Shown: piece by piece, positions 1 through 64,000 of the stretch
How positions within the stretch are numbered: the first letter of the stretch is position 1
Layout of the letters: the number at the start of each line of letters is the position of its first letter
Made by a program: the position numbers and the translations under genes
Virus record (IMG/VR): IMGVR_UViG_3300025450_001231
Source: a virus
Taxonomy: Duplodnaviria; Caudoviricetes
DNA: 64,000 bases
Reading direction: 5' to 3' (one strand)
The notes under the pieces: model-generated
Told to the model about the DNA's origin: nothing
The model's database searches: none
Seen by the model: the letters and a program-made list of their open reading frames with translations, nothing else

Positions 1-87
1 ACCAGCGTTGATTGATGCGTTAAGCAGATTGAATCGTGGAGAAGATGACACAAACATTCGCACACACCACTTTAACCAGGATATAGA

Positions 88-306
88 ATGAAAAAGATAC
101 CAATGTTAGAACGGTTCGCCGCACAAAGTCTTGTTGAATACGACGGTGAGTTGATATTCAGCAAAGAAAAGTTCGCCGAGTTGATTGTGCGAGAATGTGC
201 CAATCATTGTGATTTATTGTTGGATCATAGGATTAGTTCAGAGTGGTCAAGAGGAACACACGATTGTTCCAGAGCGATTAAAGAACATTTTGGAGTTGAA
301 GAATGA
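88..306 (+). CDS. hypothetical phage protein
   Basis: 72-aa ORF with AGGA upstream, first of a head-to-tail + strand run; no recognisable motif. Confidence 0.6.
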   Translation: MKKIPMLERFAAQSLVEYDGELIFSKEKFAELIVRECANHCDLLLDHRISSEWSRGTHDCSRAIKEHFGVEE

Positions 307-479
307 TTCAAGGGTTCAAACACATAGGTGAAGATCACAAGTGTAATGTATGCAGTTGTGAATTTACTGAAGATGAAGGTGGTGTACTGGGGTATTTTGG
401 TATCTTGCCTGTTGCTTTCTGTCCATTTTGTTATTCTAGTATGGTAGATATGGTTACTCAAGATTTGGAATTAGAATGA
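303..479 (+). CDS. small zinc-ribbon protein (58 aa, not in ORF track)
   Basis: MIQGFKHIGEDHKCNVC...FCPFCYSS; CxxC...CxxC; ATGA overlaps with both neighbours. Confidence 0.7.
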   Translation: MIQGFKHIGEDHKCNVCSCEFTEDEGGVLGYFGILPVAFCPFCYSSMVDMVTQDLELE

Positions 480-724
480 AAATCTGCTTTTCTGATTGTC
501 CAAGTTGGTTTACTCACTGGATAGCCGATACGTATCAAGACGAATTTCATAGTCGGGCAGTAGAATTGAACATTGAACAAGACCGTATAGCCCTGATGGC
601 CTGTGCAGTGGAATTTTTTAATAAAAAAGACGGGCTAACTGCTTGGGTCGTCGACGAAAAATTGTGGTTTGAATTTGATGCAGATACCCCAGACTGGACC
701 TATAGGATCCTAAAAAATAGTTAA
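476..724 (+). CDS. hypothetical protein, loosely like the small F-x-L-K/R-W paralog family
   Basis: C-terminus FEFDADTPDWTYRILKNS resembles the ends of the 13.5-15.7 kb array. Confidence 0.6.
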   Translation: MKICFSDCPSWFTHWIADTYQDEFHSRAVELNIEQDRIALMACAVEFFNKKDGLTAWVVDEKLWFEFDADTPDWTYRILKNS

Positions 725-754
725 AAATGTTGCATTAAAACAACACTATTTTGG

Positions 755-784
755 TTGACGAATATACCCAAACTGTAGTATAAT
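755..784 (+). promoter_or_regulatory. sigma70-type promoter
   Basis: TTGACG-18-TATAAT upstream of GGAG SD and ATG 814. Confidence 0.65.
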
Positions 785-813
785 AACAGCTTAAACACTA
801 AAAGGAGTTCAAA

Positions 814-1287
814 ATGGGAACACGTTCAAGAATTGCAGTAATGCACGGCAACAATGCTAAATCTGTTTACTGCCACTGGGATGGCTATTTGGAGCACAAT
901 GGTGCTTTACTCAATGAGTATTACGATTCAGCCAAGGCAAATCATTTGGTTAGTTTAGGCGATGTCAGCAGTCTTAATAAGACTATCGGCGAAAAACATC
1001 CTTTTAGTTATATTGGTGTTATGTCTGCAAATGAGTATGATGCACAATACGGCGAGATGACTACTTTTTATGGTCGTGATAGAGAAGAAAAAAATGTAGA
1101 CTTTCAAACTTCTACTAGTTTTGAAGACTTTTTTGAATTGTGTGACAAATGTGGTGCAGAGTACTACTATGTTATGCAAAATGGTGTTTGGTATTTTGGT
1201 ACAACCTATGTGGGCAATCAGTATTATCAAACACTTACCCCTTTGGCAGAAACTTTAGCCTCACGTAAGGAGACCGAAAATGTTTAA
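814..1287 (+). CDS. conserved hypothetical phage protein
   Basis: 157 aa, AGGAG SD; starts MGTRSRI...VYCHWDGY, a motif I recall from large phages. Confidence 0.7.
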   Translation: MGTRSRIAVMHGNNAKSVYCHWDGYLEHNGALLNEYYDSAKANHLVSLGDVSSLNKTIGEKHPFSYIGVMSANEYDAQYGEMTTFYGRDREEKNVDFQTSTSFEDFFELCDKCGAEYYYVMQNGVWYFGTTYVGNQYYQTLTPLAETLASRKETENV

Positions 1288-1423
1288 TTTCTTTCTTGGA
1301 GTCGTTGTTACTCTTGCAGTATTGTATCCATCAGTTACCAAACATTTGACTGATTCGGCAATTGATACTGCACACACCACGGTGACCACTGTTATCAAAG
1401 ATACGCCAGAATCTATTAAATGA
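1280..1423 (+). CDS. small membrane-anchored protein (47 aa, not in ORF track)
   Basis: MFNFFLGVVVTLAVLYPS...; AGGAG SD at 1268. Confidence 0.6.
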   Translation: MFNFFLGVVVTLAVLYPSVTKHLTDSAIDTAHTTVTTVIKDTPESIK

Positions 1424-1450
1424 TTTTGGCAAACCAATTCAAAAATATAG

Positions 1451-1479
1451 TTGACAAAAAAACCAAAGTCTGCTATAAT
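1451..1479 (+). promoter_or_regulatory. consensus sigma70 promoter with extended -10
   Basis: TTGACA-17-TATAAT with TG at the extended -10 position. Confidence 0.85.
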
Positions 1480-1545
1480 TTGAATATGTTCAGTAATGAA
1501 GCTGACATTTTATTTTCAACAATCTTGTTTTACTAGGAGTTTTTT

Positions 1546-1887
1546 ATGAGTACATTTACAGTTGCTGGCGTTAGTACACTCAATGGTCAAGTTAAAGTTC
1601 GTTTTGCTAACGATATGACCCGCGTTAAGAATCTGCAGAAAAGCGGTCACCTTAACATCAACTTGTTGCCATTGCCCAACGCAATGAGCAAAGCTGAAAT
1701 CGTTGCTTTTTTGAAGACTACAGATTTGTATACTGTAGTTGAGAATCGTGAAGCTATCGATTCTGCTTACACCAAGTACAATGAAGTTAATGTGGTCAAG
1801 GTTACAAAAGCCAAAGCCGCTAAAGCCGCTCCTAGCATCGAAGCTATCAAAGCTCGTGCAGCAGCCACAGACGCAGTAGCAGAGTAA
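1546..1887 (+). CDS. conserved hypothetical protein with Ala/Lys-rich tail
   Basis: 113 aa, AGGAG SD, VKVRFAND motif. Confidence 0.7.
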   Translation: MSTFTVAGVSTLNGQVKVRFANDMTRVKNLQKSGHLNINLLPLPNAMSKAEIVAFLKTTDLYTVVENREAIDSAYTKYNEVNVVKVTKAKAAKAAPSIEAIKARAAATDAVAE

Positions 1888-1922
1888 TTGCTACAAAATG
1901 GATTGTGGTGCAAGTGTGCGCC

Positions 1923-2099
1923 ACATACCATTGATAAGTGTTTGAGATGAAAAATTGGGTAGGTTAGTGGACGCACTATCTAGCGGGGCTCAACTGGCGT
2001 GGTCGGAGTCCCTGATATAACCAAGCTATACGCTGTTGCACGAGAATACGCAAGTACCGGACGCATAAATTGGCACTCAAATACTTTTCAATGGTATGT
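1923..2099 (+). ncRNA. candidate structured non-coding RNA (~177 nt), family unknown
   Basis: 24-bp terminal stem 1923-1946/2076-2099 (one U-U, one G-U); internal hairpins 1960-1982 and 1985-2012; no good ORF. Confidence 0.6.
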
Positions 2100-2151
2100 C
2101 AACTAATTTGATCAGTAAGGCGTTATATATACATACACTCTCGGAGGGTCT

Positions 2152-2283
2152 ATGTTATACAATGATACTGTTATGCAGGTTAGAGAACTTTTAGAGAGAC
2201 ATTTGGATTTAATCGAAATTGCTCATCGATTACATCTAGACATCAATTATGTAGCAGATATAATAGCATTTTTAAGTACCTAA
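2152..2283 (+). CDS. small hypothetical protein (43 aa, possible helix-turn-helix)
   Basis: GGAGG SD at 2143; MLYNDTVMQVRELLERHLDLIEIAHRLHLDINYVADII. Confidence 0.55.
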   Translation: MLYNDTVMQVRELLERHLDLIEIAHRLHLDINYVADIIAFLST

Positions 2284-2294
2284 AAATCCTACAG

Positions 2295-2302
2295 TATAAA
2301 TA
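2295..2302 (+). promoter_or_regulatory. T4-like late promoter
   Basis: TATAAATA, flanked by ACAGT/ACTGT inverted repeat. Confidence 0.7.
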
Positions 2303-2307
2303 ACTGT

Positions 2308-2397
2308 ATGTTTAATGATGATGTTTATCTAGGCTGCTTGATGGTAGCTATCGTATTCTTGTGCTGGCTTTGGGACTGGTACAACAATTATCGTTAA
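2308..2397 (+). CDS. 29-aa single-pass membrane peptide (not in ORF track)
   Basis: MFNDDVYLGCLMVAIVFLCWLWDWYNNYR; ATG 5 nt after late box. Confidence 0.45.
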   Translation: MFNDDVYLGCLMVAIVFLCWLWDWYNNYR

Positions 2398-2433
2398 ATT
2401 CCCACACTATTAAAAAATTGTAATAGTGCATAG

Positions 2434-2441
2434 TATAAATA
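2434..2441 (+). promoter_or_regulatory. T4-like late promoter of the transporter/holin/racemase operon
   Basis: TATAAATA 7 nt upstream of ATG 2449. Confidence 0.75.
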
Positions 2442-2448
2442 CTGTACT

Positions 2449-3282
2449 ATGAAAAAACTTCTACTAACCTTATTTCTACTGTTTTCGACTTTTGTCCTAG
2501 CACAAACACCGACCTCAACAGTTCCGCTACCCCCAGATATAGCTGCAATTAAAAAGCATAACGTGCTGATTGTTGCTATGACTAAAAAAGATAATCCTCC
2601 GTTTTTCAGCGGTGAAGGCGATGATATACACGGACTTGATGTTGATATCGCTCACAGTATTGCTACGGTATTGGGCGTACCGGTTCAGTTTAGACGAGAT
2701 GCCGACAGCTTTGCAGACGTAGTCGAACAGGTTAGAGATGGTCGTGCCGACGTTGCAGTCAGTAAACTGTCAGTTACCAATCCTAGATTACTCACAGTAC
2801 GATTCAGTGTACCTTATATCAAGCTCAAGCAAGCAATGATTGTGAATCGTCTTTGGTTGAGTCAAAACAGTAAAGGTCGAGAAGTGTATCAAGTGATCAG
2901 AGAGTTTGACGGTAAAATCAGTTTTATCCGCAACAGCAGTTACGATACTTTTGCTAGAATCAATTTTCCCCACGCACAGTATATTCCACAAGACCAGTGG
3001 AGCGACATTGTTGCAGATGTTATGAGTGGTAAAATTGCAGCTGCATACAGAGATGAATTTGAATTGAAGAAAATTAGTTTTGAAAAACCTGATGCTGCAT
3101 TGAGTACTAAAACCATTACCATCAGTGACAGTGTAGACAATATTGCCGTGGCAGTTAACTATCAAAGCGTTCAATTGCTAAGTGTGATTGATTATGTAAT
3201 TCGTAATCAATATGGTAATTTGGATAGTGGTAAACTAATGACACGTTATAAAGCTGAAGCATCAACCAAGGACGCAAAATGA
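2449..3282 (+). CDS. periplasmic amino-acid substrate-binding protein (family 3, PBPb)
   Basis: signal peptide MKKLLLTLFLLFSTFVLA; PPFF...GLDVDIA, GRADVAVSKLSVT..R..VRFS.PY motifs. Confidence 0.85.
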   Translation: MKKLLLTLFLLFSTFVLAQTPTSTVPLPPDIAAIKKHNVLIVAMTKKDNPPFFSGEGDDIHGLDVDIAHSIATVLGVPVQFRRDADSFADVVEQVRDGRADVAVSKLSVTNPRLLTVRFSVPYIKLKQAMIVNRLWLSQNSKGREVYQVIREFDGKISFIRNSSYDTFARINFPHAQYIPQDQWSDIVADVMSGKIAAAYRDEFELKKISFEKPDAALSTKTITISDSVDNIAVAVNYQSVQLLSVIDYVIRNQYGNLDSGKLMTRYKAEASTKDAK

Positions 3283-4556
3283 TTTCTCGATTAAAAACTT
3301 TTCTAACAAGCCCGTTGACTATATTGGGCTCTATTGTTGCTGGTGTACTCACTGGCATTTATACACCCAATACCATTGCAGAATTCGAAAGTGTGGGCGG
3401 CATTTATATTATGTTGCTAAAGGTAGTTGTATTGCCTTTCTTGTTTGCTACTATTTTAGTTGGAGTAATTAACCTTCTGCAAAAAGAAGGTAGCCAAGCA
3501 ATGATTAAAAAAATCATTATTGGTTTTATAGCCAGTATGTTTTTTGCGGCCGCAATTGGAGTTATCACTGTTGTTGCCACTGGCACCGATATGACTCCAG
3601 AAAAGAAAACACAATTGGGTGCATTAGTCAACAACAAAAGCGATGGCGGCGATCTTAATATTACATTACACGAGCCAATGCCCGTCACTCCTGCAGCAGA
3701 TCCTATGCTACTTGCACAAAAGTTTATTCCTGAAAATATCTTTGCTACCTTGGATAAAGGCGAAAGTCTCAAGATTGTTATTTTCTGTATGATATTTGGT
3801 ATTGCATTGGGTAACCTAAAAAGCGAAGGCCAAAAAATGTTGGTCAATGTACTGCAAAGTATTCAGCAAGCGAGTATCAGTATCTTTAAGTTTTTGAATT
3901 ACTTTTTGCCCTTTGCCTTATTGGCCATGATTGGTGCACAGGTTGCCAAAGTAGGTGTTGGTATTTTTGGTACTATGGTAGAGTTTATTGTTCAACAAAC
4001 AATAGGTGGACTATTAATTATCATAGCCAGTACTGTTGTAATTTGGATGCGTGCCGGTGGTAGTATTATAACAACTATCAGAGAAACTAAAGAAACGCTA
4101 ATCGTTGCTATCAGCTCACGTAGTAGTTTGGCCTGTATTCCTTATGCACAAGAAGCATTGCACAAGTTGGGATTTGAGCGTAGCGGTGTTGAGCTGACTG
4201 TACCATTGAGTTTTACTGTTAATCGTATTGGCAGTATTGTTTACTATGCTATTGCCACAGTATTCATTTCTGGTATTTACGATATGCCAATGACTGCCAC
4301 TTCATTGATTGTTGTGTTGTTTGGTAGTATTTTAGCTGGATTGGCCAGTGCAGGTACTACTGGTATACTTACTGTTGCCACCGTAGCAGTTGTTTGCGAT
4401 TTGTTAAAGTTACCTTCTGAAGCAGTATTGGTACTATTGATTGCAGTTGATCCATTGATGGATATGATTAGAACTGCTAGCCACGTACACGGTAATGTTG
4501 CGGTAACAGCATTTGTTTGCGATAAAGAAAATGAACCTCAAAGATCTACTACTTGA
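3279..4556 (+). CDS. dicarboxylate/amino acid:cation symporter (DAACS, GltP/DctA family)
   Basis: 425-aa polytopic protein; LLKVVVLP, PENIF, SSRSS, DMIRT motifs; substrate Arg retained. Confidence 0.9.
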   Translation: MISRLKTFLTSPLTILGSIVAGVLTGIYTPNTIAEFESVGGIYIMLLKVVVLPFLFATILVGVINLLQKEGSQAMIKKIIIGFIASMFFAAAIGVITVVATGTDMTPEKKTQLGALVNNKSDGGDLNITLHEPMPVTPAADPMLLAQKFIPENIFATLDKGESLKIVIFCMIFGIALGNLKSEGQKMLVNVLQSIQQASISIFKFLNYFLPFALLAMIGAQVAKVGVGIFGTMVEFIVQQTIGGLLIIIASTVVIWMRAGGSIITTIRETKETLIVAISSRSSLACIPYAQEALHKLGFERSGVELTVPLSFTVNRIGSIVYYAIATVFISGIYDMPMTATSLIVVLFGSILAGLASAGTTGILTVATVAVVCDLLKLPSEAVLVLLIAVDPLMDMIRTASHVHGNVAVTAFVCDKENEPQRSTT

Positions 4557-5139
4557 CATATTAAACTGGATAGGGCAAAGTCCGTTTAGGCTTTTTGCTG
4601 TTATTCTACTATTGATTTTAGGTATGGGCGGCTGGATCGTCTATACCGAAAAAGACAATTTCATGGCCAGCTATCGTGCTCAGCAGGCTTTACCGCATAT
4701 GAATGGCAAATATGAAGAAGCAACTACATTTATATTGAAAAATAGTAGTGCAGAGCTTATAGCAGTATTTGAAGTCAACACCTTACTGAATACTAGAAAA
4801 CTTGTTTACTTTGTTACTCGCAGTGGCGGAGTTGATAAGAGTTATAACGGATCCGATGTTGGCCTACTGACCAAAAATTACGATAATAACAATGATGTTA
4901 TCGGTCTAATGTCAGGTAAGATTCCTTGCAGTCCTTATTTGAAGCCACAGAGCTTTTTGGGATTTGTATATCGCGAAGCCGGAGTTGAATATATGTGTAG
5001 AATCAGCGTCCCTGCAGAGCCCGGAGTATTCATTGGACAGTTAAGTGTAGGATGGAAAACACCGCCTGCCGATCTCGAATCTGCACAAACAATATTAACA
5101 GTTGCTAGCTCATTGTTGTATGCTGGCAAAAAGCCGTGA
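4531..5139 (+). CDS. T4 holin T-like single-pass membrane protein with periplasmic GAF-like domain (start moved from 4513 to ATG 4531)
   Basis: amphipathic N-terminus, one TM (RLFAVILLLILGMGGWIVY), C-domain motifs SSAELIAVF, EYM...G.....W, LES resembling T4 gpT as recalled. Confidence 0.55.
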   Translation: MNLKDLLLDILNWIGQSPFRLFAVILLLILGMGGWIVYTEKDNFMASYRAQQALPHMNGKYEEATTFILKNSSAELIAVFEVNTLLNTRKLVYFVTRSGGVDKSYNGSDVGLLTKNYDNNNDVIGLMSGKIPCSPYLKPQSFLGFVYREAGVEYMCRISVPAEPGVFIGQLSVGWKTPPADLESAQTILTVASSLLYAGKKP

Positions 5140-5825
5140 AAAAATTAGGCGTACTGGGTGGGATGGGCCCAGCTGCAGGTGCAGAATTTTTAGTAAGACT
5201 TATAAATCAAACTCCCGCTAAAAAAGATCAAGAGCATATTCCCGCAGTACTTTGGAGTGATCCCACAGTATCTGATCGTAGTACCAGTTTGTTAAATGGC
5301 GATGATTTACCATGGCCCAAACTTCGAGAAGGTATATTGGGATTAAGAACCGCAGGATGCGATCACATTGTTATACCTTGTAATACCGCACATTTTTGGT
5401 ATGATCGTTTACAAGAGTTAGGAGTGCCTATTACGCATATTGTAGATAGCGTAGCGGATCAATTGAGAGCCAGTGGAGTAGTAAACACCACCATTGGTAT
5501 TATGGGAACCAAAGCTACTATCAGTCAGGGACTGTATCAAAATCGTTTGTCGGCACAAGGTTGGAATTGTATAACCCCTACCAGCAGTGAAATGAACGAA
5601 CTGGTACAACCTGCTATTGATTTGATCAAATCTGGAAAAATGTTATTGGCAGAAGGTATGCTGAACCAAGTTATGGGCACACTAAACGATCAAGGTGCCA
5701 ATGCCATTGTATTGGGTTGTACCGAGTTACCATTGGCTATTCGCAGAACCAGTTTCAAAAATCGTCCTATAGTTAACAGTATTGATAGTTTAGTCAAAGC
5801 TGTACTAAATATTCAATGCGTATAA
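5136..5825 (+). CDS. aspartate/glutamate racemase
   Basis: LGVLGGMGP, CNTAH and GCTEL two-cysteine catalytic motifs; GTGA overlap with upstream gene. Confidence 0.92.
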   Translation: MKKLGVLGGMGPAAGAEFLVRLINQTPAKKDQEHIPAVLWSDPTVSDRSTSLLNGDDLPWPKLREGILGLRTAGCDHIVIPCNTAHFWYDRLQELGVPITHIVDSVADQLRASGVVNTTIGIMGTKATISQGLYQNRLSAQGWNCITPTSSEMNELVQPAIDLIKSGKMLLAEGMLNQVMGTLNDQGANAIVLGCTELPLAIRRTSFKNRPIVNSIDSLVKAVLNIQCV

Positions 5826-6751
5826 ATGAAATAATATTAGAAAACTTTACCAACGGTAAAGGATTTGGGGACAAGCATAAAGGCCCGGATGTGAATCTAC
5901 GGGAACAAGGTGTGGCGGAAAACTATCACAGTGATTTGATGAAACAAACTTATGCAAAATTCTTCAAACCTGCTCCTCCTAAAACAGTATCAGCAGTAAA
6001 GAAGTTTTTATCTGGTGTAATAATATCATTAGGAACTGCTCAAGATAATGACTATGACGAAGAAGAACCAGAAGAAATAAGTTGGGAACAAGATCTTGCT
6101 GATGTGAGAGAAGCATATAGTAAACTACGCGGTAATAGTTCTCCAAATTGGTTTGATATTGCAGATGCTGTCTTAAGTTACGATACAGAATTTAGAGAAA
6201 GTATGCTGGAGTGGGCAGAAGAAGAGTTAGGTAACGAATTAGTTGATTTTTTATGGCATGAAGTATGGGAAGCCAAACATAAAATCTCAAGATCAGATGG
6301 ATCATATAATGTGACTTTAGGTCATCAAAATGTACCAGGACAAAAAAATGATAGAGATTCTTTCAAAGAATGGGATCCAGAAAAAGATCCTCCCAATCCA
6401 TTTGCAAACCTCAGATGGCTAGTAATGATCAACGGTGAGCAAAAGATAAAGTTTGGCGGAGTAGGTAATAGCCAAGAAGCGGCTATGAAGACTGCGACAA
6501 ACTGGGCCAACAATCATGGCTACGAGCGTGAAGTACAAGCAGGTAAAGTTAAAGTTGTGCGAGACCAACAAGGTGTGGCAGAAAACTTTGCCGATGGTAA
6601 AGGTCCCGGTAAGCCTGGAGATAGTCAACGCCATGGAATACCCAAGCACGCCACCATGGCCGAATTAGAAAAAGCCAGTCACAGTAAAGGCCGCAAAGGT
6701 CAATTGGCACGTTGGCAAATCAATATGCGTCGTGGCCATAAAAAATCATAA
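5816..6751 (+). CDS. modular late protein (probable internal virion protein) with QGVAE junctions
   Basis: TAAATA 5806-5811 upstream; N-terminus MRINEIILE; two QGVAEN junctions; basic C-terminal module. Confidence 0.65.
   Translation: MRINEIILENFTNGKGFGDKHKGPDVNLREQGVAENYHSDLMKQTYAKFFKPAPPKTVSAVKKFLSGVIISLGTAQDNDYDEEEPEEISWEQDLADVREAYSKLRGNSSPNWFDIADAVLSYDTEFRESMLEWAEEELGNELVDFLWHEVWEAKHKISRSDGSYNVTLGHQNVPGQKNDRDSFKEWDPEKDPPNPFANLRWLVMINGEQKIKFGGVGNSQEAAMKTATNWANNHGYEREVQAGKVKVVRDQQGVAENFADGKGPGKPGDSQRHGIPKHATMAELEKASHSKGRKGQLARWQINMRRGHKKS
5904..6587 (+). repeat. 21-bp direct repeat AACAAGGTGTGGC(G/A)GAAAACT flanking a 663-bp in-frame module
   Basis: copies at 5904-5924 and 6567-6587, one mismatch. 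Confidence 0.9.
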
Positions 6752-6786
6752 ACTATTATCGAAAAGATGTTTAGAATCTGAGGGTG

Positions 6787-7057
6787 TTACAATCGTCCCT
6801 TAACCAGCCCTAACTGTTGAATTTTGGGATCACCGATCTTAAGCAAAAAACTTTTAGATCCGTTGTTATACCAGTGGGTCTTTTTCTTTGATTCAAAATA
6901 ATCCACAGAACTAACCCATCCGTTGGGAATAATGTCATTAAGTTTGAATCGTTTCTTTTCTTTTGTTGTTAGATTGTAGTAAAATTTTGTCCCATAAGAA
7001 CCATTATTGCTACCAATTGTTGACAAGATTAATAGTTTTATATATAATATAGAACAT
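6787..7057 (-). pseudogene. GIY-YIG-type homing endonuclease remnant with internal deletion and frameshift
   Basis: ATG 7057 gives MFYIIYKTINLVNNW-stop (GIY-YIG-like start); another frame gives GSNNGSYGTK and HWYNNG...GLVKGRL DNA-binding-type motifs; catalytic core absent. Confidence 0.65.
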
Positions 7058-7070
7058 GATGAGTAACCCT

Positions 7071-7078
7071 TATAAATA
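7071..7078 (+). promoter_or_regulatory. T4-like late promoter upstream of tmRNA
   Basis: TATAAATA. Confidence 0.65.
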
Positions 7079-7149
7079 CAGTTGAGGACAGTCCCGAGTA
7101 ACCCCGGGGTTGGTGTTAGTTACCGCTAATACCTTACTCAATTATTTAT

Positions 7150-7540
7150 CATCGTATGAAGGAATAAGAACAATTGGCTGGACGCGGGGGGCAGTGCCCC
7201 GCCCGGTCCACCATAAACATATTAGAATCTGTAAAAAGATCGGGTTTGGTATCCCAGTCCTCTACCTGTAAGACTTAATACACCTTAGTATGTTTTTGAT
7301 GGGCCGGTCTTAGATTCGACAGTTGGTGCAGTATTTGACCAGACGATGCGGTAGGCGATGACCGTAAATCAAGCAAAACTAGTAAATGCAAAAACATCTA
7401 CAAAATTGGGTACTTTCAAAGTAACTGCAGGTAAAGGATTCCGCTTCAGCGGTTCTAAAGCTGCATCTACAAAGGAAGTAGCGTTCGTTTAATCGAACCC
7501 CACGGGGTAGGACTTACCTTGTAAAATAAACAACCAGGAC
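7150..7540 (+). ncRNA. ssrA: circularly permuted (two-piece) tmRNA
   Basis: 3' half (GAC, T-arm, CCGGUCC-A-CCA ending 7213) precedes 5' half (GGGCCGG...AUUCGAC from 7301); acceptor stem with G3.U70; P2 helices 7321-26/7174-79, 7332-36/7162-66, 7343-48/7150-55; paired intervening segment; 5' end of acceptor piece uncertain (may start near 7080). Confidence 0.92.
7388..7492 (+). other. tmRNA tag reading frame AKTSTKLGTFKVTAGKGFRFSGSKAASTKEVAFV
   Basis: GUAAAU context followed by GCA resume codon after a pk1-like hairpin; open 34 codons to TAA 7490-7492. Confidence 0.7.
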
Positions 7541-7562
7541 CCGCTTCGGCGGGTTTCTTTTT
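7539..7562 (+). terminator. intrinsic terminator after tmRNA
   Basis: ACCCGC-TTCG-GCGGGT followed by T-rich tract. Confidence 0.9.
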
Positions 7563-7590
7563 GAGTAAATACTTTTTTAATCAACTAATT

Positions 7591-8367
7591 ATGAAAATAG
7601 GTATCATCGGTTTAGGCTATGTTGGATCAGCAGTAGCCGCAAGTTACGACCCAGACCAATTATTGATCAACGATCCCGCTAAATCAAATTCTTTGCCCAT
7701 CGAAGTACTCAAAGCACAATGCGATGCAATATTTGTATGTGTGCCAACTCCGCAAAGCTCAAACGGTGCGTGCAATACCAGTATATTGGAATCTGTTATA
7801 GCACAGTTAGAAGGCTACACTGGCATTGTTATTGCTAAAAGTACTGCAAGTCCATTAGTTTATCAACAATTAGAAGCCACTTCAGGACTGAAATTGGCCC
7901 ACGTTCCAGAGTTTTTAACACAGGCTAATGCAATTGCAGATTATTTGAATCCCCATAAAATTGTAATCGGATCTAGTTCCAGTATTGCTACTGAAGTGTC
8001 AGATGTAATTATCCGCAGTAAAGTTACTTTTAATCAAAAAATAAACTACTGCTCAATTGGCGAAGCAGCGTTTTTCAAATATATGGCCAATACCTTTTTG
8101 GCCATGAAGGTTGTTATGAACAATGAGTACTATGACCTTGCTCAACAGATGAATTTGAATTGGGAAGTACTCAGCGGTATAGCACAGTACGACACTAGAC
8201 TGGGCGACAGTCATTGGCGTGTGCCCGGACCGGATGGTAGTCGTGGATTCGGTGGTGCGTGCTTTCCAAAAGATACTCAAGCATTGGCATATTTGGCAAA
8301 AGATCTAGGCGTAGATCTAGCTGTTTTAACAGCTGCTATTGACAAGAACCAAGCATATCGTATATAA
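7591..8367 (+). CDS. ugd: UDP-glucose/GDP-mannose dehydrogenase family protein lacking C-terminal domain (start moved to ATG 7591)
   Basis: GIIGLGYVG, CVPTP, KST, PEFL, GFGGACFPKD; TAAATA at 7566. Confidence 0.85.
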   Translation: MKIGIIGLGYVGSAVAASYDPDQLLINDPAKSNSLPIEVLKAQCDAIFVCVPTPQSSNGACNTSILESVIAQLEGYTGIVIAKSTASPLVYQQLEATSGLKLAHVPEFLTQANAIADYLNPHKIVIGSSSSIATEVSDVIIRSKVTFNQKINYCSIGEAAFFKYMANTFLAMKVVMNNEYYDLAQQMNLNWEVLSGIAQYDTRLGDSHWRVPGPDGSRGFGGACFPKDTQALAYLAKDLGVDLAVLTAAIDKNQAYRI

Positions 8368-8390
8368 TTGCTACTCAGTGTTTCTACTGA

Positions 8391-8398
8391 TATAAATA
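8391..8398 (+). promoter_or_regulatory. T4-like late promoter
   Basis: TATAAATA upstream of AAGGA SD of rubrerythrin. Confidence 0.65.
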
Positions 8399-8429
8399 AA
8401 TATACAGTATTCAACAAGAAGGAAAAATT

Positions 8430-8879
8430 ATGTCTATCACAATTAAAAACTTAGAATCAGCGTTTGCTGGTGAGAGTCAAGCTCACACCAAATACCGCTA
8501 CTTTGCAAAAATCGCTCGTGAAAATGGTCACGAAGATATTGCACAACATTTTGAACATACCGCAGACCAAGAGTTGCTACACGCTTGGGGTCATTTGGAA
8601 TTGCTAATTGGCAAGCCCACTACTGCAGAATGTTTGCAAAAAGCCATTGATGGCGAAACTTACGAGTTTACCACAATGTATCCAGGGTTCAAAGCAGAAG
8701 CAGAAGCTGAAGGTAATGCTCCAGCAGCCGCAGAAGCTGATACTCAAATTGCAGAATCAAAAGAACACGCAGAGCAATTTGCGGCTATTCTTGCCAAAGC
8801 AGAAAAGCGTTTTGCAGCATTGACCAAAATCGAAGCTCGCCACGCAGCTGCTTATCAATCTAAATTGGAGACACTATAA
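8430..8879 (+). CDS. rbr: rubrerythrin (ferritin-like diiron domain only)
   Basis: AFAGESQA..KY..FA..A, E..HA, E.YE...MYP, E..HA, E..HA ligand pattern. Confidence 0.9.
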   Translation: MSITIKNLESAFAGESQAHTKYRYFAKIARENGHEDIAQHFEHTADQELLHAWGHLELLIGKPTTAECLQKAIDGETYEFTTMYPGFKAEAEAEGNAPAAAEADTQIAESKEHAEQFAAILAKAEKRFAALTKIEARHAAAYQSKLETL

Positions 8880-9019
8880 TGAGCAACGAAACTACTATTA
8901 TTTGTGTGGTCTGTGGCCACGTGCACGACGAAGCTACTGAAGGTGCTTGGGACTCTCTGCCCGAGGATTTTACTTGCCCCGAGTGCGGATGCGGTAAAGA
9001 AGACTACATTACAGAGTAA
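8879..9019 (+). CDS. rubredoxin (46 aa, not in ORF track)
   Basis: MSNETTIICVVCGHVHD...WDSLPEDFTCPECGCGKEDY. Confidence 0.9.
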   Translation: MSNETTIICVVCGHVHDEATEGAWDSLPEDFTCPECGCGKEDYITE

Positions 9020-9047
9020 TACCTAAGTATTACTTTTTGTGTTGCAA

Positions 9048-9071
9048 AAAACCCACAGAAATGTGGGTTTT
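9048..9071 (+). terminator. intrinsic terminator
   Basis: AAAACCCACA-GAAA-TGTGGGTTTT then T-rich. Confidence 0.85.
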
Positions 9072-9074
9072 ATT

Positions 9075-9103
9075 TTGACTGAAATATCAAATACTGTTAT
9101 AAT
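9075..9103 (+). promoter_or_regulatory. sigma70 promoter
   Basis: TTGACT-17-TATAAT. Confidence 0.8.
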
Positions 9104-9125
9104 ATACTATCAAGTAAGGAGAAGT

Positions 9126-9473
9126 ATGTATAAGTTTTTTCAAGAAACAACAAAATGGTCGGACAGTACCCCGAATCACACATACGTTATGACTCCAGAT
9201 AAAAGTAAGGCAATAGGCTACATCAAGGCTGGCACAAAGTCTGTATTTAAGTTTAGTCAACCTATGCGTATTGACACCCGACACCGAACATTTAAGGTCT
9301 TACCCGATGACGCTTTTGCAATGACAGCGGAAATAGATCCAGCCGTCAAAACTCGGGAAGTCATAGGCTCAAAAGGTGATGTATATTATATAACCGACGA
9401 TGGTAATCAAATTACCTGTAGTTGCAGTGGATTCAAATTTCGTGGTAAGTGCAAGCACATTGTAGGAGCATAA
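9126..9473 (+). CDS. SWIM zinc-finger protein (start moved to ATG 9126)
   Basis: C-terminal CSCSGFKFRGKCKH; AAGGAG SD. Confidence 0.75.
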   Translation: MYKFFQETTKWSDSTPNHTYVMTPDKSKAIGYIKAGTKSVFKFSQPMRIDTRHRTFKVLPDDAFAMTAEIDPAVKTREVIGSKGDVYYITDDGNQITCSCSGFKFRGKCKHIVGA

Positions 9474-9474
9474 A

Positions 9475-9714
9475 ATGGCCAGTAAACCTCTTCCCGTACA
9501 CAAAGACAAATTAGGCCAGGATCTTGATTTAGATGATTGTGTGGCATTTCCTGACAGTAACACATTGTTTATTGGAAAAGTCATTAAACTTCATCCCAAA
9601 TTGGTTACTGTTGTTAAACTTGGCGGTCTTTGGCAATTTGAAACTCGTAAATATCCCGGAGATTTGATCAAACTAGAATCCGACAAGCTGACATTTTATT
9701 TGTTAAGACACTAA
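9475..9714 (+). CDS. hypothetical protein (SH3/KOW-like)
   Basis: DKLGQDL.LDD.V pattern; AGGAG SD. Confidence 0.55.
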   Translation: MASKPLPVHKDKLGQDLDLDDCVAFPDSNTLFIGKVIKLHPKLVTVVKLGGLWQFETRKYPGDLIKLESDKLTFYLLRH

Positions 9715-9721
9715 TAATCTG

Positions 9722-9750
9722 TTGACACCCTGTGCTAAATTTGTTATAAT
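9722..9750 (+). promoter_or_regulatory. sigma70 promoter
   Basis: TTGACA-17-TATAAT. Confidence 0.85.
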
Positions 9751-9772
9751 GTATGTATATTAAGGAGCCAAA

Positions 9773-11086
9773 ATGAGTAACTGTGCTGAGCATATTTGGG
9801 ATTTGGAAAGTCATCCTAGTCGCCTTAATAAAGAAGCGATCATCGAAGCCATTGCTGAATCGGGCAATGACGAGTTTTTTGAAGGTTGCAGACTAGCACT
9901 TGACCCAATGATTACCTTTGGGCTAAAAGCAATTAAGGAAAAAACAAATGAAGATGGTCCTGGTTTGTCTTGGGATAATTTTATTAGTGTTGTTGGCGGT
10001 TTTATTAATCGTACAATTACCGGTAACTCAGCAAGGAATGCTATTGATCAGATGATTGAACAGGCCACTCAAAAAGAGTGGAATGGTTGGTATCGTCGTA
10101 TACTAATCAAAGACCTGCGTTGTGGTGTTAGCGAAAAAACAGTTAATAAAGTAGTGGAGAAAAAATATGCTCGTTACAGTATTCCCGTATTTGGCTGCCA
10201 GCTTGCTCATGACAGTGCTAATCATGAAACTAAAGTCCAAGGAAAAAAACTTATCGAAGTCAAACTGGATGGTGTACGTGTTATCACAATTGTCTATCCT
10301 GATGCTCGCGTTAATCAATTTAGTCGCAACGGCAAAGAGCTGGTCAATTTTCCCCATATAGTTGAACAATTTGCTGCCATTGCACCCTCACTGACTGAAC
10401 CCTGGGTGTTTGATGGTGAGATTATGAGCAGTAGTTTCCAAGACTTGATGAAACAGGTACATCGCAAGGACAATGTCAAGGCCAATGACGCAGTACTTAA
10501 TTTGTTTGATTGGATGAAACTATCCGACTTTGAAGCAGGTATCTGTACAATGAGTCAAGATATCCGTAGTAGAGGATTGGAAGTTTGGTACAACAGTCAC
10601 CAGTCAGTGTTGCCTAATATAACCATTGTAGGGCGTGAACTAGTGGACTTGGATTCCGACGAAGGGCAAACAAGATTTCGAGAAATCAATGCAGCCGCAG
10701 TAGCCGGAGGCTACGAAGGTATTATGATCAAAGATCCTTCTGCCGCTTATGAATGTAAACGTAGTGTAGCCTGGCTCAAACTAAAACCTTTTATCGAAGT
10801 TAGCCTTACTGTAGTTGCAGTAGAAGAAGGCACTGGCCGCAATGTAGGTAAACTGGGTGCACTGGTATGTGAAGGCGTCGACGATGACAAACAAATTCGA
10901 GTCAATGTAGGCTCGGGATTTAGTGACAGTGATCGCGACAGTTATTATCAATCAAAGGATACTTTACTTGGTCAAATAGTTGAGGTACGTGCTGATGCAG
11001 TTACACAAAATCAAGATGGCACTTATAGTCTTCGTTTTCCGAGGTTCCTACATTTCCGTGGCTTCATGGCTGGCGAAAAAATCTAA
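9773..11086 (+). CDS. lig: ATP-dependent DNA ligase
   Basis: motif I EVKLDGVR, DGEI, YEGIMIK, WLKLK, OB-fold SLRFPRF. Confidence 0.95.
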   Translation: MSNCAEHIWDLESHPSRLNKEAIIEAIAESGNDEFFEGCRLALDPMITFGLKAIKEKTNEDGPGLSWDNFISVVGGFINRTITGNSARNAIDQMIEQATQKEWNGWYRRILIKDLRCGVSEKTVNKVVEKKYARYSIPVFGCQLAHDSANHETKVQGKKLIEVKLDGVRVITIVYPDARVNQFSRNGKELVNFPHIVEQFAAIAPSLTEPWVFDGEIMSSSFQDLMKQVHRKDNVKANDAVLNLFDWMKLSDFEAGICTMSQDIRSRGLEVWYNSHQSVLPNITIVGRELVDLDSDEGQTRFREINAAAVAGGYEGIMIKDPSAAYECKRSVAWLKLKPFIEVSLTVVAVEEGTGRNVGKLGALVCEGVDDDKQIRVNVGSGFSDSDRDSYYQSKDTLLGQIVEVRADAVTQNQDGTYSLRFPRFLHFRGFMAGEKI

Positions 11087-11102
11087 GTTGGGCAATTTGT
11101 TT

Positions 11103-11336
11103 ATGAATAGGCAAGCAATTAAAGATACATTGTATGGTGGCATAATTGAGATGACACAAAATCGCCGCTACTACTATACCAGCGGAATAGGTACTGCATA
11201 TAGTCATTGGACCACAGAAGGTGAAACAGAATTGCTGGCCTATATCAAAACCATGACCAAACTGATGAAAGAAGCCGAGGCAACCGATTTAGATGAACGT
11301 GCGAAAAATTTAGTAATGAAAGGACTTTCAGAATGA
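11103..11336 (+). CDS. hypothetical protein (start moved to ATG 11103)
   Basis: ORF after ligase stop, overlaps next ATG. Confidence 0.55.
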   Translation: MNRQAIKDTLYGGIIEMTQNRRYYYTSGIGTAYSHWTTEGETELLAYIKTMTKLMKEAEATDLDERAKNLVMKGLSE

Positions 11337-11515
11337 GTAAATTCAGAGAATGGTATTTGGACTACGATACACAAATCACTTGGTTTATCCTGGGTGTTAC
11401 ATTTGATGTATTTTTAACCTGCATTAGTCAGGGCGAGTGGATCGGTGCTGGCATTGAAGCACTGGTATTCTTTTTGTTAGCGTCTATGGAATATTACAAG
11501 GTGAAACCACAATGA
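11333..11515 (+). CDS. small two-pass membrane protein
   Basis: two hydrophobic stretches in 60 aa. Confidence 0.55.
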   Translation: MSKFREWYLDYDTQITWFILGVTFDVFLTCISQGEWIGAGIEALVFFLLASMEYYKVKPQ

Positions 11516-11781
11516 TAGACACAATGACCCAAGACGAAAGATACACTTACTTTAGACAACAGTTGCAGGACAACATCTGTGAAGTCACATTTACCAAAGT
11601 AAACGGTGAAGTTAGAGTAATGCCCTGTACTCTACGAGCAGATATTTTGCCTGTTGTAGAAAACAAGCAAACAAAAGTTTCGGAACCAAAAACCGAAACA
11701 ATCAGTGTTTTTTGTACCGACAAAAAAGAATGGCGTAGTTTTCGAACAATGAACGTCACAGGTTTGGTAATATTAAACTAA
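11512..11781 (+). CDS. WYL_2/Sm-like phage protein
   Basis: VTFTKVNGEVRVM.CT ... V....KKEWRSFR. Confidence 0.7.
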   Translation: MIDTMTQDERYTYFRQQLQDNICEVTFTKVNGEVRVMPCTLRADILPVVENKQTKVSEPKTETISVFCTDKKEWRSFRTMNVTGLVILN

Positions 11782-11799
11782 AAACGGCAAAACAAAGTA

Positions 11800-11828
11800 T
11801 TGCAATTAGACAATTAAACTGTTATACT
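11800..11828 (+). promoter_or_regulatory. sigma70 promoter
   Basis: TTGCAA-17-TATACT. Confidence 0.65.
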
Positions 11829-11873
11829 ATGTCTAACTGTACAAAAACAGTAATTATTTTATAAGGAATTAAT

Positions 11874-12137
11874 ATGATGTTTTCGACAAAAACTAAGACA
11901 CACAAATTGTTATCAGCACTTCAAGCTGGTGAAGTTTTGACTCCCAGCCAAATCAGCAAGCGTTTCAGCATTGGTAATCCAAGTGCAGAAGTTACACGCA
12001 TTCGTCAAGCTGGTTTCGTTGTTTATGCTAACAAGCGTAAAGCAGGCAATGGTGTAGTTGTTACCGAATACCGTACTGGTAAAGCAAGTCGTGCATTGAT
12101 TGCAGCTGGCTACAAAGCCTTGTCAATGGGCATTTAA
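11874..12137 (+). CDS. winged-helix-like DNA-binding protein
   Basis: LLSALQAGEVLTPSQISKRFSIGNPSAEVTRIR. Confidence 0.6.
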   Translation: MMFSTKTKTHKLLSALQAGEVLTPSQISKRFSIGNPSAEVTRIRQAGFVVYANKRKAGNGVVVTEYRTGKASRALIAAGYKALSMGI

Positions 12138-12155
12138 TAGTACACGGTGCTAGTC

Positions 12156-12180
12156 AAAAAGGCACTTAGGTGCCTTTTTT
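12156..12180. terminator. bidirectional intrinsic terminator
   Basis: AAAAAGGCAC-TTAG-GTGCCTTTTTT. Confidence 0.9.
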
Positions 12181-12195
12181 TATATAGGAAGAATC

Positions 12196-13044
12196 ATGAC
12201 ACTTACAGTTAATTTAATCAGCGATTTACATTTAGAATTTGCAGACTTGGAATTACCAGGCGGCGATGTCTTGATTCTATCCGGCGATGTTTGTGAAGCC
12301 AAAAATATCAAACAAGAAAACTATAACCCCAATATGGTGGTGTTGCCCACCGAAAGACCTGATCGAAGGATCGACCGTTTTGCAAGGTTCTTCAACGAAG
12401 AATGTGTAAAGTATCGGCAAGTGTTGTATGTTATGGGCAATCACGAGCATTACCATTTTAAGTTTAATAATACTTACAATTATATTACTGACAATATTCC
12501 CAGTAATGTTCGCCTGTTGGAAAAAGAAACTGTGGAAATAGACGGTGTGGTATTCATCGGAGCTACACTTTGGACAGACTTGAATGGTAATGATCCTATC
12601 ACTGATTATACTCTTAGAACTCAAATGAATGACTATAAGGTAATTACCAATCATTACAAAGATCGCGATTCGTATTTTAGGCTGCAGCCCGAAGTAACTT
12701 ATCGAGATCACCAAGCGGCTGTTAAATATATTGACGATACAGTTAAACTAAATTACAATAAACCTTGTGTAGTGGTCACACACCACAGTCCCAGTAGGCG
12801 TAGTATGAAACCAATGTATGAAGGAGACTATCATATGAATGGTGGATACAGCAGTAATTTGGAATGGCTTATGGAACAAAATAAAAATCTGCGAGTGTGG
12901 ACACACGGCCATACACACGATTTTTTCGACTATACTGTTGAACAATGCCGTGTGGTATGTAATCCACGTGGCTATGCTGGATATGAACAACGCAGCCGAG
13001 AGTTTGATCCCGGTTTTGCTTTTACTATTAATAATCAACTATGA
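12196..13044 (+). CDS. calcineurin-like metallophosphoesterase
   Basis: SDLH, GD, GNHE, THH, HGHTH motifs. Confidence 0.9.
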   Translation: MTLTVNLISDLHLEFADLELPGGDVLILSGDVCEAKNIKQENYNPNMVVLPTERPDRRIDRFARFFNEECVKYRQVLYVMGNHEHYHFKFNNTYNYITDNIPSNVRLLEKETVEIDGVVFIGATLWTDLNGNDPITDYTLRTQMNDYKVITNHYKDRDSYFRLQPEVTYRDHQAAVKYIDDTVKLNYNKPCVVVTHHSPSRRSMKPMYEGDYHMNGGYSSNLEWLMEQNKNLRVWTHGHTHDFFDYTVEQCRVVCNPRGYAGYEQRSREFDPGFAFTINNQL

Positions 13045-13508
13045 GCGACAATTTTGACGGAAATGTAATAACTATCTCAGGGTACGGCGGCATAAGCGGA
13101 CTTAGCACCGGTTCTTCAGGGCAACTGTTGACTGTTGGGTGTACCGGTTCTTCCAGTTGGAACAATATTAGTATTGCCCCGTCTTCTAGTTATTATTCTA
13201 TTGGCGGTAGCAATGGCATTAACAATAATTGGTCTAGTGCGCTAAGTGCTTCGAGTGCTAGTATTGCCAAAGTAGAAGTAAACGAAAACGGTATTACTAT
13301 GAACGAAGGCACAGATATCAAACTGGGTAATATCAGTTTAATAGATTCGCTTCAAAGAATTGAAAGTCGCTTGGCTATCCTGAAACCTGACAAAGATTTA
13401 GAAAAGGATTGGGAAGAACTCAAACGACTAGGAGATGCTTACCGTGAACTTGAAAAAGAAATAAAAGAAAAAATCATCACTTGGGATATCCTGAAAAAGG
13501 AAGATTGA
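13041..13508 (+). CDS. hypothetical protein with Ser/Gly-rich N-terminus and coiled-coil C-terminus
   Basis: 155 aa; low-complexity start, LKRLGDAYRELEKEI end. Confidence 0.6.
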   Translation: MSDNFDGNVITISGYGGISGLSTGSSGQLLTVGCTGSSSWNNISIAPSSSYYSIGGSNGINNNWSSALSASSASIAKVEVNENGITMNEGTDIKLGNISLIDSLQRIESRLAILKPDKDLEKDWEELKRLGDAYRELEKEIKEKIITWDILKKED

Positions 13509-13533
13509 CATTAATTCAAAAATGTGTTATAAT
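13505..13533 (+). promoter_or_regulatory. sigma70 promoter driving small-paralog array
   Basis: TTGACA-17-TATAAT, 5 nt before ATG 13539. Confidence 0.85.
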
Positions 13534-13538
13534 TACAT

Positions 13539-13718
13539 ATGACTACTGTAACTATAAGAGATGGTAAGACCAGCGTTTATGACGCAGTTCTTTGGTGCCA
13601 AGAACAATTTGGTGTTAAAAATTTTAATCTTGTAAATCAATTTCCCAGTTGGAATTGGGACTTCAATTTCAAGAATCCCCAACACGCAACACATTTTGCA
13701 CTGAAATGGTCACGCTAA
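13539..13718 (+). CDS. small F-x-L-K/R-W family protein (59 aa, not in ORF track)
   Basis: ends NPQHATHFALKWSR. Confidence 0.7.
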   Translation: MTTVTIRDGKTSVYDAVLWCQEQFGVKNFNLVNQFPSWNWDFNFKNPQHATHFALKWSR

Positions 13719-14017
13719 CTACCAAAGAATGGGCCGATATCTACATTCGGCTGTCCAAGGATTGTCCCCCAAGTTATCTGTTGATTAGTGAGGTCATGCG
13801 GCGTGAGTTGGGCTTTACTGTTCGCAGACATTCAGGCTACAGACCCAGGACAGCCCAAGAGCTAGATGACTACGACCGCAGTGATAATCGTTGGCATGAG
13901 ACTGAACGGGATCGTAAGTTCCACAGAGAGAATATCCAAAAGGATGTCATTTGTTTGGATTTTTACGATGATGTCAAAGAAACTTGGTTTCGTTTAAGGT
14001 ATTTAGATCGTGAATGA
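13706..14017 (+). CDS. small F-x-L-K/R-W family protein (start moved to ATG 13706)
   Basis: ends DDVKETWFRLRYLDRE. Confidence 0.65.
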   Translation: MVTLTTKEWADIYIRLSKDCPPSYLLISEVMRRELGFTVRRHSGYRPRTAQELDDYDRSDNRWHETERDRKFHRENIQKDVICLDFYDDVKETWFRLRYLDRE

Positions 14018-14237
14018 CATATTTGAAGGTTGGAAAAAGAGTCGATTTGTTCTTGCCAACGATGTATATGAGGAAAGCAAAAACATCTTATTGGTGCTGA
14101 CAGATGCAGCGTACTGGATTGATCACTATCATGAACTTGAAGAATGGTGCCAACAACATCAAGGACAGGCAGTGGGTATGACTGTTGAACTGCCCGATGA
14201 GGCCGCTCTGACATTATTCACCCTGAGGTGGTTATGA
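14010..14237 (+). CDS. small F-x-L-K/R-W family protein
   Basis: EWC...; ends DEAALTLFTLRWL. Confidence 0.7.
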   Translation: MNDIFEGWKKSRFVLANDVYEESKNILLVLTDAAYWIDHYHELEEWCQQHQGQAVGMTVELPDEAALTLFTLRWL

Positions 14238-14536
14238 CCACACATATAACAGCTGATCCTTTGTTCTCGCAAAAGTTTTGCAAGGCGTTTAATGGCGGAA
14301 AGTACAATATGGCAAGAAACAAAGTTAAAATAGAATGGGAACGACTACCCGGATTCAAATTGAGAGCGACTTGGACTCCGGGTCCCCGAGGTTTGGAAAT
14401 GGGACTAAATGAGTCAGATATGGACCCGATACAGGTCTGGAGCAAAGAAACTGGTTGTGGTGTTAGAATTAGTTTTAATATGTGGCGGTTCAGGACTCCT
14501 GAAGAAATGACTGCATTTTTGTTAAAGTGGTCATGA
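14228..14536 (+). CDS. small F-x-L-K/R-W family protein
   Basis: ends TPEEMTAFLLKWS; start uncertain. Confidence 0.65.
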   Translation: MVMTTHITADPLFSQKFCKAFNGGKYNMARNKVKIEWERLPGFKLRATWTPGPRGLEMGLNESDMDPIQVWSKETGCGVRISFNMWRFRTPEEMTAFLLKWS

Positions 14537-14736
14537 TAGCAGCCCAAGTGACTGTATCAGGTCTAAAAATCTCCAGGATGGTAGATTGGTGTTGTAAAAA
14601 TATTGGCAAGGAAGCACCCACCAAAGACACAGTTGACGACGACAGACCTTGGCATTGGAATTCGAATTTTCGTGACACCACCTTTTACTTTGCCGAAGAA
14701 AAATCGGCAACTTGGTTTAGTTTGGTGTGGTTGTAA
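14533..14736 (+). CDS. small F-x-L-K/R-W family protein
   Basis: DWC...; ends EEKSATWFSLVWL. Confidence 0.65.
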   Translation: MIAAQVTVSGLKISRMVDWCCKNIGKEAPTKDTVDDDRPWHWNSNFRDTTFYFAEEKSATWFSLVWL

Positions 14737-14757
14737 GTTGAAACTAAGGAGTTAAAT

Positions 14758-14868
14758 ATGTATATAACTAATTGCACAGGAGAAATCCGTTTACCCAATG
14801 AACCTGGCTTATTAGAATGGTTGCAGGAAAATTACCCTTACTCTAAATATAGGTTAGTCAATGTTTAA
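14758..14868 (+). CDS. 36-aa hypothetical protein (not in ORF track)
   Basis: AAGGAG SD; MYITNCTGEIRLPNEPGLLEWLQENYPYSKYRLVNV. Confidence 0.55.
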   Translation: MYITNCTGEIRLPNEPGLLEWLQENYPYSKYRLVNV

Positions 14869-15151
14869 GATTCCAATTTCAATACCACAAGCACATCTTG
14901 ATACCAGTGTGTTGCATCACCGTACAGAAGTAAAACGGCACCACTTGCAGGACAAGCATAATGCAGAAGTTTATACTTTTCACAAGGAAAAATACACTGA
15001 TTGGTATAACAATAAAATACGATTAGAGCACTTACACGAGTATCAAGACTATTTGGCTATCAATCAATACTTAAATCTAAAACGTCATATCGAGTATGGG
15101 CTATTTAGATACAGTATTACACTGGGTAATAATTTGGATGTTTATGTCTAA
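14861..15151 (+). CDS. hypothetical protein
   Basis: 96-aa His-rich ORF ending GNNLDVYV. Confidence 0.55.
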   Translation: MFKIPISIPQAHLDTSVLHHRTEVKRHHLQDKHNAEVYTFHKEKYTDWYNNKIRLEHLHEYQDYLAINQYLNLKRHIEYGLFRYSITLGNNLDVYV

Positions 15152-15410
15152 CGAATTGTATAGTGATTATTATCGCAGATTAGATACTATAATAGGCGAT
15201 GCCGATTTTTGGTATATGATGCGTCGGTGCAGGGAAACCGAGGGAGCCACTGCCTGCGAAACCAATACAGGTATGTTTGTATTTTTCCGAGACACCTACG
15301 GCATACAGTTGAGACTTGCCGACGGTGACCGTATGGAAAACATATCTAAGATAGTTGACATCGTAGATGAGCAGAAATATATGTTATTTTTATTAAAGTA
15401 TACACGATGA
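15144..15410 (+). CDS. small F-x-L-K/R-W family protein (start moved to ATG 15144)
   Basis: ends DEQKYMLFLLKYTR. Confidence 0.65.
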   Translation: MSNELYSDYYRRLDTIIGDADFWYMMRRCRETEGATACETNTGMFVFFRDTYGIQLRLADGDRMENISKIVDIVDEQKYMLFLLKYTR

Positions 15411-15670
15411 TCAGCACATTTTACGGATATGGAAGACCTAAAAACGAAGTATTAGAACACTGCTATCAATCGCATCTAAGTGATATAGCAGTACGAAAAT
15501 CCAAACTTGATTCGGATAAAATTAAAAAATGGGCCCAAGAACATTGTGAAAGTTTTATATGGATGGACGAAGATGAAGTAATGGATGTTAGTACACAATT
15601 TGATTATATCTATACTTTTTACTTTACCAAAGCCGAAGACCAAACACTTTTTGAACTGAAATTTAAGTAA
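15407..15670 (+). CDS. small F-x-L-K/R-W family protein
   Basis: ends KAEDQTLFELKFK. Confidence 0.65.
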   Translation: MISTFYGYGRPKNEVLEHCYQSHLSDIAVRKSKLDSDKIKKWAQEHCESFIWMDEDEVMDVSTQFDYIYTFYFTKAEDQTLFELKFK

Positions 15671-15674
15671 ATAC

Positions 15675-16448
15675 TTGATGAACAAGATTATTACAATTTT
15701 ATTAATGGCACTAGCAGTTAATGCTAATGCAAAACATCACCACAAAGTTTATACACCGGCACCACCGGCTGAAGAAGTAACTATGTTGGTCTATAATATT
15801 TCCACTCAGCAGGCAACAGTCAGTGCCAATGCTGACAAAATAAGACCAATGGCCAGTATTACCAAACTAATGACTGCCATGATCAGTTTGGATCTATATA
15901 GACTAGACGAAGCAATAACAGTAGGACGACATCAAACGGTGACCGTAGAGCAACTGTTGACTCGATTGTTGATCCGCAGTGATAACGGTGCCGCTGAACT
16001 ACTGGCACGCCATCACCCTGAAGGTAGAGATGCTTTTCTTACTGCAATGAACGAACGTGCACAACGACTGGGATTGGTTAATACCGAATATCATGATCCC
16101 AGTGGATTGATAAGAACCAACACTACCACTGCCAATGACTTGGCTAAGTTAATTGCCACTGCCGGTACCTACAGTTTTATCAAAGCAACTGCCAGTCAAG
16201 CCGAAGTAGTACAAGATGCTAGCAAAAAACATCCGGTGGTATTAAACAATACCAATCACACCATACTAAAAGAATTCCATAATATATTGGTTAGCAAAAC
16301 CGGCTATACTACTCCAGCAGGACGTTGTTTAGCCTTACTGGTTGACAGTTCAGGCCAACAGTATGCTATAATTATATTAGGAGAAAACACACCCCAGAAT
16401 AGGGATCGATTGGCAAGAGTGCTAATACAATCAACAAATAATTCATAA
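15675..16448 (+). CDS. D-Ala-D-Ala carboxy/endopeptidase (peptidase S11, PBP7-like)
   Basis: signal peptide; SxxK (ASITK), SDN and KTG triad motifs. Confidence 0.9.
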   Translation: MMNKIITILLMALAVNANAKHHHKVYTPAPPAEEVTMLVYNISTQQATVSANADKIRPMASITKLMTAMISLDLYRLDEAITVGRHQTVTVEQLLTRLLIRSDNGAAELLARHHPEGRDAFLTAMNERAQRLGLVNTEYHDPSGLIRTNTTTANDLAKLIATAGTYSFIKATASQAEVVQDASKKHPVVLNNTNHTILKEFHNILVSKTGYTTPAGRCLALLVDSSGQQYAIIILGENTPQNRDRLARVLIQSTNNS

Positions 16449-16462
16449 CACAAAGGAATAAT

Positions 16463-16684
16463 ATGAGTCAAGATAAAAAAGCGAAAATCAAACACAAAGT
16501 CACTCTCAGTAAACAAAGCAAGCGATATGCAGCTTTGATTTTGGATCCGCACAAGCGTGGTGCATTTATTCGTAGTCAATTGGATGCAGAAAATACTGCA
16601 TTTATGGCCAAGTTTGCCAAACCACAACGTGATAATAAACCAAAATTTGGACAAGCACCTGCGGAAACGCCAGAGAATACTTGA
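16463..16684 (+). CDS. small basic hypothetical protein
   Basis: AAGGA SD; 73 aa, Lys-rich. Confidence 0.6.
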   Translation: MSQDKKAKIKHKVTLSKQSKRYAALILDPHKRGAFIRSQLDAENTAFMAKFAKPQRDNKPKFGQAPAETPENT

Positions 16685-16709
16685 TTATTAATGGGATCTG
16701 TAGTATAAT
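16681..16709 (+). promoter_or_regulatory. sigma70 promoter
   Basis: TTGATT-17-TATAAT. Confidence 0.7.
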
Positions 16710-16734
16710 TACAGTAAGATGATTAAGGAAAAAT

Positions 16735-17094
16735 ATGAATCCGTTTAGAGATCAAGAAAAGTTTATGCGTGCCTGCGACCAAACAGTGGGCGAAGTTAAC
16801 GAAGACCAGTATGCATTGTACCAAAAGCTGATTCTTGAAGAATGCCAAGAGTTCATTACTGCACTTGAAACACGTGATCGTGTAGAACAATTGGATGCAC
16901 TGGTTGATATACTAGTTGTAACCATTGGTGCTATACATAGTGCAGGCTTTGATGCCGAAGGTGCTTGGAGAGAAGTTATGAGCACTAACTTTGCCAAAAT
17001 TGGCGAGGATGGCAAAGTACGCAAACGTGAAGATGGCAAAGTATTAAAACCGCTGGGATGGACCCCACCACAATTAGGACAATTTGTAAAATGA
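16735..17094 (+). CDS. MazG-like / all-alpha NTP pyrophosphohydrolase
   Basis: LILEECQEF, EQLDALVDILVV, SNFAK-like STNFAK, GKVLKP. Confidence 0.85.
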   Translation: MNPFRDQEKFMRACDQTVGEVNEDQYALYQKLILEECQEFITALETRDRVEQLDALVDILVVTIGAIHSAGFDAEGAWREVMSTNFAKIGEDGKVRKREDGKVLKPLGWTPPQLGQFVK

Positions 17095-17918
17095 GATCAC
17101 AATATTGGAGTTGCACAAAATTTGCAGATTACATTCGCGGTACCGCCAAGTTAAGTGCCGGGACCAGCAAAGAATGGGACGAATGGCATACTACTGCCAA
17201 AATGCGTCATAACTTTCGTTACTGGTTAGCCGAAGAAGCATTGGACGCTATCCAAAATTTTATTAACTACCCTGCGAATCGACTAAATGACGTTAGATAT
17301 TACATTAATAATCGCTGGGTATCTCGTAGCCACGCTCTTACCGCTCATCCTCGCGACATTAAACCCGGGCAATGGCAGGATGTGGGCTGGCGTTTCTTGC
17401 CTTGCCTATTTAATGAGCTTGTGGATTTTGTGGAAATAGAACAAGCGTGGCATACTTGTATGTGGGACGACGAAGCTCGCAAAAAATACAATCCGCCTTG
17501 GTGGCGCAGTGGTTGGTTGCGTTGGCGCACTTGGCGTTGTCCAGAAGCAGGCATTGCTTATTTAGATTGGGCAGCCACGTTAACTAACAAAGACTTTATT
17601 GAAGAAGGTGAAAAAGAAGAGCCAACTTACCAAGCCAAAGCCGCACAAGAAATCAAAGAGCTTTATCTATGGTGGACTCAAACATATCGTAATCGTCCAG
17701 ATCCTTATGATGCCAGTGGTTGGACTGCCTACTGTGAACTAAGCCGTTTACAAAATAATGGCAAATTATCTCTTGACTGCGACAAAGATAGCCCAGAACT
17801 TAAAAAAATTGCCGATTTGGCAAGCGAAGAACTTCGTAAAATCGAAGCTGCTTATGAAGCAGAAGATGAAGCAATGATGATTAGACTCATTAAAATCCGT
17901 AACTCACTTTGGACCTAA
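17091..17918 (+). CDS. conserved hypothetical Trp-rich phage protein (start moved to ATG 17091)
   Basis: ends MMIRLIKIRNSLWT; AELYLWW-like motif. Confidence 0.7.
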   Translation: MRSQYWSCTKFADYIRGTAKLSAGTSKEWDEWHTTAKMRHNFRYWLAEEALDAIQNFINYPANRLNDVRYYINNRWVSRSHALTAHPRDIKPGQWQDVGWRFLPCLFNELVDFVEIEQAWHTCMWDDEARKKYNPPWWRSGWLRWRTWRCPEAGIAYLDWAATLTNKDFIEEGEKEEPTYQAKAAQEIKELYLWWTQTYRNRPDPYDASGWTAYCELSRLQNNGKLSLDCDKDSPELKKIADLASEELRKIEAAYEAEDEAMMIRLIKIRNSLWT

Positions 17919-17919
17919 T

Positions 17920-18285
17920 ATGGAAGACTTTTTTGATTTTTTGTTTTATTTGTTTTGTGCGTATGCCGCAGTTAAGATTCTTGAAATGATTGTTGCCGAT
18001 CATCTTGAGAAAAAACTTGAAGCCCACAACGAATTCCGCAGTCGAATAAACGAAATCATTCACCGTGTGAACATTGAACAACACGCCGAAACCTACTACT
18101 GGTTTGATATGGATGACGGGGAATTCTTGGGCCAGGGCAAAAATACCGAAGAAATCATTGTTGTATTAAAACAACGATTTCCCGAGCATATTTTCCTACT
18201 GCCCACACACCAAAAAATACACGCTCCCAGCTGGACTCCTGAGCCCTATACTGTGCAAAATCTATCAAAATCTTTTGACAAATAA
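17920..18285 (+). CDS. hypothetical protein with N-terminal TM
   Basis: hydrophobic N-terminus; YYWFD..DGEFLGQG. Confidence 0.6.
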   Translation: MEDFFDFLFYLFCAYAAVKILEMIVADHLEKKLEAHNEFRSRINEIIHRVNIEQHAETYYWFDMDDGEFLGQGKNTEEIIVVLKQRFPEHIFLLPTHQKIHAPSWTPEPYTVQNLSKSFDK

Positions 18286-18303
18286 TGGCAATTTTGCTAT
18301 AAT
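18275..18303 (+). promoter_or_regulatory. sigma70 promoter
   Basis: TTGACA-17-TATAAT with TG extension. Confidence 0.85.
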
Positions 18304-18332
18304 TACAGTATTGGCTAATTAGGAGTATTTCA

Positions 18333-18728
18333 ATGACTATGCATCTTGCACACCCCAGTTTGAGTCTCAGCGGTAAGAAAAAAGGTAAAGTTAAGTTTAA
18401 GAGTTCAGCTGACGCTCAACGAGCCCGTCAATTAGAAGCAGATTGGCAACAGTTATTAAATTCTCACGGTGTTAGCCAAGAAGATAAAAAACGCAAACGT
18501 GCGTTGGCCGCAGAACCGTTGGTCTACAGTTTATCTACTCCAGTGGGTCGTACCAATACCAAACATATTCCCAGTCGAGACAGTGGGCATATGGGTGCAG
18601 TTTCCAGTAAACCTATCCCACAGTATACAGGTACAAAAATTATTGGTATTGGTACTATGCACAAGTCAAATGCAGTGCCAATTTTCAGCGATGACGAGGC
18701 GGTAGAAATCAGCCGTATGAGAAGGTAA
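18333..18728 (+). CDS. conserved T4-like phage protein
   Basis: YTGTKIIGIGTMHKSNAVP motif recalled from T4-like phages. Confidence 0.7.
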   Translation: MTMHLAHPSLSLSGKKKGKVKFKSSADAQRARQLEADWQQLLNSHGVSQEDKKRKRALAAEPLVYSLSTPVGRTNTKHIPSRDSGHMGAVSSKPIPQYTGTKIIGIGTMHKSNAVPIFSDDEAVEISRMRR

Positions 18729-18753
18729 ATAACTGTTTATAATAGGAGATTCA

Positions 18754-18972
18754 GTGGCTAAAGAAGAAGGTATGAAAATGAACGGCGTTGTATTTGAGGT
18801 ATTGGGCAACGCTATGTTTAGGGTTAAATTAGAAAACAGTGAACATATGGTCACTGCTTATATCGGTGGAAAACTACGCAAACACGATATCAAAGTTATT
18901 CAGGGCGACCGCGTGGTTATGGAAATGAGCCCTTATGATTTATCAAAAGGCAGAATTATGTATAGAAACTGA
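18754..18972 (+). CDS. infA: translation initiation factor IF-1
   Basis: GTG start; MAKEE...[15 protein letters not shown]...[18 protein letters not shown]. Confidence 0.95.
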
Positions 18973-18976
18973 TTTC

Positions 18977-18984
18977 TATAAATA
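18977..18984 (+). promoter_or_regulatory. T4-like late promoter
   Basis: TATAAATA 5 nt before sod ATG. Confidence 0.75.
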
Positions 18985-18989
18985 GTTTT

Positions 18990-19556
18990 ATGTCTGAAAC
19001 AAATTTACGCAATTTAATTGATCTAGTAGAAGCCAAAGGTAAACCAGAACTAAAGCTGGAGCGATTGCCCTACGGCCGTTCACAACTTACTCCTGTAATG
19101 AGCAATCGTACTGTAGAATATCACTACGGCGAATTGGCCAAAGGCTATGTTGATCGTTACAACAAAGGCGAAGGCGACCCAGTTTTCAACGAAGCTGGCG
19201 CTTATTTGCACAATATATTCTTCCCCCAACTTATGCCTCCCAAGCAGGGCAACAAGCCACACGGAGCCAGTCTTGCGCTGATTGACCGCAAGTACGGCAG
19301 CTTTGATGCTTTCAAGAAAGAAATGAAAGAACAGGCTATGAAAATCCAAGGTTCTGGGTGGATTTACTTGGCACGCAACGGGGATATCAAAACTATCAAG
19401 AACCATCAAAAGCGTACAGATATCGCACTACTAATCGACTGGTGGGAACACGCTTACAATTTAGACTACGGTTCAAACAAAAGCAAATACTTTGATAGTA
19501 TATGGCGTATTATCAATTGGGATAAAGTAAACGTTAGAATCTACGCTGGAAAATAA
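18990..19556 (+). CDS. sod: Fe/Mn superoxide dismutase with N-terminal extension
   Basis: LPY, EYHY, LHNIFF, QGSGW, DWWEHAY metal ligands. Confidence 0.92.
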   Translation: MSETNLRNLIDLVEAKGKPELKLERLPYGRSQLTPVMSNRTVEYHYGELAKGYVDRYNKGEGDPVFNEAGAYLHNIFFPQLMPPKQGNKPHGASLALIDRKYGSFDAFKKEMKEQAMKIQGSGWIYLARNGDIKTIKNHQKRTDIALLIDWWEHAYNLDYGSNKSKYFDSIWRIINWDKVNVRIYAGK

Positions 19557-19572
19557 AACACAGATAGAATAC

Positions 19573-19609
19573 TATAAAACCCGATAAATAAGTTATACCG
19601 GGTTTTATA
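19573..19609 (+). promoter_or_regulatory. late promoter TAAATA inside the loop of an 11-bp perfect inverted repeat
   Basis: TATAAAACCCG-ATAAATAAGTTATAC-CGGGTTTTATA. Confidence 0.7.
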
Positions 19610-19613
19610 CAAT

Positions 19614-22313
19614 ATGTCTTTACTTGCTAATTTATCTCTTCCATTCACTGGTGCGGCCCCAAATGACGGGTCTGGCACTACTTTACGCGATGCGTTCAAC
19701 GAAGTCAATACTGATTTATCGTTAATAGCTGCCGCAGTTGATCATCTCAATACATTAGGAATAACAAGCGGTCCGCAAGGACCAACAGGCCCAAGCGGTC
19801 CATCGGGCCCAAGCGGTGCAATTGGTCCACAAGGTCCGATTGGACCAATCGGTGCGTCTAGTACAGTACCAGGTCCGCAAGGTCCACAAGGACCAATCGG
19901 CCCATCGGGCCCTCCCGGAGGTCCACAAGGACCACAAGGCGATATTGGACCATCAGGACCAAGCGGTCCGCAAGGCCCAACAGGTCCAGCAAGCAATATA
20001 CCAGGTCCAATCGGGCCATTAGGCCCAGCAGGACCAACAGGACCAAGCGGTCCAACAGGACCAGCAGGAGGACCACAAGGCCCAACAGGCCCAGCAGGTA
20101 GTGCAGGCCCAGCAGGTCCAGCAGGTAGCACAGGTCCAGCAGGGCCAGCAGGTCCAGCAGGAACCAACGGTGCTGCAGGTCCAACAGGTCCAGCAGGTCC
20201 AGCAGGTAGTACAGGTCCAGCAGGTCCAGCAGGTCCTTCAGGTAGTCCAGGACCAAGTGGTCCAGCAGGTAGCACAGGTCCATCAGGTCCAAGTGGTCCA
20301 TCGGGAGCAGCAAGCACAGTTCCGGGCCCAACAGGACCAAGTGGTCCAGCAGGTAGCACAGGCCCAGCGGGTCCAGCAGGTCCTTCAGGCAGTCCAGGAC
20401 CAAGTGGTCCAGCAGGTAGCACAGGCCCAGCAGGCCCAGCAGGTCCGGCAGGTCCAATCGGTCCAATCGGACCAGCAGGAGGAACAGGACCGTCTGGTCC
20501 GTCGGGTAGTCCTGGTCCACAAGGACCCGCTGGTAATACAGGTCCTTCAGGTCCGTCGGGACCAAGCGGAGCAACAGGAGCACAAGGACCACAAGGTCCA
20601 ACCGGACCGTCAGGGGCACAAGGACCACAAGGACCAATTGGTCCAATAGGCACACAAGGATTATTAGGCCCAACCGGACCGTCAGGAGTACAAGGACCAC
20701 AGGGACCTCTTGGAGCACAAGGCCCACAAGGCCCGCAAGGTGCAAAGGCAGGATTAAAATACTATTGGGATGGCGCTAATAGCGGTGTAGCAGGAACTAG
20801 TGGAAACGGTAGTCTTAGAACCAGTCAAAGTAACACATATCTTGCTTGGACTAACGCCACTAATTTATATATAAGTGCATACGATGCCAATGGAGTTAGT
20901 CTAGTTAATTATATTACACAATGGGGAGCCAGTACTGGTCTTATAAAAGGACAAATCATTATGCAAGATAGTGCAAATGATTTTGTAGTTTATAACATAA
21001 CTGGTTCAGTTATCAATAATTCAACTTATTTTACTATTCCGGTTACTTCTGTCGGCAGCTCATCCACTGTTCCAGCCAACAATACCACATTATATCTTGA
21101 ATTTGTTCGTACAGGTGATGTGGGACCAAGCGGTCCACAAGGACCACAAGGAACAACAACTTACGTATATAATGTTAAAAGTCCAGTGTATGGAGCCAAA
21201 GGAGATGGCTCAACCGACGATACCGCAAGTATTCAAAGTGCAATTACTGCAGCTACTACCACTGGCGGAACAGTATTTTTCCCAGCCGGTACTTATAAAA
21301 TTACCAGTGGTGTATCGCTATCAATAACAAACGGTAGTGATCCTGGTCCCAGAGTGCACTTTCTCGGAGAAGGTATTGGAGCCAGTATAATTAAACAGTT
21401 TTCCAGTTCTAGCAATGGTATTAACATAGTTTCAACTAATGTAAACTGTTATGTTCAGATTTCCAGTTTAACCATATTAGGTGCAGGCGGCGGATCTGGA
21501 ATTAATTTTAGCGGTGGTTGGTTCTGTAGAATTAGAGATTGTGAAATATACAACTGGATCAACGGTGTTTACGCTACAAATATGATTGCATCTACCATAG
21601 ATGCTTGCTATATCAAATATAATACTACCGGTGTTGCTATCACTAATGCCGCAGGAACAGGTCAAATTGATCCTAGCGGTATCAACATTATCAATACTGA
21701 AATTGGCTGGAACACCAGTATAGGTATTAGTATAACTGGGCCCAGTAATTTTACCATGACCAGCTGTTATGTGGATAACAACGGTACAATTGGCAGCAGC
21801 ACCTATGCTGTGCAATTGTATGATAGCGGTGGAGTAGTGGCTGAAGTTGATCCAGCAGGATTTATGATACAGGGCACGCTATTTTATCAAAACGGCGGTG
21901 TAGCTGACATCTTAGTAAGACAAGATGTTGCGAGAAGCGGAGTAACTGGAACTATTATTGGTTGCGGATTCACTAGAACTCCTACTAATTATACCACTAA
22001 CAATATATCTTTGCAAGGATCTGCATCTACTACTACTTTCCCTGTTAGCATTATCAGTTGCGGATTCTATGCAGGGAATTATAGTGCAAGTCGTCCAACC
22101 ATTGGAAACTCCAGTAATTGGTGGCCAGTTTTACTACAGGCTTGTAACTTTGGTAGCAGCGTAGATCAATATGTACCACCAACTCCATCCAATGGAACAA
22201 GCCCTGGTGTATTGGGACAAACTATAGTAGATAAAACAGGTGGTAATTTGTACTTCTGTTATGCACCAAACACGTGGGCAAAGATTAGTGGTTTAGTCTA
22301 TGCTTCATTTTAA
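19614..22313 (+). CDS. collagen-like tail fibre/spike with C-terminal pectate-lyase-like beta-helix
   Basis: [13 protein letters not shown]-motif; long (Gly-Pro-X) array; YNVK...GAKGDG.TDD..IQSAI...GGTVFFPAG. Confidence 0.85.
19770..20750 (+). repeat. collagen-like Gly-X-Y coding repeat with internal longer duplications
   Basis: continuous GGT/GGA-CCA-NNN triplet repeat; unit ggtccagcaggtccttcagg(t/c)agtccaggaccaagtggtccagcaggtagcacagg occurs twice. Confidence 0.95.
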
Positions 22314-22348
22314 TTAAGCTAAATAATTTATACAAGGAACATTAAATC

Positions 22349-24217
22349 ATGTCTATCTCTTTTGCAAATGTTAACACAGGAACTACGGCCAATGACGGCA
22401 CAGGTACACCACTGCGTGATGCATTTAACATAATCAATACCAATTTTAGCTTAATTAACCAAGCTGGTGTTGGAAATTCATATAACGGCGGAACTATTAC
22501 TAACTCACTGAGTGTGTTAGGCGGTGTCCAAAATACTCCAATTGGTAATTCAAATCCCAGTACTGGTTATTTTACCAGTGTTACCACTAGCGGAGGCATT
22601 ACTTTACAAGGTCCAAATAGCCCAATCATTGAAAATGGCACAGGCGGTCAAACTGGTTATGTGTTAACTAGTACCGGCCCAACAAGTACTCCTGTATGGG
22701 CAGCTCCTACAGGTGGAAACAGTGGCAATGGCGGTGGCGGTAGTGGTGGCGGAATTACTACACTCAGTGCTAATGTATTGAACGACTTGGGCGATGTTGT
22801 TATCACATCTCCATCAAATGGTCAGGTATTGAAGTATAACGGAACAGACTGGGTCAATGGTACTGTTAGCAGCGGAGGTGGTGGTGGCAATATTAGTTTA
22901 CCATCAGATGCAAGAGGATTCTTGTATGATAACGGAGCTGGCACACTCAGCTGGGGATCTGCAGATTATACTTATAATGTAAAAACACGCTATGGTGCTA
23001 CCGGCGACGGTACTACCAATGATGCGGCTGCTATTCAAAGCGCAATTAATGCTGCTATAGCCAATGGCGGTACAGTATTTTTCCCAGCAGGTGTTTATAA
23101 TATCGGTTCAACTTCATTGACCTGTACTATTACTAATAATAGCAACGACGACACACCTAGTATGAAACGCCCACACTTCTTAGGTGAAGGTGTTGGTGCT
23201 AGTATTATTAAAGCTAGTGCTACTAGCAATGCATTAGTTATCACTGATACCGTTGGCAGTAATTTTGGTAATACATATAGTGTTATTTCAGGCCTTAGTT
23301 TTATTGGTACCGGAACTCCTAGTCCGTCCACAATAGCAGGCGGTATTGTTGTGCTCAATGACGGATTTGTTGCTATTCGTGATTGCGAAGTAGCTAATTT
23401 TACTTTTGGAATAGCTGGTTTACAAAACGTTGGTTTTACTATTGATCATTGTATAGTAAAAAATAATGTCACTGGTTTTTATTCTGCCGGTGCTATTTCA
23501 GGATCTGGCTCAGGGTTAGTTGATCCAAATAATATTAATTTTATTAACACAACTTTTTATAAAAATTCACAGTCTGGTGTCTTTATCAGAGGTGGCAGCA
23601 CTATTAATATGTTTGGTGGTTTTGTGTATGAAAATGGTATTAACGGCATATCCTTAGAAGACATCGGCGGTGACGGTGGTGGTGCGACTACTGCTGGATT
23701 TAATCTACAGGGTGTTGCATTTATTAATAACGGAACCGCAGATCACAGTGGTGCTCAATTAAATATTGTATTAGATAGTAATGCTCAAGCTAATTTAAGC
23801 TCATTTACTACAGGTATTGTAAATGCTTGTAGCTTTGGTATGAATGGCAACGTAGGCTACTCTACCGCTGGATATATAAACACTGCCACTGCTCAAGTCA
23901 ATACATATTTTCCAGTAACTGTTACTTCTTGCGGGTTTACATCTGATGCTGATCACAGCTGGCCTGCTGCATATAATTATAATCATTATTTCCCTCTACA
24001 ATTTATCGGTTGTAATTTCCAATACCAAAGTATGGAATACATTCCTCCTGCCCCATCATCAAATGTTAGTTTGGGAATTCAAGGAGAATTTAGAGCTAAC
24101 CTCTCCGGTTATTCTGACGGATCTTTTCCAATATATTACTGCTATGCTCCCAATCGTTGGATTCAAATTAGTACACAAGGTTATTTAGAGCAAGGCCCAA
24201 CCGGCGGACCTTGGTAA
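22349..24217 (+). CDS. tail spike/depolymerase-like protein paralogous to 19614..22313
   Basis: same NDG.GT.LRDAF start, same [36 protein letters not shown] and YAPN.W motifs; TAAATA at 22320. Confidence 0.8.
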   Translation: MSISFANVNTGTTANDGTGTPLRDAFNIINTNFSLINQAGVGNSYNGGTITNSLSVLGGVQNTPIGNSNPSTGYFTSVTTSGGITLQGPNSPIIENGTGGQTGYVLTSTGPTSTPVWAAPTGGNSGNGGGGSGGGITTLSANVLNDLGDVVITSPSNGQVLKYNGTDWVNGTVSSGGGGGNISLPSDARGFLYDNGAGTLSWGSADYTYNVKTRYGATGDGTTNDAAAIQSAINAAIANGGTVFFPAGVYNIGSTSLTCTITNNSNDDTPSMKRPHFLGEGVGASIIKASATSNALVITDTVGSNFGNTYSVISGLSFIGTGTPSPSTIAGGIVVLNDGFVAIRDCEVANFTFGIAGLQNVGFTIDHCIVKNNVTGFYSAGAISGSGSGLVDPNNINFINTTFYKNSQSGVFIRGGSTINMFGGFVYENGINGISLEDIGGDGGGATTAGFNLQGVAFINNGTADHSGAQLNIVLDSNAQANLSSFTTGIVNACSFGMNGNVGYSTAGYINTATAQVNTYFPVTVTSCGFTSDADHSWPAAYNYNHYFPLQFIGCNFQYQSMEYIPPAPSSNVSLGIQGEFRANLSGYSDGSFPIYYCYAPNRWIQISTQGYLEQGPTGGPW

Positions 24218-24235
24218 TAAGAGATTTAACAATGT

Positions 24236-26917
24236 ATGGCAGTTTTATGGAATACCCCAGCCGGGCTAATAGATACACTAAGTGATTTAACGACATACCG
24301 TTACACACTTAGTGCTGTCGACACCTTTGGCGGCCCGATGGAATACACATTAATTGCCGGAAGTCTTCCTGATGGAATGAGTTTTGCTGATGGCGGACTT
24401 GTTGTATTATACGGAAATGTAAATGCAGTTATTGGTACTAGTACCAGCACCTTTGTAATCAGAGCAACTTCAAATGCTGGAGTGATTGCAGATAGAACAT
24501 TTAGTTTTATTGTTAATGGTGCAGGTGAACCTAGTATACTGCCAGATACCAGTCAATTGGGCGTGTTTGATAGTACAACTTTTGCAAACATACAAATAGA
24601 ATTAAAAAACATCAATAGTACTACTCCCACAGAGTACACACTGGTCAACGGTGAGTTGCCTAGGCAACTCACATTAAGCAACACTGGTACTATTAGCGGT
24701 TACATTACTCCAGGCTATTCAGACAATTACGATTTTACAGTACAGGCCAAAAACGGCAATGTCACTGTGTTGAAATTATATTCAATTGCAACACTAGATG
24801 CAGCTCAACCTACTGCAAATTTAACCGCAGATGGAACTTCACTCCCAGATCCGTTTAGTGTTAATCTAACGTCAGACCTAGGTTCGGTAGTTGGTTATCC
24901 TTTTTCTTTTACTGCAGACGAAACACAATTAATATATCCTACATATTCTCCTATTTTATATACGCCCAGTGGTAGCATAGGAACTGCGATACAGGATACA
25001 AATTTTGCATTCCAATTGGATGCACACGATTATAACGGCAAAGAATTAACCTACGAACTAGTAAGCGGATACTTGCCACCAGGCTTTAGGTTGAATTCAA
25101 CAAATGGCTGGATCACTGGATTTGTTCCCTTGGGCAGCATCACTGAGTTTTCCTACACTTTCACTGCCAAAGTATACGAAACATTATATCCCGTAAACCA
25201 AAGTGATACAAAGACCTATACCATCAATATTGCAGTCGATGTTAACAATCAAGTTATTTGGGATACTGCGGCCAATATCGGAGAAATTTGCAACGGATCT
25301 ATTAGTAATTTTTCAGTCTCCGCACACACAGTCAGCAATCGAACATTGACTTATAAACTAAAAACTCCTGGTGCTATGCCGTATGGGCTAGAGTTGTTGT
25401 CAGATGGCACCATATCAGGCCGTGTTAGCTTTAATATGGGAACACATTATTTAGGAAATACCAATGTGTCACTAAATGACACAATTGATAGTACTGTGAT
25501 AGATATTGATAGTACACTTATTACCGTCGACTCGACCGTTTATAGTAGTTCTTTCATTGCTACTACTGTGGGTGCAAAAACATTGTTTACATTTACTGTT
25601 AGTGCGACAGATGCTTATGGCTATGCCTACGGTGAAAAGACCTTTACAATTACTGTAGATAATTGCAACCCATCTCCATATGAAAATTTATATATTCAAC
25701 TATTGCCCAACAGAGATCAACGCAACTACTACGAAAATATCGTCAACAATACTGATTTAATTCCCTGGGAATATTTGTATAGACCTAATGATCCATGGTT
25801 TGGTCTTAATAAGTTAAGAAGAATATTATTTTTATCTGGTGTTAATGTCGAGCAAACAGTATCATACCTGCAACCAATGTCTTTTAATCATTATTGGAAA
25901 CAGTTGAATTTTGGTAAGGTCAAATCTGCAATAGCACAGGATGAAAATTTTAATACCATTTACGAAGTTGTATATATTGAAATATTAGAAGACAATGTAA
26001 ATAGCCAAGGCCTAGGGCCAGCAGCAAACATTGCACTAAACCCCAATACTATTGGAGTAAATTCAGCGTATCCAAATACGTTTGCTGATATGGCTAATAA
26101 TATATCTGGCAGATTTGGATTTGAATCTACCGACTCAACTCCTTTGTGGATGGTTAGCCAACAACCAGATGGTACTGTGTTGGGATTCACAAGAGCATTG
26201 GTATTGTGCTACTGTTTACCAGGCAAATCTGCAGAAATAGCCTACAGAATTAATCAAACAAATACCAAATTTAATCTAATAGATTTCAAAGTTGACAGAT
26301 ACGAATTAGACTCATTGTTATCACGTTACTATAATAAACAAAATAACGAATTTATAGCCAGCTACGACAGCGGCCAAGGAACTATAACCTGTAGTCACTT
26401 TGGTAATACTGTTTCTTATATTGCCACAGATATTATTGGTAACGGAACTATAAGCGGTACTAAAGGATCGCTAACAATTCACGGTACAAATTCAAACTTT
26501 GATAGTCAACTTAGAGTCGGCGCTAATTTATATGCCAACACCGCCGGAATTATTACTAGTATTAACCTAGGCACTATTGTTGAAATAACAAATGCCAATT
26601 TGTTAACAGTGATAAATCCGTTGCCTGTTACAATATCTAATCTAAATTATCATATCGAAAGCATACCTACTGCGTTTACCACAGATTTACACGTGGGAGA
26701 TGAGATACTGGTTAACAATCTTAGCGTGGGAATTGTAAAAACAATAACCAACGACAGTCAATTGGTTCTTGCTGACAATGCATCGTTTGATGTAACACAT
26801 CAACCATACACACATACCGCAAGGGATCCGTACAGCATACCCGAGCAAGGAGATAAATATCTTAAATTCCCCAATGTTAGAGTTATCTCCTCTAATTACA
26901 CAATCCCGGAGTATTAA
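24236..26917 (+). CDS. baseplate/tail structural protein with Ig-like repeats
   Basis: repeated Y.L..G.LP.G..L...G.ISG....Y.FT Ig-type units. Confidence 0.7.
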   Translation: MAVLWNTPAGLIDTLSDLTTYRYTLSAVDTFGGPMEYTLIAGSLPDGMSFADGGLVVLYGNVNAVIGTSTSTFVIRATSNAGVIADRTFSFIVNGAGEPSILPDTSQLGVFDSTTFANIQIELKNINSTTPTEYTLVNGELPRQLTLSNTGTISGYITPGYSDNYDFTVQAKNGNVTVLKLYSIATLDAAQPTANLTADGTSLPDPFSVNLTSDLGSVVGYPFSFTADETQLIYPTYSPILYTPSGSIGTAIQDTNFAFQLDAHDYNGKELTYELVSGYLPPGFRLNSTNGWITGFVPLGSITEFSYTFTAKVYETLYPVNQSDTKTYTINIAVDVNNQVIWDTAANIGEICNGSISNFSVSAHTVSNRTLTYKLKTPGAMPYGLELLSDGTISGRVSFNMGTHYLGNTNVSLNDTIDSTVIDIDSTLITVDSTVYSSSFIATTVGAKTLFTFTVSATDAYGYAYGEKTFTITVDNCNPSPYENLYIQLLPNRDQRNYYENIVNNTDLIPWEYLYRPNDPWFGLNKLRRILFLSGVNVEQTVSYLQPMSFNHYWKQLNFGKVKSAIAQDENFNTIYEVVYIEILEDNVNSQGLGPAANIALNPNTIGVNSAYPNTFADMANNISGRFGFESTDSTPLWMVSQQPDGTVLGFTRALVLCYCLPGKSAEIAYRINQTNTKFNLIDFKVDRYELDSLLSRYYNKQNNEFIASYDSGQGTITCSHFGNTVSYIATDIIGNGTISGTKGSLTIHGTNSNFDSQLRVGANLYANTAGIITSINLGTIVEITNANLLTVINPLPVTISNLNYHIESIPTAFTTDLHVGDEILVNNLSVGIVKTITNDSQLVLADNASFDVTHQPYTHTARDPYSIPEQGDKYLKFPNVRVISSNYTIPEY

Positions 26918-26922
26918 AATAA

Positions 26923-28068
26923 ATGCCTAGTCAAATTAATTACACAAGCATCGACGCTACTTTTCCTATAGCAGGGCAGAATAATTCCAGCCAAGGATTT
27001 CGTGATAACTTTGCTAATATTCGAACCAGTTTACTAACTGCTTATACAGAAATATCTAATCTACAAGCCAACTCTATTGTAATCGGCGGAACAAATGATT
27101 TAACTGGCACTAACATTAATAATGCTATTATCAACGGTGGAAGAGAACTTGAATATAATTTTGGTAGTGTGAGTGGAGCTCAAACTGTTGATTATAATAA
27201 CGGTACTTACCAAATTATCACTTTGGGCGGAAGCACTGTAGTAACAAACATTGTAAATTGGCCAGCAGCATCCGAAGGCACACGTGCCAAAATGATTATT
27301 GAAGTGGATGTACCAAACGTTGCCAGTACATTTACGTTCCCAGACACAGTAAATTTGAATATGGAAACCATTGCAGGTGCCAGTGGCCATACGGTAACTT
27401 TCCAAAACATCGGAGTATTTGCTTTCGAACTTAGCAGCAATGACGGTGGTGCCAATATGTCAATTTCTGATCTAAGCAGAAATCGAAATACTGTAGAAGA
27501 TAACCTTGGTGTATATGGCAATGTTACTGCACAAAACTTTATTGGTAATTTTGTCAGCAGTGGCAGTGACTTGATGTTGTCTGGCAACATTGATGCAACC
27601 AATGTAAACGCTACCGGAATTTACGGAAACATAATGTCGCCTATTCAAACCAGTATCACAACACTGGGTAGTTTGAATAGCCTAAGTGTTACCGGTGATG
27701 CTAATGTTGGTAATGTAACTGTAACCGGCATTACTGATATGTGCGGCGGTACTGCTTATGGAGTCCAATATGTTACTCCTGCAACAGGCACCAGTGTACA
27801 ATTATTATCAAATGTAGGCGTTAGTATTATTAATCCAACCGGCACAATTGCTGCATTAACACTATTAATGCCAGCAACTCCAATGAATGGCCAAAGCATC
27901 GACGTTACTTTTGGTAATGCAGTTACATCTTTGGGATTGACCCCAGCACCTGGATCCGGTCATACAGTGATTGGACAATCATCAAATGTAAGTATTTCCA
28001 GCGGTGCAGTGGGAAGTTGGATATTCTACAACAATACTTGGTACATTTTACACGCATTACAGGCGTAA
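26923..28068 (+). CDS. tail/baseplate-associated beta-rich protein
   Basis: IDATFPIAGQNNSSQGFRDNF start, Gly/Asn/Thr-rich, in structural cluster. Confidence 0.6.
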   Translation: MPSQINYTSIDATFPIAGQNNSSQGFRDNFANIRTSLLTAYTEISNLQANSIVIGGTNDLTGTNINNAIINGGRELEYNFGSVSGAQTVDYNNGTYQIITLGGSTVVTNIVNWPAASEGTRAKMIIEVDVPNVASTFTFPDTVNLNMETIAGASGHTVTFQNIGVFAFELSSNDGGANMSISDLSRNRNTVEDNLGVYGNVTAQNFIGNFVSSGSDLMLSGNIDATNVNATGIYGNIMSPIQTSITTLGSLNSLSVTGDANVGNVTVTGITDMCGGTAYGVQYVTPATGTSVQLLSNVGVSIINPTGTIAALTLLMPATPMNGQSIDVTFGNAVTSLGLTPAPGSGHTVIGQSSNVSISSGAVGSWIFYNNTWYILHALQA

Positions 28069-28073
28069 AATCA

Positions 28074-28102
28074 TTGACTTTATTTTATTAATAGTTTATA
28101 AT
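28074..28102 (+). promoter_or_regulatory. sigma70 promoter
   Basis: TTGACT-17-TATAAT. Confidence 0.75.
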
Positions 28103-28146
28103 AGCTTGTAAATCGAGTAAATAAATTATATATTTTGGAGAACAAG

Positions 28147-28557
28147 ATGAAACAAACACTATCATCTTTAATTTTACTGTCTTTGGGCGTAACAGCATTT
28201 TCCCAAACAGTTGATGTAGCAACTGTGGTTAATGTTCAACCAAGATACGTTACTGTTAGACAACAACAATGCCAACAACAAGAAGTTGTGCGTGATAATA
28301 GTCGTGCAGACGGTACCATTGGTGCATTGGCTGGTGCAGCCATTGGCAGTACTATAGGCGGAAACAATCGAGATAGATTGGCAGGCGGAGTAGTTGGGGC
28401 ATTGGTAGGCGGAGCCATTGGCAATGATGTTGGCCGAGACAATGCTCAAGCAGAAGTCCGTAATGTATGTAGATTCGTACCAGTTACGGTACAACAAGGC
28501 AGCGTGGTGACCTTTAACTACCACGGACAGATGTTTACCCAATCATTCCAACAATAA
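28147..28557 (+). CDS. glycine-zipper 2TM exported protein
   Basis: signal peptide; GALAGAAIGSTIGG...GGVVGALVGGAIG. Confidence 0.8.
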   Translation: MKQTLSSLILLSLGVTAFSQTVDVATVVNVQPRYVTVRQQQCQQQEVVRDNSRADGTIGALAGAAIGSTIGGNNRDRLAGGVVGALVGGAIGNDVGRDNAQAEVRNVCRFVPVTVQQGSVVTFNYHGQMFTQSFQQ

Positions 28558-28567
28558 GGAGAATGTA

Positions 28568-28891
28568 ATGAAAAAAGTTTTAATTGCAAGTTTATTAGCA
28601 TTAGGATTAGCAGTAACTGCCAGTGCCCATGGGCCATATCGTGCATTTGGTTGGCACGGTGGTTACTATCACGGCGGCTATGGCTGCGGTGGATGCTGGG
28701 TTGCTCCTGCACTAATCGGCGGTGTAGTCGGTTACGAACTAGCTCGTCCTGCTCCTGTGATCGTTGAGCAGCCTAGTGTTATTGTACAGGAACCACAAAC
28801 AGTTGTACAAGCACCTCCTGCTGGTTACCACTGGCAAGCAATGATCGACCCACAAACTAATACTCAAAAGATTGTATTAGTACCAAATTAA
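28568..28891 (+). CDS. exported Gly/Pro/Val-rich protein
   Basis: signal peptide; WVAPALIGGVVGY; PVIVEQP repeats. Confidence 0.7.
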   Translation: MKKVLIASLLALGLAVTASAHGPYRAFGWHGGYYHGGYGCGGCWVAPALIGGVVGYELARPAPVIVEQPSVIVQEPQTVVQAPPAGYHWQAMIDPQTNTQKIVLVPN

Positions 28892-28892
28892 T

Positions 28893-29129
28893 ATGCACCC
28901 ACTAACTGAAGATCTATCAAGTCTCAAAGACGAAGAACTGAACAAAAAGATCAGTGATTTGTCATTGAGACTGAATCAAGCCTATAGGTTTGGCAACTAC
29001 GCATTAACCAGTCAAGTACAAATGGTACTGGAAGACTACCAATTGGAACAACAACGTCGATATCAAAAGAGTATGGACGAAATTTTAAGCAAGAGCAACA
29101 AGTTCTCAGGTATAATTGATATTCAATGA
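28893..29129 (+). CDS. helical hypothetical protein
   Basis: 78 aa, coupled to downstream dnaE-like fragment. Confidence 0.6.
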   Translation: MHPLTEDLSSLKDEELNKKISDLSLRLNQAYRFGNYALTSQVQMVLEDYQLEQQRRYQKSMDEILSKSNKFSGIIDIQ

Positions 29130-29644
29130 AGTATGATCAGTTTGGTCAGTCTTATACAACAACAGAAGAACTTTGTGAATTAATTTACAAAGATCCTACA
29201 TTAGATTTGACTAATTTTTTAGTCGAAGATTGGGATCGATTCAACACCAGTGTAAAACTCACTTACAGTGATATACCAAGTGTAAAAGAATATCACCCAC
29301 TGCCACCAGAAACTGATATCGGTGCGTTTCATCGAATGCAACAAAGTTGTTGGCATATGCCCAAAGAGTACATAGATTTAGATATTGCAGCCTATATACT
29401 AGGCTTATGCAAGTCTGAAGCAGAACTACAAAGGGCAGGAGAAGAATTACTACTATTTCAAGAACGAGACTTGTTTAATTTGTTGCGTTATATGAAATAT
29501 TTGGTAGACACACTTCGGACAAATAAAATCGTGTGGGGTGTCGGAAGAGGTAGCTCTGTAGCTAGTTATGTGTTATACTTGCTGGGAGTTCATAAAATCG
29601 ATAGTCTATATTACGACATAGACATTTCAGAATTTTTGAAATAA
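29126..29644 (+). CDS. stand-alone fragment of DNA polymerase III alpha (DnaE-like)
   Basis: WGVGRGSSVASYVLYLLGVHKID matches DnaE GRGS motif; ends before catalytic PDxDxD. Confidence 0.75.
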   Translation: MKYDQFGQSYTTTEELCELIYKDPTLDLTNFLVEDWDRFNTSVKLTYSDIPSVKEYHPLPPETDIGAFHRMQQSCWHMPKEYIDLDIAAYILGLCKSEAELQRAGEELLLFQERDLFNLLRYMKYLVDTLRTNKIVWGVGRGSSVASYVLYLLGVHKIDSLYYDIDISEFLK

Positions 29645-29654
29645 GGAAAATAAA

Positions 29655-29882
29655 ATGGGAAAAAACGTATATAAGTCTGCACAAGGCAAAATAGTAGATA
29701 TGGATAAGTTAAGACTTATTCATGAAAATGAAATTGCAGTGGGCAATATGAAAGTAAATGCCAGAGGTGATCAAATAGGAACTAACGGTAAAGTTGTTAA
29801 AAGTCGGAATGAAGTAGTTAAAGATCATTACAACAGAACCGAAGGCTTAATTCCCAGTACTACTAACAGAAAGCAAAAATAA
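29655..29882 (+). CDS. conserved hypothetical protein
   Basis: AVGNMKVNARGD motif; AAGGA SD. Confidence 0.65.
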   Translation: MGKNVYKSAQGKIVDMDKLRLIHENEIAVGNMKVNARGDQIGTNGKVVKSRNEVVKDHYNRTEGLIPSTTNRKQK

Positions 29883-30271
29883 TGGCACTTCCATATACCA
29901 ATAAAATCAAAGGATTAATCCCATTAAAGGATTATATTTTAGTCACTGATATGAGTTTCGACCAACGCACACTTAGCAGTGGTATTATTATGTTAGGCGA
30001 TGATAAAAAGACTGACGGCATTCGTCCCCGTTGGGCCAAAGTATATGCAGTTGGTCCTGAACAAACTGATGTTGTTGTAGGACAATATGTATTGGTAGAG
30101 CACGGTCGTTGGACACGTGGCAGCAGTATCGAAGTTGACGGTGAGCAGTTGACTATTCGTAGAATTGACGGCAATGCCATTATGCTGGTCAGTGATGAAG
30201 CTCCGCCCGCAGACGATAACATCAGCACTGCCGTTGACGCTCAACAGTTAACTAGAACGCAATATGACTAA
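29882..30271 (+). CDS. groES: GroES/gp31-like co-chaperonin
   Basis: PLKDYILV, TLSSGIIM, VYAVGP..VVVGQ.V. Confidence 0.8.
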   Translation: MALPYTNKIKGLIPLKDYILVTDMSFDQRTLSSGIIMLGDDKKTDGIRPRWAKVYAVGPEQTDVVVGQYVLVEHGRWTRGSSIEVDGEQLTIRRIDGNAIMLVSDEAPPADDNISTAVDAQQLTRTQYD

Positions 30272-30431
30272 TCTTAAGGCTACAGTAACTCTCGAAGAAG
30301 ATCCCGATACCGGTGATTTAATTATGCCCATACCCGATGATATTTGGAATGAAACTGGGTGGCAAATTGGTGATACAGTAGAATGGATTGATAATCACGA
30401 CGGTACTTGGTCTCTAAAGAAAAAGGAATAA
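30264..30431 (+). CDS. AbrB/MazE-like small protein (55 aa, not in ORF track)
   Basis: GDLIMPIPDDIWNETGWQIGDTVEW. Confidence 0.7.
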   Translation: MTNLKATVTLEEDPDTGDLIMPIPDDIWNETGWQIGDTVEWIDNHDGTWSLKKKE

Positions 30432-30433
30432 GC

Positions 30434-30679
30434 GTGGGATTCAAAAAAGATTGGGATCTAAACTCTATTAAGCATCAAATTTGGCTGATGCGTGCAGAAA
30501 TGAATAGTGGATACAACGACGGGTGGACTGCTTGGAGTATAAAACAAGAAATGTATCAACTCAAATGGTTACTTGACGAATCCTTGGTATCTTCCGGTGA
30601 GTTTCATGGAGAAGAAGCTTGGCTCAAAGAGCAGGAACAAAATCGTTTGGTAAAAATATTAAAAAATGAGCGACTCTAA
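30434..30679 (+). CDS. hypothetical protein (start uncertain)
   Basis: GTG 30434 follows AAGGA; helical acidic protein. Confidence 0.55.
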   Translation: MGFKKDWDLNSIKHQIWLMRAEMNSGYNDGWTAWSIKQEMYQLKWLLDESLVSSGEFHGEEAWLKEQEQNRLVKILKNERL

Positions 30680-30911
30680 AAAAACTTTTGATGATAATTT
30701 CCAAGAAATTTTTAGAAGAACTGCTGACAAAATTACCTGCGGATGTTATAATTGCATGAGCAAAATAAAAGATGAATGGAATATACCCCTAACATCTTAT
30801 ACTTTTATTGTCTGTCCAGATTGTGGTAATAAACGATGCCCAAAAGCAACTGATCATAATCTAGCCTGTACAAATAGCAATGAGTTAGATCAACCAGGAA
30901 GTAGATATTAA
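30666..30911 (+). CDS. Cys-rich hypothetical protein
   Basis: CGCYNC...CPDCGNKRCPKATDH. Confidence 0.65.
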   Translation: MSDSKKTFDDNFQEIFRRTADKITCGCYNCMSKIKDEWNIPLTSYTFIVCPDCGNKRCPKATDHNLACTNSNELDQPGSRY

Positions 30912-30912
30912 T

Positions 30913-31080
30913 ATGGAAATTCAACCCAAAGATACAAGTCAAGGACATTTTTATGTTAGCCTTGTAAAGAGTGCATTACGTATTGCCGCAGGATCTGCTC
31001 TTATTATAGGTATGATTGACGTAGGTGGCGGATTGTTTATTGTTGCCGAACTATTAGGCATTTTAGAGGAGATTGTATAA
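30913..31080 (+). CDS. small membrane protein (55 aa, not in ORF track)
   Basis: HFYVSLVKSALRIAAG...AELLGILEEIV. Confidence 0.65.
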   Translation: MEIQPKDTSQGHFYVSLVKSALRIAAGSALIIGMIDVGGGLFIVAELLGILEEIV

Positions 31081-31310
31081 TGCCAACAATTTATCAAGAA
31101 GTAGAAGTTGAAGTTGAATTAAATGATTTCGACACTGATGATTTGCTCGAAGAGCTACAACGGCGTGGCAAGTTGATCGGCAACGGGTGGGGCGATCCTA
31201 CCGACAACGAAAGATTAATTAATGCTATTTTTCACAAGCGTAGAGACGGACAAGATTTTACAAAAGAACTAGACGATTTAATTTACAACACCATTGGGAG
31301 ATTTGTGTGA
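31080..31310 (+). CDS. hypothetical protein
   Basis: DLNDFDTDDLLEEL-type acidic motif. Confidence 0.6.
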   Translation: MPTIYQEVEVEVELNDFDTDDLLEELQRRGKLIGNGWGDPTDNERLINAIFHKRRDGQDFTKELDDLIYNTIGRFV

Positions 31311-31777
31311 TATTTAATAAAGTAAAAGAACTAAGAGAAAAAGGATTAAAGATCGGAATTACATTTAGTACTTTCGATTTGCTACACGCCGGACATATCG
31401 CTATGTTGTCCGAAGCTAAAAATCACTGTGATTATTTGATTGCTGGTCTACAAACAGATCCTACCATCGACAGACCCGACAGTAAAAATAAACCAATCCA
31501 AAGCATTGTTGAACGACAAATTAGCCTTAGTGCTTGCCGTTATGTAGACGAAGTAGTTGTTTATCAAACTGAACAAGATCTAATAGACCTCTTGCTAATT
31601 CTTCCACTTAATGTTAGAATACTAGGTGTAGAGTATGAAGGCAAACAATTTACCGGAGACGAAGCCTGTTGGAAGCGTGGTATTGAATTGGTTTTTAATG
31701 GACGCGACCATAGTTTCAGTAGCAGTAGTTTGCGTAAACGTGTTGCAGATGCAGAAAACAGTAAAGGCAAAAAATGA
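31307..31777 (+). CDS. cytidylyltransferase (TagD/glycerol-3-phosphate CT-like)
   Basis: TFDLLHAGH HIGH motif, ACRYVDEV, RDH..SSS.LR. Confidence 0.9.
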   Translation: MIFNKVKELREKGLKIGITFSTFDLLHAGHIAMLSEAKNHCDYLIAGLQTDPTIDRPDSKNKPIQSIVERQISLSACRYVDEVVVYQTEQDLIDLLLILPLNVRILGVEYEGKQFTGDEACWKRGIELVFNGRDHSFSSSSLRKRVADAENSKGKK

Positions 31778-32697
31778 AAGAGTTATGGACAGAAACCTAC
31801 AGACCCACTGACATAAATGGATATGTATTCACTGATGTCAGCGTTAAGGAACAAGTAGAAGCGTGGATTACCGAAGGCAGTATTCCGCACTTATTACTAC
31901 ACGGACCTGCAGGTACTGGAAAAACAACTTTGGCTAAAATATTAATCAATCAGCTAAACATAGATCCTTATGATATACTACAGGTCAATGCCAGTCGAGA
32001 CAATGGTGTAGATTTTCTTAAAACTAAAATTGAAGGTTTTGTTAGTACATTACCATTCGGACATCTTAAAATTGTACTGTTGGATGAAGCAGACTATTTG
32101 AGTCACAATGCACAAGGTCTGTTACGTGGGCTTATGGAAACATATCAAAGCCAAGCAAGATTTATCTTAACTTGTAATTTGATACACAAAATTATTCCGC
32201 CACTGAGAAGTCGTTCTGCAGAAATACATATTAATAAAACTGATATAACTGAATTTACTGCCAGAGCTGCTACCATATTGGTAACTGAAGGTGTTGAGTT
32301 TGATTTGGATACTTTGGACAGTTATGTCAAAGCAACTTATCCAGATCTTCGCAAGTGTTTGAATTTGCTACAACCAAACAGCTCTTCAGGCAAACTTATA
32401 TCTCCCAAAGAGTCAGACTCTGGCACACAAGATTATAAACTTGCTATGGTAGACCTGTTTAAGCAACGTAAAATCAAAGAAGCAAGAGCATTGTTATGCA
32501 GTCAAGCTCGTCCAGAAGAAATGGAAGACATCTTCCGTTGGATGTACGACAATCTAGATCTTTGGAGTGCCACTGATCAAGGACAAGATGAAGCCATCGT
32601 TATTATTCGTCGAGGTTTAGCTAATCATACCTTGGTCGGAGATCACGAAATAAATTTAAGCGCAACCATTACAGAATTGGCCCGAATTGAGCAATAA
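31774..32697 (+). CDS. clamp loader subunit (gp44/RFC-like AAA+ ATPase)
   Basis: W.E.YRP, GPAGTGKTT, NAS, LLDEAD, LRSR. Confidence 0.92.
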   Translation: MKELWTETYRPTDINGYVFTDVSVKEQVEAWITEGSIPHLLLHGPAGTGKTTLAKILINQLNIDPYDILQVNASRDNGVDFLKTKIEGFVSTLPFGHLKIVLLDEADYLSHNAQGLLRGLMETYQSQARFILTCNLIHKIIPPLRSRSAEIHINKTDITEFTARAATILVTEGVEFDLDTLDSYVKATYPDLRKCLNLLQPNSSSGKLISPKESDSGTQDYKLAMVDLFKQRKIKEARALLCSQARPEEMEDIFRWMYDNLDLWSATDQGQDEAIVIIRRGLANHTLVGDHEINLSATITELARIEQ

Positions 32698-33043
32698 AGA
32701 CATACATTTGGTAGCTTTTTACCACCTTAAACCCAAGAACCCTAACAAGACTAAAGATGCAGGGTATATGACTAATCCCGACAATATTGCGATGGATGAG
32801 TCTATAAATATTACTAGAGGATTAAAAACTCGGGATCAACTGTCAGCAAGAGTGATACTGAATCTATCAAAAGAAACAGTAGTAAGAAATACTTTTAATG
32901 ATGGTAGAGACTACGCCAGTTTGTTAGCACACTATCAAGAAGGCTACCCGCAGTATATTAATCCATTGCTAGCACAACTATATCCGGAGGAAGTCAATGG
33001 CAACGTCAATGTATCTAACCAAGAAGAAGAAAAGAGCAGTTGA
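32687..33043 (+). CDS. hypothetical protein
   Basis: 118-aa ORF coupled to clamp loader. Confidence 0.6.
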   Translation: MSNKDIHLVAFYHLKPKNPNKTKDAGYMTNPDNIAMDESINITRGLKTRDQLSARVILNLSKETVVRNTFNDGRDYASLLAHYQEGYPQYINPLLAQLYPEEVNGNVNVSNQEEEKSS

Positions 33044-33236
33044 TCTTGATGCTCCTCCTCGTCCCACACTATTGGGACACGAGAAGGAAATGAAACATTG
33101 GCGAGAACAATTCGGAGAGTTGGCTGATAGAAATGTTCACCAAACCATCACTATCAAAGCATTGGAACGCAAAGTCAATAGACTAGAAGCACAGTTAGAT
33201 GCACTGAGCAGTTATATGAAAAGAAATCTTAGATGA
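32997..33236 (+). CDS. coiled-coil hypothetical protein
   Basis: AGGAAG SD; MYLTKKKK start; LERKVNRLE. Confidence 0.6.
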   Translation: MATSMYLTKKKKRAVDLDAPPRPTLLGHEKEMKHWREQFGELADRNVHQTITIKALERKVNRLEAQLDALSSYMKRNLR

Positions 33237-33424
33237 TGGATAACGATTATATAAAACAACGTATGGAAGCCATGATGGCTCCTATTGATAGTTGTATACA
33301 ACTCACCGACGACAGGCAAGATATGTTGATGTTGGCCTGTGCAATGATGCAACGTACTAGGGAAATCTTCGATAATGAAATCGGAGAAGAAGGTCGAAAA
33401 ATAATGTTCAAGGAATTAAGTTGA
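33233..33424 (+). CDS. hypothetical protein
   Basis: 63-aa helical ORF. Confidence 0.55.
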   Translation: MMDNDYIKQRMEAMMAPIDSCIQLTDDRQDMLMLACAMMQRTREIFDNEIGEEGRKIMFKELS

Positions 33425-34017
33425 AAGATTCAGTAATACTAGTAGATGCAGACGGCGTACTTTTGAATTGGGAATATGCATTTGCAATTTGGATGGAACA
33501 ACACGGATTCAATATAATTCCTGGCGGCGAGCTAAAATATGATATTGGAGATAGATACAATATCGACCACGAACAAAGTCGCACCTTAATCAAGATGTTT
33601 AATGAATCTGCGGCCATTGGATTTTTGCCACCATTGCGTGATTCAATGCATTATGTAAAAAAACTGCACGAAGAACACGGCTATGTATTCCATTGCATTA
33701 CTAGTCTGAGCACAGATCCTAATGCACAAAAACTTAGAGAAATGAATCTGCGAAAGTTGTTTGGTAAAACAGCGTTTGCTAAGATTATTTGTTTGAGTAC
33801 TGGAGCCGATAAGGATTATGCACTAGCCCCTTATAAAAACTCAGAGTGTTGGTGGATTGAAGATAAACCTGAGAATGCCGAAACTGGTCATAAATTAGGA
33901 TTGAATTCTATTCTCATTGAACACGGTCATAATATGTGGTATCAGCACGATGCTATTCCACTGGTTAAAAACTGGCGTGATGTTTACAACATCATTACAG
34001 GGAACAACCTAAATTGA
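33421..34017 (+). CDS. HAD-family 5'-nucleotidase/deoxynucleotidase
   Basis: DADGVL motif I; ITS; IEDKPEN motif IV. Confidence 0.85.
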   Translation: MKDSVILVDADGVLLNWEYAFAIWMEQHGFNIIPGGELKYDIGDRYNIDHEQSRTLIKMFNESAAIGFLPPLRDSMHYVKKLHEEHGYVFHCITSLSTDPNAQKLREMNLRKLFGKTAFAKIICLSTGADKDYALAPYKNSECWWIEDKPENAETGHKLGLNSILIEHGHNMWYQHDAIPLVKNWRDVYNIITGNNLN

Positions 34018-34037
34018 TCCCTGTAATTATTGCGCGA

Positions 34038-34781
34038 TTAAATCTCCTTGTAAATTTTTAATACTTCGATAACTGCTGGATGTCTTTGAATATCCTTGCC
34101 AGTTAACTCGACTCCGTCAACAAAGCGTGCTGCTTTGTAACTGTCAACTAATGCTTTGAAGTCTAATAGGCCATTGTCTAGGTCTGATCGGTCCGCTTGG
34201 CGAGTATCGCCAGTGACTATCATTTTACTACCTTCGCCGATCCGGGTTAACAGCATTTTCATTTGGTTAGGTGTCGCGTTTTGCATTTCGTCTGCAATAA
34301 TCCACGAATTCTTAAATGTCCGTCCCCGCATGAATGCCAGTGGAGATATCTCGATAATTTGTTCGTCTAGCATTCGGGCAATTTCTTTTCTATCGTAATA
34401 TTCAGCCAATACGTCAAATAAAGGCCTTGTCCACGGTTCCATCTTTTGATTCAAATCTCCAGGTAGAAATCCGTGCTGTTCATCATCTACACCTACTGCT
34501 GGTCTGGTTAGCACGATTTTGGTAATCGATCCTTCCTTTAGTGCTTTTATCCCAGCTAACATAGCCAACATAGTTTTACCTGTACCAGCTGGTCCTGTGG
34601 CAAAGACTATAATCTTTGTAGGATCAGTTAACAAATTAACGTATGTTTCTTGATTTAGGGTTTTTGGTAGCAGATGAACTTGACGTTTTTTGCTGCTATA
34701 GTAAGTGTTCAAACTTACAATTTTGTTGTCTACAACCATTTGTGCTTGTAGTTCTCTACGATTGCTGCTTTTTCTTGACAA
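34038..34781 (-). CDS. phoH: PhoH family ATPase (start moved to TTG 34781)
   Basis: GPAGTGKT, LTRPAV, GFLPGDL, LAFMRGRTF, DEMQN, GD..Q.D; GGAGG SD before TTG; minus-strand TAAATA at 34855-34850. Confidence 0.95.
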   Translation of the reverse strand: MSRKSSNRRELQAQMVVDNKIVSLNTYYSSKKRQVHLLPKTLNQETYVNLLTDPTKIIVFATGPAGTGKTMLAMLAGIKALKEGSITKIVLTRPAVGVDDEQHGFLPGDLNQKMEPWTRPLFDVLAEYYDRKEIARMLDEQIIEISPLAFMRGRTFKNSWIIADEMQNATPNQMKMLLTRIGEGSKMIVTGDTRQADRSDLDNGLLDFKALVDSYKAARFVDGVELTGKDIQRHPAVIEVLKIYKEI

Positions 34782-34971
34782 TGTGTCCTCCTGATTGGAT
34801 TGTGGACTTGGTGTTGTTAAAAGGACTGTAACAACACAATCCACGATAATATTTAAGACTATGAAAATAGAGCAATCAATAGCTATAATTCTTATTTTAC
34901 AGACATAAGTATTAAGCTCCGAGCAAACTTCTAAGAAACTACATCTGCTGTCAAAAATAATAAATAACTAT

Positions 34972-35526
34972 ATGGCCGCAAATATTAAAGATATCTTAGA
35001 TAACGTAAAAACCATCTATATGAGTGACAGCAGTTTAGAAACTCTGCTGGACTACGAACGTGTATTAGATGAGCTTGATCTCTATACTTTCAGTAACTGG
35101 AAAAAAGGCGAGCTGGTCAACGGCCCAGTATATGAAAAATACTTTGTAACCTGCACTTGGATGTATAACTTCAGAGAAATGCCTGATCCTGCAGGAGCAG
35201 AAAGACTATTAAATTATGGTTGCGAAATCAACTATAAAAAAGACACATTGGAATATCCTATCAAAGTTAAAAGTCCCGAAGACTTCAAACCTGGAACAAA
35301 AGTTCCACGTATGGTCAGCAAGCCAATTTGGCTAGTGGAAATTACCATTCCCAAACGTTTGATGAGTGACATACAACAGGGATCAATTGAATTAGAAAGC
35401 GAAACCCTGGATAGCGAAGAAATTGAAACCGCATACGAGCAAGGTGACGATGATGATGTTTTCCAAACCGCAAATAGCCCACAGGATCAAGCGCAACAAA
35501 CAGCGCCCAATATACCAAATGTCTAA
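34972..35526 (+). CDS. conserved hypothetical late protein
   Basis: TAAATA 34961; LLDYERVLDELD.Y..NW..GELV.GP. Confidence 0.7.
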   Translation: MAANIKDILDNVKTIYMSDSSLETLLDYERVLDELDLYTFSNWKKGELVNGPVYEKYFVTCTWMYNFREMPDPAGAERLLNYGCEINYKKDTLEYPIKVKSPEDFKPGTKVPRMVSKPIWLVEITIPKRLMSDIQQGSIELESETLDSEEIETAYEQGDDDDVFQTANSPQDQAQQTAPNIPNV

Positions 35527-36139
35527 ATTAGCTAAACTACTCGAGGGAGCAGAAAAGGGCGACTTGTTTAGAGTCGTTCATCCTAAACTTCACATTGACG
35601 AATTTAAGAGCAAAATGGGAAGTGACAGCAATATCATTGTTCTAAGTTTTAAGTTAACCAGCAAAGAACCCGCCAACGATTTGATGAATTTTATCGAACG
35701 TGGCTATCCTTGGGTATTGGATTCCGATGTTAGCTCAGGTGAATTAGATGACGGCGAGTATTTGGTATTTGTAGAACTAGAACGCGATCCCGAAGCTGCT
35801 GAACAAATAGTCAAGTTAATGAAGGATCTGCTTAATCTTACCAATCAAAAACTCAGTGACTGGCGTGTACAGTATCAAAAAAGCCGCGAAGAATACGAAA
35901 TCAGCGAAGAAAGTATTCGTACACACGTACCACTAACTCCCGAGTCGTATGATGCAAAATACAAGTCAGAAAAGGACGAAATCGAGTACGAAGTTCCTGA
36001 AATTAGTCCCGAAGATGAAGATGCCAAGTTCAACAAAGAACTAGAAGCAATGAAAGAATCCGCAAGGATTATTACACGTAAACAAGCACCAGTTAATGAC
36101 TGGACCAACAGTATCAGAGTAGCTGCCGGTTTGAAATAA
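35519..36139 (+). CDS. conserved hypothetical late protein (start moved to ATG 35519)
   Basis: LHIDEFKSKMGSD; starts MSKLAKLLE. Confidence 0.65.
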   Translation: MSKLAKLLEGAEKGDLFRVVHPKLHIDEFKSKMGSDSNIIVLSFKLTSKEPANDLMNFIERGYPWVLDSDVSSGELDDGEYLVFVELERDPEAAEQIVKLMKDLLNLTNQKLSDWRVQYQKSREEYEISEESIRTHVPLTPESYDAKYKSEKDEIEYEVPEISPEDEDAKFNKELEAMKESARIITRKQAPVNDWTNSIRVAAGLK

Positions 36140-36145
36140 GTTGGT

Positions 36146-36164
36146 TTGCTAAATACATTAGCAA
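36146..36164 (+). promoter_or_regulatory. late promoter TAAATA embedded in a 7-bp hairpin, upstream of lysis cassette
   Basis: TTGCTAA-ATACA-TTAGCAA. Confidence 0.7.
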
Positions 36165-36182
36165 CTGAACGTTCAAGGAGCA

Positions 36183-36821
36183 ATGATGGCTGACAGTTTT
36201 ACTTTCAATTTCACGCAAGACCAATTAAATCAAATAGTACCTGGCAATCCTTATATTGACCACTGGTACGAAGCATTTTGTAAAATACTTCCTGATTACG
36301 ATATCAATACTCCTGCACGTGTAGCAGCATTCTTGGCGCAGTGCGCACACGAAAGCAATGGCTTCAAGGCTATTAAGGAAAACTTAAACTATCGTCCAGA
36401 AAGTTTAATGGCCTTGTTTGGCAAACATTTTCCTGGTGGTTTAGCAGAAGCACAACAGTATGCGCACAATCAAGAAATGATTGCCAATAGAATTTATGCA
36501 AATCGTATGGGCAACGGAGACGAAGCATCAGGTGATGGATTTCGTTATTGCGGTCGTGGGCTAATTCAATTGACTGGTAAAAGTAATTACAAGCGTTTTG
36601 CAGAAAGCATTGATACACCATTGGAAGAAGTTACAGAATTCATGGGCACATTTGAAGGATGTATTCAAAGTGCTTGTTGGTTTTGGGAAACCAACAATTT
36701 GAATCGCTGGGCAGACCAAGGCGACATACTTACATTAACTAAAAAAATCAACGGCGGTACACTAGGGTTGGCAGAACGCCAAGCACACTATCAAAAAGCA
36801 GTTCAAGTACTAGGCGGTTAA
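36183..36821 (+). CDS. GH19 endolysin
   Basis: AAFLAQCAHES, ENLNY, GRGLIQLTGK.NY, SACWFW, TKKINGG. Confidence 0.92.
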   Translation: MMADSFTFNFTQDQLNQIVPGNPYIDHWYEAFCKILPDYDINTPARVAAFLAQCAHESNGFKAIKENLNYRPESLMALFGKHFPGGLAEAQQYAHNQEMIANRIYANRMGNGDEASGDGFRYCGRGLIQLTGKSNYKRFAESIDTPLEEVTEFMGTFEGCIQSACWFWETNNLNRWADQGDILTLTKKINGGTLGLAERQAHYQKAVQVLGG

Positions 36822-36822
36822 T

Positions 36823-37272
36823 ATGTGGATACTGAGTTTTTTGCCTGATAGTTTGCTGCAACTTGCAGTATATGGCACTATCATTGCAGGCGGCGTTTTG
36901 TATGCGGCCGGCTTACTAATGAATTTTTTACCTTGGTTAGTACCTTATAAAGAACCAGTACGTATTTTGAGTACTGTATTTTTGGTAGCCGGTGTATATT
37001 TTTATGGAAGTTACGACAATGAAATGAGTTGGCGTAAACGAGTAGAAGAAATTCAAGCAAAAGTAGCAGTGGCCGAAGAACAAAGCAAAACTGCAAATGT
37101 AAAAATCGATAATAAAATTCAAACTCGCACACAGGTTGTGCACGATGTCAAAGTTGTAGTCAAAGAACGTATTCGCGAAATAGCTGCAAAAGCTGATGCC
37201 GAGTGCAAAGTTGATCCAGAAATAGTTAAATCTTTGAATAAGGCTGCAGTAGGCACAAAGGATAGTCAATGA
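36823..37272 (+). CDS. inner-membrane spanin (i-spanin)-like protein
   Basis: N-terminal TMs then coiled coil, directly after endolysin. Confidence 0.7.
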   Translation: MWILSFLPDSLLQLAVYGTIIAGGVLYAAGLLMNFLPWLVPYKEPVRILSTVFLVAGVYFYGSYDNEMSWRKRVEEIQAKVAVAEEQSKTANVKIDNKIQTRTQVVHDVKVVVKERIREIAAKADAECKVDPEIVKSLNKAAVGTKDSQ

Positions 37273-37535
37273 AAAAATCAATCGTAGCATTAGTGGTGTT
37301 ATTAACAGGATGTGCAACTACTGTACCTGTTACTATGAAATTCCCCCAACGTCCTGAAACTTTATCTCAGTCTTGCCCAGACTTAAAAACCATACCCGAA
37401 GACACTGATAAAATCAGTGTGGTATCTGATGTAGTAGTTGATAACTATGCACAATATCGTGAATGTAAAATCAAAGTGGACGGTTGGTTAGAATGGTATG
37501 AAAATCAACGTAAGATTTTTGAAAGCATCAAATGA
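37269..37535 (+). CDS. outer-membrane spanin (o-spanin)-like lipoprotein
   Basis: lipobox LLTGC; Pro-rich; NY.QY..C. Confidence 0.75.
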   Translation: MKKSIVALVVLLTGCATTVPVTMKFPQRPETLSQSCPDLKTIPEDTDKISVVSDVVVDNYAQYRECKIKVDGWLEWYENQRKIFESIK

Positions 37536-37933
37536 AAAAATTACTAGTACTGTTGTCAATATTTGCATTAAACGGATGTGCTGTTTATGATGCTTACTTT
37601 ATGGCCAAATTTGATAACAACGAATACAAGTTAATAAACGACATCCGAACAAAAGCAAATCTAGGTGCAGCAAAATGCGGTACCGATGATGCAATTGTAG
37701 CAGTGGATGATTTATACAGAACTACAGTAGAATTTAGAAACTACGCAGAATATATTCCTCATAACGAAGAAGTTATAAGGTTAAGCAAAGAGTTCAGCGA
37801 AATGGCAAAAACATTCAGTGAACACTACCACACTACTCCCAAGGTTAGTACAACATACTGTACTATTAAATTTGGTAGTTTAGAGAAAAATGCGGTTATA
37901 GTACAAAACGTAGTTGGAAGGAAACCAAAATGA
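37532..37933 (+). CDS. lipoprotein
   Basis: lipobox ALNGC. Confidence 0.7.
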   Translation: MKKLLVLLSIFALNGCAVYDAYFMAKFDNNEYKLINDIRTKANLGAAKCGTDDAIVAVDDLYRTTVEFRNYAEYIPHNEEVIRLSKEFSEMAKTFSEHYHTTPKVSTTYCTIKFGSLEKNAVIVQNVVGRKPK

Positions 37934-38178
37934 GTTTAGAAACAGATTTGCACGCAATGAAAGACAGTGGAGATCCATTTTTAATGGATTTAGGAACCCA
38001 AGCAGAAAACATTAAAACAATGTTTGACAACGGAGAACTAACCAACAGTGAGTATTTAGATCTGTTAAACGATCTTATTAAGAGTAAAAATATAAATGAT
38101 GCGGTACAAGACCTTGCTGCCAAAGAAAGAGTCAACAGTATACTTAACGCATTAGTAACCTTAGCCAGCGTATCATAA
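37930..38178 (+). CDS. hypothetical protein
   Basis: 82-aa ORF coupled to lipoprotein. Confidence 0.55.
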   Translation: MSLETDLHAMKDSGDPFLMDLGTQAENIKTMFDNGELTNSEYLDLLNDLIKSKNINDAVQDLAAKERVNSILNALVTLASVS

Positions 38179-38192
38179 TAAAGGAGCACAAA

Positions 38193-38789
38193 ATGGCATT
38201 AATCGATAGCGTATTAAATCTAATCACAAAACAACCAAAAGATCCGGACGCACCAAAGCCACCAGTAGGTAGCCGTAGCGAACGTGAAGCCAAAATCAAA
38301 GACAAAGCAGGTATGGTAATCAGTGTATTTGCACTGATCCTAGCTGTTAACAGTTGGTACGGCGGAAAACTAAGCAGTATTACATTAAACAATACCATTG
38401 CAGCCAATGATGTGTGGAGTTTTTACGAAGCCAAGAGCATTAAACAAATTTTAGCTCAACAAAGTTTAGACGATGCGGTTGAGCGCCACCAAGATGAAAA
38501 AGCTGCAAAATTAAAAGCCAAAATTGATCGTTACGAAAGTGAACCCGAGACCGGTGACGGCAAAAAAGAACTAATGGACAAAGCACATAAACTAGAAGCC
38601 GAGCGTGACTATGCTAAAAAGCAAAGTCCTTGGATCGGTTTTGCCAGTACACTATACCAATTGAGTATCGTTGTATTATCAGCAAGTATTTTAGCTGTTA
38701 GTATGGAAATGTTCTGGGGAAGTTTCTTTGTTGCAGGATTAGGTTTATTGCTAAGTAGTCAAGGTGTTTGGCTTTGGTTACCAATTTAA
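38193..38789 (+). CDS. membrane protein (DUF4337-like)
   Basis: TM, N.WSFYEAKSIK, coiled coil, two C-terminal TMs. Confidence 0.7.
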   Translation: MALIDSVLNLITKQPKDPDAPKPPVGSRSEREAKIKDKAGMVISVFALILAVNSWYGGKLSSITLNNTIAANDVWSFYEAKSIKQILAQQSLDDAVERHQDEKAAKLKAKIDRYESEPETGDGKKELMDKAHKLEAERDYAKKQSPWIGFASTLYQLSIVVLSASILAVSMEMFWGSFFVAGLGLLLSSQGVWLWLPI

Positions 38790-38825
38790 CCAAAATTATA
38801 AATAACATATCAATCAGGAACTAAA

Positions 38826-39572
38826 ATGGCTGACCAAGATTATTGCGCACCAAGTGCTAGCGAAACAAAAAAAGAAGATTGGATGAACAGTAAATGGCGT
38901 CCAATGATGGGCTGGATGTATATGCTAGTCTGTACTATGGACTTTGTAGGATTCCCAGTATTGTGGAGTTTATTACAAATGATTAGTCATGGTAATGTAA
39001 GTAGCCAATGGCAACCATTGACTTTACAGGGTGCTGGATTATTTCATATTGCAATGGGTGCAGTTATCGGTATTAGTGCTTATGGACGTACACAGGAAAA
39101 ATTAGGCGGTGCGGCAGGACCTACTATGAGCTTTCCACAAGGCGCAGGGACAACTTATGTGCCACCTGGGCAGGGAATGGTCAATGTAAGCAATCAGCCT
39201 AATATGGGCAGTGGAATGGGCGGAGGGTTTGGAGGAAGCTCTAGTGGGTTTGGAGGAGCAAGTAATGGCGGATTCGGTTCATCAACAGGCGGCAGTTCAG
39301 CATTTGGCGCACCTTCGTCAGGAGGATTCGGCGCATCAACCGGTGGTTTTGGTTCACCAACAACACCCGCCCCAGCCGCAGGAGGCTTTGGCAGCAGTAC
39401 AGGCACTGGAACGGGAACGTTTGGGGCTAGTACAACACCAGCACCAGCAGCCGGAGGCTTCGGAGGGGGTTTTAATAGCGGGTGTGGAACAACAACTCCC
39501 GCAACTTCCGCCCCAGCGTTAAACGCTAAGGGCCAAAAGGTTGTTCCAACAGATCCAGATCCAATACTATAA
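38826..39572 (+). CDS. holin of the 3TM/gene-transfer-release type with FG-rich disordered tail
   Basis: KWRP.MGW.Y..VC..DF..FP, W.PLTLQG.GLFHIAMGA..G..A.GRT.EK; nine FG dipeptides in tail. Confidence 0.7.
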   Translation: MADQDYCAPSASETKKEDWMNSKWRPMMGWMYMLVCTMDFVGFPVLWSLLQMISHGNVSSQWQPLTLQGAGLFHIAMGAVIGISAYGRTQEKLGGAAGPTMSFPQGAGTTYVPPGQGMVNVSNQPNMGSGMGGGFGGSSSGFGGASNGGFGSSTGGSSAFGAPSSGGFGASTGGFGSPTTPAPAAGGFGSSTGTGTGTFGASTTPAPAAGGFGGGFNSGCGTTTPATSAPALNAKGQKVVPTDPDPIL

Positions 39573-39581
39573 AGGAAAATT

Positions 39582-39773
39582 ATGAAAAGTCTATTAATCG
39601 TTTTATTGTCAATGTCGTTAGGTGTAGCATTTGCAGAAACTACACCCGCAGTTCATAAAAAAGCCGAGACAACAAAAGCAGCTCCTGCAAAAAAAGCAGA
39701 AGCAGCTCCTGCAGTCAAGCATCATAAAAAAGTTGAAGGAACAGAAATTCCTTCTGCTCCAGCTAAAAAATAA
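39582..39773 (+). CDS. small exported Lys/Ala/Pro-rich protein
   Basis: signal peptide; AAPAKKAE repeats. Confidence 0.7.
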   Translation: MKSLLIVLLSMSLGVAFAETTPAVHKKAETTKAAPAKKAEAAPAVKHHKKVEGTEIPSAPAKK

Positions 39774-39794
39774 ATATCTTTAGCAAATGGTAAG

Positions 39795-39830
39795 AAGGCA
39801 GTTGACTACTGCCTTTTTTTATTGTATACT
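39795..39830 (+). terminator. intrinsic terminator overlapping a sigma70 promoter (-35 in the loop)
   Basis: AAGGCAGT-TGACT-ACTGCCTT-TTTTT; TTGACT-17-TATACT. Confidence 0.85.
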
Positions 39831-39836
39831 TTATCT

Positions 39837-40670
39837 ATGAATTACTATGAAACATTGGGTGTGCCAAATACTGCATCGGAAGATGAACTCAAAAGAGCTT
39901 ATCGAAAATTAGCCAGTCAGCATCATCCAGACAAAGGCGGAAATACTGCCAAGTTCCAGGAAATTCAAGAAGCTTATGCTACACTGAGTGATCCGCAAAA
40001 ACGTGCTCAATATGATAATCCTCAACCGCAAATGGGAGGGGTTCATTTTAATTTCAACGGTCATAATATAAACGATATATTCAGCCAATTTGGATTTAAT
40101 CCTTTTGGCGGCGGCGATCCTTTTGCCAATTTCAGACATCAGCAACAACGAAATAAAGATATACGGGCCAATTTAAGTGTGACGCTCGAAGATACACTAG
40201 CAGACAGGGAAAAACACCTAAACATTAGCACTGGCCCAGGACAAACACAAGAAGTTACTGTAACCATCCCACGTGGTATTACTCCACAGACCACAATCAA
40301 ATATCCTGGACTAGGTGAACAAGTATATCCAAATTTACCAAGAGGCGATCTATATCTTACTATAAATTTGATGACCAATTGGAAGTTTCAAACTGCTGGA
40401 TTAGACCTAATAACAGACTTGACATTAGACTGTTTTCAAGCTATACTAGGTAGTGAACAAACAGTAGTTGGCCTAGACGGAAAACAATTTGTAATCAAAA
40501 CACCCGCTGGTTGCCAACACGGTACCAAATTAAAAATTTCTGGTGAGGGCCTGTGGGGATTTCAACAAGACATCAAAGGACATTTATTTGCACGTGTTAA
40601 CATTACTATCCCAACCGATCTTTCGGAAGAAAAGGTAAGTATTATCCGTAATCAACTGCTCGCAGGTTAA
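39837..40670 (+). CDS. dnaJ: DnaJ-class co-chaperone lacking zinc finger (CbpA-like; start moved to ATG 39837)
   Basis: YYETLGV, HPD, G/F-rich linker, C-terminal domain. Confidence 0.92.
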
Positions 40671-40693
40671 ATATTTTATAACAACTAAATTAA

Positions 40694-42931
40694 ATGCTAC
40701 AAAACAATCCAGACATTGACTCTATTATCGAAGTTGCTACAAAAATAGCACAAAGTAAAAACCACGAATATGTAACCTTGGAACATTTATTGTTGTCTAT
40801 GGTAACGTATCAGCCATTTACAGAAACTCTATCATCATTTGGTTGTATTGTTGACGAAATGCAAAGAGAAATAGACACATATTTAGACAAACAAACATAT
40901 TTGAGCAACAAAGGGTTCGACCCGGTTCCCAAGAAAACTCATAGCCTAGAACGTGTATTCAACCGTGCATTCACACAGGTACTGTTCAGTGGCAGACAAA
41001 CAATGCAATTGGTTGATTTGTATTTGAGTTTAATGAACGAAGAACGCAGTCACGTAAGATACTTTTTACTCAAGTACGGAGTCGAGCGTGCTGCATTTGT
41101 GGAACATTGGAATAAAGTCAACGATTCACCTAAAGATGGAAAAAGCAAAAGGAGCAGATCTGCAGTGGACGGTATTTTAGAAGAACATTGCGAAAATCTA
41201 AACGAGCAAGCCGAGCGTGGGGAAATTGATCCTGTTATTGGTAGAGAGCTTGAAATCGAAGAAATCACACAGGTACTGGCTAAACGTAATAAATCAAATG
41301 TACTAATGGTAGGCGATCCTGGTGTAGGTAAAACTGCTATTGCAGAAGGCCTTGCACGTAATATTGTTAACGGCAATGTACCTGAATATTTGAAAGGGTT
41401 CGTAGTTTACAATTTAGATATTGGCAGTTTACTTGCTGGTAGTAAGTATCGCGGCGAATTCGAAGAAAAACTCAAGGATGTTATTCGTGCATTGAATACC
41501 AAAGGCAAGTGTATTTTGTTTATCGACGAAGCACATCAAATGAAAGGTGCAGGCGGCGGAGCACAAAGTAGTGTGGACTTTGCTAATATGATTAAACCAG
41601 CACTTACCAAAGGACGTATTAAAGTTATTGCTAGTACAACGTGGGAAGAATATACACAAAGTTTTGAAAAGGATCGTGCACTAATGCGCAGATTCTATAG
41701 ACTAACTGTAGAGGAACCTACCCCAGCGGTTGCTAAAGATATTCTTAAAGGATTGAAAGTGCATTTTGAAGCGTTTCACGGTGGTATGATTACCGATGAA
41801 GCCATTAACTCAGCAGTAGATCTCAGTGTGCGTTATCAAACAGACAAACGCTTGCCCGACAAGGCAATTGACTTAATCGATACTGCGGCTGCAAAACTTA
41901 AAATTGTTGCCCCAGACTTTATTGTACGCAAGAGTCATATTATCGATACACTCAGCAAGTTTACCAAGATTCCAGTGGATCAAATGGATCAACAGGGCAA
42001 CAATAGTTTAGAAAAATTGGAACCCAATATCAAAACTAAACTGTTTGGACAAGATGCTGCAGTAGATGCTGTATTAGATAAAATTTATGTAAGCCGTGCT
42101 GGACTTAAATCAATTAACAAGCCTGTGGGCAGTTTCTTGTTCTTGGGCCCAACAGGTACAGGTAAAACTGAACTTGCTAAATTGTTAGCCGAAAACTTAG
42201 GAATGAAACTGTTACGCTATGATATGAGTGAGTATCAAGAAAAGCACAGTATTGCCAAGTTGATTGGTGCACCTCCTGGATATATTGGCTACGATGATGG
42301 CAATATCGGTGGCGGATTACTGATCAGTGATGTTGAAAAGAATCCTAACTGTGTTATCTTATTTGATGAAATTGAAAAAGCACACACTGATGTCAGTAAC
42401 CTGTTGTTAAGTTTAATGGATGAGGGTATTATTACCAGCAGTAACGGCAAAAAAGCAGACTGCAGAAACGCCATTGTTATTTTAACCAGTAACTTAGGTG
42501 CTGCAGACGGGGAAAGAAATAGCATTGGCTTTGGTAGAGATCTTGAGCGCAAAGGCGAAGACGATAAAGCAGTTAAAGATTTCTTTAAGCCTGAGTTCCG
42601 TAATCGTTTGGATGCAATTATTAAGTTTAACAAGCTGAATAAAGAAAGCATTAAGAAAATTACTATTAGATTTATCAATGAGATGAATGACCTATTAGGC
42701 AACAAACAAATTACTGTTGCATTAACAGAAACAGCATACGATTATGTTATCAAAGAAGGTTTTGATAGTAAAATGGGTGCAAGACCATTGAATAGAAAAA
42801 TTAATGATTTAATTAAAACTCCGCTAAGTAAAAAGATACTATTTGAAAATATTTCAAACAGCATAATCAGAGTTGACTATACTGATAAAATTGAATTCCA
42901 TATTGAAAATCAATTTGCACCAACAACCTAA
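40694..42931 (+). CDS. clpA: ClpA-like AAA+ unfoldase
   Basis: HEYVTLEHLLL N-domain; GDPGVGKT and GPTGTGKT Walker A; no ClpB coiled-coil middle domain; 745 aa. Confidence 0.9.
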   Translation: MLQNNPDIDSIIEVATKIAQSKNHEYVTLEHLLLSMVTYQPFTETLSSFGCIVDEMQREIDTYLDKQTYLSNKGFDPVPKKTHSLERVFNRAFTQVLFSGRQTMQLVDLYLSLMNEERSHVRYFLLKYGVERAAFVEHWNKVNDSPKDGKSKRSRSAVDGILEEHCENLNEQAERGEIDPVIGRELEIEEITQVLAKRNKSNVLMVGDPGVGKTAIAEGLARNIVNGNVPEYLKGFVVYNLDIGSLLAGSKYRGEFEEKLKDVIRALNTKGKCILFIDEAHQMKGAGGGAQSSVDFANMIKPALTKGRIKVIASTTWEEYTQSFEKDRALMRRFYRLTVEEPTPAVAKDILKGLKVHFEAFHGGMITDEAINSAVDLSVRYQTDKRLPDKAIDLIDTAAAKLKIVAPDFIVRKSHIIDTLSKFTKIPVDQMDQQGNNSLEKLEPNIKTKLFGQDAAVDAVLDKIYVSRAGLKSINKPVGSFLFLGPTGTGKTELAKLLAENLGMKLLRYDMSEYQEKHSIAKLIGAPPGYIGYDDGNIGGGLLISDVEKNPNCVILFDEIEKAHTDVSNLLLSLMDEGIITSSNGKKADCRNAIVILTSNLGAADGERNSIGFGRDLERKGEDDKAVKDFFKPEFRNRLDAIIKFNKLNKESIKKITIRFINEMNDLLGNKQITVALTETAYDYVIKEGFDSKMGARPLNRKINDLIKTPLSKKILFENISNSIIRVDYTDKIEFHIENQFAPTT

Positions 42932-42940
42932 TAGACAGAA

Positions 42941-43678
42941 ATGGATAAATTGCACTGGACCCAATTAAATCCATCACTTGAAATTAAAAATACCAAGAAG
43001 AAGTTTTTCAATCGGTATCTTTATAAAGCAGTGGTGTTTATGCCAGCCGGTAGAATTATTCACGCGACTTCAAAAGAGTCAACTGACGCATTGTTGGAAA
43101 CAAGAAAAACCATTGCGTTTAGTAATAGAAATATAAATTGGGGCGGCAGTTGGCAAAAGCGTCAAGTTGAAACTATAATAAAACATCAAGGTTCAGCTGA
43201 ACAAATAGATTATTTTAGACAACTGACTATCAAATTAGGTGACGATTTTAAGTTTAGAATCGAAGAACCCTATATGTCTATATACGCACAAGATGAATCT
43301 GCTTTATATAAAATATTAATTTCGTCACCGTTGAAAGAACGAGTGACTGAATTTTATAGGCCTGAAAATCCCGAAGCTGAAAAAGTATTAAATCAAGGCG
43401 AAATCATTGTTAAAAGAAATACAGAGTACGAATACAAAGTTGTATTTCGTGAAATGTATTGGGGCAATGTAGCCGAAAAGAATCAAATATATGACTATTT
43501 AGAAAGTCTGGGCGATGTAGTTAAATTGACAAAAAGTTGTAGAAGTACACTTGCGTCAAAAAGATCCTGGTTTAACAGCATTTACTTTTATACCAAAGAT
43601 CCCAGCATATTGACATTCTTGAATTTGATTTCTCCGGGAATCGTATCAGGAATATATAAGCTGACGAAACTCGACTGA
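42941..43678 (+). CDS. hypothetical protein
   Basis: 245-aa ORF; KKKFFNRYLYK. Confidence 0.65.
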   Translation: MDKLHWTQLNPSLEIKNTKKKFFNRYLYKAVVFMPAGRIIHATSKESTDALLETRKTIAFSNRNINWGGSWQKRQVETIIKHQGSAEQIDYFRQLTIKLGDDFKFRIEEPYMSIYAQDESALYKILISSPLKERVTEFYRPENPEAEKVLNQGEIIVKRNTEYEYKVVFREMYWGNVAEKNQIYDYLESLGDVVKLTKSCRSTLASKRSWFNSIYFYTKDPSILTFLNLISPGIVSGIYKLTKLD

Positions 43679-43704
43679 TAAATATTTGTATATTCAAGGA
43701 GCCT

Positions 43705-43881
43705 ATGATGGCAAAAATCTACGAAGAATCAATTACGATTAAATTAAGTGTATTGGAAAAAGACAACACGATTGCCGACAGACAATCGCTAGTAACCGAC
43801 GACATTACATCTGCATTAGAATCAGTAGTGGAAGAACTATTAAACGACAAATCTGTTGTCGTTGAAGTATCAACAAATTAA
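43705..43881 (+). CDS. small hypothetical protein (58 aa, not in ORF track)
   Basis: TAAATA 43679, AAGGAG SD; MMAKIYEESITIKLS. Confidence 0.7.
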   Translation: MMAKIYEESITIKLSVLEKDNTIADRQSLVTDDITSALESVVEELLNDKSVVVEVSTN

Positions 43882-43897
43882 CCAAAGAAAGTAATCA

Positions 43898-44860
43898 ATG
43901 AGCAATAAAACTCCTCCAAAAGCTACCCAAGTACAACCAAAACTTACTGGGGCAACACCAATTCCAAAGCTTACAAAAGCAATTATGCCTGTACCAGGTG
44001 CCGCAAAAACACAACCGCAAGCACCAGCAGGTCAACAATTTGACTTTACAAAAGTACACGTACATTTCGCAGTTCCTTGCTACGGTGGTATGGTTAGTGA
44101 ACCAACAATGACCAGCTTCTTGAGATTTACTCTTATTGCAGCCAAAGTAGGTCTTAACTGGAGTTTGGACACAATGGTTAATGAATCATTGGTAACTCGT
44201 GCACGTAATAACTTGTGTGCTAAGATGATGACCAACGATGCAGCAACACACTTTATGTTCATTGATGCTGACATACGTTTCGAGCCAGAAGCTATTTTTG
44301 GTATGATTGCAGCTGATAAAGATGTTATCGGCGGATTGTATCCTAAGAAATCATTGCCTATTGACTATGTTATTAACTTGAAAAACGGCGGACGTATTGA
44401 AGGCCCAATCTTCCAAGTTGATACACAAGGTACTGGATTCTTGTTGTTCAAGAAATCAGTATACAAGCAGTTGTGTGACAATCATCCAGAGTGCAAATAC
44501 GTTGATGACATTGGTTTAGGCAAGCAGTTTGAGCCATTTATGTACAGTATTTTTGATACTATCATCGACGAGCGTGGTCATTATTTGAGCGAAGACTGGA
44601 CATTCTGCCGTCGTTGGCAAGCAATGGGTGGCGATATTTGGGCCGATAGCCGTGTATTGTTGAATCACATTGGACACTATGAGTTCAAGGGCGATTTGGC
44701 AGCACTTGAGCGTAAAGGTCTCAAGCGTGTTGACACCAGCACTCCAGAGGGCAAAGCTGCAGTTGAAGCACAAATGGCCGCAGCGGCTGCTGCACAAGCC
44801 GAAGCTAATGCTGCCAGTGCATCTGCTGATGCTCCACAAACAGACGAAACCCCAGCTTAA
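43898..44860 (+). CDS. GT-A-type glycosyltransferase-like protein
   Basis: PCYGG, ESLVTRARN, FIDADI (DxD), LSEDW.FC..W...GG.IWAD. Confidence 0.75.
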   Translation: MSNKTPPKATQVQPKLTGATPIPKLTKAIMPVPGAAKTQPQAPAGQQFDFTKVHVHFAVPCYGGMVSEPTMTSFLRFTLIAAKVGLNWSLDTMVNESLVTRARNNLCAKMMTNDAATHFMFIDADIRFEPEAIFGMIAADKDVIGGLYPKKSLPIDYVINLKNGGRIEGPIFQVDTQGTGFLLFKKSVYKQLCDNHPECKYVDDIGLGKQFEPFMYSIFDTIIDERGHYLSEDWTFCRRWQAMGGDIWADSRVLLNHIGHYEFKGDLAALERKGLKRVDTSTPEGKAAVEAQMAAAAAAQAEANAASASADAPQTDETPA

Positions 44861-44870
44861 CTAATTTGGC

Positions 44871-44904
44871 TAAATACTGCAATATAATTAAATTATTGCA
44901 GTAT
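44871..44904 (+). promoter_or_regulatory. late promoter plus 11-bp perfect hairpin reaching the start codon
   Basis: TAAATA 44871-76; ATACTGCAATA 44874-84 / TATTGCAGTAT 44894-904. Confidence 0.75.
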
Positions 44905-47122
44905 GTACTCATTTGAACTATTTGAAGCTGGCGCAACCCGTATAGTTGTAACCTACCCCGGACGTTTTCAACCCTTCCATCAAGGGCACGCCGGGGTTTT
45001 TCACGCACTCCAAAAAAAGTTTGGTAATGACAATGTGTATATTGTTACCAGCAATGATCAAAGCAGTGCCAAAAGTCCTTTTAATTTCAGCGACAAATAT
45101 CAGTTAATGACTGCTGCAGGTATCCCTGCCAATCATATCATTGAAGGCAATCAAATGTACAAATTGCCCGAAGGTTTTGATCCTGAGACTACAGTATTTG
45201 TTACTGCAGTGGGTGCACCTGATGCCAAAAGATTAAACCCCGATTCTTATCTAAAGCGTGATAATGCTGCTTCAGGCAAAAAAGCCGGAGATCCCAGTTA
45301 CTTTTTAACTTGGGGGAAGAATGATGCAATGCCTGCTATGGAACACGGCTATGTAGTTGTAGTTCCTGAAATCAAAAAATCAATTGATATCGACGGACAA
45401 ACATACGATGTTAGCCATGGCACTGAATGCCGTAATCTATGGCTAAGACTAAAAGATAACGAAAAAGGTCGTGCAGAATTCCTAAAACAGTTGTATGGCC
45501 GTGCTACACCAGAATTAGCACACATATTTGATAAAATACAACCTGTTAGTGAAGATGAAATGCCTGACGGCGATTACAGTACTAGTCCTATACACGGCGG
45601 TAATGTAAGAGAAGATGCCAGTGGATATATTCCTAAGAATAAAAAAGAAGCACGCGATCCACGTTGGAGCAATGCACTAACCGTAGACGTGCATCCAGAC
45701 ACTCCAATGAAGAACCTACGTGCATTTAAGTTAGCAGAAACTGTCAACCCAGACGATTTTCATATACACGACACTGACAAGCTGGATCGTGTATTGGCAC
45801 ATTTGTGTAAAATGATTATACAAGGTCAACAGGATCGTCCGGACTACTACGGTATGGTTGCATCGGCAGTAATTGATCCAAAAAATCAAATTGCATTGGG
45901 TATAAATTATCTTGCCGACGAAGGCAAACGTGTGCACGGCGAACGTGCAGCTATAGACGAGTATAATAAAAAATACGGCGAGATTCCCGAAGGCAGTATC
46001 ATTGTTACTACACTAAGCCCTTGTTGCAGTCCAATGGATGAGCGTTACGGTGAAAGTTGCACAGACCTTATCAATGATACCAATGTACACAAAGTTTACT
46101 GTGGTTACAAAGATCCTTCACAAGAAGAAACAATTAAAAAATTATTCCATACTGCAGCTACTCGAAATGATAAACTACAGTCGTTATGCAAAGACTTTGC
46201 CGATACATTCTTGGGTGTAATCAGCGAAGACGAAGAAGGCGGCCGTGCAATGATGGGCAAGTTGGCTGACACAGGTAAGATTGTGCGCATACTGCGTAAG
46301 CAATATTCAGTGCCGTTTAGCCAAGAAAAAGAATGGTTATTGATTGATACTGACCCTGAAAAAGGCAATCGCGGCCTAGGTATCAAGTGGGTACCTGCTA
46401 GTACCAAGTTTACTTGGATTCGTCCTTTTAGAGAAAAGATTGACGAAAACAAAGACAGTTGGCAAAAACATAAAAATCCACGTGCAGGTGGAATGAGTAA
46501 AAAAGCAGTAAAAAGCTATCGTCGTAGTCATCCAGGCAGTAAAATCAAAACTGCAGTTACCAAATCTCCTAAGAAGATTAAAAAAGGCAGTGCAGATGCC
46601 AAACGTCGTAGTAGTTTTTGTGCACGTATGAAAGGTATGAAAAAGAGTCGTACCAGTGCTAAAACCGCACGAGATCCTAACAGTAATATAAACAAAAGCC
46701 TGCGTCGTTGGCATTGTAACGAAAGCATCAACTCTAATAGTGATGCAGAGTTTCCAAATTTATTGGCCAAGTTTTTGCCTATAGCAATGCAGGATTTGAA
46801 ACTTGATAAGTTGCCTAAAATCAAGTTGGAGAAACACATTCAAGACAAAGACGGACAAGCAACTTTTGGACGTTTTGTCAACAACACCTGTACTATACAC
46901 CTTGCTATAGCTGATCGTCATCCAGTGGATATTTTACGCACTTTGGCACACGAATTAACACACTACAAACAATATACACTCAATGAACTAACTTCTGGCA
47001 GTGGACGTACTGGTAGTCCTGAAGAAAACCAAGCACACGTTATGGCGGGTATTATTATGCGTCATTTTAACAAGAGTTTTCCCACTGGAGTTAACTTAAC
47101 TCCAATTGAATTAAAATCTTAA
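44903..47122 (+). CDS. multidomain late protein: nucleotidyltransferase + Zn deaminase + basic module + HExxH metallopeptidase
   Basis: YPGRFQPFHQGH; HGE...TTLSPC...C; RRSSFCARMKG; LRTLAHELTH. Confidence 0.75.
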   Translation: MYSFELFEAGATRIVVTYPGRFQPFHQGHAGVFHALQKKFGNDNVYIVTSNDQSSAKSPFNFSDKYQLMTAAGIPANHIIEGNQMYKLPEGFDPETTVFVTAVGAPDAKRLNPDSYLKRDNAASGKKAGDPSYFLTWGKNDAMPAMEHGYVVVVPEIKKSIDIDGQTYDVSHGTECRNLWLRLKDNEKGRAEFLKQLYGRATPELAHIFDKIQPVSEDEMPDGDYSTSPIHGGNVREDASGYIPKNKKEARDPRWSNALTVDVHPDTPMKNLRAFKLAETVNPDDFHIHDTDKLDRVLAHLCKMIIQGQQDRPDYYGMVASAVIDPKNQIALGINYLADEGKRVHGERAAIDEYNKKYGEIPEGSIIVTTLSPCCSPMDERYGESCTDLINDTNVHKVYCGYKDPSQEETIKKLFHTAATRNDKLQSLCKDFADTFLGVISEDEEGGRAMMGKLADTGKIVRILRKQYSVPFSQEKEWLLIDTDPEKGNRGLGIKWVPASTKFTWIRPFREKIDENKDSWQKHKNPRAGGMSKKAVKSYRRSHPGSKIKTAVTKSPKKIKKGSADAKRRSSFCARMKGMKKSRTSAKTARDPNSNINKSLRRWHCNESINSNSDAEFPNLLAKFLPIAMQDLKLDKLPKIKLEKHIQDKDGQATFGRFVNNTCTIHLAIADRHPVDILRTLAHELTHYKQYTLNELTSGSGRTGSPEENQAHVMAGIIMRHFNKSFPTGVNLTPIELKS

Positions 47123-47152
47123 TAAATATAGTATCATCTGGGATAGTATACA

Positions 47153-47659
47153 ATGAACAGCAAAGATTTTTTACACGAAGGTATTGCGGAAGACGCACAT
47201 CAAATGCACATGGATCACGAAGTGCAAATGGCCCGCGAAGAGCTTTATCACGCTGCAGAACACGCAATTGCTCTGCACAAAATGTTGCAACACGTTAGCG
47301 AGCAACAGGGATTGGAAGGCTGGGTAAGTGCTAAAATTACGCTAGCCAATGACTATTTGAATACAGTCCGTGAGTATATGGAATACCAGTTAATGACACA
47401 GGACTCAACTCCTACAGATATGAGCCAAGAAGAACCAATCGACGAGCGCAACTCCATTGTTACCAAGTTAGCTAAAAATCAATTGCGCGGACATTACAGA
47501 CACGGTGTTAGAGAAAATGCCAGTGGTGGTGCAAGCAGTGCAGGCAGTGTTGCTACTGTAGTCAAAGGCGGTAGTGGCAAAACAAATTTATTAGGCGGCC
47601 CAGAGTGGAATGGTCCTAATCCATTTAAGAAAACTATTAAGAAACGAGCTGCCAAATGA
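47153..47659 (+). CDS. probable internal virion protein
   Basis: TAAATA 47123; MNSKDFLHEG; DHEV.MA..L...WV..KIT.A.DY. Confidence 0.6.
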   Translation: MNSKDFLHEGIAEDAHQMHMDHEVQMAREELYHAAEHAIALHKMLQHVSEQQGLEGWVSAKITLANDYLNTVREYMEYQLMTQDSTPTDMSQEEPIDERNSIVTKLAKNQLRGHYRHGVRENASGGASSAGSVATVVKGGSGKTNLLGGPEWNGPNPFKKTIKKRAAK

Positions 47660-48396
47660 GTTCAATGAAGCAGTTATTGGAAGCAGTCGACAAATATACT
47701 TTTGCCGGTGAGCCCGAGCAAAAGCCTGGAGACCAAGTTCGAGGCACAGACAAAGCCAAGCCAAGAAAAGATCACCGTCATCCATTTGCTGGTAAGTTGG
47801 TGGGTGGATGCGAAGAAAGCATTATGCTTGAGCTGGACAAAACTGCCAAAGCTACTTCAATGATTCGTCGTGTCAAAGAAGCATACGAACAAGTTGAAAA
47901 TTCAGAACCCAAGGCAGCTCCTAAAGACACAGTTGCTAAAACTTGGAACCAATTGAATCGCCAAGAACGCACAAGCGGTGTTAAAGGTCGCACTATTTGG
48001 AATCCGAAAATTCGCAAATATCAAGTGGTGTTTGATGTTCCTGCAAAACCACAACAAGTTAAAGAATACGGTGCAACACCAGGTGCTCCCAGTACCACAG
48101 GTGGTGCACAAAACCCAGATGCACAAACTACAGCTGCAAATGTACAAAAATCAATGATGGCCAAAAATAATCTCAGTAAGATTGCATCGGTTGATAAGAA
48201 TATCAATCCACAACAGGCCAATCAAGCATTGATGGCAATGGGCAATAGTAAAAATACCAATACACCTATTACTGGTCCACAACTAAGACAAACCAAACAA
48301 CTGGCAGACTTGGTAGGCGATGCACTCAGTGATCCTACCAAAGGTAGCCAAGTTGCTAACTTATTGCAACAAGTAGCAAGAAAGCAAGGACAATAA
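47656..48396 (+). CDS. probable internal virion protein
   Basis: MSSMKQLLEA; HPFAGKLVG; Gln-rich C-terminus. Confidence 0.55.
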   Translation: MSSMKQLLEAVDKYTFAGEPEQKPGDQVRGTDKAKPRKDHRHPFAGKLVGGCEESIMLELDKTAKATSMIRRVKEAYEQVENSEPKAAPKDTVAKTWNQLNRQERTSGVKGRTIWNPKIRKYQVVFDVPAKPQQVKEYGATPGAPSTTGGAQNPDAQTTAANVQKSMMAKNNLSKIASVDKNINPQQANQALMAMGNSKNTNTPITGPQLRQTKQLADLVGDALSDPTKGSQVANLLQQVARKQGQ

Positions 48397-50393
48397 TGTT
48401 TATTAACGATTTATTTGATAACAAAAAAATACAAGAAGCTGCTAATGCTGCTCAACAGGCTGCAATTGCCATTAATATGAAAAAACATCATCAAAAGCCC
48501 AAGGATATGAAAGAGGCTGAAGTAGATGAAATGTTTGGTTTTATGAGTCCTAAGAAACCTAGTCCCACTGACTATGCAACAAAAGTAAGCAGTGCCCCTA
48601 AGAAGTTAACTAAACAAGACTACGACGAATTAATGAAGCAGTCAGAAAGACCAAAAGGAACACAGGTTGTATATCATAACAGAGATGAATATGTTAAAGA
48701 TATGCAAAGAAGAAATATCAAGCCAGCAACCATTGAAGAAGAAGATATTGCAGAAGGCGAACGCAATATGAGTCGTGCTGCTAAAGGTGTAATGAAATAT
48801 GGCAAGGATGGTATGAAGGCATTGGCCAAAGCAGGTAGAGAAGGTGCCAGCGACGAAAAATTAGACACTATACGTGACAAGTACGACCATTATAACGAAA
48901 GTGTAGCAGAAGATTCAGAAAAACGTTGTATGCAATGTGGTATGAAAAACTGTAGTTGTACACCAGGTAAATGCAAGTGTAAGCCTGTTGCAGGTTGGGT
49001 ACCAGGCAAAGGTTTTAAGAAGGCTATGGAAGAAGCTGCATTAAACGAAAAATGGAGTCAAAAATACAAGAGCAGTATTAATTGCTCACATCCAAAAGGT
49101 TTCAGTCAAAAGGCGCATTGTGCCGGTAAAAAGAAACACAATGAAGATATAACTATGGAAATGACCTGCCCTGATTGCGGTATGTGCCAAACACACGGCA
49201 ATCTTAACGAAATTAAAAAGGGTCAAAAAGATTCAAATGGATACACCAAATGTTGGCCTGGCAAACACGCAGAAGGTACTAAGAAATCTAGTGTTACAGG
49301 TAAACAAGTAAGAAACTGTGTACCAAACAAAGGTGTGAAGGAAGGCCATGCAGACCAACAACGCAAAATCTTTAAGAAGAATGGTAAGCCAGTAGGCGAA
49401 GTTGGTATTGACCGTGAATCAAGTCCTGGCAACGGCCAATGGTATATGAAATGTTATGCTTACGACATAGACAATGCGGGCTACGATTCATACGAAGAAG
49501 CCGTTGAAGAACTAAAACATTGCTTAAAGCAAGGTGTGGCGGAAGGTGGTGCTGAGACAAGTTGGTCTAATGACACAGATACGATTACACTACAGGATAT
49601 TTTAGAATTAACCAAACACATTAAACAAATAAATTTACCGATAAACGATAATCTAAAGAGTAAACTACTTCATTGGGAAGGTAACCCAGAAGAAATAGAA
49701 AGAGTTAATCAAGTAACGGTGTCTAATCAATTTCCTATTTTAATTATGGTAAATGAGCAAGGTCAAATAGAATGGATCCTTGATGGCAACCATAGACTAC
49801 ATAAAGCAATACAGTCCCAAGCAAAAACAATACCTGCTAAACTTATTAGACCCAACAATCTTAACGACAAAGCAAAGAAAATATTTAATATAAAAGAACA
49901 AGGTGTGGCGGAAGGCCATCCTGAGGACGACGATGATCACGAGTGTTATGATTGCCGCGGCACTGGCGAAGGCCAACACGAAGGAACCAGTTGCAGAACC
50001 TGTGGTGGTACTGGCGTAGCACGCCCAGATCACGAAGAAGATGATTCAGATTATGAAGAACGCTTAAATTATCGCAGAAGATTTAGAGAAAGTAAAATCT
50101 ATTATAATGTAGTAGGTACACCTGCTGCAGCATTGCGTGAACAGTTTGGTATGAGAAAAGACCGCAATGGTTGGTACTTGAAAGAAACTGCTGGCCGTAA
50201 GCGTATACTTGAGGCACACAAAGCATTTGGTAATCCTTTGACAGAAGGTATGAATCTAGCTGCTTATAATGGCAGTACTGCTATCATCGGCGACGGTAAT
50301 GCCATTAGTCCAGTGGGCAGTAATCCACGCAGACAACAAGAATTGATCCCTACACGAAATAGTAAAGCGAAGAAAAATGGAAGAATTAGTTAA
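48396..50393 (+). CDS. modular polyprotein-like late protein with ~12 Glu-bounded modules (incl. ParB-like and DnaJ-type zinc finger)
   Basis: KGVKEG and two QGVAEG junctions; ILDGNHR; CxxCxGxG...CxxCxGxG. Confidence 0.7.
   Translation: MFINDLFDNKKIQEAANAAQQAAIAINMKKHHQKPKDMKEAEVDEMFGFMSPKKPSPTDYATKVSSAPKKLTKQDYDELMKQSERPKGTQVVYHNRDEYVKDMQRRNIKPATIEEEDIAEGERNMSRAAKGVMKYGKDGMKALAKAGREGASDEKLDTIRDKYDHYNESVAEDSEKRCMQCGMKNCSCTPGKCKCKPVAGWVPGKGFKKAMEEAALNEKWSQKYKSSINCSHPKGFSQKAHCAGKKKHNEDITMEMTCPDCGMCQTHGNLNEIKKGQKDSNGYTKCWPGKHAEGTKKSSVTGKQVRNCVPNKGVKEGHADQQRKIFKKNGKPVGEVGIDRESSPGNGQWYMKCYAYDIDNAGYDSYEEAVEELKHCLKQGVAEGGAETSWSNDTDTITLQDILELTKHIKQINLPINDNLKSKLLHWEGNPEEIERVNQVTVSNQFPILIMVNEQGQIEWILDGNHRLHKAIQSQAKTIPAKLIRPNNLNDKAKKIFNIKEQGVAEGHPEDDDDHECYDCRGTGEGQHEGTSCRTCGGTGVARPDHEEDDSDYEERLNYRRRFRESKIYYNVVGTPAAALREQFGMRKDRNGWYLKETAGRKRILEAHKAFGNPLTEGMNLAAYNGSTAIIGDGNAISPVGSNPRRQQELIPTRNSKAKKNGRIS
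49530..49915 (+). repeat. 17-bp perfect direct repeat CAAGGTGTGGCGGAAGG flanking a 369-bp in-frame ParB-like module
   Basis: copies at 49530-49546 and 49899-49915; degenerate copy AAAGGTGTGAAGGAAGG at 49329. Confidence 0.9.
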
Positions 50394-50811
50394 AGCTCTC
50401 AAAATTGCATTTAGTACTGAATTCAGTTTCTATTTGAAAAGTCACTACTTTCACTGGAATGTGGAAGGTGCAGACTTTTTTGAATATCATCAATTGTTTG
50501 AAGCTATCTATAGCGAAGTTTACGAAAGCATCGATCCATTTGCAGAAAACATTCGCAAATTAGGCAGTTATACTCCTGGCAGCTACACACGCCTAAGTAT
50601 GCTGACACAAATTGAAGACGAAACCGATATTATTCCTGCTAAAGCAATGATTGCAGAATTATTGGAAGATAATGAAAAAATAATCAAAGTATTAAAACTG
50701 GTGTTCGAACTTAGCGAGCGCGAACGCGAAGCTGGACTCAGCAACTTTTTAGCCGAAAGAATGGATGCACATCGCAAACACGGCTGGATGTTGCGTGCTA
50801 GCTTAAAGTAA
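50377..50811 (+). CDS. dps: Dps/ferritin-like DNA starvation protein
   Basis: FHWNVEG..F...H..F..Y......D..AE.IR.LG; H.KH.WML. Confidence 0.92.
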   Translation: MEELVKALKIAFSTEFSFYLKSHYFHWNVEGADFFEYHQLFEAIYSEVYESIDPFAENIRKLGSYTPGSYTRLSMLTQIEDETDIIPAKAMIAELLEDNEKIIKVLKLVFELSEREREAGLSNFLAERMDAHRKHGWMLRASLK

Positions 50812-50888
50812 GACCTTGGCCTTAGGACCGGGAGGGCGGGTGCTGCCCAGAATGAAGGAATTCGCTACTCTTTTATTCCAAAGTGACC
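50812..50888 (+). ncRNA. candidate structured RNA element
   Basis: GGGCGG/CUGCCC hairpin 50834-48 and 10-bp hairpin 50850-78 with AUUCGCUAC loop; GC-rich intergenic. Confidence 0.4.
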
Positions 50889-50916
50889 TTGACTTTCTAA
50901 TTAAATATAGTATAAT
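50889..50916 (+). promoter_or_regulatory. sigma70 promoter
   Basis: TTGACT-16-TATAAT. Confidence 0.65.
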
Positions 50917-50939
50917 CAACTATAACTTTTAATTCAATT

Positions 50940-52040
50940 ATGATCATTTGGTTCAACTGTAAAATTACCGACGTAAGACTCAACCCTAACGTAATCCCCC
51001 GATACAATCTGCGCAACGACAATAGATACGATATTGCAAAATACAGCTTTGCCAGTTACGCACCATTACTACCATTAACTACTAAATTTATTTTTAATTT
51101 AGAACTAGCAGATGCATTTGCCGGCCGTGAAGCAGATATGCAGGCCTGGTTAGAAAGTATCTTTCCAGCAGATAGACTTAGCATTCATTGGTATAGAGCC
51201 AACACAAAAGAACAATGGCAAGCAGTCAAAGACGAAATGGATCAACTGGACGATGATCTAGTGTTCCCAATGGGTAATGAAGATCATATTTTTATGGACA
51301 GCAGTATTGAGATTATGTCTCGAGGATTAGACCTATTGCTTGCAGATCCAGATCCTTTTGCAGTTATCGGCACTAGCCATTATCCTGAAAGTATTCGTGC
51401 TTCCTATTTGGGACACGGTGCATTGACTGAGTGTAAGTCATATTTGGTTTGGAATTTTCCCTGCAATGATGCAATTCGCATTATGAAAAAAGAATTTTTG
51501 CAGTATTACATTACAAACTTTCCAGTTACCACAGGTCCAGTATTTAGAACAGAAAATTGGAATTCAGTAATGTTGCCTGACAACACAATGTATACTCCTA
51601 TCAAAGAACAGTTTAGACATTTTGATGGATATCATCACGTGGGCATCAATGCAGAAACTGCTCCACCTTTGGAAATTCCTCCAGGATTTTTTGAAAGTGC
51701 AATAATTGTTCGTTATGGATTCGATGATAATGATGCTAACAGTATCAACATCAATCCATTGGCAAAGAATTTATACGCTGCAGATATCAACGGTGCTGAC
51801 TATAAATTTACACTACAAGATATGCCATTATTTTGGTTGCCTTATATCAAAGAAATATTGTCTGCAGACAACATTGATCATCAAGCAATGGCCGAAGCTA
51901 GAGATCGATACTATATAGATTTGGCAAGAGTACACTTTAATTGGCCACATTTTAATCTAAGATTTGATGACTCAAATCAAATACCTTATGATTGGATTAG
52001 TCCAGTTATGATGGTAACCGAATTTGCAGAAGTAGATTGA
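50940..52040 (+). CDS. hypothetical protein, possibly glycosyltransferase-like
   Basis: 366 aa; GNEDHIFMD; FRHFDGY.H; no firm family. Confidence 0.6.
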   Translation: MIIWFNCKITDVRLNPNVIPRYNLRNDNRYDIAKYSFASYAPLLPLTTKFIFNLELADAFAGREADMQAWLESIFPADRLSIHWYRANTKEQWQAVKDEMDQLDDDLVFPMGNEDHIFMDSSIEIMSRGLDLLLADPDPFAVIGTSHYPESIRASYLGHGALTECKSYLVWNFPCNDAIRIMKKEFLQYYITNFPVTTGPVFRTENWNSVMLPDNTMYTPIKEQFRHFDGYHHVGINAETAPPLEIPPGFFESAIIVRYGFDDNDANSININPLAKNLYAADINGADYKFTLQDMPLFWLPYIKEILSADNIDHQAMAEARDRYYIDLARVHFNWPHFNLRFDDSNQIPYDWISPVMMVTEFAEVD

Positions 52041-52065
52041 CTTACTGCAGGTATTCCTGTACAAT
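52037..52065 (+). promoter_or_regulatory. sigma70 promoter of replication operon
   Basis: TTGACT-17-TACAAT. Confidence 0.75.
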
Positions 52066-52083
52066 AATTTTTTAGGAGAACTT

Positions 52084-52344
52084 ATGAGCGACCGTACATT
52101 CAATGGCGAGGCGAAAATTAAACTTACCCAATTAATCAATGAGGGTATGACTGTACTACAAGAAGTAGAAGATCTTACTGCTGGACTTAACGACACAGTT
52201 AAAGCAATCGCAGAAGAATTGGAAATTAAACCAGCATTGCTTAAAAAAGCAATTAAAATTGCACACAAGGCTAAATTAGGCGAGACCAATAAAGATCACG
52301 ACGAGCTTAATACTATTTTGGAAACTGTAGGTAAAACCCTTTAA
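52084..52344 (+). CDS. T4 DsbA-like dsDNA-binding transcriptional regulator
   Basis: helical 86 aa, AIAEELEIKPALLKKAIKIAHK; located just upstream of polB. Confidence 0.7.
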   Translation: MSDRTFNGEAKIKLTQLINEGMTVLQEVEDLTAGLNDTVKAIAEELEIKPALLKKAIKIAHKAKLGETNKDHDELNTILETVGKTL

Positions 52345-52643
52345 TGGATCAAATATCAAATGCATTTGTCGATATTTATAAATGGGCCGAGCGAGATTAT
52401 CGCGAGTGGCCACTGAGGTTCTGTGTTGAAATATTGGCTTGGGCTATTAGTATTAGTTGTAGCCTCACCATGGCTATTACAGTACCCAATCCTCCTCTTT
52501 TGGCTCTTTACCCTGTTTGGATATCTGGTTGCGCTATGTACGGTTGGGCTAGTTGGACTCGTGGAAGCTTTGGTATGCTTGCTAATTACTGTTTGCTTGT
52601 TAGCATTGACGCTGTGGGGTTATTCAGGATGATCACTCAATGA
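52344..52643 (+). CDS. small three-pass membrane protein
   Basis: hydrophobic 99 aa. Confidence 0.6.
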   Translation: MDQISNAFVDIYKWAERDYREWPLRFCVEILAWAISISCSLTMAITVPNPPLLALYPVWISGCAMYGWASWTRGSFGMLANYCLLVSIDAVGLFRMITQ

Positions 52644-55318
52644 GTTACGTAGACGCATTATTTGATCGCAAAGGTGATCGCATACACATTGTAGAACGTG
52701 TAAATGGCGAACGGGTATACAAAGAGTATCCTGCCAACTATGTGTTTTATTACGATGACCCAAGGGGCAAGCACCGTACTATTTACGGCACACCTGTTAG
52801 TAGATTTACCACCAACAACGGTAAAGAGTTCCAAAAGGAAATGCGTATACAGGGTAATAAGCGACTATGGGAAAGCGATATCAAACCTGTATTCAAATGC
52901 CTTGAAGAAAACTATTTAGGTGCAGAACCTCCCAAGTTACATACTGCATTTTTTGACATTGAAGTAGACTTTGATCCTAAACGTGGATTTAGTCCAGTTA
53001 GCGATCCGTTCAATGCTATCACTGCCATCAGTGTGTATATGGATTGGTTGGAAAAACTAGTAACGCTGGTAGTACCTCCCAAAGGTATGAGCTGGGCCAC
53101 CGCAGAAGAAATTACTAAAAAGTTTGATGACTGCTATATCTTCGAACGTGAGGAAGATATGTTGGATACATTTCTTAACCTAATAGACGATGCAGATATC
53201 CTAAGCGGTTGGAACTCGGAAGGCTATGATATTCCCTATACCACTGGACGCATTACTCGTGTGCTCAGCAAAGACGACACACGCAGATTATGCTTGTGGG
53301 GACAATATCCCAATCAAAGAATGTTTGAACGCTATGGTACAGAAAGCGTAACATTTGATTTAGTTGGTAGAGTCCACTTGGACTATATGCAACTGTATCG
53401 CAAGTATACATATGAAGAACGCCACAGTTATAGCTTGGATGCTATTTCTGAATATGAACTAGGAGAACGCAAAACACAATACGAAGGCACATTAGATCAG
53501 TTGTACAACAAGGATTTTCCAACGTTTATTACTTATAATCGCCAGGATACCATGTTGTTATCACGATTGGATAAGAAACTAAGATTCTTAGACTTAGCAA
53601 ATACCATTGCTCACGATAACACGGTGTTATTGATGACCACAATGGGCGCAGTAGCAACAACAGAACAGGCAATTATCAATGAAGCACACAGTCAAGGATT
53701 GGTCGTACCTAACAGGAAACATAGAGAAGAAGAATCAGACACAGAGTCGCAGGCCGCAGGTGCCTATGTTGCTTATCCCAAAGTCGGAATGCACGACTAC
53801 ATCGGAGCAATTGACATCAACTCGCTCTATCCCTCGGCTATTCGAGCCCTTAATATGGGACCAGAAACAATTATTGGACAGCTGAAACCTGTAATGACTG
53901 ACCACTACATCAAAGAAAAGATGTCCAGTGGTTCTAGTTTTGCAGCTGCTTGGGAGGGATTGTTTGGCAGCTTTGAATACGAAGCAGTTATGCGTGGCGA
54001 TGCCGGAACTGAAATTACTGTTGAGTGGGAAGCGGATGGTACCAGTGATGTAATGAGTGCTGCTGATATTTGGCGACTGGTATTTGACAGCAACAAGCCT
54101 TGGACTATTAGTGCCAATGGCACATTGTTTACCTATGAGAAAAAAGGTATTATCCCGGGACTGCTAGAACGGTGGTATGCTGAACGTAAACAGATGCAGG
54201 CCAAGCTCAAAGAAGCTATTGCGGCCGGAGACAAGGCCGCAGAAGAATACTGGGACAAACGACAACTGGTTAAGAAGATTAACTTGAATAGTCTGTATGG
54301 TGCTATTTTGAATCCAGGTTGTAGATTCTTTGATCATCGTATTGGACAAAGTACTACACTAACTGGCAGAACTATTGCTAAACATATGGATAGTTTTGTA
54401 AATGAAGCTATCACTGGAAAATATGATCACGTGGGTGATGCTATTATCTATGGTGATACTGACTCAGTTTATTTTACTGCTTGGCCTGCTATCAAAGATG
54501 ATGTGGCAGCCGGTCGTATGGAATGGAATAAGGATACTTGTATTCAGGTATATGATAATATTGCTGATCAAGTCAATGATTCATTCCCAGGATTTATGGA
54601 ACGTGCTTGCCATTGCCCCCGTGAGATGGGCGCTATTATCAAAGGTGGCCGAGAACTTATTGCCACTAAAGGTCTTTTTATTAAAAAGAAACGATACGCA
54701 GTATTGATCTTTGACAAAGAAGGCAAGCGACAAGATGTTGGCGGTAAGCCAGGTAAAGTTAAAGCCATGGGCTTGGACTTGAAGCGTAGCGATACTCCCA
54801 AAGTAGTGCAAGACTTTTTAAGTGAAATCTTGTTAGATGTGCTAACTGGTACAGAAAAAGAAGACATTTATAAAAAGGTCAAAGACTTTAAGTTATTGTT
54901 CCAAGACCGCCCGGCTTGGGAAAAAGGCACACCCAAACGTGTCAACAACTTGACCAAGTATACTGCCGAAGAAGCAAGACTTGGTAAAGCCAATATGCCC
55001 GGACACGTTCGTGCTGCTATGAACTGGAACAATCTGAAACGTATGTACGGTGACAACTATAGTATGGGCATTGTTGATGGTATGAAGACCATCGTATGTA
55101 AACTCAAAGATAATCCACTGGGCTACACCAGCGTAGGATATCCCACTGATGAAACACACATTCCACAGTGGTTCAAAGATTTACCATTTGATGATAACCT
55201 AATGGAATCCACCATTGTAGATCAAAAGGTAGACAACCTGTTGGGAGTATTGAACTGGCAAATTGCCGAAAATACTGACATCAGTTCAACCTTTGCTGAT
55301 TTATTCACTTTTGAATAA
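52640..55318 (+). CDS. polB: family B DNA polymerase (gp43-like)
   Basis: exo FFDIEVD, GWNS..YD, D..LYRKY; pol DINSLYPS, KINLNSLYG, YGDTDS; no intron or intein seen. Confidence 0.97.
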   Translation: MSYVDALFDRKGDRIHIVERVNGERVYKEYPANYVFYYDDPRGKHRTIYGTPVSRFTTNNGKEFQKEMRIQGNKRLWESDIKPVFKCLEENYLGAEPPKLHTAFFDIEVDFDPKRGFSPVSDPFNAITAISVYMDWLEKLVTLVVPPKGMSWATAEEITKKFDDCYIFEREEDMLDTFLNLIDDADILSGWNSEGYDIPYTTGRITRVLSKDDTRRLCLWGQYPNQRMFERYGTESVTFDLVGRVHLDYMQLYRKYTYEERHSYSLDAISEYELGERKTQYEGTLDQLYNKDFPTFITYNRQDTMLLSRLDKKLRFLDLANTIAHDNTVLLMTTMGAVATTEQAIINEAHSQGLVVPNRKHREEESDTESQAAGAYVAYPKVGMHDYIGAIDINSLYPSAIRALNMGPETIIGQLKPVMTDHYIKEKMSSGSSFAAAWEGLFGSFEYEAVMRGDAGTEITVEWEADGTSDVMSAADIWRLVFDSNKPWTISANGTLFTYEKKGIIPGLLERWYAERKQMQAKLKEAIAAGDKAAEEYWDKRQLVKKINLNSLYGAILNPGCRFFDHRIGQSTTLTGRTIAKHMDSFVNEAITGKYDHVGDAIIYGDTDSVYFTAWPAIKDDVAAGRMEWNKDTCIQVYDNIADQVNDSFPGFMERACHCPREMGAIIKGGRELIATKGLFIKKKRYAVLIFDKEGKRQDVGGKPGKVKAMGLDLKRSDTPKVVQDFLSEILLDVLTGTEKEDIYKKVKDFKLLFQDRPAWEKGTPKRVNNLTKYTAEEARLGKANMPGHVRAAMNWNNLKRMYGDNYSMGIVDGMKTIVCKLKDNPLGYTSVGYPTDETHIPQWFKDLPFDDNLMESTIVDQKVDNLLGVLNWQIAENTDISSTFADLFTFE

Positions 55319-55325
55319 ACAGGCA

Positions 55326-55354
55326 TTGATTTTTCTAAATATATCATATACAAT
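55326..55354 (+). promoter_or_regulatory. sigma70 promoter
   Basis: TTGATT-17-TACAAT. Confidence 0.7.
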
Positions 55355-55377
55355 AACACAACATTAAGGAAATTAAT

Positions 55378-56109
55378 ATGAAAGACCACCTTTTAGACAT
55401 CGTACAACATACACACAGCCTCGGAGGCATTGATATTGCTAAAGTTACAGGCACAGAAGATAATACCATTTTAGAAGCACTTTCTGAAAATCGTAGCATC
55501 ATTCTGCAGGCCAAATTCAAAGGACCAGTAGCAGATTTTATTGGAGTATTTGGTATGCCTAATCTCAGCAAACTAAACACTATTTTGAATATTCCAGAAT
55601 ACAAAGAAGACGCAGTTATTACTGTTACTCGCCAAACCAAAGGCGAAGATAATGTACCAGTAGGCGTACACTTTGAAAACAAAGCTGGTGACTTTAAGAA
55701 TGATTATCGTTTTATGGCAGAAGCTATTGTAAGTGAGCAATTGAAAAGTGTTAAAATGAAATCTGTTAAATGGATTGTAGACTTTGTGCCTTCTAATAAC
55801 AGTTTGCAAAGATTGAAATTCCAAGCCAGTGCTAATAGTGAAGAGCCTAATTTTTCTGTAAAAACAGAAGGCACGGATCTTAAATTTTACTTTGGCGATC
55901 ACAGTAGCCACGCAGGAGACTTTGTGTTCCAAAGCGGTATCAGTGGCAAGTTGACTAAAACTTGGAGCTGGCCAGTTGCAGCAGTTACTAGCATTTTGAG
56001 CTTGCCCGGTGACAAAACATTTAAGATCAGTGACGAAGGTGTTGCAATGATTACTGTAGACAGTGGCATTGCTGACTACAACTATATGTTACCTGCACAA
56101 ACAAAATGA
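55378..56109 (+). CDS. sliding clamp (gp45-like)
   Basis: 243 aa beta-rich, adjacent to polB; clamp loader present in window. Confidence 0.65.
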   Translation: MKDHLLDIVQHTHSLGGIDIAKVTGTEDNTILEALSENRSIILQAKFKGPVADFIGVFGMPNLSKLNTILNIPEYKEDAVITVTRQTKGEDNVPVGVHFENKAGDFKNDYRFMAEAIVSEQLKSVKMKSVKWIVDFVPSNNSLQRLKFQASANSEEPNFSVKTEGTDLKFYFGDHSSHAGDFVFQSGISGKLTKTWSWPVAAVTSILSLPGDKTFKISDEGVAMITVDSGIADYNYMLPAQTK

Positions 56110-57671
56110 TCCGAGACGACTTAACCAGTAAGCAAAGCGACTATGCGGTATTTTTACCAGCACTCAGTAGCTTTTATGGCACTTACATAGGCAAACAAAG
56201 GCACGATCCCAACTACATAGATCCTGCTCGTATACCTGCACAATTTGAAAATGGAATTGAGGGCCTTAACTGGTTAAACAGTAAAGAAGGATACTTTCAT
56301 TACAAATGGGCATTGTATAGTGCAGGGCACGCCAATTTGGATGTTAATAAATTCGATCCCAAAGAAGATATGGTTCGCAATCGTGATCCCAATACCTTTG
56401 TATTGGGCGATAGTGGCGGATTCCAAATTGGTAAAGGGGTATGGGAAGGCGATTGGAAAGATCCCAATTGTCCCAAAGCTATGAAGAAACGTAGCCAAGT
56501 ATTAAGCTGGATGGATGCTTATATGGATCGCGGTATGACCCTGGATATTCCAGCGTGGGTAGCCCGTAGTCCTGCAGGCCAAAAGGCCACTGGCATTTAC
56601 TCATATCAAGATGCAGTTGATGCTACCTACATCAACAACGAATACTTTATGAACAATCGTACAGGTCGTTGCAAGTTCTTGAATGTGCTACAAGGCGAGG
56701 ATCACACTCAAGCAGATGATTGGTATGAACGTGTTAAAAAGTTCTGCGATCCCAAACAATACAACCGTCCGTTTGAAGGATGGGCTATGGGTGGACAGAA
56801 TATGTGTGACATACATCTTACACTTAGAAGATTGGTTGCACTGCGCTTTGATGGCCTGTTAGAAAAAGGTCTACACGATTGGATGCACTTCTTGGGCACC
56901 AGTAAACTCGAGTGGGCCACGTTGTTAACTGATATTCAACGTGCTGTTCGCAAATATCATAACAGCCAATTTACCATCAGCTTTGACTGTGCAAGTCCAT
57001 TCTTGGCAACTGCCAACGGACAGATCTACTATGATATCACTACTCCGGATCGTGGCAAGTGGAGCTATCAAATGCAACCCAGCGTTGATAATAAAAAGTA
57101 TGCTACAGACACAAGGCAGTTTGGTGATGCACTATTGCAAGACCGAATATTTGATACTTTTGTAGAAAGCCCAGTTAGTCTTAGAACACTAATCAAAGAT
57201 GTTTGTATATACAAACCCGGTGATCTAAATAAGATTGGTAAAGAAGGTAAAACTTCTTGGGATAGTTTCAGCTATGCCATTCAAATGGGTCATAATGTTT
57301 GGACACATATCGAAGCAGTTCAACGTGCCAATAGAGCATACGACAGTGGTAGTTATCCAAATATGTTGGTAGCCAGTAAAATGAATGGCAAAAAATTCCA
57401 ACAGTATGATCGCCATTTTTTCAGAGACATTGTTGACGCTATATTTGAAACCAGTGATCGTGGTCGTGCAGAAGAACTAATCGAACACTATAACAAATAT
57501 TGGAAAGCCATTCCTGGAACTCGTGGTTATACCGGTGAAAATACGCAAAATAGCAACACTATGTTCAATCAATTGTTTAGTACTGTTGACGATAATTCAG
57601 ATGATGTGTATAATACAAGAGATAACAGCGGATTAGATGAAACGAAACTTATAGAATTGGAGACTTTATAA
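56106..57671 (+). CDS. TGT/DpdA-like guanine transglycosylase
   Basis: GDSGGFQ, MTLDIP, GWAMGG, HFLG, SFDCASP align to TGT catalytic motifs. Confidence 0.85.
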   Translation: MIRDDLTSKQSDYAVFLPALSSFYGTYIGKQRHDPNYIDPARIPAQFENGIEGLNWLNSKEGYFHYKWALYSAGHANLDVNKFDPKEDMVRNRDPNTFVLGDSGGFQIGKGVWEGDWKDPNCPKAMKKRSQVLSWMDAYMDRGMTLDIPAWVARSPAGQKATGIYSYQDAVDATYINNEYFMNNRTGRCKFLNVLQGEDHTQADDWYERVKKFCDPKQYNRPFEGWAMGGQNMCDIHLTLRRLVALRFDGLLEKGLHDWMHFLGTSKLEWATLLTDIQRAVRKYHNSQFTISFDCASPFLATANGQIYYDITTPDRGKWSYQMQPSVDNKKYATDTRQFGDALLQDRIFDTFVESPVSLRTLIKDVCIYKPGDLNKIGKEGKTSWDSFSYAIQMGHNVWTHIEAVQRANRAYDSGSYPNMLVASKMNGKKFQQYDRHFFRDIVDAIFETSDRGRAEELIEHYNKYWKAIPGTRGYTGENTQNSNTMFNQLFSTVDDNSDDVYNTRDNSGLDETKLIELETL

Positions 57672-57880
57672 TGGTAGAAAATGCAACTAACATTTTGGCG
57701 ATGACCATACTTAGCGGATGTGCAGTAGTTTTGGCAATTATGTTTATTATCTTAATTAACAATTTGTTACATAAGTATTGGAAACCATTGGGTTGGTTCA
57801 GTGCGTGGGGTGTTGCACCAAGATTTGTGACTACCGAAGACGCCAAGCAAGACCCTGCAATGGATCCCAATCATAAATGA
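57671..57880 (+). CDS. small membrane protein
   Basis: one long hydrophobic helix. Confidence 0.55.
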   Translation: MVENATNILAMTILSGCAVVLAIMFIILINNLLHKYWKPLGWFSAWGVAPRFVTTEDAKQDPAMDPNHK

Positions 57881-58749
57881 AAGCACTTGTTGTTGGCTTA
57901 GGTATAGGACAGTTGTACAAAACTGTTTTAACCAATCTCGGTTATGAAGTAATAACTGTAGACTCCAATATTGCAAAAGGTGCAGACTTACCTACAGTAG
58001 ATTCTGCAGTAATAGCACACGCACCTTTTGATATTACATTTGTTTGCACACCAAATCATACACATTTTGAATTGGCCGCAAAGGTTGCACCCTACAGTAA
58101 AATTGTATTCATCGAAAAACCCGGAGTATCAAATAGTTTCAGTTGGACTAATTTGGTAACTGTGTTTAAGAAAACACGTTTTATGATGGTCAAGAACAAT
58201 ATGTGGCGCAGTAATATTGCCGAGTTACAATCGTTGGCCAGCCAATCTGATACAGTAAAGATACAATGGCTTAGGCATAATTGTATCCCTAATCCTGGCA
58301 GTTGGTTTACTACAAAACGATTAGCATTTGGTGGTGTTAGTCGAGACTTGATGCCACATTTGTTAAGCATATACATTGCTCTAAATCCCAATTGGCGTAA
58401 AGTGTCTGCAACCAACAGAAATGCAGTTACAAATTGGAAACTAGCAGATATCGAAAGTACAGAGTACGGCACAGTTAACTACAGTGGAACTTATGATGTA
58501 GACGACCGTTGTACTATTAACTTTGGCGATAAATGGGCTTTGGTTGCAGATTGGCGTACGCTCGAAGAGGACAACAGCTCAATCGATTTTATTGCTAATA
58601 CAAACACCAATGTGGAATTAGGTTGGTGTCCTGAAGATGCGTATACTGCAATGATTAAAGATGCAGTCGCTAATATTAATAATCATCAATTCTGGTTAGA
58701 TCAGTTTGAAATTGATACTTGGATTCACGAACAAATAGAAAATCTATGA
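57877..58749 (+). CDS. Gfo/Idh/MocA-family oxidoreductase
   Basis: VVGLGIG, VCTPNHTH, IEKPG, GGVSRDL.PH. Confidence 0.85.
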   Translation: MKALVVGLGIGQLYKTVLTNLGYEVITVDSNIAKGADLPTVDSAVIAHAPFDITFVCTPNHTHFELAAKVAPYSKIVFIEKPGVSNSFSWTNLVTVFKKTRFMMVKNNMWRSNIAELQSLASQSDTVKIQWLRHNCIPNPGSWFTTKRLAFGGVSRDLMPHLLSIYIALNPNWRKVSATNRNAVTNWKLADIESTEYGTVNYSGTYDVDDRCTINFGDKWALVADWRTLEEDNSSIDFIANTNTNVELGWCPEDAYTAMIKDAVANINNHQFWLDQFEIDTWIHEQIENL

Positions 58750-59696
58750 CCAACAGAATTTTATATACCAACGGACAAGGTGAATTTGCAGAAACCGTAT
58801 ACGATAAACCTCCAGTGGGCGAATACGAAATCGAAGTTCGATCAGTGTTAACCGGGGTATGTCGCAGTGATGTGGATATGATGACGGGCAGTTTTGGTCC
58901 GCTACCTTTGAATATGAGTGGACACGAAGGCCTTGGTCAAGTCACTGCAGTGGGCAAAGGTATCTACGACATTAAAATTGGCGATTATGTTGCCACACGC
59001 GGTGAGCCGGCTTATGCTGATTCTTATAATGTTCGAATTAACGAATTTGTGCGTGTGCCATCAGCAGAACCTAAATACATATTAGAACCTGTGGCCTGTG
59101 GTATTAATATTATACAACAACCTATTAGGGAAATAGCAGAACGCAGTGGCCCGGGTAAACGATTGGTAATATTAGGTAGCGGATTCCTTGCGTGGGTTGC
59201 GTATAACACTATTAAATTATTGCATTTAGACTTTGATATAACTGTAGTCGGTCATAGCAATAAAGATCTTTGGGGTAGTGCACTCAAAGATGACGCCAAA
59301 GTTGGTCATAGCAATAAAGAGCAGTGGAGTAGTGTACTTAAAGATACTGCCGAAGGCACTTACGATGTGGTAATTGATCTAAGTGGTAATACCAATGTAT
59401 TCGAAAGTGATATGGTAAATGCCGAAGCATTGATTGTGTTTGGTGCACAAAAAATGCTTACAACTGATTTCTCCAATGTGTTGTGGAAAGCCTGTACTGT
59501 TATATTCCCAAGTCCAAGGACCAAAAGGTTTATTCAGTGTATGGAAGATGCAGCATATTGGATAGAAATGGGCGATTTAGTCGTTGACAGTTTCTGGACT
59601 AAAGGCTATAATAGAGACACTGAGTGGCAAAATGCATTCAGAGATTCATTAACCCGCCCTGAGAATTATTCAAGGGGCTACATTTATTGGAAGTAA
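58746..59696 (+). CDS. zinc-dependent medium-chain dehydrogenase (start moved to ATG 58746)
   Basis: GVCRSD, GHEG.G, GD.V, LEPVAC, LGSG. Confidence 0.85.
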   Translation: MTNRILYTNGQGEFAETVYDKPPVGEYEIEVRSVLTGVCRSDVDMMTGSFGPLPLNMSGHEGLGQVTAVGKGIYDIKIGDYVATRGEPAYADSYNVRINEFVRVPSAEPKYILEPVACGINIIQQPIREIAERSGPGKRLVILGSGFLAWVAYNTIKLLHLDFDITVVGHSNKDLWGSALKDDAKVGHSNKEQWSSVLKDTAEGTYDVVIDLSGNTNVFESDMVNAEALIVFGAQKMLTTDFSNVLWKACTVIFPSPRTKRFIQCMEDAAYWIEMGDLVVDSFWTKGYNRDTEWQNAFRDSLTRPENYSRGYIYWK

Positions 59697-59697
59697 T

Positions 59698-60297
59698 ATG
59701 GCACTTGATACAGATAGCCGTAAGATGATTACCTACTTTGTAGGTACAGAAGTAGAAAACACCCCAATGAAGAATGAAACTACATTATTTGTAGTAGGCA
59801 TTCAACCAGTAGAAGACATCATTGCAATTGTCAATGAGTCATTAAAAGATCCTAATCCAAAAAATCATATCAAAAATATTTACTTTGGTACAAGCCAAAG
59901 TTTCCATCCCGAGAACGCATACGAATGGGCTGCGTGGGATGATATGATCAAACCTTTGTTGATCAAAGACTACTGGGTGACTTTAGACTTTGGTGTTGAA
60001 TATGCTCGAGAACTACACGAGAACGGTTGGTGCGAATACAACACATTCATCCCTATGATCAGTGTTAAGATTCCCTATATCAAGCTCTATAACTATAATG
60101 CTACACTAAAGATCGACGACAACACTTGGGGAGATACAAACCCCGGTGTTTGGTGCCATCCCTTAAACGAACTGCTAACCAGAAACGTCTACACAGACTG
60201 GCGTGAGTATGTTGGTGATACACCAGTGGGTGTGCCTGCCAAAGTTGAATTCGAAGATATTATACAACCACCTAAAATTAAGGCAAAAAAGAAATGA
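59698..60297 (+). CDS. conserved hypothetical protein in queuosine-pathway cluster
   Basis: TLFVVG, IYFG.SQSF, TLKIDD, GVWCH; no CxxxCxxC. Confidence 0.65.
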   Translation: MALDTDSRKMITYFVGTEVENTPMKNETTLFVVGIQPVEDIIAIVNESLKDPNPKNHIKNIYFGTSQSFHPENAYEWAAWDDMIKPLLIKDYWVTLDFGVEYARELHENGWCEYNTFIPMISVKIPYIKLYNYNATLKIDDNTWGDTNPGVWCHPLNELLTRNVYTDWREYVGDTPVGVPAKVEFEDIIQPPKIKAKKK

Positions 60298-60740
60298 TTA
60301 ATCAAGATCAACGTGCACAAATAGATAGAATTATGGCGGCTGCAGATCGTATGATCTCAGTTACATTCCAAAAGGAAGGCATTCACTGCTATCCAGCAGC
60401 TGCCACAGATCCAATGTTGGCTACAGGAGATATGTATGATGTTAGTTTTCTTGGCACTCCGCATCGTCACATTTTCCACTTCAGAGTCTATATTAGTGTT
60501 ACTCATAATGACCGCGATATTGAATTTATACAGTTCAAACGCTGGTTAGAACACTTATACTCTAATGGTACATTGGAATTAGATTATAAAAGTTGCGAAA
60601 TGATCAGTGATGATCTTTACTTACAGATCGCTGCTAAGTATCCTAACCGTACAGTTTGGATCGAAGTTAGCGAAGACGGCGAAAATGGTGCGGTAATCAA
60701 ATACAATACCACAAGACCCGATTTATCAGTTGTTATTTAA
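60294..60740 (+). CDS. queD: QueD/PTPS-like T-fold protein
   Basis: H.H motif (PHRHIFHFRV), SCEM, IEVSEDGENG. Confidence 0.7.
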   Translation: MINQDQRAQIDRIMAAADRMISVTFQKEGIHCYPAAATDPMLATGDMYDVSFLGTPHRHIFHFRVYISVTHNDRDIEFIQFKRWLEHLYSNGTLELDYKSCEMISDDLYLQIAAKYPNRTVWIEVSEDGENGAVIKYNTTRPDLSVVI

Positions 60741-60755
60741 TAATAAGGAAAACAA

Positions 60756-60965
60756 ATGTCACAACCAAAATGGCTTGAAAAATATCTAAGAATGAAACCC
60801 GAAGTCGATAGACTGTTTGATGACTTGGAAGGCTACAAAGATTTTTGTAGAATGAATATGTTGAAGTACGATGAGAAAGATTTATATCGCAGTGACCAAT
60901 ATCGCAAGTACGAGCGTTACAGGCACTATATGAATAAACAAGCAGAGTACAACAATCAGAGATAA
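60756..60965 (+). CDS. hypothetical protein
   Basis: AAGGA SD; 69 aa. Confidence 0.6.
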   Translation: MSQPKWLEKYLRMKPEVDRLFDDLEGYKDFCRMNMLKYDEKDLYRSDQYRKYERYRHYMNKQAEYNNQR

Positions 60966-60966
60966 T

Positions 60967-62037
60967 ATGACCATCTTCTTAGTTGATTTAGAAGCGGTAG
61001 AAACAAGGTATACGGGTCAATGGAAGACTCATATACCTGATTTACTTACAAAGGCAGGACACAATGTCACGATTATATCGGGCCCTAGAGATATTCCTAG
61101 CGCCACTACTCCTGGTGCATTTCTCAATTTTGGGGGCACTAATATCTATAAGGCAAGCCAAGTTGAACAACTTGGAAGACTTTTTTGTACAGGAGCCGTC
61201 CAGGCTGGCGATCATTTTATCTTTACTGATGCCTGGCATCCTGGTATCATAAACCTAAAGTATATGAGTGAGTTGTTGGGAATCCCAGTAACTACACACG
61301 GACTTTGGCACGCTGGCAGTTATGATCCTCAAGACTTTTTAGGACGATTAGTCGGAGATAAACCTTGGGTTAGATTTGCTGAAAAAAGTTTCTTTGAAGC
61401 GTTTGATCACAACTACTTTGCCACAGACTTTCACATCGATATGTTTTGTAAAAATCTATTACATATCGTAATGCCGCAAACAATTGAAGGTTTCAAAGAG
61501 ATTGGAAAAATTGTTCGCACAGGTTGGCCGATGGAGTATATGGACGATACATTGTCTGCATATAAAAATATGACCAAGCGAGATCTTGTACTGTTTCCAC
61601 ATCGTATTGCTCCCGAGAAGCAAGTGGAAATTTTTAGAGATTTGGCCACTCACTTGCCACAATACGAGTTTGTGGTATGTCAGGATCAACAGTTAACCAA
61701 AGATCAATATCATCGATTATTGGGCGAATCCAAATTGGTTTTTAGTTGTAGTTTACAAGAAACACTGGGAATTGGTTGCTACGAAGGTTCGCTAGTAGAT
61801 GCTATCCCTATGGTTCCAGATAGACTTAGCTATAGTGAAATGTATTACGATACATTCAAATACCCAAGCGAATGGACAGAAAGTTTCGAAGCATACGAAG
61901 CGCATTGTCCAGAACTTTGTGAGAAGATTATCCAATATATGGATAACTATCCCCACTTTTTGCCCAAATTAAAACAACAAACTGTTGCGCTAATTGAAAA
62001 CTTTTTCAGTTGCAATAATTTTCTAAATAAGTTATAA
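60967..62037 (+). CDS. GT-B (family 1/4-like) glycosyltransferase
   Basis: RIAPEKQ, QETLGIGCYEG, PMVPDRLSYSEM. Confidence 0.85.
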   Translation: MTIFLVDLEAVETRYTGQWKTHIPDLLTKAGHNVTIISGPRDIPSATTPGAFLNFGGTNIYKASQVEQLGRLFCTGAVQAGDHFIFTDAWHPGIINLKYMSELLGIPVTTHGLWHAGSYDPQDFLGRLVGDKPWVRFAEKSFFEAFDHNYFATDFHIDMFCKNLLHIVMPQTIEGFKEIGKIVRTGWPMEYMDDTLSAYKNMTKRDLVLFPHRIAPEKQVEIFRDLATHLPQYEFVVCQDQQLTKDQYHRLLGESKLVFSCSLQETLGIGCYEGSLVDAIPMVPDRLSYSEMYYDTFKYPSEWTESFEAYEAHCPELCEKIIQYMDNYPHFLPKLKQQTVALIENFFSCNNFLNKL

Positions 62038-62057
62038 TAAACAAAGTTAGGAACTAT

Positions 62058-62798
62058 ATGAAATTAAAACCAGTATCATACGACAACATAGACGAAGGCG
62101 GCTATGAAGAATCTAGTTTAGCAGATGTTCTTCGTTTTAAGATGAAACGAGAAGGCAAACGCTTTTGGGCTAACGATAACATTAGTGAATATCTAAGCGA
62201 AGATGATAAAGAACGCCTAATAGAAGAAGCAACTGAAGCATTTGAGCAAGTACTGAAAACTTTACTGATCGACACAGATACCGATCCTAGTAGTAAAGGT
62301 ACTGCTCGACGACTGGCAAAAATGTACATTAATGAGGTGATGAGTGGAAGATATGATCCAGCCCCGGACGCAACAGCGTTCCCAAATGATTCGCAAGACC
62401 GTTACGAAGGTATGCTTGTTGTTCGCAGTGAACTGCGTAGTATGTGCAGTCATCATCACCAACCTGTGGCTGGTGTGGCTTATATTGGTATTATTGCTGC
62501 CAATAAACTTATTGGCTTATCTAAGTATTCCAGAATTGCACAGTGGTGTGCAAGACGAGGCACTCTCCAGGAGGAGCTTTGTAATGAAATTGCTAAAGAA
62601 ATAGGTCGAGCCACTGGTGCAAATGATATTGGTGTTTATGTTCAAATGACACACGGATGTTGCGAGAATCGAGGCATTATGGCACACAGTAGTTTAACAC
62701 AAACATCTGTGCTTAAAGGTGCATTCAAAGATGACTCTGGTACTAAGAAAGAGTTTTTTGATAATATTAAACTACAACAGGACTTTGCCCCAAGATGA
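62058..62798 (+). CDS. folE: GTP cyclohydrolase I
   Basis: GTARRLAKMY, SMCSHHH, GLSK..R, LQEEL, H.CC..RG. Confidence 0.95.
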   Translation: MKLKPVSYDNIDEGGYEESSLADVLRFKMKREGKRFWANDNISEYLSEDDKERLIEEATEAFEQVLKTLLIDTDTDPSSKGTARRLAKMYINEVMSGRYDPAPDATAFPNDSQDRYEGMLVVRSELRSMCSHHHQPVAGVAYIGIIAANKLIGLSKYSRIAQWCARRGTLQEELCNEIAKEIGRATGANDIGVYVQMTHGCCENRGIMAHSSLTQTSVLKGAFKDDSGTKKEFFDNIKLQQDFAPR

Positions 62799-63259
62799 GA
62801 CCATTAGCCCATTTAGGAGTCGGACCTAATTCCGAAGATTATAAATTATATTTGCTAGATCAACAATTATACGATGTGCTCACTGAGAGAGGAGAAAGTA
62901 TATTAGAAGATGCCATGAAAAAATTTATGGGCCACTATTATAACAATCCACCTTTACCAACGCTAATCGAATTAAACGAAAATTTTGATAAATGGTTGAA
63001 TAACAAACAGAATTTAGAAAAATTAAAAGCTCCAAAATCTTTAATAGATATAGCTGAAGAAAACATCACCGAGCTTTATCAAGACATTCAAAATAAAAAG
63101 TACGGATCAATGTCTGATTCTGTATATAAAAAATATCGAGAAGCTTATTTTGCAAAAGAAAACGAATGGCATAATTCAAAAGAAAAAGAAAAATTGTTGG
63201 ATGAAATCTATTCGTATAACGAAACTGAATATAATAAAATTAAAAACAAAATCAATTAA
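62795..63259 (+). CDS. AT-rich hypothetical protein
   Basis: 154 aa, Lys/Asn/Glu-rich, visibly more AT-rich than flanks. Confidence 0.55.
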   Translation: MRPLAHLGVGPNSEDYKLYLLDQQLYDVLTERGESILEDAMKKFMGHYYNNPPLPTLIELNENFDKWLNNKQNLEKLKAPKSLIDIAEENITELYQDIQNKKYGSMSDSVYKKYREAYFAKENEWHNSKEKEKLLDEIYSYNETEYNKIKNKIN

Positions 63260-63454
63260 ATGATTAAAAAAGCATTTGCAAGAATAGTCAGCGAAGTGTT
63301 ATACTACTTAGGACACTGGATAAGTTTTCCAATGAGTCGTTTTGATTGGGATTGGTTATATCCTGTGTACAATCAATTGATGACGTGGAGTATCGATACA
63401 CAAGATTGGGCAGGAAATGATAAACCGTGGGAGAACGTAGATGAGCACAGCTAA
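63260..63454 (+). CDS. small Trp-rich hypothetical protein
   Basis: 64 aa. Confidence 0.55.
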   Translation: MIKKAFARIVSEVLYYLGHWISFPMSRFDWDWLYPVYNQLMTWSIDTQDWAGNDKPWENVDEHS

Positions 63455-63677
63455 AGCAATAAGCGATGATCTAATAAAAAAACTTAGAAATCCTAATGTA
63501 AAAATGTATACAGTCAAAAGACAGATGTCCAAAAAATGGTTACCAAAAGGTGTTGCACCTTTTGATATTCATATTAAAAATGGTACAGGAACTTTCGAAG
63601 TACTTGCAGAAAGTCAAGAATCTGCAGAGTCAATGGTTGATGAGTTTTTAAGCGGGCAAGAGAATCATAATGATTAA
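63441..63677 (+). CDS. hypothetical protein
   Basis: 78 aa; GVAPFDIHI. Confidence 0.55.
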   Translation: MSTAKAISDDLIKKLRNPNVKMYTVKRQMSKKWLPKGVAPFDIHIKNGTGTFEVLAESQESAESMVDEFLSGQENHND

Positions 63678-64000
63678 AAGCCTTAGTAGCAGCGGCGATT
63701 GGTTGAATATAGCTGGCTCTGGCACCGGTGCCTCAATCTACATAGACAACTACAAGTTACAGCAAGGCCTAGCTGGGCAGGTTCGATATACTGGCGACCA
63801 TTTTGAAGTCAACGATGGCAACAGTTGGCGTCCTTTGTATGACAGTTATGCTACGATAGATGTTACTCATAAAGCTGATGCTGTGTTAAAATGGGCCTTC
63901 GAAAAAATGACCCAAGAACAAGAAGCAAAAGAATTGGCGACGAAACATCCAGCAGTTCAAGATGCTTTAGACTCTGTAAAAGATGCAGAAGACAAATTAA
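63670..64000 (+). CDS. hypothetical protein, truncated by window end
   Basis: ATG 63670, open to the end of the window. Confidence 0.55.
   Translation, partial: MIKSLSSSGDWLNIAGSGTGASIYIDNYKLQQGLAGQVRYTGDHFEVNDGNSWRPLYDSYATIDVTHKADAVLKWAFEKMTQEQEAKELATKHPAVQDALDSVKDAEDKL

Follow-up and report, generated by a model that had tools for sequence, protein, structure and literature searches.

The element and its surroundings

The window, by which we mean the entire 64-kb stretch of phage DNA that was analysed, carries on its plus strand a folded element of ~177 nt (1923-2099) that lies behind an ORF of 113 aa; members of the family to which it belongs are 155-177 nt long. The parts of the locus, in window coordinates and with helices numbered as used throughout, are the following.

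1451-1479 (+): sigma70-type promoter, TTGACA-17-TATAAT with TG; 12 of 12 consensus matches
1546-1887 (+): 113-aa ORF, without a Pfam or PHROG family, kept in many uncultured phages
1905-1924 (+): 8-bp hairpin GUGGUGCA/UGCGCCAC with loop AGUG; abuts the closing stem, no U-tract
1923-1946 (+): P1 5' strand, pairs with 2076-2099; 15/15 aligned P1 pairs covary in 86 sequences
1957-1958 (+): two-pair long-range contact, G1957-C2022 and G1958-C2021; encloses H1 and H2, always paired
1960-1982 (+): H1, hairpin of 9 bp in which one U is bulged, capped by a GACG tetraloop (1970-1973); 5/7 aligned pairs covary
1985-2012 (+): H2, 7-bp hairpin (1985-1991/2006-2012) whose 14-nt loop takes part in the pseudoknot; 3/6 aligned pairs covary
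1995-2001 (+): pseudoknot 5' strand UGGCGUG in the H2 loop, pairs with 2029-2035; paired in 86/86 sequences
2025-2028 (+): P6 5' strand GCUA, partner UGGC at 2071-2074; P6 encloses the pseudoknot 3' strand and P4/P5
2029-2035 (+): pseudoknot 3' strand UACGCUG, supported by covariation
2037-2065 (+): P4 (2037-2039 with 2063-2065) around the P5 hairpin region (2040-2062); P4 pairs 97-100% paired
2071-2074 (+): P6 3' strand UGGC, with a near-invariant AAAU just before it
2076-2099 (+): P1 3' strand, pairs with 1923-1946, supported by fold and covariation
2097-2132 (+): promoter-like phage motif TGTCAAC ... GGCGTTATATAT, beginning at the final P1 bases

The two arms of the closing stem, 24 nt each, are 92% complementary, and reading them directly gives 22 Watson-Crick pairs together with G1940-U2082 and U1935-U2087, exactly the helix that an earlier, sequence-only reading of this DNA had described; the 64-kb window holds no second copy of a closing-stem arm, with none expected by chance. 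The plus strand of 1900-2105 folds to -74.7 kcal/mol (z = -5.04), which none of 200 dinucleotide shuffles equals, and the minus strand folds less well (-59.2 kcal/mol, z = -4.15). Three hairpins that had been picked out by eye, namely the 8-bp hairpin ahead of the closing stem (1905-1924), the 9-bp hairpin with its GACG loop (1960-1982) and the 7-bp hairpin (1985-1991/2006-2012), are all present in the minimum-free-energy fold. Also borne out are the duplication of GGACGCA inside the element (1969-1975 and 2059-2065) and a GC content above that of the flanks (44.6% versus 38% and 34%). At the related locus L035, a hairpin of other sequence stands in place of the one at 1905-1924, and in the subgroup to which the window belongs P5 has an additional GCAA-capped stem, here at 2047-2056.

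The sequence-only reading had placed the element downstream of a consensus sigma70 promoter. Such a promoter does exist, but it lies ~440 nt upstream and drives the 113-aa ORF, so that the RNA, which lacks its own promoter, belongs to the 3' portion of that transcript. Similar sigma70-type promoters occur elsewhere in the window, at 16681 and 18275. No terminator-like site was found in 1400-2600, and hence none between the 113-aa ORF and the RNA. Past the element, the promoter-like motif at 2097-2132 probably starts the next transcription unit, that of a 43-aa ORF (2152-2283); like motifs recur in L032/L033 and L035, and L001 has part of one. Another recurrent promoter-like phage motif, AGTATAAATA(A)CTGTA, stands at about 2285-2310 and about 2428-2450, ahead of the next two ORFs.

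A large RNA family outside the catalogues

Ten metagenome contigs from other samples, in which the 113-aa protein is identical, carry an identical element and are thus uninformative on variation. More telling is L035, whose ORF is 65% identical and has a homologue of the element directly behind it (blastn 6e-22). A conserved 17-mer taken from these two copies, that of the window and that of L035, was used to scan IMG/VR and the JGI metagenomes and yielded 7 loci, plus 17 metagenome loci. A covariance model built from 8 sequences (R1) confirms the members found through the 17-mer and also recovers members that lack it. The pattern of the conserved 5' core occurs in at least 120 IMG/VR contigs, and each of the 80 loci retrieved from among these holds one full-length match (65-155 bits). 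Altogether, more than 100 homologues in uncultured phage contigs reduce to 86 distinct sequences.

None of the resources searched has an entry for this RNA. The sequence-only reading had seen no likeness to tRNA, tmRNA, SRP RNA, RNase P RNA or the hammerhead ribozyme and had proposed a comparison with Rfam; run with Rfam 15, that comparison gives zero matches at the element, whether to the models of these classes and of other ribozymes or to those of any other family. At the gathering threshold, the whole window has a single match, to a permuted tmRNA (7150-7435), and nothing overlaps the element when 1700-2400 is searched with E values up to 10. Nine related loci at the gathering threshold show tRNAs, tmRNAs and one GOLLD RNA, none of them at the element, and for five divergent members searched with E up to 5 the matches fall only on neighbouring genes. 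A tRNA or tmRNA, permuted forms included, can be set aside: ARAGORN finds neither in the 64-kb window, nor in doubled cores at a relaxed threshold, where permuted forms would appear, and the Rfam tRNA and tmRNA models match only neighbours of the element.

Searches beyond Rfam gave the same picture. Three family members compared with 50,697 GenBank phage records by blastn in its 'distant' mode have no match. The exact 17-mer occurs 15 times in 185,579 bacterial and archaeal genomes, but no occurrence is significant under the model (best E 0.084), and we therefore read these as chance; a sample of 802 genomes from two bacterial phyla does not contain the 5'-core pattern. A full-text literature search for such an RNA of phage tRNA arrays returned no relevant description. 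The element thus belongs to a large, phage-specific RNA family outside Rfam, carried by uncultured giant lake phages.

Covariation defines a pseudoknotted fold

The fold was scored on a plain MAFFT alignment of the 86 distinct sequences that was not fitted to any structure, and the structure scored comprised 44 pairs in 8 helices, pseudoknot included. Standard pairs occupy 94.6% of the cells as against 71.4% after shuffling, a level that none of 500 shuffles reaches, and sliding the 3' partners by 1-3 columns drops the paired cells to 36-46%. The covariation score is 0.633 versus 0.203 for shuffles, and 34 of the 44 pairs are changed on both sides (shuffled mean, 29.5). Compensatory changes, the lack of which the sequence-only reading had named as the result that would speak against it, are thus abundant among the homologues.

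Support extends over most of the helices. P1 covaries throughout; H1 keeps its GACG loop in 82/86 sequences, and in H2 one G-U pair is kept in 85/86. Of the two pairs that enclose H1 and H2, one (columns 35:103) is AU in 60 sequences, GC in 16 and GU in 10, and the other (columns 36:102) is an invariant G-C. Each of the three pairs of P4 occurs as 3-4 pair types. For the pseudoknot, whose core pairs are G1997-C2033, C1998-G2032, G1999-C2031 and U2000-A2030, two of four pairs covary (GC 57/CG 29 and AU 44/GC 29/UA 13). The sequence-only reading had proposed this very pairing and had located its 3' strand correctly (2029-2035), but its 5' strand, UGGCGUG, lies at 1995-2001 rather than 1996-2002. 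Support is less clean in P6 and P5, with 75% and 72% of cells paired and a third P6 pair that is UG in 37 sequences, CG in 26 and AU in 12, because the alignment shifts there; inspection of subfamilies reveals compensatory versions in this region, for example GCUUA/UGAGC, and CGG/CCG versus CUC/GAG. Another candidate helix, between GUAUC in the region of columns 37-41 and GAUAU in the H2-P6 joiner, was rejected since the joiner varies without compensation.

Besides its helices, the alignment has 28 invariant columns, mostly unpaired. The many G-U pairs, among them the one kept in 85/86, identify the plus strand as the one transcribed, and the flanking tRNAs of relatives lie on the same strand as the element. 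We conclude that the element is the gene for a folded, pseudoknotted non-coding RNA; the homologues and their covariation uphold the original view of it as a conserved structured phage RNA on the plus strand.

Residence in phage tRNA arrays

The usual place of the RNA is inside phage tRNA operons. In 74 of 102 copies, a same-strand tRNA starts between -5 and +9 nt after the match, mostly 0-2 nt; this downstream neighbour is tRNA-Asp(GUC) in 21 copies and tRNA-Cys(GCA) in 18, with 13 other anticodons making up the remainder. On the opposite side, 29 of the 102 copies have a tRNA (tRNA-Glu in 23 of them) whose end is no more than 6 nt from the 5' end of the element, and where the preceding tRNA ends at the 5' end of the element its ACCA forms the outer part of P1. 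The RNA is a single-copy gene, with one match in each of five phage records that are 92-100% complete and 320-355 kb long.

The window belongs to a subgroup (with L039, L060, L065 and L072) in which, as in L035, no tRNA adjoins the element and the 113-aa ORF precedes it. The distance from the tRNAs can be large: G001, which is related to the window's phage and 98% complete, has the element at 195 kb and its 22 tRNAs more than 110 kb away, at 305-320 kb. In this lineage an additional segment (the UUGAGAUGAAAAA region) extends P1 to 24 bp, at the upper end of the 17-24 bp that the closing helix spans in the family. At least 367 metagenome proteins make up the family of the 113-aa ORF, which in several relatives heads the tRNA/tmRNA island. 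A conserved pairing of the RNA with this ORF, its only recurrent neighbour among protein genes, was considered and rejected, as the two adjoin in only 1 of 5 complete genomes; in the more distant relatives L001 and L032, an ordinary intrinsic terminator stands behind the ORF in the element's place. The copies of the element in the window and in L039 differ at 5 positions in about 175 nt (about 97% conserved), whereas the HSP that spans promoter, ORF and element is 72.7% identical and the neighbouring protein 59% identical. The element is thus far better conserved than the protein next to it, which points to strong selection on the entire RNA or to recent transfer.

Two further kinds of non-coding sequence were seen next to the element in these arrays. 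A conserved GC-rich stretch of about 190-230 nt, which we call 'X', adjoins it on the upstream side in L037 (338-527) and L038 (776-1000, minus strand) and on the downstream side in L035 (3020-3255); no Rfam model matches it at the gathering threshold, and the window lacks it. Between tRNA-Glu and the element, L042:6161-6443 and L040:182-386 (minus strand) contain stem-closed modules with arms AAAACACA.../...UGUGUUUU and unrelated interiors, and helix-framed cassettes therefore seem to be general in these arrays.

Relation to known RNAs

The closest parallel, a positional one, is with RNA C and RNA D of phage T4 (rnaC and rnaD, also species 1 and 2), which are likewise phage-encoded non-tRNA RNAs, of 119-139 nt, and lie a few bases from tRNA-Arg and from each other inside the T4 tRNA cluster. 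They mature together with the tRNAs, and to our knowledge their function is still unexplained. The family shares with them ends that abut tRNA genes in a phage tRNA operon, whereas the window's copy, with no tRNA in 64 kb, does not. Structurally the two groups part ways: rnaC ends in a tRNA-like T-arm (CCGGGUUCGAAUCCCGG), which the family RNA lacks, and the family RNA has a covarying pseudoknot and a closing helix of 17-24 bp, unlike either T4 RNA. Run with filters off on AF158101 69000-74000, R1 reaches at best 13 bits, on hairpins only, and detects no homology to rnaC or rnaD.

GOLLD (RF02032) and ROOL are, like the present family, structured RNAs of phage tRNA islands, many of them from lake metagenomes. 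At 400-800 nt, versus 155-177 nt here, they are much larger; they are also unrelated to it, and neither has an Rfam match at the element. GOLLD and ROOL form multimers (PMC12286853). One array holds both kinds of RNA: L037:1587-2052 is a GOLLD RNA (197.6 bits) that has a tRNA-Asn inside it, and the element lies about 0.9 kb away.

In its modular layout, a long stem formed by the ends and a structured module, the RNA resembles Y RNAs of the YrlA type, the partners of Ro60/Rsr. Some phages carry Y RNAs, which have a link to tRNA biology. The likeness stops there: Rfam has no match at E values up to 5-10, and no tRNA-like T- or D-arm module was detected in the family RNA. A TROVE/Ro60 gene was found in 0 of 5 near-complete phage genomes carrying the RNA, with positive controls; any Ro partner would be one that the host encodes. 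A retron msr-msd RNA was also considered and rejected, as there is no RVT_1 match in five complete genomes or among the window ORFs scanned.

Giant lake phages keep dense islands of translation-related RNA genes, which include tRNAs, a two-piece tmRNA and GOLLD, and the new family is a further conserved, single-copy, non-tRNA member of phage tRNA islands, one without a catalogue entry. At about 155 nt it offers a compact way into a question that is more than 50 years old, the role of non-tRNA stable RNAs in phage tRNA clusters. With a fold this well supported, virome annotation by means of the covariance model can begin immediately, and the RNA is small enough for structure determination, pull-downs and cleavage assays.

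Proposed function and processing

We lean, by a little, toward the view that this is a stable phage RNA acting in trans, which would be processed out of its transcript and bind a partner through its invariant knotted core, a proposal that we base on comparison of sequences. P1 frames a compact core composed of H1, H2, an H-type pseudoknot between the H2 loop and a downstream strand, and P6 enclosing P4-P5. We posit that the RNA is cut from a longer transcript as a discrete, stable species. In most relatives the flanking tRNAs would set its limits, the 5' end arising as the preceding tRNA is matured at its 3' side and the 3' end as RNase P cuts in front of the next tRNA. For the window's lineage, where no tRNA is adjacent and P1 has been lengthened to 24 bp, host RNase III or plain trimming of the ends down to the helix would be the likely route. 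A helix of 24 bp is long enough for RNase III; a gene for this enzyme was found in none of five near-complete genomes carrying the RNA, so processing of this kind in the window's lineage would need the enzyme of the host. Once released, the RNA could act in trans, its knotted core presenting a specific binding surface to a host or phage protein or to another macromolecule. The sequence-only reading had also listed an RNase III-processed sRNA and a protein sponge, either of which may apply. By analogy with other stable RNAs of phage tRNA/tmRNA islands, the candidate partner is probably tied to tRNA or translation biology.

Other readings put the function of the element elsewhere. It would come as some surprise, though not a great one, if the element were a helix-framed punctuation cassette acting in cis, in which P1 (i) insulates and positions cleavage sites in polycistronic tRNA or mRNA transcripts or (ii) caps the 3' end of the 113-aa ORF mRNA, the interior being idle in trans. 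The element fits flush against a tRNA gene on one side or on both, stem-closed modules unrelated to it stand nearby in the same arrays (such as those at the start of L042:6161-6443 and at L040:182-386 on the minus strand), and in the window the element takes the slot of the intrinsic terminator found behind the same ORF in L001 and L032. Dense packing of tRNA arrays may by itself account for the flush fit, and the unrelated helix-closed cassettes in the same arrays leave room for a purely cis-acting role of the frame. Yet a mere frame needs neither 28 invariant columns nor a pseudoknot and a second domain that both covary and have been kept through 86 variants; nor would it account for a core that is about 97% conserved beside a flanking protein that is 59% identical, or for the single copy retained more than 110 kb from the tRNA array in G001. 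An active part in tRNA biology, either as a new ribozyme class or as a tRNA-docking RNA, appears improbable from what the sequences offer. A ribozyme would cut the precursor at its own borders and thereby free phage tRNA maturation from host enzymes. Such a self-cleaving RNA, able to release itself along with the tRNA ends beside it and needing neither RNase P nor RNase E, would fit the compact, pseudoknotted multi-helix core with its many invariant unpaired nucleotides, the ribozyme-typical size and the coincidence of element ends with mature tRNA ends; but no self-cleaving ribozyme model of Rfam 15 matches at E values up to 5-10 and the window's copy has no tRNA neighbour to release, and we hold this version, too, to be improbable. 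Docking could use codon-anticodon recognition of the kind that T-box RNAs employ: all six variants of the H1 loop, which together cover 86/86 sequences, contain an Asp codon, GAC or GAU, and the tRNA most often found downstream is that for Asp. The loop does not vary with the identity of the neighbouring tRNA, and its GAC may be nothing beyond part of the tetraloop.

The remaining explanations carry less weight. That the RNA is a riboswitch-like ligand sensor controlling downstream read-through or processing is very doubtful, despite an aptamer-like pseudoknotted core, strong sequence conservation and, 53 nt downstream in the window, a small ORF that has a ribosome-binding site: what lies downstream varies among tRNAs with at least 15 anticodons, another non-coding RNA and an ORF, there is no evident alternative terminator/anti-terminator (and nothing terminator-like in 1400-2600), and no Rfam riboswitch matches. 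The sequence-only reading had favoured, as one example, a 6S-like decoy for RNA polymerase, and length and long closing stem are indeed comparable. 6S RNA is a rod with a central bubble resembling an open promoter, however, whereas the structure backed by covariation is branched, multi-helical and knotted and has no such bubble, and no 6S model matches in the window at the gathering threshold or with E up to 10, or in five divergent members with E up to 5; we regard a decoy of this type as extremely unlikely. Scarcely any credence is due to an element that works as DNA, be it a MITE with terminal inverted repeats, a recombination site or an origin. Inverted repeats of 24 bp do surround about 130 bp, but there is a single copy per genome (in the window and in 5/5 genomes of 320-355 kb), the G-U pairs, one of them near-invariant, would be A-C mismatches on the other strand, the internal helices and the pseudoknot covary, and orientation is fixed relative to the tRNAs.

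Other features of the window and its relatives

The tmRNA at 7150-7435 (+), a two-piece (permuted) form that matches RF04321 with 80.3 bits, was missed by ARAGORN. Relatives carry two-piece tmRNAs of the beta type with the tags ANDEQFALAA or ANDELFALAA; this sequence type and its tags hint at betaproteobacterial hosts. Two otherwise near-identical loci, L032 (3303-4616) and L033 (3303-3809), differ by an extra insertion of ~800 nt in L032, within the non-coding sequence just upstream of the permuted-tmRNA match. Its ORF resembles, by eye, a GIY-YIG homing endonuclease, and the insertion may be a mobile insertion or an intron at or in the phage tmRNA gene.

Directly downstream of the element, the region 2449-5825 (+) encodes a solute-binding protein (SBP_bac_3), a sodium:dicarboxylate symporter (SDF) and an Asp/Glu racemase, cellular-type auxiliary genes that form an unusual set for a phage. 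At 19614-22313 (+) lies an ORF of 899 aa in which 9-nt repeats, at about 19760-20730, encode collagen-like Gly-X-Y triplets.

Follow-up and report, generated by a model that had tools for sequence, protein, structure and literature searches.

The locus described here raises the question of why a tailed phage would carry, in one run of overlapping genes, an amino acid uptake system, a racemase and a gene resembling the T4 holin T. It lies in a window of 64,000 nucleotides (IMG/VR record IMGVR_UViG_3300025450_001231, Caudoviricetes), this being the whole stretch of DNA that was analysed. The original prediction was of a late operon that couples amino acid sensing and uptake to lysis timing by means of D-amino acids. 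Its description of four overlapping genes of named types is correct, with same-strand ORFs, overlapping junctions and family matches all being found:

2449-3282, + strand: SBP_bac_3 binding protein ORF, 277 aa with a signal peptide, a periplasmic family-3 solute-binding protein
3279-4556, + strand: SDF/DAACS carrier ORF, 425 aa, a divergent member with the substrate Asp and Arg kept and NRIGS replacing NMDGT
4531-5139, + strand: ORF of g3, 202 aa, ATG start, of the holin T superfamily, with an N-terminal helix, one TM helix, a GAF-like periplasmic domain and two conserved Cys
5136-5825, + strand: racemase ORF, 229 aa, PLP-independent, two-Cys, of the aspartate-racemase/CuyB clade

The binding protein and carrier genes overlap at an ATGA, the carrier gene and g3 by 26 nt, and g3 and the racemase gene at a GTGA. 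A TTG codon is located at 4513, upstream of the g3 ATG (4531).

The binding protein matches Pfam SBP_bac_3 (PF00497, E-value 8e-17) and has an evident signal peptide at its N-terminus (MKKLLLTLFLLFSTFVLA/QT, as read from the sequence), its best solved relatives being binding proteins of amino acid ABC transporters. No ABC permease or ATPase genes are found next to it in the operon, the SDF carrier following instead, and the same type of carrier is also the next gene in nine alphaproteobacterial loci. The protein is 71-78% identical across the related phage loci and 42-43% identical to homologues found upstream of an SDF gene in Alphaproteobacteria.

The carrier matches Pfam SDF (PF00375, E-value 4e-65). 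Its DMIRT aligns with the DMART stretch of 9bgz, the best-matching solved aspartate transporter, with the substrate Asp and Arg in TM8 being kept; DMIRT is invariant in the phage homologues, and the carrier motifs are retained in 10 of 10 that were aligned. The NMDGT cation-coupling motif is not present, NRIGS aligning at its place in 9bgz, and the Arg of NRIGS is invariant even in the bacterial homologue of locus L095, which has CRFGP. In addition, His and Asn replace the Asn and Asp of the NVTGD stretch of 9bgz, positions which we take to be N401 and D405 of GltPh. The motif features first noted for this carrier (the Arg of DMIRT, an Asn at the D405 position and the change of NMD to NRI) are thus correct by alignment to 9bgz. 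The conserved association of a binding protein of family 3 and an SDF carrier devoid of the NMDGT cation motif may indicate a so far undescribed class of secondary transporters that depend on a binding protein.

The racemase matches Pfam Asp_Glu_race (PF01177, E-value 7e-37), and 12 phage homologues all share its catalytic residues C82 (IPCNTAH) and C195 (LGCTE). It scores 217.9 bits with the NCBIfam CuyB equivalog model (NF052483, cut-off 190), higher than the 158.7 bits obtained with the general asp_race model, and because it passes this cysteate-racemase cut-off its substrate may be Asp, Glu or cysteate. An Asp/Glu racemase had been predicted; membership of the two-Cys Asp_Glu_race family stands, but the best score is that of a cysteate racemase. 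A catabolic cluster of Bilophila wadsworthia contains an SDF transporter, a CuyB racemase, a CuyA lyase and RidA for the import and then racemisation of cysteate (PMC11193023), which, together with the CuyB score, favours a metabolic reading of the phage genes.

The third gene, g3, is a remote relative of holin T by profile-profile homology, fold, architecture and the lysis context of its relatives, in agreement with its initial description as holin-T-like. It belongs to phrog_31287 and was assigned to no Pfam family; it gave no match to Phage_holin_T (PF11031) at E-values up to 10, and 0 of 77 members of its family matched this model at E-values up to 0.01, with T4 T itself scoring 394.7 bits. 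Nevertheless, hhalign of the g3 family against 11 T holins gives a probability of 96% (E-value 4.5e-9) over 176 collinear columns, and one of 87% (E-value 4e-6) for the periplasmic domains only, with the TM helix removed. The negative controls, the unrelated ICP1 membrane proteins ORF137/138, presumably TeaA/ArrA, remain below 2%. The AF2 model (pLDDT 95.8) has two helices (residues 3-15 and 18-39) ahead of an alpha/beta domain, a predicted topology that corresponds to the T-type architecture of a short N-terminus, a single TM and a large periplasmic alpha/beta domain. The top Foldseek matches are the holin T chains 6psk_T and 6px4_B (target-normalised TM-score 0.65-0.70), and annotated T or class III holins occur among the BFVD matches. 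With VIA-align, g3 against 6px4_B has a Z of 12.8, tied with ordinary GAF domains. Within the g3 family C133 is invariant and C156 is present in 90% or more, while T holins have C175 and C207 invariant, the two sets not being exactly aligned.

The phage also has a separate lysis module, the components of which are as follows:

36183-36821, + strand: endolysin, GH19-like (phrog_181 endolysin, E-value 2.4e-76; Pfam Glyco_hydro_19)
38826-39572, + strand: candidate TeaA-type 3TM holin with a C-terminal extension (Pfam GTA_holin_3TM, 26.6 bits, cut-off 24.8; phrog_3427 holin)

The GTA_holin_3TM family includes the ICP1 holin TeaA, which was demonstrated experimentally (PMC7182436). As g3 is 31 kb from both the endolysin (36183) and the 3TM holin (38826), its putative lysis role in this phage is argued from its relatives. 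Remote relatives (25-43% identical) adjoin endolysins or TeaA-type holins, with lysis genes as neighbours in five to six of the nine contexts and transporter genes in none of the nine. One follows a GH108 endolysin, others are placed before or after Phage_lysozyme, P0137 sits between a GTA_holin_3TM gene and an endolysin, and another comes after a gp38-like adhesin and close to an M23 peptidase. The T4-like Cronobacter phage S13 has a g3-like gene and no intact canonical T. Closer to the phage studied, five related records (236-349 kb) gave no match to PF11031, and all five possess both GTA_holin_3TM and GH19. In both of the searched related records that are 95-100% complete and contain a single T-like gene, that gene is the cassette copy. 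Through these results phrog_31287, an unannotated family comprising over 100 clusters at 50% identity, is connected both with the T4 holin T superfamily and with lysis cassettes, which extends the class III holins well beyond the T4- and T5-like coliphages.

With respect to expression, a single late promoter had been proposed for the operon. The following features are found upstream:

2237-2264, + strand: sigma-70-like promoter TAGACA-16-TATAAT (11/12, a consensus match only)
2295-2302, + strand: TATAAATA, T4-type late-promoter-like motif, 5 nt upstream of a micro-ORF
2308-2397, + strand: the micro-ORF, coding for a putative hydrophobic/membrane peptide of 29 aa (MFNDDVYLGCLMVAIVFLCWLWDWYNNYR) and preceded by the TATAAATA at 2295
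2434-2441, + strand: TATAAATA, late-promoter-like motif, 7 nt upstream of the binding protein ATG

The proposal gains from the motif at 2434-2441 and its conserved spacing, with [T/C]ATAAATA present 13-15 nt 5′ of the binding protein ATG, equally spaced, in most of the related loci inspected. The operon therefore has the upstream TATAAATA-type -10 element, kept in relatives, of a T4-type late unit, its activity and timing being predicted from sequence. However, the eight copies of TATAAATA in the window are not above the chance expectation of 6.75, although seven of them are on the + strand. A sigma-70-like promoter is also located upstream. Since no terminator-like site was found between this promoter (2237-2264) and the operon start at 2449, expression need not be late only, a premise that is weakened accordingly, and this promoter may add earlier transcription of the operon.

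It had been suggested that recurrence of the four-gene synteny be examined, and it is indeed present in about 40 related viral contigs. The order binding protein, carrier, g3 and racemase is seen in some 40 of 47 viral loci on freshwater contigs, the habitats of the related loci being freshwater and lake metagenomes. The cassette copies share 66-81% amino acid identity and all belong to one lineage, so the synteny may be inherited and not repeatedly selected. The cassette is retained while its flanks vary among the related loci. Wherever a locus holds both genes, g3 begins within the carrier gene, with an overlap of 8 to 29 nt, and its product is therefore probably made at a constant ratio to the carrier. 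No insertions are found at the binding protein-carrier or carrier-g3 junctions, except for a 234-nt gap in three identical loci, while the g3-racemase junction is interrupted by 1-2 kb insertions in L012, L029 and L041. A g3 orthologue with 69% identity is present without the cassette in L022.

A host operon without the holin-like gene had been named as a sign of insertion, and such units, consisting of a binding protein gene followed by an SDF carrier gene without g3, do occur in Alphaproteobacteria, in one case (L095) beside a homologous racemase. It follows that the transport and racemase part of the phage operon is host-derived.

Taking these observations together, the explanation that we consider somewhat the better supported is that of a composite late operon, in which a host-derived uptake and racemisation module is joined to a phage-derived holin T superfamily gene most likely acting in lysis. 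This operon would be carried by uncultured T4-like phages of one freshwater lineage, whose genomes measure some 260-350 kb. The binding protein, carrier and racemase would take up and racemise an acidic amino acid (of the Asp, Glu or cysteate class), raising the import and stereo-conversion of this substrate in the infected cell and feeding host pathways, the phage itself apparently encoding no downstream lyase. The g3 product, a diverged protein of the T4 holin T superfamily with one TM and a periplasmic GAF-like domain, would most likely still act in lysis, and could be a class-III-type holin or else a partner or regulator working with the GH19 endolysin and the 3TM holin. Direct cross-talk between transport and lysis is possible. 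Some results weigh against this explanation: by structure alone holin T ties with ordinary GAF domains, g3 fails the curated Pfam T model and is 31 kb away from the module of endolysin and 3TM holin, the related phage records do not contain a CuyA-type (PALP) lyase and no such lyase is seen in linkage with the closest bacterial racemases.

In the model first put forward, lysis timing is ligand-gated. The GAF-like domain of g3 would sense either the amino acid being transported (or its D-enantiomer) or the binding protein in its ligand-loaded form, this protein taking the role of the antiholin RI, and the external level of nutrient or D-amino acid would advance or delay lysis. The relationship of g3 to holin T is in keeping with this, as the counterpart domain in T4 receives the lysis inhibition signal, small-ligand binding is common in GAF folds and the binding protein is secreted into the compartment of the g3 domain. 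The location of g3 between carrier and racemase, with its start within the carrier gene wherever both occur, the cassette copy as the single T-like gene of two near-complete relatives and the persistence of the cassette despite differing flanks also speak for the model. However, a linkage confined to a single lineage may be inherited, the L022 orthologue (69%) stands apart from any cassette, insertions part g3 from the racemase in three loci, and the bacterial binding protein and carrier unit works without g3. Moreover, the racemase is cytoplasmic, so that a D-amino acid signal would need export, and a separate endolysin and TeaA-type holin are present. Ligand-gated lysis is regarded as unlikely, as is a coupling of lysis timing to D-amino acids. 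Slightly less likely is the specific analogy in which g3, as a nutrient-gated lysis regulator, would read an acidic amino acid, its D-form or the loaded binding protein in the way that T reads RI. Such a regulator would set lysis time directly or through the TeaA-type 3TM holin, and lysis inhibition would then be driven by an environmental metabolite and not by superinfection. To our knowledge, lysis inhibition has so far been understood only for superinfection signals.

The invariant overlap of carrier and g3 and the insertion-free run from binding protein to g3 (bar the gap in three identical loci) could also mean that g3 works with the transporter and not in lysis, which again counts against the composite operon. 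Here g3 would have been exapted to assist or regulate a binding-protein-dependent SDF carrier as one of its subunits, for example as a membrane-anchored periplasmic adaptor or gate. A carrier without the NMDGT motif may need partners, and the phage already has a holin candidate. Nevertheless, bacterial binding protein and carrier pairs with the same motif change have no g3, the remote g3 relatives are linked to lysis and in none of the nine contexts examined to a transporter, and the g3 orthologue of L022 is free of the carrier, making this role improbable. A cysteate module is compatible with the composite operon but appears doubtful. In this case, L-cysteate would be imported by the binding protein and carrier and converted to D-cysteate by the CuyB-type racemase, a host CuyA sulfo-lyase then releasing pyruvate, ammonium and sulfite, and the operon would be no Asp/Glu or D-amino acid signalling device. 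The CuyB score and the characterised association of an SDF carrier with CuyB in Bilophila argue for it. Set against this, five related phage records yielded no PALP/CuyA gene, and no CuyA/DcyD-type gene lies beside the closest bacterial racemases (approximately 50% identity; Acetobacteraceae, Alcaligenaceae) in the loci inspected. The sole bacterial binding protein-SDF-racemase locus carries a D-serine-dehydratase-like gene instead, and the closest solved structures to the racemase are aspartate racemases.

The complete bacterial-type secondary uptake system and racemase of these large freshwater phages represent a rare type of auxiliary module, a hint that cysteate, or acidic or D-amino acids, may be of importance to infection in lakes. 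The nesting of a lysis-family gene in an uptake operon makes a phage link of lysis timing to an external metabolite directly testable.

Compared with the T4 holin T/antiholin RI system (6PSK, 6PX4, 6PXE), g3 has the same predicted architecture of a short cytoplasmic N-terminus, one TM and a periplasmic GAF-like domain of about 150 aa, with two Cys conserved within each family, and T is both its profile-profile homolog and its best structural match. A late-promoter-like motif is found upstream, and relatives occur after tail-fibre genes or beside endolysins. Unlike T, g3 fails the Pfam T model, shares only 13-16% identity with T holins, has its conserved Cys at other positions and lies within an operon for a transporter and a racemase, with no RI-like gene adjoining it in the window and a TeaA-type holin also encoded by its phage. 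With regard to the TeaA/ArrA system of ICP1 (PMC7182436), the window likewise has a GTA_holin_3TM gene (38826-39572) close to that of its endolysin, and the g3 relative P0137 is immediately flanked by a holin of this type and an endolysin, the expected place of an antiholin or co-holin. In this phage, however, the 3TM holin is 31 kb from g3. The g3 sequence is also unrelated to the presumed TeaA/ArrA pair, ORF137/138.

The Bilophila cysteate cluster (PMC11193023) likewise contains an SDF carrier together with a two-Cys racemase of PF01177, the phage enzyme passing the CuyB cut-off. It differs in that the phage lacks CuyA or RidA (five related phage records were searched for PALP/CuyA), possesses a periplasmic binding protein and a holin-like gene in addition, and has a carrier of low identity to that of Bilophila. 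The alphaproteobacterial SBP_bac_3 and SDF pairs (e.g., L095/L160, L159, L161-L163, L165, L173-L175) have the same order and orientation as in the phage, with identities of 33-43% (binding protein) and 21-36% (carrier), but no g3-like gene. L095 also has the homologous racemase (46%) alongside, although this is convergent and not co-directional, its neighbours being a D-serine-dehydratase-like enzyme and a dCache adenylate cyclase. Nutrient capture is a role of some phage auxiliary metabolic genes, an example being cyanophage PstS, a periplasmic binding protein made during infection which raises uptake. The operon resembles this case in its phage-encoded periplasmic binding protein for nutrient uptake; however, PstS uses the ABC transporter of the host, whereas in this one operon the phage supplies the secondary carrier itself, together with an enzyme and a gene of a lysis family.

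The phage of the window is T4-like, with a gp43-type DNA polymerase (phrog_262), tail-fibre genes, PhoH and DnaJ, and DNA near-identical to it is present in freshwater and lake metagenomes. It possesses a four-gene cassette, preceded by two promoter-like sites:

2237-2264, + strand: sigma-70-like promoter (11/12 consensus match)
2434-2441, + strand: late-promoter-like motif TATAAATA, 7 nt upstream of the first ATG (binding protein)
2449-3282, + strand: binding protein (Pfam SBP_bac_3, E-value 8e-17)
3279-4556, + strand: carrier (Pfam SDF, E-value 4e-65)
4531-5139, + strand: g3, a single-pass protein without a Pfam family (phrog_31287, unknown function)
5136-5825, + strand: two-Cys racemase (Pfam Asp_Glu_race, E-value 7e-37)

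Each gene overlaps the next, by ATGA, by 26 nt and by GTGA in turn. Chance adjacency and non-genes were ruled out, because conservation of all four proteins (57-89% identity) extends across dozens of contigs. The original prediction placed the cassette under a single late promoter. Two caveats attach to this. At 8 occurrences versus 6.75 expected, TATAAATA shows no enrichment in the window, although most related loci have [T/C]ATAAATA 13-15 nt upstream of the binding-protein ATG. In addition, the sigma-70-like promoter also lies upstream. No terminator-like site was found between the latter promoter and the operon. A second TATAAATA lies 5 nt ahead of a 29-aa micro-ORF with a single transmembrane segment, the two together spanning 2295-2397, with the cassette directly downstream. 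Beyond the cassette, a perfect sigma-70 consensus promoter (12/12) is present at 7020-7048, just 5′ of a region originally read as a two-piece tmRNA. Together with the closest bacterial homologs, that tmRNA reading makes Alphaproteobacteria candidate hosts.

The synteny of the four genes recurs in other phages, with about 40 of 47 g3 loci in IMG/VR (g3 66-73% identical) having binding protein, carrier, g3 and racemase in the same order, and most of the remainder being interrupted by contig ends. These loci were found by way of g3; a single-protein scan of viral contigs with the carrier gave three loci, its patterns being too specific. The genes flanking the cassette in the window are not conserved among related loci. 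Searching of 50,697 phage records with the cassette DNA (blastn) gave no match, tblastn with the carrier and racemase gave only distant ones (≤37% identity, many to mislabelled bacterial contigs), and no cassette was found in the cultured phages of this collection.

In all loci holding both genes, g3 starts 8-29 nt within the carrier gene, and the binding protein and carrier genes are separated by -4 to +15 nt (234 nt in three identical loci). The g3-racemase junction varies, being of -4 or +1 nt, of 52-61 nt with a micro-ORF, or occupied by insertions of 1-2 kb. The micro-ORF encodes a hydrophobic peptide of 19-22 aa (MRLP(S/T)VI...) and is doubly coupled, its ATG overlapping the g3 stop and its stop overlapping the racemase ATG. 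It occurs at L003:6591-6653, L013:3642-3707, L021:6594-6662, L041:8740-8802 and in some 15 further loci of this kind, and is absent between g3 and racemase in the window. Insertions at this junction were identified in L012 (6620-8313), L029 (6197-7241) and L041 (6604-8739), the last being a 2-kb insertion despite which the micro-ORF remains with the racemase. The inserted genes encode Gly_rich_2 and Metal_hydrol proteins, proteins starting with IGSGWxIGPGW, or a 711-aa PA14-domain protein. In one viral locus (L022), a 69%-identical orthologue of g3 adjoins a terminase gene without the cassette.

Pairwise BLASTP of g3 against T4 holin T is weak and only suggestive (E-value 0.08), and the Pfam T model (PF11031) matched neither g3 nor any of 77 g3 relatives, and gave no hit in five phage records related to the window. 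An exhaustive phmmer search shows the g3 family to comprise 104 clusters at 50% identity, mostly of about 200 aa. When an alignment of 77 family members was compared by hhalign with one of 11 diverse T holins (phages of T4, T5 and Vibrio types), the two matched with a probability of 96% (E-value 4.5e-9) over 176 collinear columns; with the N-terminus and transmembrane helix removed, the probability was 87% (E-value 4e-6) over 127 columns. ICP1 ORF137 and ORF138 (presumed TeaA and ArrA), both unrelated membrane proteins, were also tried as relatives of g3 and were rejected (hhalign probability <2%).

An AF2 model of g3 from its single sequence was of no use (pLDDT 48), while the 77-sequence alignment gave a model of pLDDT 95.8 with an N-terminal helix, a transmembrane helix and an alpha/beta domain. 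In the PDB, Foldseek ranks highest the T4 holin T periplasmic domain complexed with antiholin RI (6psk, 6px4, 6pxe), with many GAF domains coming next. With VIA-align, 6px4_B ranks first (Z 12.8, 132 residues aligned) with generic GAF domains tying, and among the BFVD matches are proteins annotated as T or class III holins along with many uncharacterised phage proteins possessing a transmembrane helix and a GAF domain. By itself, the predicted structure thus says "membrane-anchored GAF fold". Since generic GAF domains and holin T are not distinguished by structure alone, the putative specific link between g3 and T rests on profile comparison, shared architecture and the genomic context of relatives, mainly on hhalign and context.

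The contexts of nine remote relatives of g3 are as follows:

P0122 (40% identical to g3): directly 3′ of a GH108/PG_binding_3 endolysin gene
P0123 (43%): 3′ of a weak LysC-like gene
P0133 (30%): 3′ of a tail assembly chaperone gene, overlapping a Phage_lysozyme gene
P0146 (25%): overlapping the end of a Phage_lysozyme gene
P0137 (33%): L067:262-1642, in the order GTA_holin_3TM, P0137, endolysin (phrog_315, E-value 1.8e-34), all overlapping
P0155 (28%): 3′ of a gp38-like adhesin gene, which is the T4 t position, with an M23 peptidase three genes on
P0136 (27%): last gene of a tail-fibre module
P0142 (25%) and P0170 (30%): context uninformative

A transporter gene lies beside none of the nine. 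Cronobacter phage S13 (Straboviridae, KC954775.1) also has a g3-family gene (L001:4004-4585), between gp24 and the rnh region. No intact canonical T was found in this phage, only a 15-bit fragment with a TGA stop (153031-153258), by a search which recovers T4 t at an E-value of 5.5e-104. From these contexts and that of phage S13, the g3 family is therefore probably a lysis-cassette family. The GTA_holin_3TM family includes the proven ICP1 holin TeaA (PMC7182436), and the compact lysis cassette of P0137 points to possible joint action of T-like and TeaA-type proteins.

Candidate lysis genes are also present elsewhere in the window, in which g3 is the only T-like gene:

36183: endolysin (phrog_181, E-value 2.4e-76)
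38826-39572: GTA_holin_3TM protein, a holin candidate with a long C-terminal extension past the holin domain

Immediately 5′ of the latter lies a gene for a DUF4337 membrane protein (38193-38789). Five related phage records (G001-G005, 236-349 kb) each have one GTA_holin_3TM and one GH19 gene; three (G001, G002, G003) have one T-like gene, in the cassette, and two (G004, G005) have two. The second T-like paralogue (L157:5415-6490 of G004; L030:7311-8341) is of 244-250 aa with a Lys-rich or Lys/Pro-rich N-terminal extension, and its end is overlapped by a small gene for a secreted or lipoprotein-like product of 93-114 aa, for which no family match was found. By analogy, this putative pair recalls a holin with a periplasmic antiholin, or a spanin.

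As for the transport genes, the carrier motifs had been read correctly in the original prediction: when aligned to 9bgz, the best-matching solved aspartate transporter, NRIGS occupies the position of NMDGT, and the substrate Asp and Arg are retained in DMIRT. A His and an Asn of the carrier occupy the positions of the Asn and Asp in the NVTGD stretch of 9bgz, which we take to be GltPh N401 and D405. The two racemase cysteines do not vary among 12 homologs. The racemase scores 217.9 bits against the NCBIfam equivalog for cysteate racemase CuyB (cut-off 190) and 158.7 against the general asp_race model, and aspartate racemases are its nearest relatives of solved structure. A single cluster in Bilophila, made up of an SDF carrier, CuyB, the D-cysteate lyase CuyA and RidA, serves import, racemisation and cleavage (PMC11193023). 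No PALP-family (CuyA-type lyase) gene was found in the related phage records, nor was linkage to a DcyD/CuyA-type gene visible in the inspected loci of the closest bacterial racemases. The substrate may therefore be any of Asp, Glu, cysteate and comparable acidic amino acids.

The nearest bacterial racemases (about 50% identity) are from Acetobacteraceae/Rhodospirillales and Alcaligenaceae. One of 80 bacterial racemase loci (L095, an alphaproteobacterial MAG) also contains homologs of the binding protein (42%) and, next in order, the carrier (35%), with the racemase (46%) convergent to this pair; an Arg replacing the NMD motif (NMDGT cation motif) is common to its carrier and that of the phage. 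A D-serine-dehydratase-like gene (Ala_racemase_N and D-ser_dehydrat) and a dCache-HAMP adenylate cyclase gene adjoin it (L095:4545-7992), and together these resemble an island for D-amino-acid catabolism and sensing. Homologs of the binding protein occur in 14 of 301 sampled genomes of the same class, and in nine loci (L159, L160, L161, L162, L163, L165, L173, L174, L175) an SDF gene lies directly 3′ on the same strand, with three tandem binding-protein genes preceding it in L175. A host operon without the holin-like gene had been proposed as a check, and such an arrangement was found, as none of these nine loci has g3; thus the binding protein and carrier are a cellular unit existing without it. 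These alphaproteobacterial pairs may represent an undescribed binding-protein-dependent secondary transporter, no description of binding-protein-linked DAACS carriers having been found in the literature searched.

We lean slightly towards the reading that a host-derived uptake-and-racemise module and a phage lysis-family gene share one transcription unit, with g3 retaining a role in lysis, whether as a holin or by partnering the 3TM holin. We judge it quite improbable that g3 is instead a carrier accessory, since the bacterial pairs occur without it. The original idea of ligand-gated lysis timing draws on the T-type periplasmic domain, which receives a signal in T4, on the binding protein and the g3 periplasmic domain sharing a compartment, and on the invariant nesting of g3. 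However, one lineage supplies all cassette copies, a g3 orthologue occurs free of the cassette, insertions break the g3-racemase junction in some loci, the racemase is cytoplasmic, and the phage has a separate lysis module; we regard such gating as unlikely, though less so than the accessory role.

No description of a phage operon of this kind was found in the literature searched. The cassette offers a concrete candidate, amenable to testing, for lysis control linked to a metabolite, its functional link being putative, and in its parts it falls under known kinds, namely a member of the T-type holin family and a phage auxiliary uptake module.

What the first reader, a model, noticed from the sequence alone, without database searches (positions are those of the whole stretch)
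5839..6603. Nested in-frame insertions bounded by direct repeats in a late gene
Seen: AGAAAACTTTACCAACGGTAAAGG (5839-5862) and AGAAAACTTTGCCGATGGTAAAGG (6580-6603) match at 21/24 positions and are 741 bp apart (ENFTNGKG / ENFADGKG). Inside them, a 663-bp unit is flanked by a 21-bp repeat encoding QGVAEN. Removing the 741 bp leaves a compact gene MRINEIIL-ENFADGKGPGKPG...RRGHKKS. Inference: this is a snapshot of cargo modules inserted into a core gene without breaking frame.
Basis: partly seen in the sequence, partly recalled or inferred. Interest (0 to 1): 0.65.

Follow-up and report, generated by a model that had tools for sequence, protein, structure and literature searches.

The report
Swappable-cargo head-protein gene of lake phage
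This gene of an uncultured giant T4-like lake phage is a fixed "chassis" (a short head-targeting-like leader plus an ultra-conserved basic tail) into which related phages slot very different enzyme modules at a fixed DNA joint. It looks like a natural plug-and-play system for loading proteins into the virus particle, although packaging and cutting have not been shown.

Summary
The repeats are real: 21/24 and 20/21 matches, both in frame, and 0 of 200 codon shuffles reach 21/24.

ORF 5816-6751 reads as:
- leader MRINEIILE
- a 26-residue scar
- a 216-residue cargo flanked by two QGVAE linkers
- a 55-residue basic C-module

- Cargo-less 63-aa forms exist, for example MRINEIIKE-NFADG...
- More than 1,000 proteins carry other cargo at the same junction, including GNAT, deaminase, ParB and nucleotidase domains.
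- The C-module is single-copy in 4 of 4 large related phage records.

In lake metagenomes the cargo is 50-100 times deeper than its flanks, and contigs diverge exactly at the two linkers.

The linker's silent sites are nearly fixed (pS 0.18, against 0.68 in the adjacent C-module).

The outer repeat is a decaying partial copy of the C-module start, fused to the tail of a GNAT cassette. It is a recombination scar, not a target-site duplication.

Module junctions fit [V/I/L/M]-x-Glu, and the leader resembles the T4 capsid-targeting sequence. Relatives encode a T4-type head protease. Packaging and cleavage are therefore inferred, not shown.

The scan has already reported the QGVAE cassette system on other DNA: this window at 48396-50393, and several other genomes. 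New here are the chassis, the empty alleles, the scars and the population evidence.

The parts
2434..2441 (+). TATAAATA, a T4-type late-promoter motif 8 nt upstream of the first gene (start 2449) of the operon that ends with the target ORF
   Evidence: 11 of 38 distinct upstream regions of C-module genes in relatives carry the same motif, against 0.3% of random 60-nt windows. This is a consensus match only.
5816..6751 (+). Target ORF, 311 aa, the last gene of the operon. Its ATG overlaps the Asp/Glu racemase stop codon by 10 nt.
   Evidence: A 98%-identical full-length protein (P0001) occurs on an independent 106-kb contig.
5816..5842 (+). Leader MRINEIILE (family consensus M-R/K-A-x-E-F-I-x-E), which resembles the T4 capsid-targeting sequence MKTYQEFIAE
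   Evidence: 65 leader-bearing family members. (T4 CTS, PMC8442874). In G002 the strict leader occurs at 8 of 633 first ATGs and 0 of 1398 internal ATGs. In this window it occurs at 1 of 160 first and 0 of 386 internal ATGs.
5839..5862 (+). Outer repeat, left copy (ENFTNGKG): a decaying relic of the first 7-8 residues of a C-module. It is also a 7-bp hairpin.
5855..5905 (+). Relic tail of a GNAT cassette: GKGFGDKHKGPDVNLRE here, against GAGFWDKHKGPGQNVWE in relatives
   Evidence: 68-73% identity over 22 aa to L085, L089, L101 and L108. P0015 and P0016.
5906..5920 (+). Linker 1, QGVAE (CAAGGTGTGGCGGAA), upstream boundary of the cargo
   Evidence: (loose ends at 5906/5907)
5921..6568 (+). Cargo cassette, 216 aa, acidic (net -13), function unknown. 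It has a helical bundle (5924-6298), a disordered stretch (6305-6406) and a small beta-beta-alpha-beta domain (6413-6562).
   Evidence: 18 homologues, all in multi-module proteins. (AF2 pLDDT 73). (no informative fold match). (depth 50-100 times that of the flanks).
6569..6583 (+). Linker 2, QGVAE (CAAGGTGTGGCAGAA), downstream boundary of the cargo
   Evidence: (loose ends at 6571/6583)
6580..6603 (+). Outer repeat, right copy (ENFADGKG): the genuine start of the C-module, also a 7-bp hairpin
6584..6748 (+). C-module, 55 aa, net +9, pI 11.1, NFADGKGPGKPGDSQRHGIPK...LARWQINMRRGHKKS. Small helical domain, ultra-conserved, single-copy per phage record.
   Evidence: 22 invariant columns; AF2 pLDDT 79; pN 0.098, pS 0.68
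6856..6881 (+). Terminator-like hairpin plus T-run about 100 nt after the stop codon, the likely end of the operon
   Evidence: consensus scan only

Best explanation
ORF 5816-6751 is the local copy of a single-copy 'chassis' gene of a lineage of uncultured giant T4-like freshwater phages.

The chassis. It is a 9-residue leader (MRINEIILE) followed by a 55-residue, very basic, ultra-conserved C-module. In about a tenth of relatives that 63-residue protein is the whole gene.

The cargo. In-frame cassettes sit between leader and C-module. Here the cargo is an acidic two-domain protein of unknown function. Elsewhere it is GNAT, cytidine deaminase, ParB-like, 5'-nucleotidase, nucleotidyltransferase, ImmA-like or other domains.

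How cassettes move (shown). They are exchanged between genes and between co-occurring phages by recombination at a 15-nt joint, CAAGGTGTGGCGGAA, which encodes QGVAE. They are also exchanged by out-of-register crossovers in the hairpin-forming start of the C-module, which leave partial C-module duplicates. The outer repeat plus the GNAT-tail relic in this gene is such a scar.

What the protein probably does (inferred).
- The gene is transcribed late.
- The leader targets the protein into the prohead, as the T4 capsid-targeting sequence does.
- The T4-type prohead protease cuts after Glu at each [V/I/L/M]-x-E junction: ILE|N, VAE|N and VAE|N.
- This releases the leader, a 26-residue scar peptide, the cargo and the basic C-module inside the capsid.
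- Cargo and C-module are then ejected into the host with the DNA.

On this reading the cargo borrows the expression, targeting and processing signals of a conserved packaged protein.
For: SHOWN
- Architecture and repeats.
- Empty alleles with the same leader type: P0209, P0140, P0193, P0222, L033, L043, L049.
- Spread: 925 and 300 database proteins in the two length ranges share mainly the C-module at about 90% identity, with diverse cargo. Pfam tally of 107 members: GNAT 16, deaminase 15, DUF6934 9, NT5C 2, ParB 2, NTase 1.
- Copy number: one C-module per record in 4 of 4 large IMG/VR records; the form is empty in the 92%-complete 328-kb record.
- Cargo mobility: the same cargo occurs in other architectures, always bounded by h-x-E. 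These are P0013 and L004 (leader directly, then cargo), P0005, P0011 and P0242 (904 aa).
- Population evidence: in lake samples X8 and X11 the flanks have depth about 10 and the cargo 570-1500. Contigs diverge exactly at 5906/5907 and 6571/6583 into at least 3 upstream and 2 downstream contexts. Flank contigs cross each linker into the cargo.
- DNA-level fixation of the linker: 12 of 17 distinct contexts use CAAGGTGTGGCGGAA despite the rare codons GTG and GCG. Linker pS is 0.18; none of 49 five-codon windows in the C-module falls below 0.39. 33 of 120 IMG/VR loci with this 15-mer hold 2-4 in-frame copies, against 0 of 118 and 0 of 119 for two synonymous versions.
- Selection on the C-module: pN/pS about 0.14 with saturated silent sites. 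It is about as conserved as the major capsid protein: about 89% by my own count from the sequences, against 80% for the capsid protein.
- Scars: partial C-module copies with seven different breakpoints, and a GNAT-tail relic.

SUPPORTING THE PACKAGING AND CLEAVAGE INFERENCE
- Before NFADG, P1 is Glu in 168 of 169 distinct contexts. P3 is V/L/I/M in 152 of 169, against a 19% background.
- T4-family prohead proteases cut after Glu in a short h/A-x-E motif (PMC5694885).
- The T4 CTS is MKTYQEFIAE, about 10 residues, cleaved once (PMC8442874; PMC9026906).
- Relatives G001 and G002 encode Peptidase_S77. They also encode a gp22-like scaffold with 25-28 [VILM]xE sites, including a conserved K-x-VAE|NF, and a gp23-type capsid protein with a conserved L-x-E site.
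- The leader is restricted to N-termini.
- Late-promoter motifs precede the operon here and 11 of 38 family genes.
- The C-module is highly basic, like the T4 internal proteins (PMC8442874).
Against: - There is no proteomic, N-terminal or expression evidence. Packaging, cleavage and ejection all rest on motif resemblance.
- The window's own genome is not held, so its protease and head genes were not seen. They were seen only in relatives whose DNA polymerase is 64-78% identical.
- The gene does not lie near head genes. Here it closes a nutrient-uptake/racemase operon. In relatives it lies 2-4 kb upstream of the DNA polymerase gene.
- Glu could simply be the first residue of each module. [VILM]-x-E is a short motif with about 1.2 chance sites per 100 aa.
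- A conserved C-terminal module is not a feature of T4 internal proteins, and its function is unknown.
- Fixation of the linker's silent sites shows that DNA-level forces act on it. The motif could therefore be kept for recombination alone.
- The contigs laid are short unitigs, and none spans the whole gene.
Confidence: 0.55

Rival explanations
1. It is an ordinary cytoplasmic multi-domain phage protein. The cassettes are real and are shuffled at the DNA joint. QGVAE is only a flexible spacer and recombination site, the leader is just a conserved N-terminus, and nothing is packaged or cleaved.
For: The linker is fixed at silent sites, so DNA-level forces alone could maintain it. The gene is not next to head genes. 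An earlier scan note (e1-5373958, not checked here) reports a linker that lost its Glu but kept its DNA. No protein-level data exist.
Against: The junctions before NFADG keep [VILM]-x-E even where the upstream residues are unrelated and the canonical DNA joint is absent: WIMNE, KLSLE, HMVKE, HLYKE, EHVLE. So the peptide motif is conserved independently of the 15-mer. The leader ends in the same motif and can replace the linker directly in front of both the cargo and the C-module. Relatives encode a T4-type protease, and their scaffold is full of such sites. Late-promoter motifs are present.
Confidence: 0.3
2. The literal first reading: two successive insertions of mobile cargo elements, each creating its own flanking direct repeat (a target-site duplication) in a core gene.
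For: Two nested pairs of in-frame direct repeats are present. Empty alleles exist.
Against: No transposase, integrase, intein or homing-endonuclease domain is found in or next to the cargo. The inner 'repeat' is a universal linker present in hundreds of genes. The segment between the outer and inner left repeats matches the tail of a GNAT cassette, not an insertion end. Partial C-module copies in relatives range from 7 to about 40 residues, which a fixed-length target duplication would not give.
Confidence: 0.05
3. It is an assembly chimera. The abundant cargo cassette was wrongly threaded between the racemase flank and a C-module gene, because the linkers are repeats.
For: The cargo is 2-100 times deeper than its flanks. 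Unitigs break at the linkers, and no single laid contig spans the gene.
Against: Flank unitigs of independent samples run across each 15-nt linker into cargo-specific sequence on both sides: X2 records 15 and 17, X8 records 23 and 27. Left and right flank depths match (22 vs 27; 9.6 vs 8.7). An independent 106-kb contig gives the same full-length protein at 98% identity. Other family members show the same layout.
Confidence: 0.04
4. The cargo is an intein-like or other self-splicing protein insertion in the small basic protein.
For: The insertion is in frame in a conserved small gene, and empty alleles exist.
Against: The cargo starts with Asn rather than a Cys/Ser/Thr nucleophile and ends without His-Asn. 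There is no match to any family in Pfam or NCBIfam. The predicted fold is a helical bundle plus a small alpha/beta domain. The same cargo stands at the C-terminus or in the middle of unrelated proteins.
Confidence: 0.01

Closest known systems
T4 internal proteins Ip1/Ip2/Ip3 (and Alt) with the capsid-targeting sequence, and the hypervariable Ip loci of T-even phages (PMC8442874, PMC9026906, PMC3012670, PMC12373910; Repoila et al. 1994, as cited there)
   Same: Both have a short N-terminal leader of about 10 residues ending in hydrophobic-x-Glu (EFIxE in both). Otherwise unrelated proteins share only that leader. The proteins are highly basic. The phages are T4-type with a gp21-type protease that cuts after Glu. 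The loci are hypervariable and shuffle by recombination at conserved flanking sequence.
   Different: Here the variable part sits inside one single-copy gene, between the leader and a second, ultra-conserved C-terminal module. Several cassettes can be chained by a fixed in-frame linker. Much of the cargo is enzymes rather than small inhibitors. The exchange joint lies inside the coding sequence rather than between genes. No sequence homology to the Ip proteins was found, and packaging is untested.
Polyvalent proteins of phages and conjugative elements (Iyer et al. 2017, PMC5512222)
   Same: Unrelated enzymatic domains (ParB-like, GNAT, deaminase, nucleotidyltransferase, peptidase) are strung into one polypeptide that is proposed to be delivered with the DNA and processed into separate units.
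   Different: Classical polyvalent proteins are proposed to be cut by their own zincin-like (MPTase) domain. No uniform linker, common leader or common C-terminal module is reported for them. This gene has no peptidase domain, and the head protease is proposed to cut it. The C-module is absent from 50,697 deposited phage records.
PeSL-mediated modular shuffling in T4-type phages (Arbiol, Comeau et al. 2010, PMC2839356)
   Same: Short conserved 'linker' DNA flanking non-essential modules is the preferred crossover site. It gives insertion, deletion and replacement alleles between closely related phages. T4-type recombination needs only short patches of homology.
   Different: PeSLs are intergenic promoter/terminator cassettes of about 100 bp that move whole genes. 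Here the joint is 15 nt, lies inside a reading frame, preserves the frame and encodes a peptide motif of its own.
Protease-processed ejection and inner-body proteins of giant phages phiKZ, 201phi2-1 and SPN3US (PMC5694885, PMC7411985)
   Same: These are giant phages with a gp21-related prohead protease that cuts many head-internal proteins after Glu in a three-residue motif. Multiple sites per propeptide are common.
   Different: Those phages are a different lineage, their propeptides are long (over 100 residues), and they show no cassette exchange, universal linker or shared C-module.
QGVAEG cassette polyproteins already reported by this scan (this window 48396-50393, and several other genomes)
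   Same: They share the same linker DNA, the same leader type, the same phage lineage and the same proposed protease processing.
   Different: This gene adds a defined two-ended chassis (leader plus C-module) that exists empty, is single-copy per genome, and shows recombination scars inside the C-module.

Membership tests
T4-type capsid-targeted internal proteins (CTS cargo) | N-terminal leader of about 10 residues, ending in hydrophobic-x-Glu, shared by otherwise unrelated proteins | tested here: met
   MRINEIILE here. The family consensus is M-R/K-A-x-E-F-I-x-E in 65 members, against T4 MKTYQEFIAE. The leader is restricted to N-termini. This is a resemblance of pattern, not demonstrated homology.
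T4-type capsid-targeted internal proteins (CTS cargo) | The phage encodes a gp21-type (Peptidase_S77) prohead protease with a T4-type scaffold and capsid protein | tested here: inconclusive
   Present in related records G001 and G002. The window's own genome is not held, and the window contains no head genes.
T4-type capsid-targeted internal proteins (CTS cargo) | The protein is present in the virion, cleaved after the leader, and ejected with the DNA | not testable with these tools
   No proteomic data exist. The family is absent from deposited phage genomes.
T4-type capsid-targeted internal proteins (CTS cargo) | The mature protein is highly basic | tested here: met
   The C-module has net charge +9 and pI 11.1. 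The cargo itself is acidic, with net charge -13.
T4-type capsid-targeted internal proteins (CTS cargo) | Sequence homology to Ip1, Ip2, Ip3 or Alt | tested here: not met
   No Pfam, PHROG or NCBIfam family matches. tblastn of the C-module finds nothing in 50,697 phage records, which include the T-even phages. The Ip proteins themselves share only the leader (PMC12373910).
Polyvalent proteins (Iyer et al. 2017) | Two or more domains of disparate biochemical activity in one polypeptide | tested here: inconclusive
   Met for many family members, such as P0037 (deaminase + GNAT), P0109 (deaminase + ParB) and P0100 (ParB-like + NTase). In this gene neither module has an assignable activity.
Polyvalent proteins (Iyer et al. 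2017) | A built-in zincin-like MPTase or other peptidase domain for self-processing | tested here: not met
   This ORF has no peptidase domain. Only a few relatives carry ImmA-like or DUF6782 domains.
Polyvalent proteins (Iyer et al. 2017) | Genomic context of late or virion genes | tested here: inconclusive
   Late-promoter motifs are present. The neighbours, however, are transport/racemase genes here and replication genes in relatives.
Transposable element with target-site duplication | A transposase or recombinase, with fixed-length duplication at both ends | tested here: not met
   No such domain was found. The duplicated stretch ranges from 7 to about 40 residues among relatives.
Intein / homing element | A Hint fold and splice-junction residues (Cys/Ser/Thr at +1, His-Asn at the end) | tested here: not met
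   The cargo starts with Asn-Tyr-His and ends with Arg-Asp-Gln. The predicted fold is a helical bundle plus a small alpha/beta domain. The absence of a Hint match in the fold searches is only negative evidence.

The most novel reading that the evidence does not exclude
The gene is a natural plug-and-play delivery chassis. It is single-copy, and its leader (capsid targeting) and ultra-conserved basic C-module are constant. A 15-nt sequence serves both as the DNA crossover site for swapping effector cassettes between co-infecting giant phages and as the code for the head-protease cut site that later frees each cassette inside the capsid. Any enzyme dropped between the joints would then be expressed late, packaged, released and injected. 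The C-module would be a new kind of essential packaged DNA-associated protein on which the cargo rides.
Probability: 0.35. Interest if true: 0.85.

Novelty: new variant of a known kind. Interest (0 to 1): 0.66.

Why it matters
Protein delivery. If the inference holds, a large and abundant group of uncultured freshwater giant phages has a standard way to load arbitrary enzymes into the capsid and deliver them to the host. The enzymes include acetyltransferases, deaminases, ParB-like nucleases and nucleotidases. The system would extend the T4 internal-protein principle from single small inhibitors to exchangeable enzyme cassettes. That would give a catalogue of candidate first-minute host-takeover or anti-defence effectors.

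Evolution. The system would be a clear natural case of one short sequence selected at two levels, as a DNA recombination joint and as a peptide cleavage site. It would also be a natural counterpart of the engineered CTS-fusion packaging used in T4 nanoparticle work.

Findings that hold without the packaging claim. The population data show in-frame domain cassettes being exchanged at base-pair-precise joints among co-occurring phages. The 55-residue C-module is a strongly constrained, lineage-wide core protein of unknown function that is absent from all deposited phage genomes.

Tried and rejected
Family and fold searches that gave nothing
- Pfam, PHROGs and NCBIfam on the whole ORF and on the empty form: no family.
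- Profile search of the C-module against PDB sequences: only a 15-residue match to dodecin at E = 0.44, treated as chance.
- Foldseek of the C-module model against the PDB: nothing.
- VIA-align wide search of the C-module model: still not finished after six collection attempts, so it is not used.
- Foldseek and VIA-align of the cargo model: only generic helical-bundle matches, Z 6.5 or less, below the level the tool itself calls meaningful for helical proteins.
- ESM Atlas: only unnamed viral clusters, score 0.89.
- tblastn of the C-module against 50,697 phage records: no match.

Context and synteny
- Search for syntenic loci (racemase, holin-T-like, UDP-glucose dehydrogenase next to a C-module gene) among 82 loci: none. 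No positional orthologue of this exact locus could therefore be compared.
- The window's own genome is not held.
The contexts of P0001 and P0209 and the DNA of most database proteins could not be fetched.

Reads and counts
- Contigs of four runs laid on 5300-7100: no joint skipping 5862 to 6604 or 5920 to 6584, so no empty-site or excision product of this locus was seen. Contigs drop rare variants, so this is no evidence of absence.
- RNA-library contigs cover only part of the cargo. They cannot be assigned to this phage or taken as evidence of transcription.
Total counts could not be compared; only copies per locus could.

Other
- The MCP cleavage site could not be mapped by homology to T4 gp23, because the alignment with T-even capsid proteins starts after the propeptide.
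- A literature search for 'QGVAE' returned only alpha-synuclein papers.
- Intein, transposon and assembly-chimera readings are rejected or rated low, as set out under the rival explanations.
Full report
**1. Observation**

The region lies in one ORF, 5816-6751 (+), 311 aa. One search confirms both repeat pairs.
- Outer pair: 5839-5862 and 6580-6603, 21/24 identical, 741 bp apart.
- Inner pair: 5904-5924 and 6567-6587, 20/21 identical, 663 bp apart.

Both spacings keep the reading frame. No 24-mer pair reached 21/24 in 200 codon shuffles of the ORF.

The protein reads as follows:
- leader MRINEIILE (residues 1-9)
- NFTNGKGFGDKHKGPDVNLRE (10-30)
- QGVAE (31-35)
- a 216-residue cargo, NYHSDL...VVRDQ (36-251)
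- QGVAE (252-256)
- NFADGKGPGKPGDSQRHGIPKHATMAELEKASHSKGRKGQLARWQINMRRGHKKS (257-311)

The ORF overlaps the stop codon of an Asp/Glu racemase gene by 10 nt. It is the last gene of a + strand operon. The first gene of that operon (start 2449) is preceded at 2434-2441 by TATAAATA, the T4 late-promoter consensus. A terminator-like hairpin follows at 6856-6881.

**2.

A word-indexed search of 5.8 billion proteins found 925 proteins of 171-545 aa and 300 of 30-170 aa. Nearly all match only the last ~55 residues (the C-module), at about 90% identity.

The parts upstream of the C-module are very diverse. Among 107 members Pfam finds GNAT in 16, cytidine/dCMP deaminase in 15, DUF6934 in 9, NT5C in 2, ParB_N in 2, a nucleotidyltransferase in 1, and nothing in most.

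- P0209: MRINEIIKE-NFADGRGPG...RRGKKK, 63 aa
- P0140: MRAEEFIIE-NFADG...
- P0193 and P0222
- IMG/VR loci L033, L043 and L049

In four large IMG/VR phage records the C-module occurs once per record.
- G002 (328 kb, 92% complete): the empty form
- G001 and G003: a 365-aa open frame with a 5'-nucleotidase-type cargo
- G004: a 449-aa open frame

The gene is therefore a single-copy lineage gene with a variable middle.

**3. The cargo is a mobile cassette**

An exhaustive HMMER search of 1.8 billion representatives found only 18 relatives of the cargo. All are in multi-module proteins. The cargo is always bounded by hydrophobic-x-Glu:
- QGVAE|NYHSDL in P0005, P0011 and P0242 (904 aa)
- GVSE|, GVTE| and GLAE| in others
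- directly after a leader in P0013 (MKINEILNE|NYHSDL) and L004 (MRFNEIISE|NY)

AlphaFold predicts a helical bundle, a ~35-residue disordered stretch and a small beta-beta-alpha-beta domain (pLDDT 73). Fold searches gave nothing specific. The function of the cargo is unknown.

**4. Population evidence**

The stretch occurs in freshwater and lake metagenomes. Contigs of three DNA runs were laid on 5300-7100.
- In two lake samples (X8, X11) the flanks have depth ~10. The segment 5910-6580 has depth 570-1500.
- In X2 the flanks have depth 22-27 and the cargo 42.
- Contigs that match the cargo leave the window's sequence exactly at 5906/5907 and at 6571/6583, which are the two linkers.
- They run into at least three different upstream sequences and two downstream ones. 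One downstream context is a stop codon right after Gln. Another continues QGVAE-GREKKKPEEK.
- Low-depth flank contigs cross each 15-nt linker into cargo-specific sequence (X2 records 15 and 17; X8 records 23 and 27). Both junctions of this gene are therefore real.

No contig skipping the cargo was seen.

**5. The linker is constrained as DNA**

I searched for QGVAE-NFADGKG with every synonymous codon allowed. This returned 17 distinct contexts with unrelated upstream cargo.
- Twelve use CAAGGTGTGGCGGAA, although GTG and GCG are rare codons in these phages (20% and 10%). The adjacent C-module codons vary freely.
- Pairwise synonymous difference is 0.18 in the linker and 0.68 in the C-module. 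None of 49 five-codon windows of the C-module is below 0.39.
- In IMG/VR, 33 of 120 loci with this 15-mer hold 2-4 copies. 94% of sites are in frame in long ORFs, and 42 of 47 spacings are multiples of three. Two synonymous versions gave 0 of 118 and 0 of 119 multi-copy loci.

Frequent crossover at the joint, with resulting homogenisation, is the simplest reading. T4-type recombination is known to need only short homology (PMC2839356).

**6. The outer repeat is a scar**

Residues 1-18 match the empty gene (L033 MRANEFIIENFADGKGPG). Residues 14-35 match the tail of a GNAT cassette: GAGFWDKHKGPGQNVWEQGVAE in L085 and L089, and GKGFWDKH... in L101. The two overlap at GKG.

The left copy has Thr and Asn where genuine C-modules have Ala in 163/169 and Asp in 169/169 contexts. 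It is therefore a decaying relic.

Six other family members carry partial C-module starts in front of their cargo, each broken at a different point:
- after GK
- after GK(M)
- after GKHPGR
- after GRPG
- after RHGI
- after ~40 residues

This pattern fits out-of-register recombination or fusion between two family members. It does not fit fixed-length target-site duplication.

The start of the C-module is also a small hairpin in both copies (-5.5 and -6.9 kcal/mol). Natural encodings are on average more stable than the set of all synonymous encodings (-5.0 vs -2.7). This check was not corrected for codon bias.

**7. The C-module**

- It has 22 invariant columns in 40 sequences.
- pN is 0.098 and pS 0.68.
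- It is about as conserved between G001 and G002 as the major capsid protein: ~89%, counted from the sequences, against 80% for the capsid protein and 60% for the scaffold.
- Net charge is +9 and pI 11.1.
- AlphaFold gives a small helical domain with a long basic C-terminal helix (pLDDT 79).
- It has no known relatives.

**8. Why packaging and cleavage are proposed**

- In 169 distinct contexts the residue before NFADG is Glu in 168. The residue two before it is V/L/I/M in 152, against a 19% background. This holds where the upstream sequence is unrelated to QGVAE.
- The leader ends in the same motif and can stand in for the linker in front of both the cargo and the C-module.
- T4-family prohead proteases cut after Glu in such three-residue motifs (PMC5694885; PMC9026906).
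- The T4 capsid-targeting sequence is the 10-residue MKTYQEFIAE, removed by one cut (PMC8442874). The family consensus here is M-R/K-A-x-E-F-I-x-E.
- T4 Ip proteins share nothing but this leader and lie in recombination hotspots (PMC12373910).
- Related records encode Peptidase_S77 and a gp23-type capsid protein with conserved L-x-E sites. They also encode a gp22-like scaffold with 25-28 [VILM]xE sites per 363 residues, including a conserved K-x-VAE|NF.
- The leader is confined to N-termini: 8 of 633 first ATGs against 0 of 1398 internal ATGs in G002. One leader-bearing ORF lies directly after the capsid gene.
- 11 of 38 family genes have TATAAATA just upstream, against 0.3% of random windows.

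All of this is consistent, but none of it is direct evidence.

**9. Genomic position**

In at least 34 of 58 loci the C-module gene lies 2-4 kb upstream of the family-B DNA polymerase gene. In this window that position holds the polyprotein genes 44903-47122 and 48396-50393. The window's C-module gene has been displaced to the end of the racemase operon.

The closest cultured capsid protein is that of Sinorhizobium phage Phosso (71%). The C-module itself is absent from deposited phage genomes.

**10. Relation to earlier scan notes**

The QGVAE(G) cassette polyprotein idea has already been reported by this scan, for 48396-50393 of this window and for several other genomes. I re-derived the linker's DNA fixation and the protease-site reading independently.

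This report adds:
- the two-ended chassis
- its empty alleles and single-copy status
- the recombination scars
- the metagenome depth and breakpoint evidence

**11. Verdict**

Cassette exchange at the linker is well supported. Capsid targeting, protease processing and injection are a coherent but untested inference, at about 55%.

Noticed in passing
window 6764-7100: In lake samples X8 and X11 this stretch has depth 65-250 with many variant positions, against about 10 for the racemase flank. It holds the minus-strand ORF 6787-7026 and the region before the tmRNA gene. It is therefore also shared with more abundant relatives.
   Followed up: no
window 5845-5861 and 6586-6602: Each copy of the outer repeat is itself a 7-bp hairpin (CTTTRCC-NNN-GGTAAAG). 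In the relic copy the Ala-to-Thr change turns a G-T wobble into an A-T pair. Natural encodings of ENFADGKG fold more stably than the average synonymous encoding (-5.0 vs -2.7 kcal/mol), but this was not corrected for codon bias. The hairpin may be a hotspot for the out-of-register crossovers.
   Followed up: partly
L111:9175-9972 (-), record G002: A leader-bearing 265-aa protein (MRLNELLLE|NNRQDLYHGT...) has a weak, sub-threshold match to the PARP/ADP-ribosyltransferase catalytic domain (E = 0.003). This recalls T4 Alt, a packaged ADP-ribosyltransferase.
   Followed up: partly
L124:10468-10671 (+), record G002: A 67-aa ORF with the leader MRINELIFE lies directly downstream of the major capsid protein gene.
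   Followed up: no
L016:7616-11263, L031:3769-8238, L045:127-4746, L064:139-4602: In some relatives the C-module is internal to very long ORFs (1215-1539 aa), with further modules after it. P0014 likewise continues past its C-module.
   Followed up: no
L079:17-1108 and L077 (scaffold genes of G001 and G002): The gp22-like scaffold proteins end in IRKLAGLK(V) and begin MLD..KQL.E, resembling the MLTIDLFEE-type starts of many C-module proteins. The upstream neighbour is an extremely acidic 298-338-aa protein.
   Followed up: no
window 2434, 7071, 8391, 18977, 32803, 38797: Seven of the eight TATAAATA motifs in the window are on the + strand. Several sit a few bases before ORF starts (2449, 8430, 18990, 38826). 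The total count is not above chance: 8 observed against 6.75 expected.
   Followed up: partly
window 47153-47659: This is the only other ORF in the window with a loose leader-type start (MNSKDFLHE|GIAE...). It lies in the polyprotein locus upstream of polB.
   Followed up: no
window 44903-47122 and P0011, L030: DUF6321 (PF19846) is a second basic module found at or near protein ends in this family of polyproteins. It sits towards the C-terminus in ORF 44903-47122 (residues 527-603 of 739) and in P0011, and directly after the leader in L030. It may be an alternative to the C-module.
   Followed up: no
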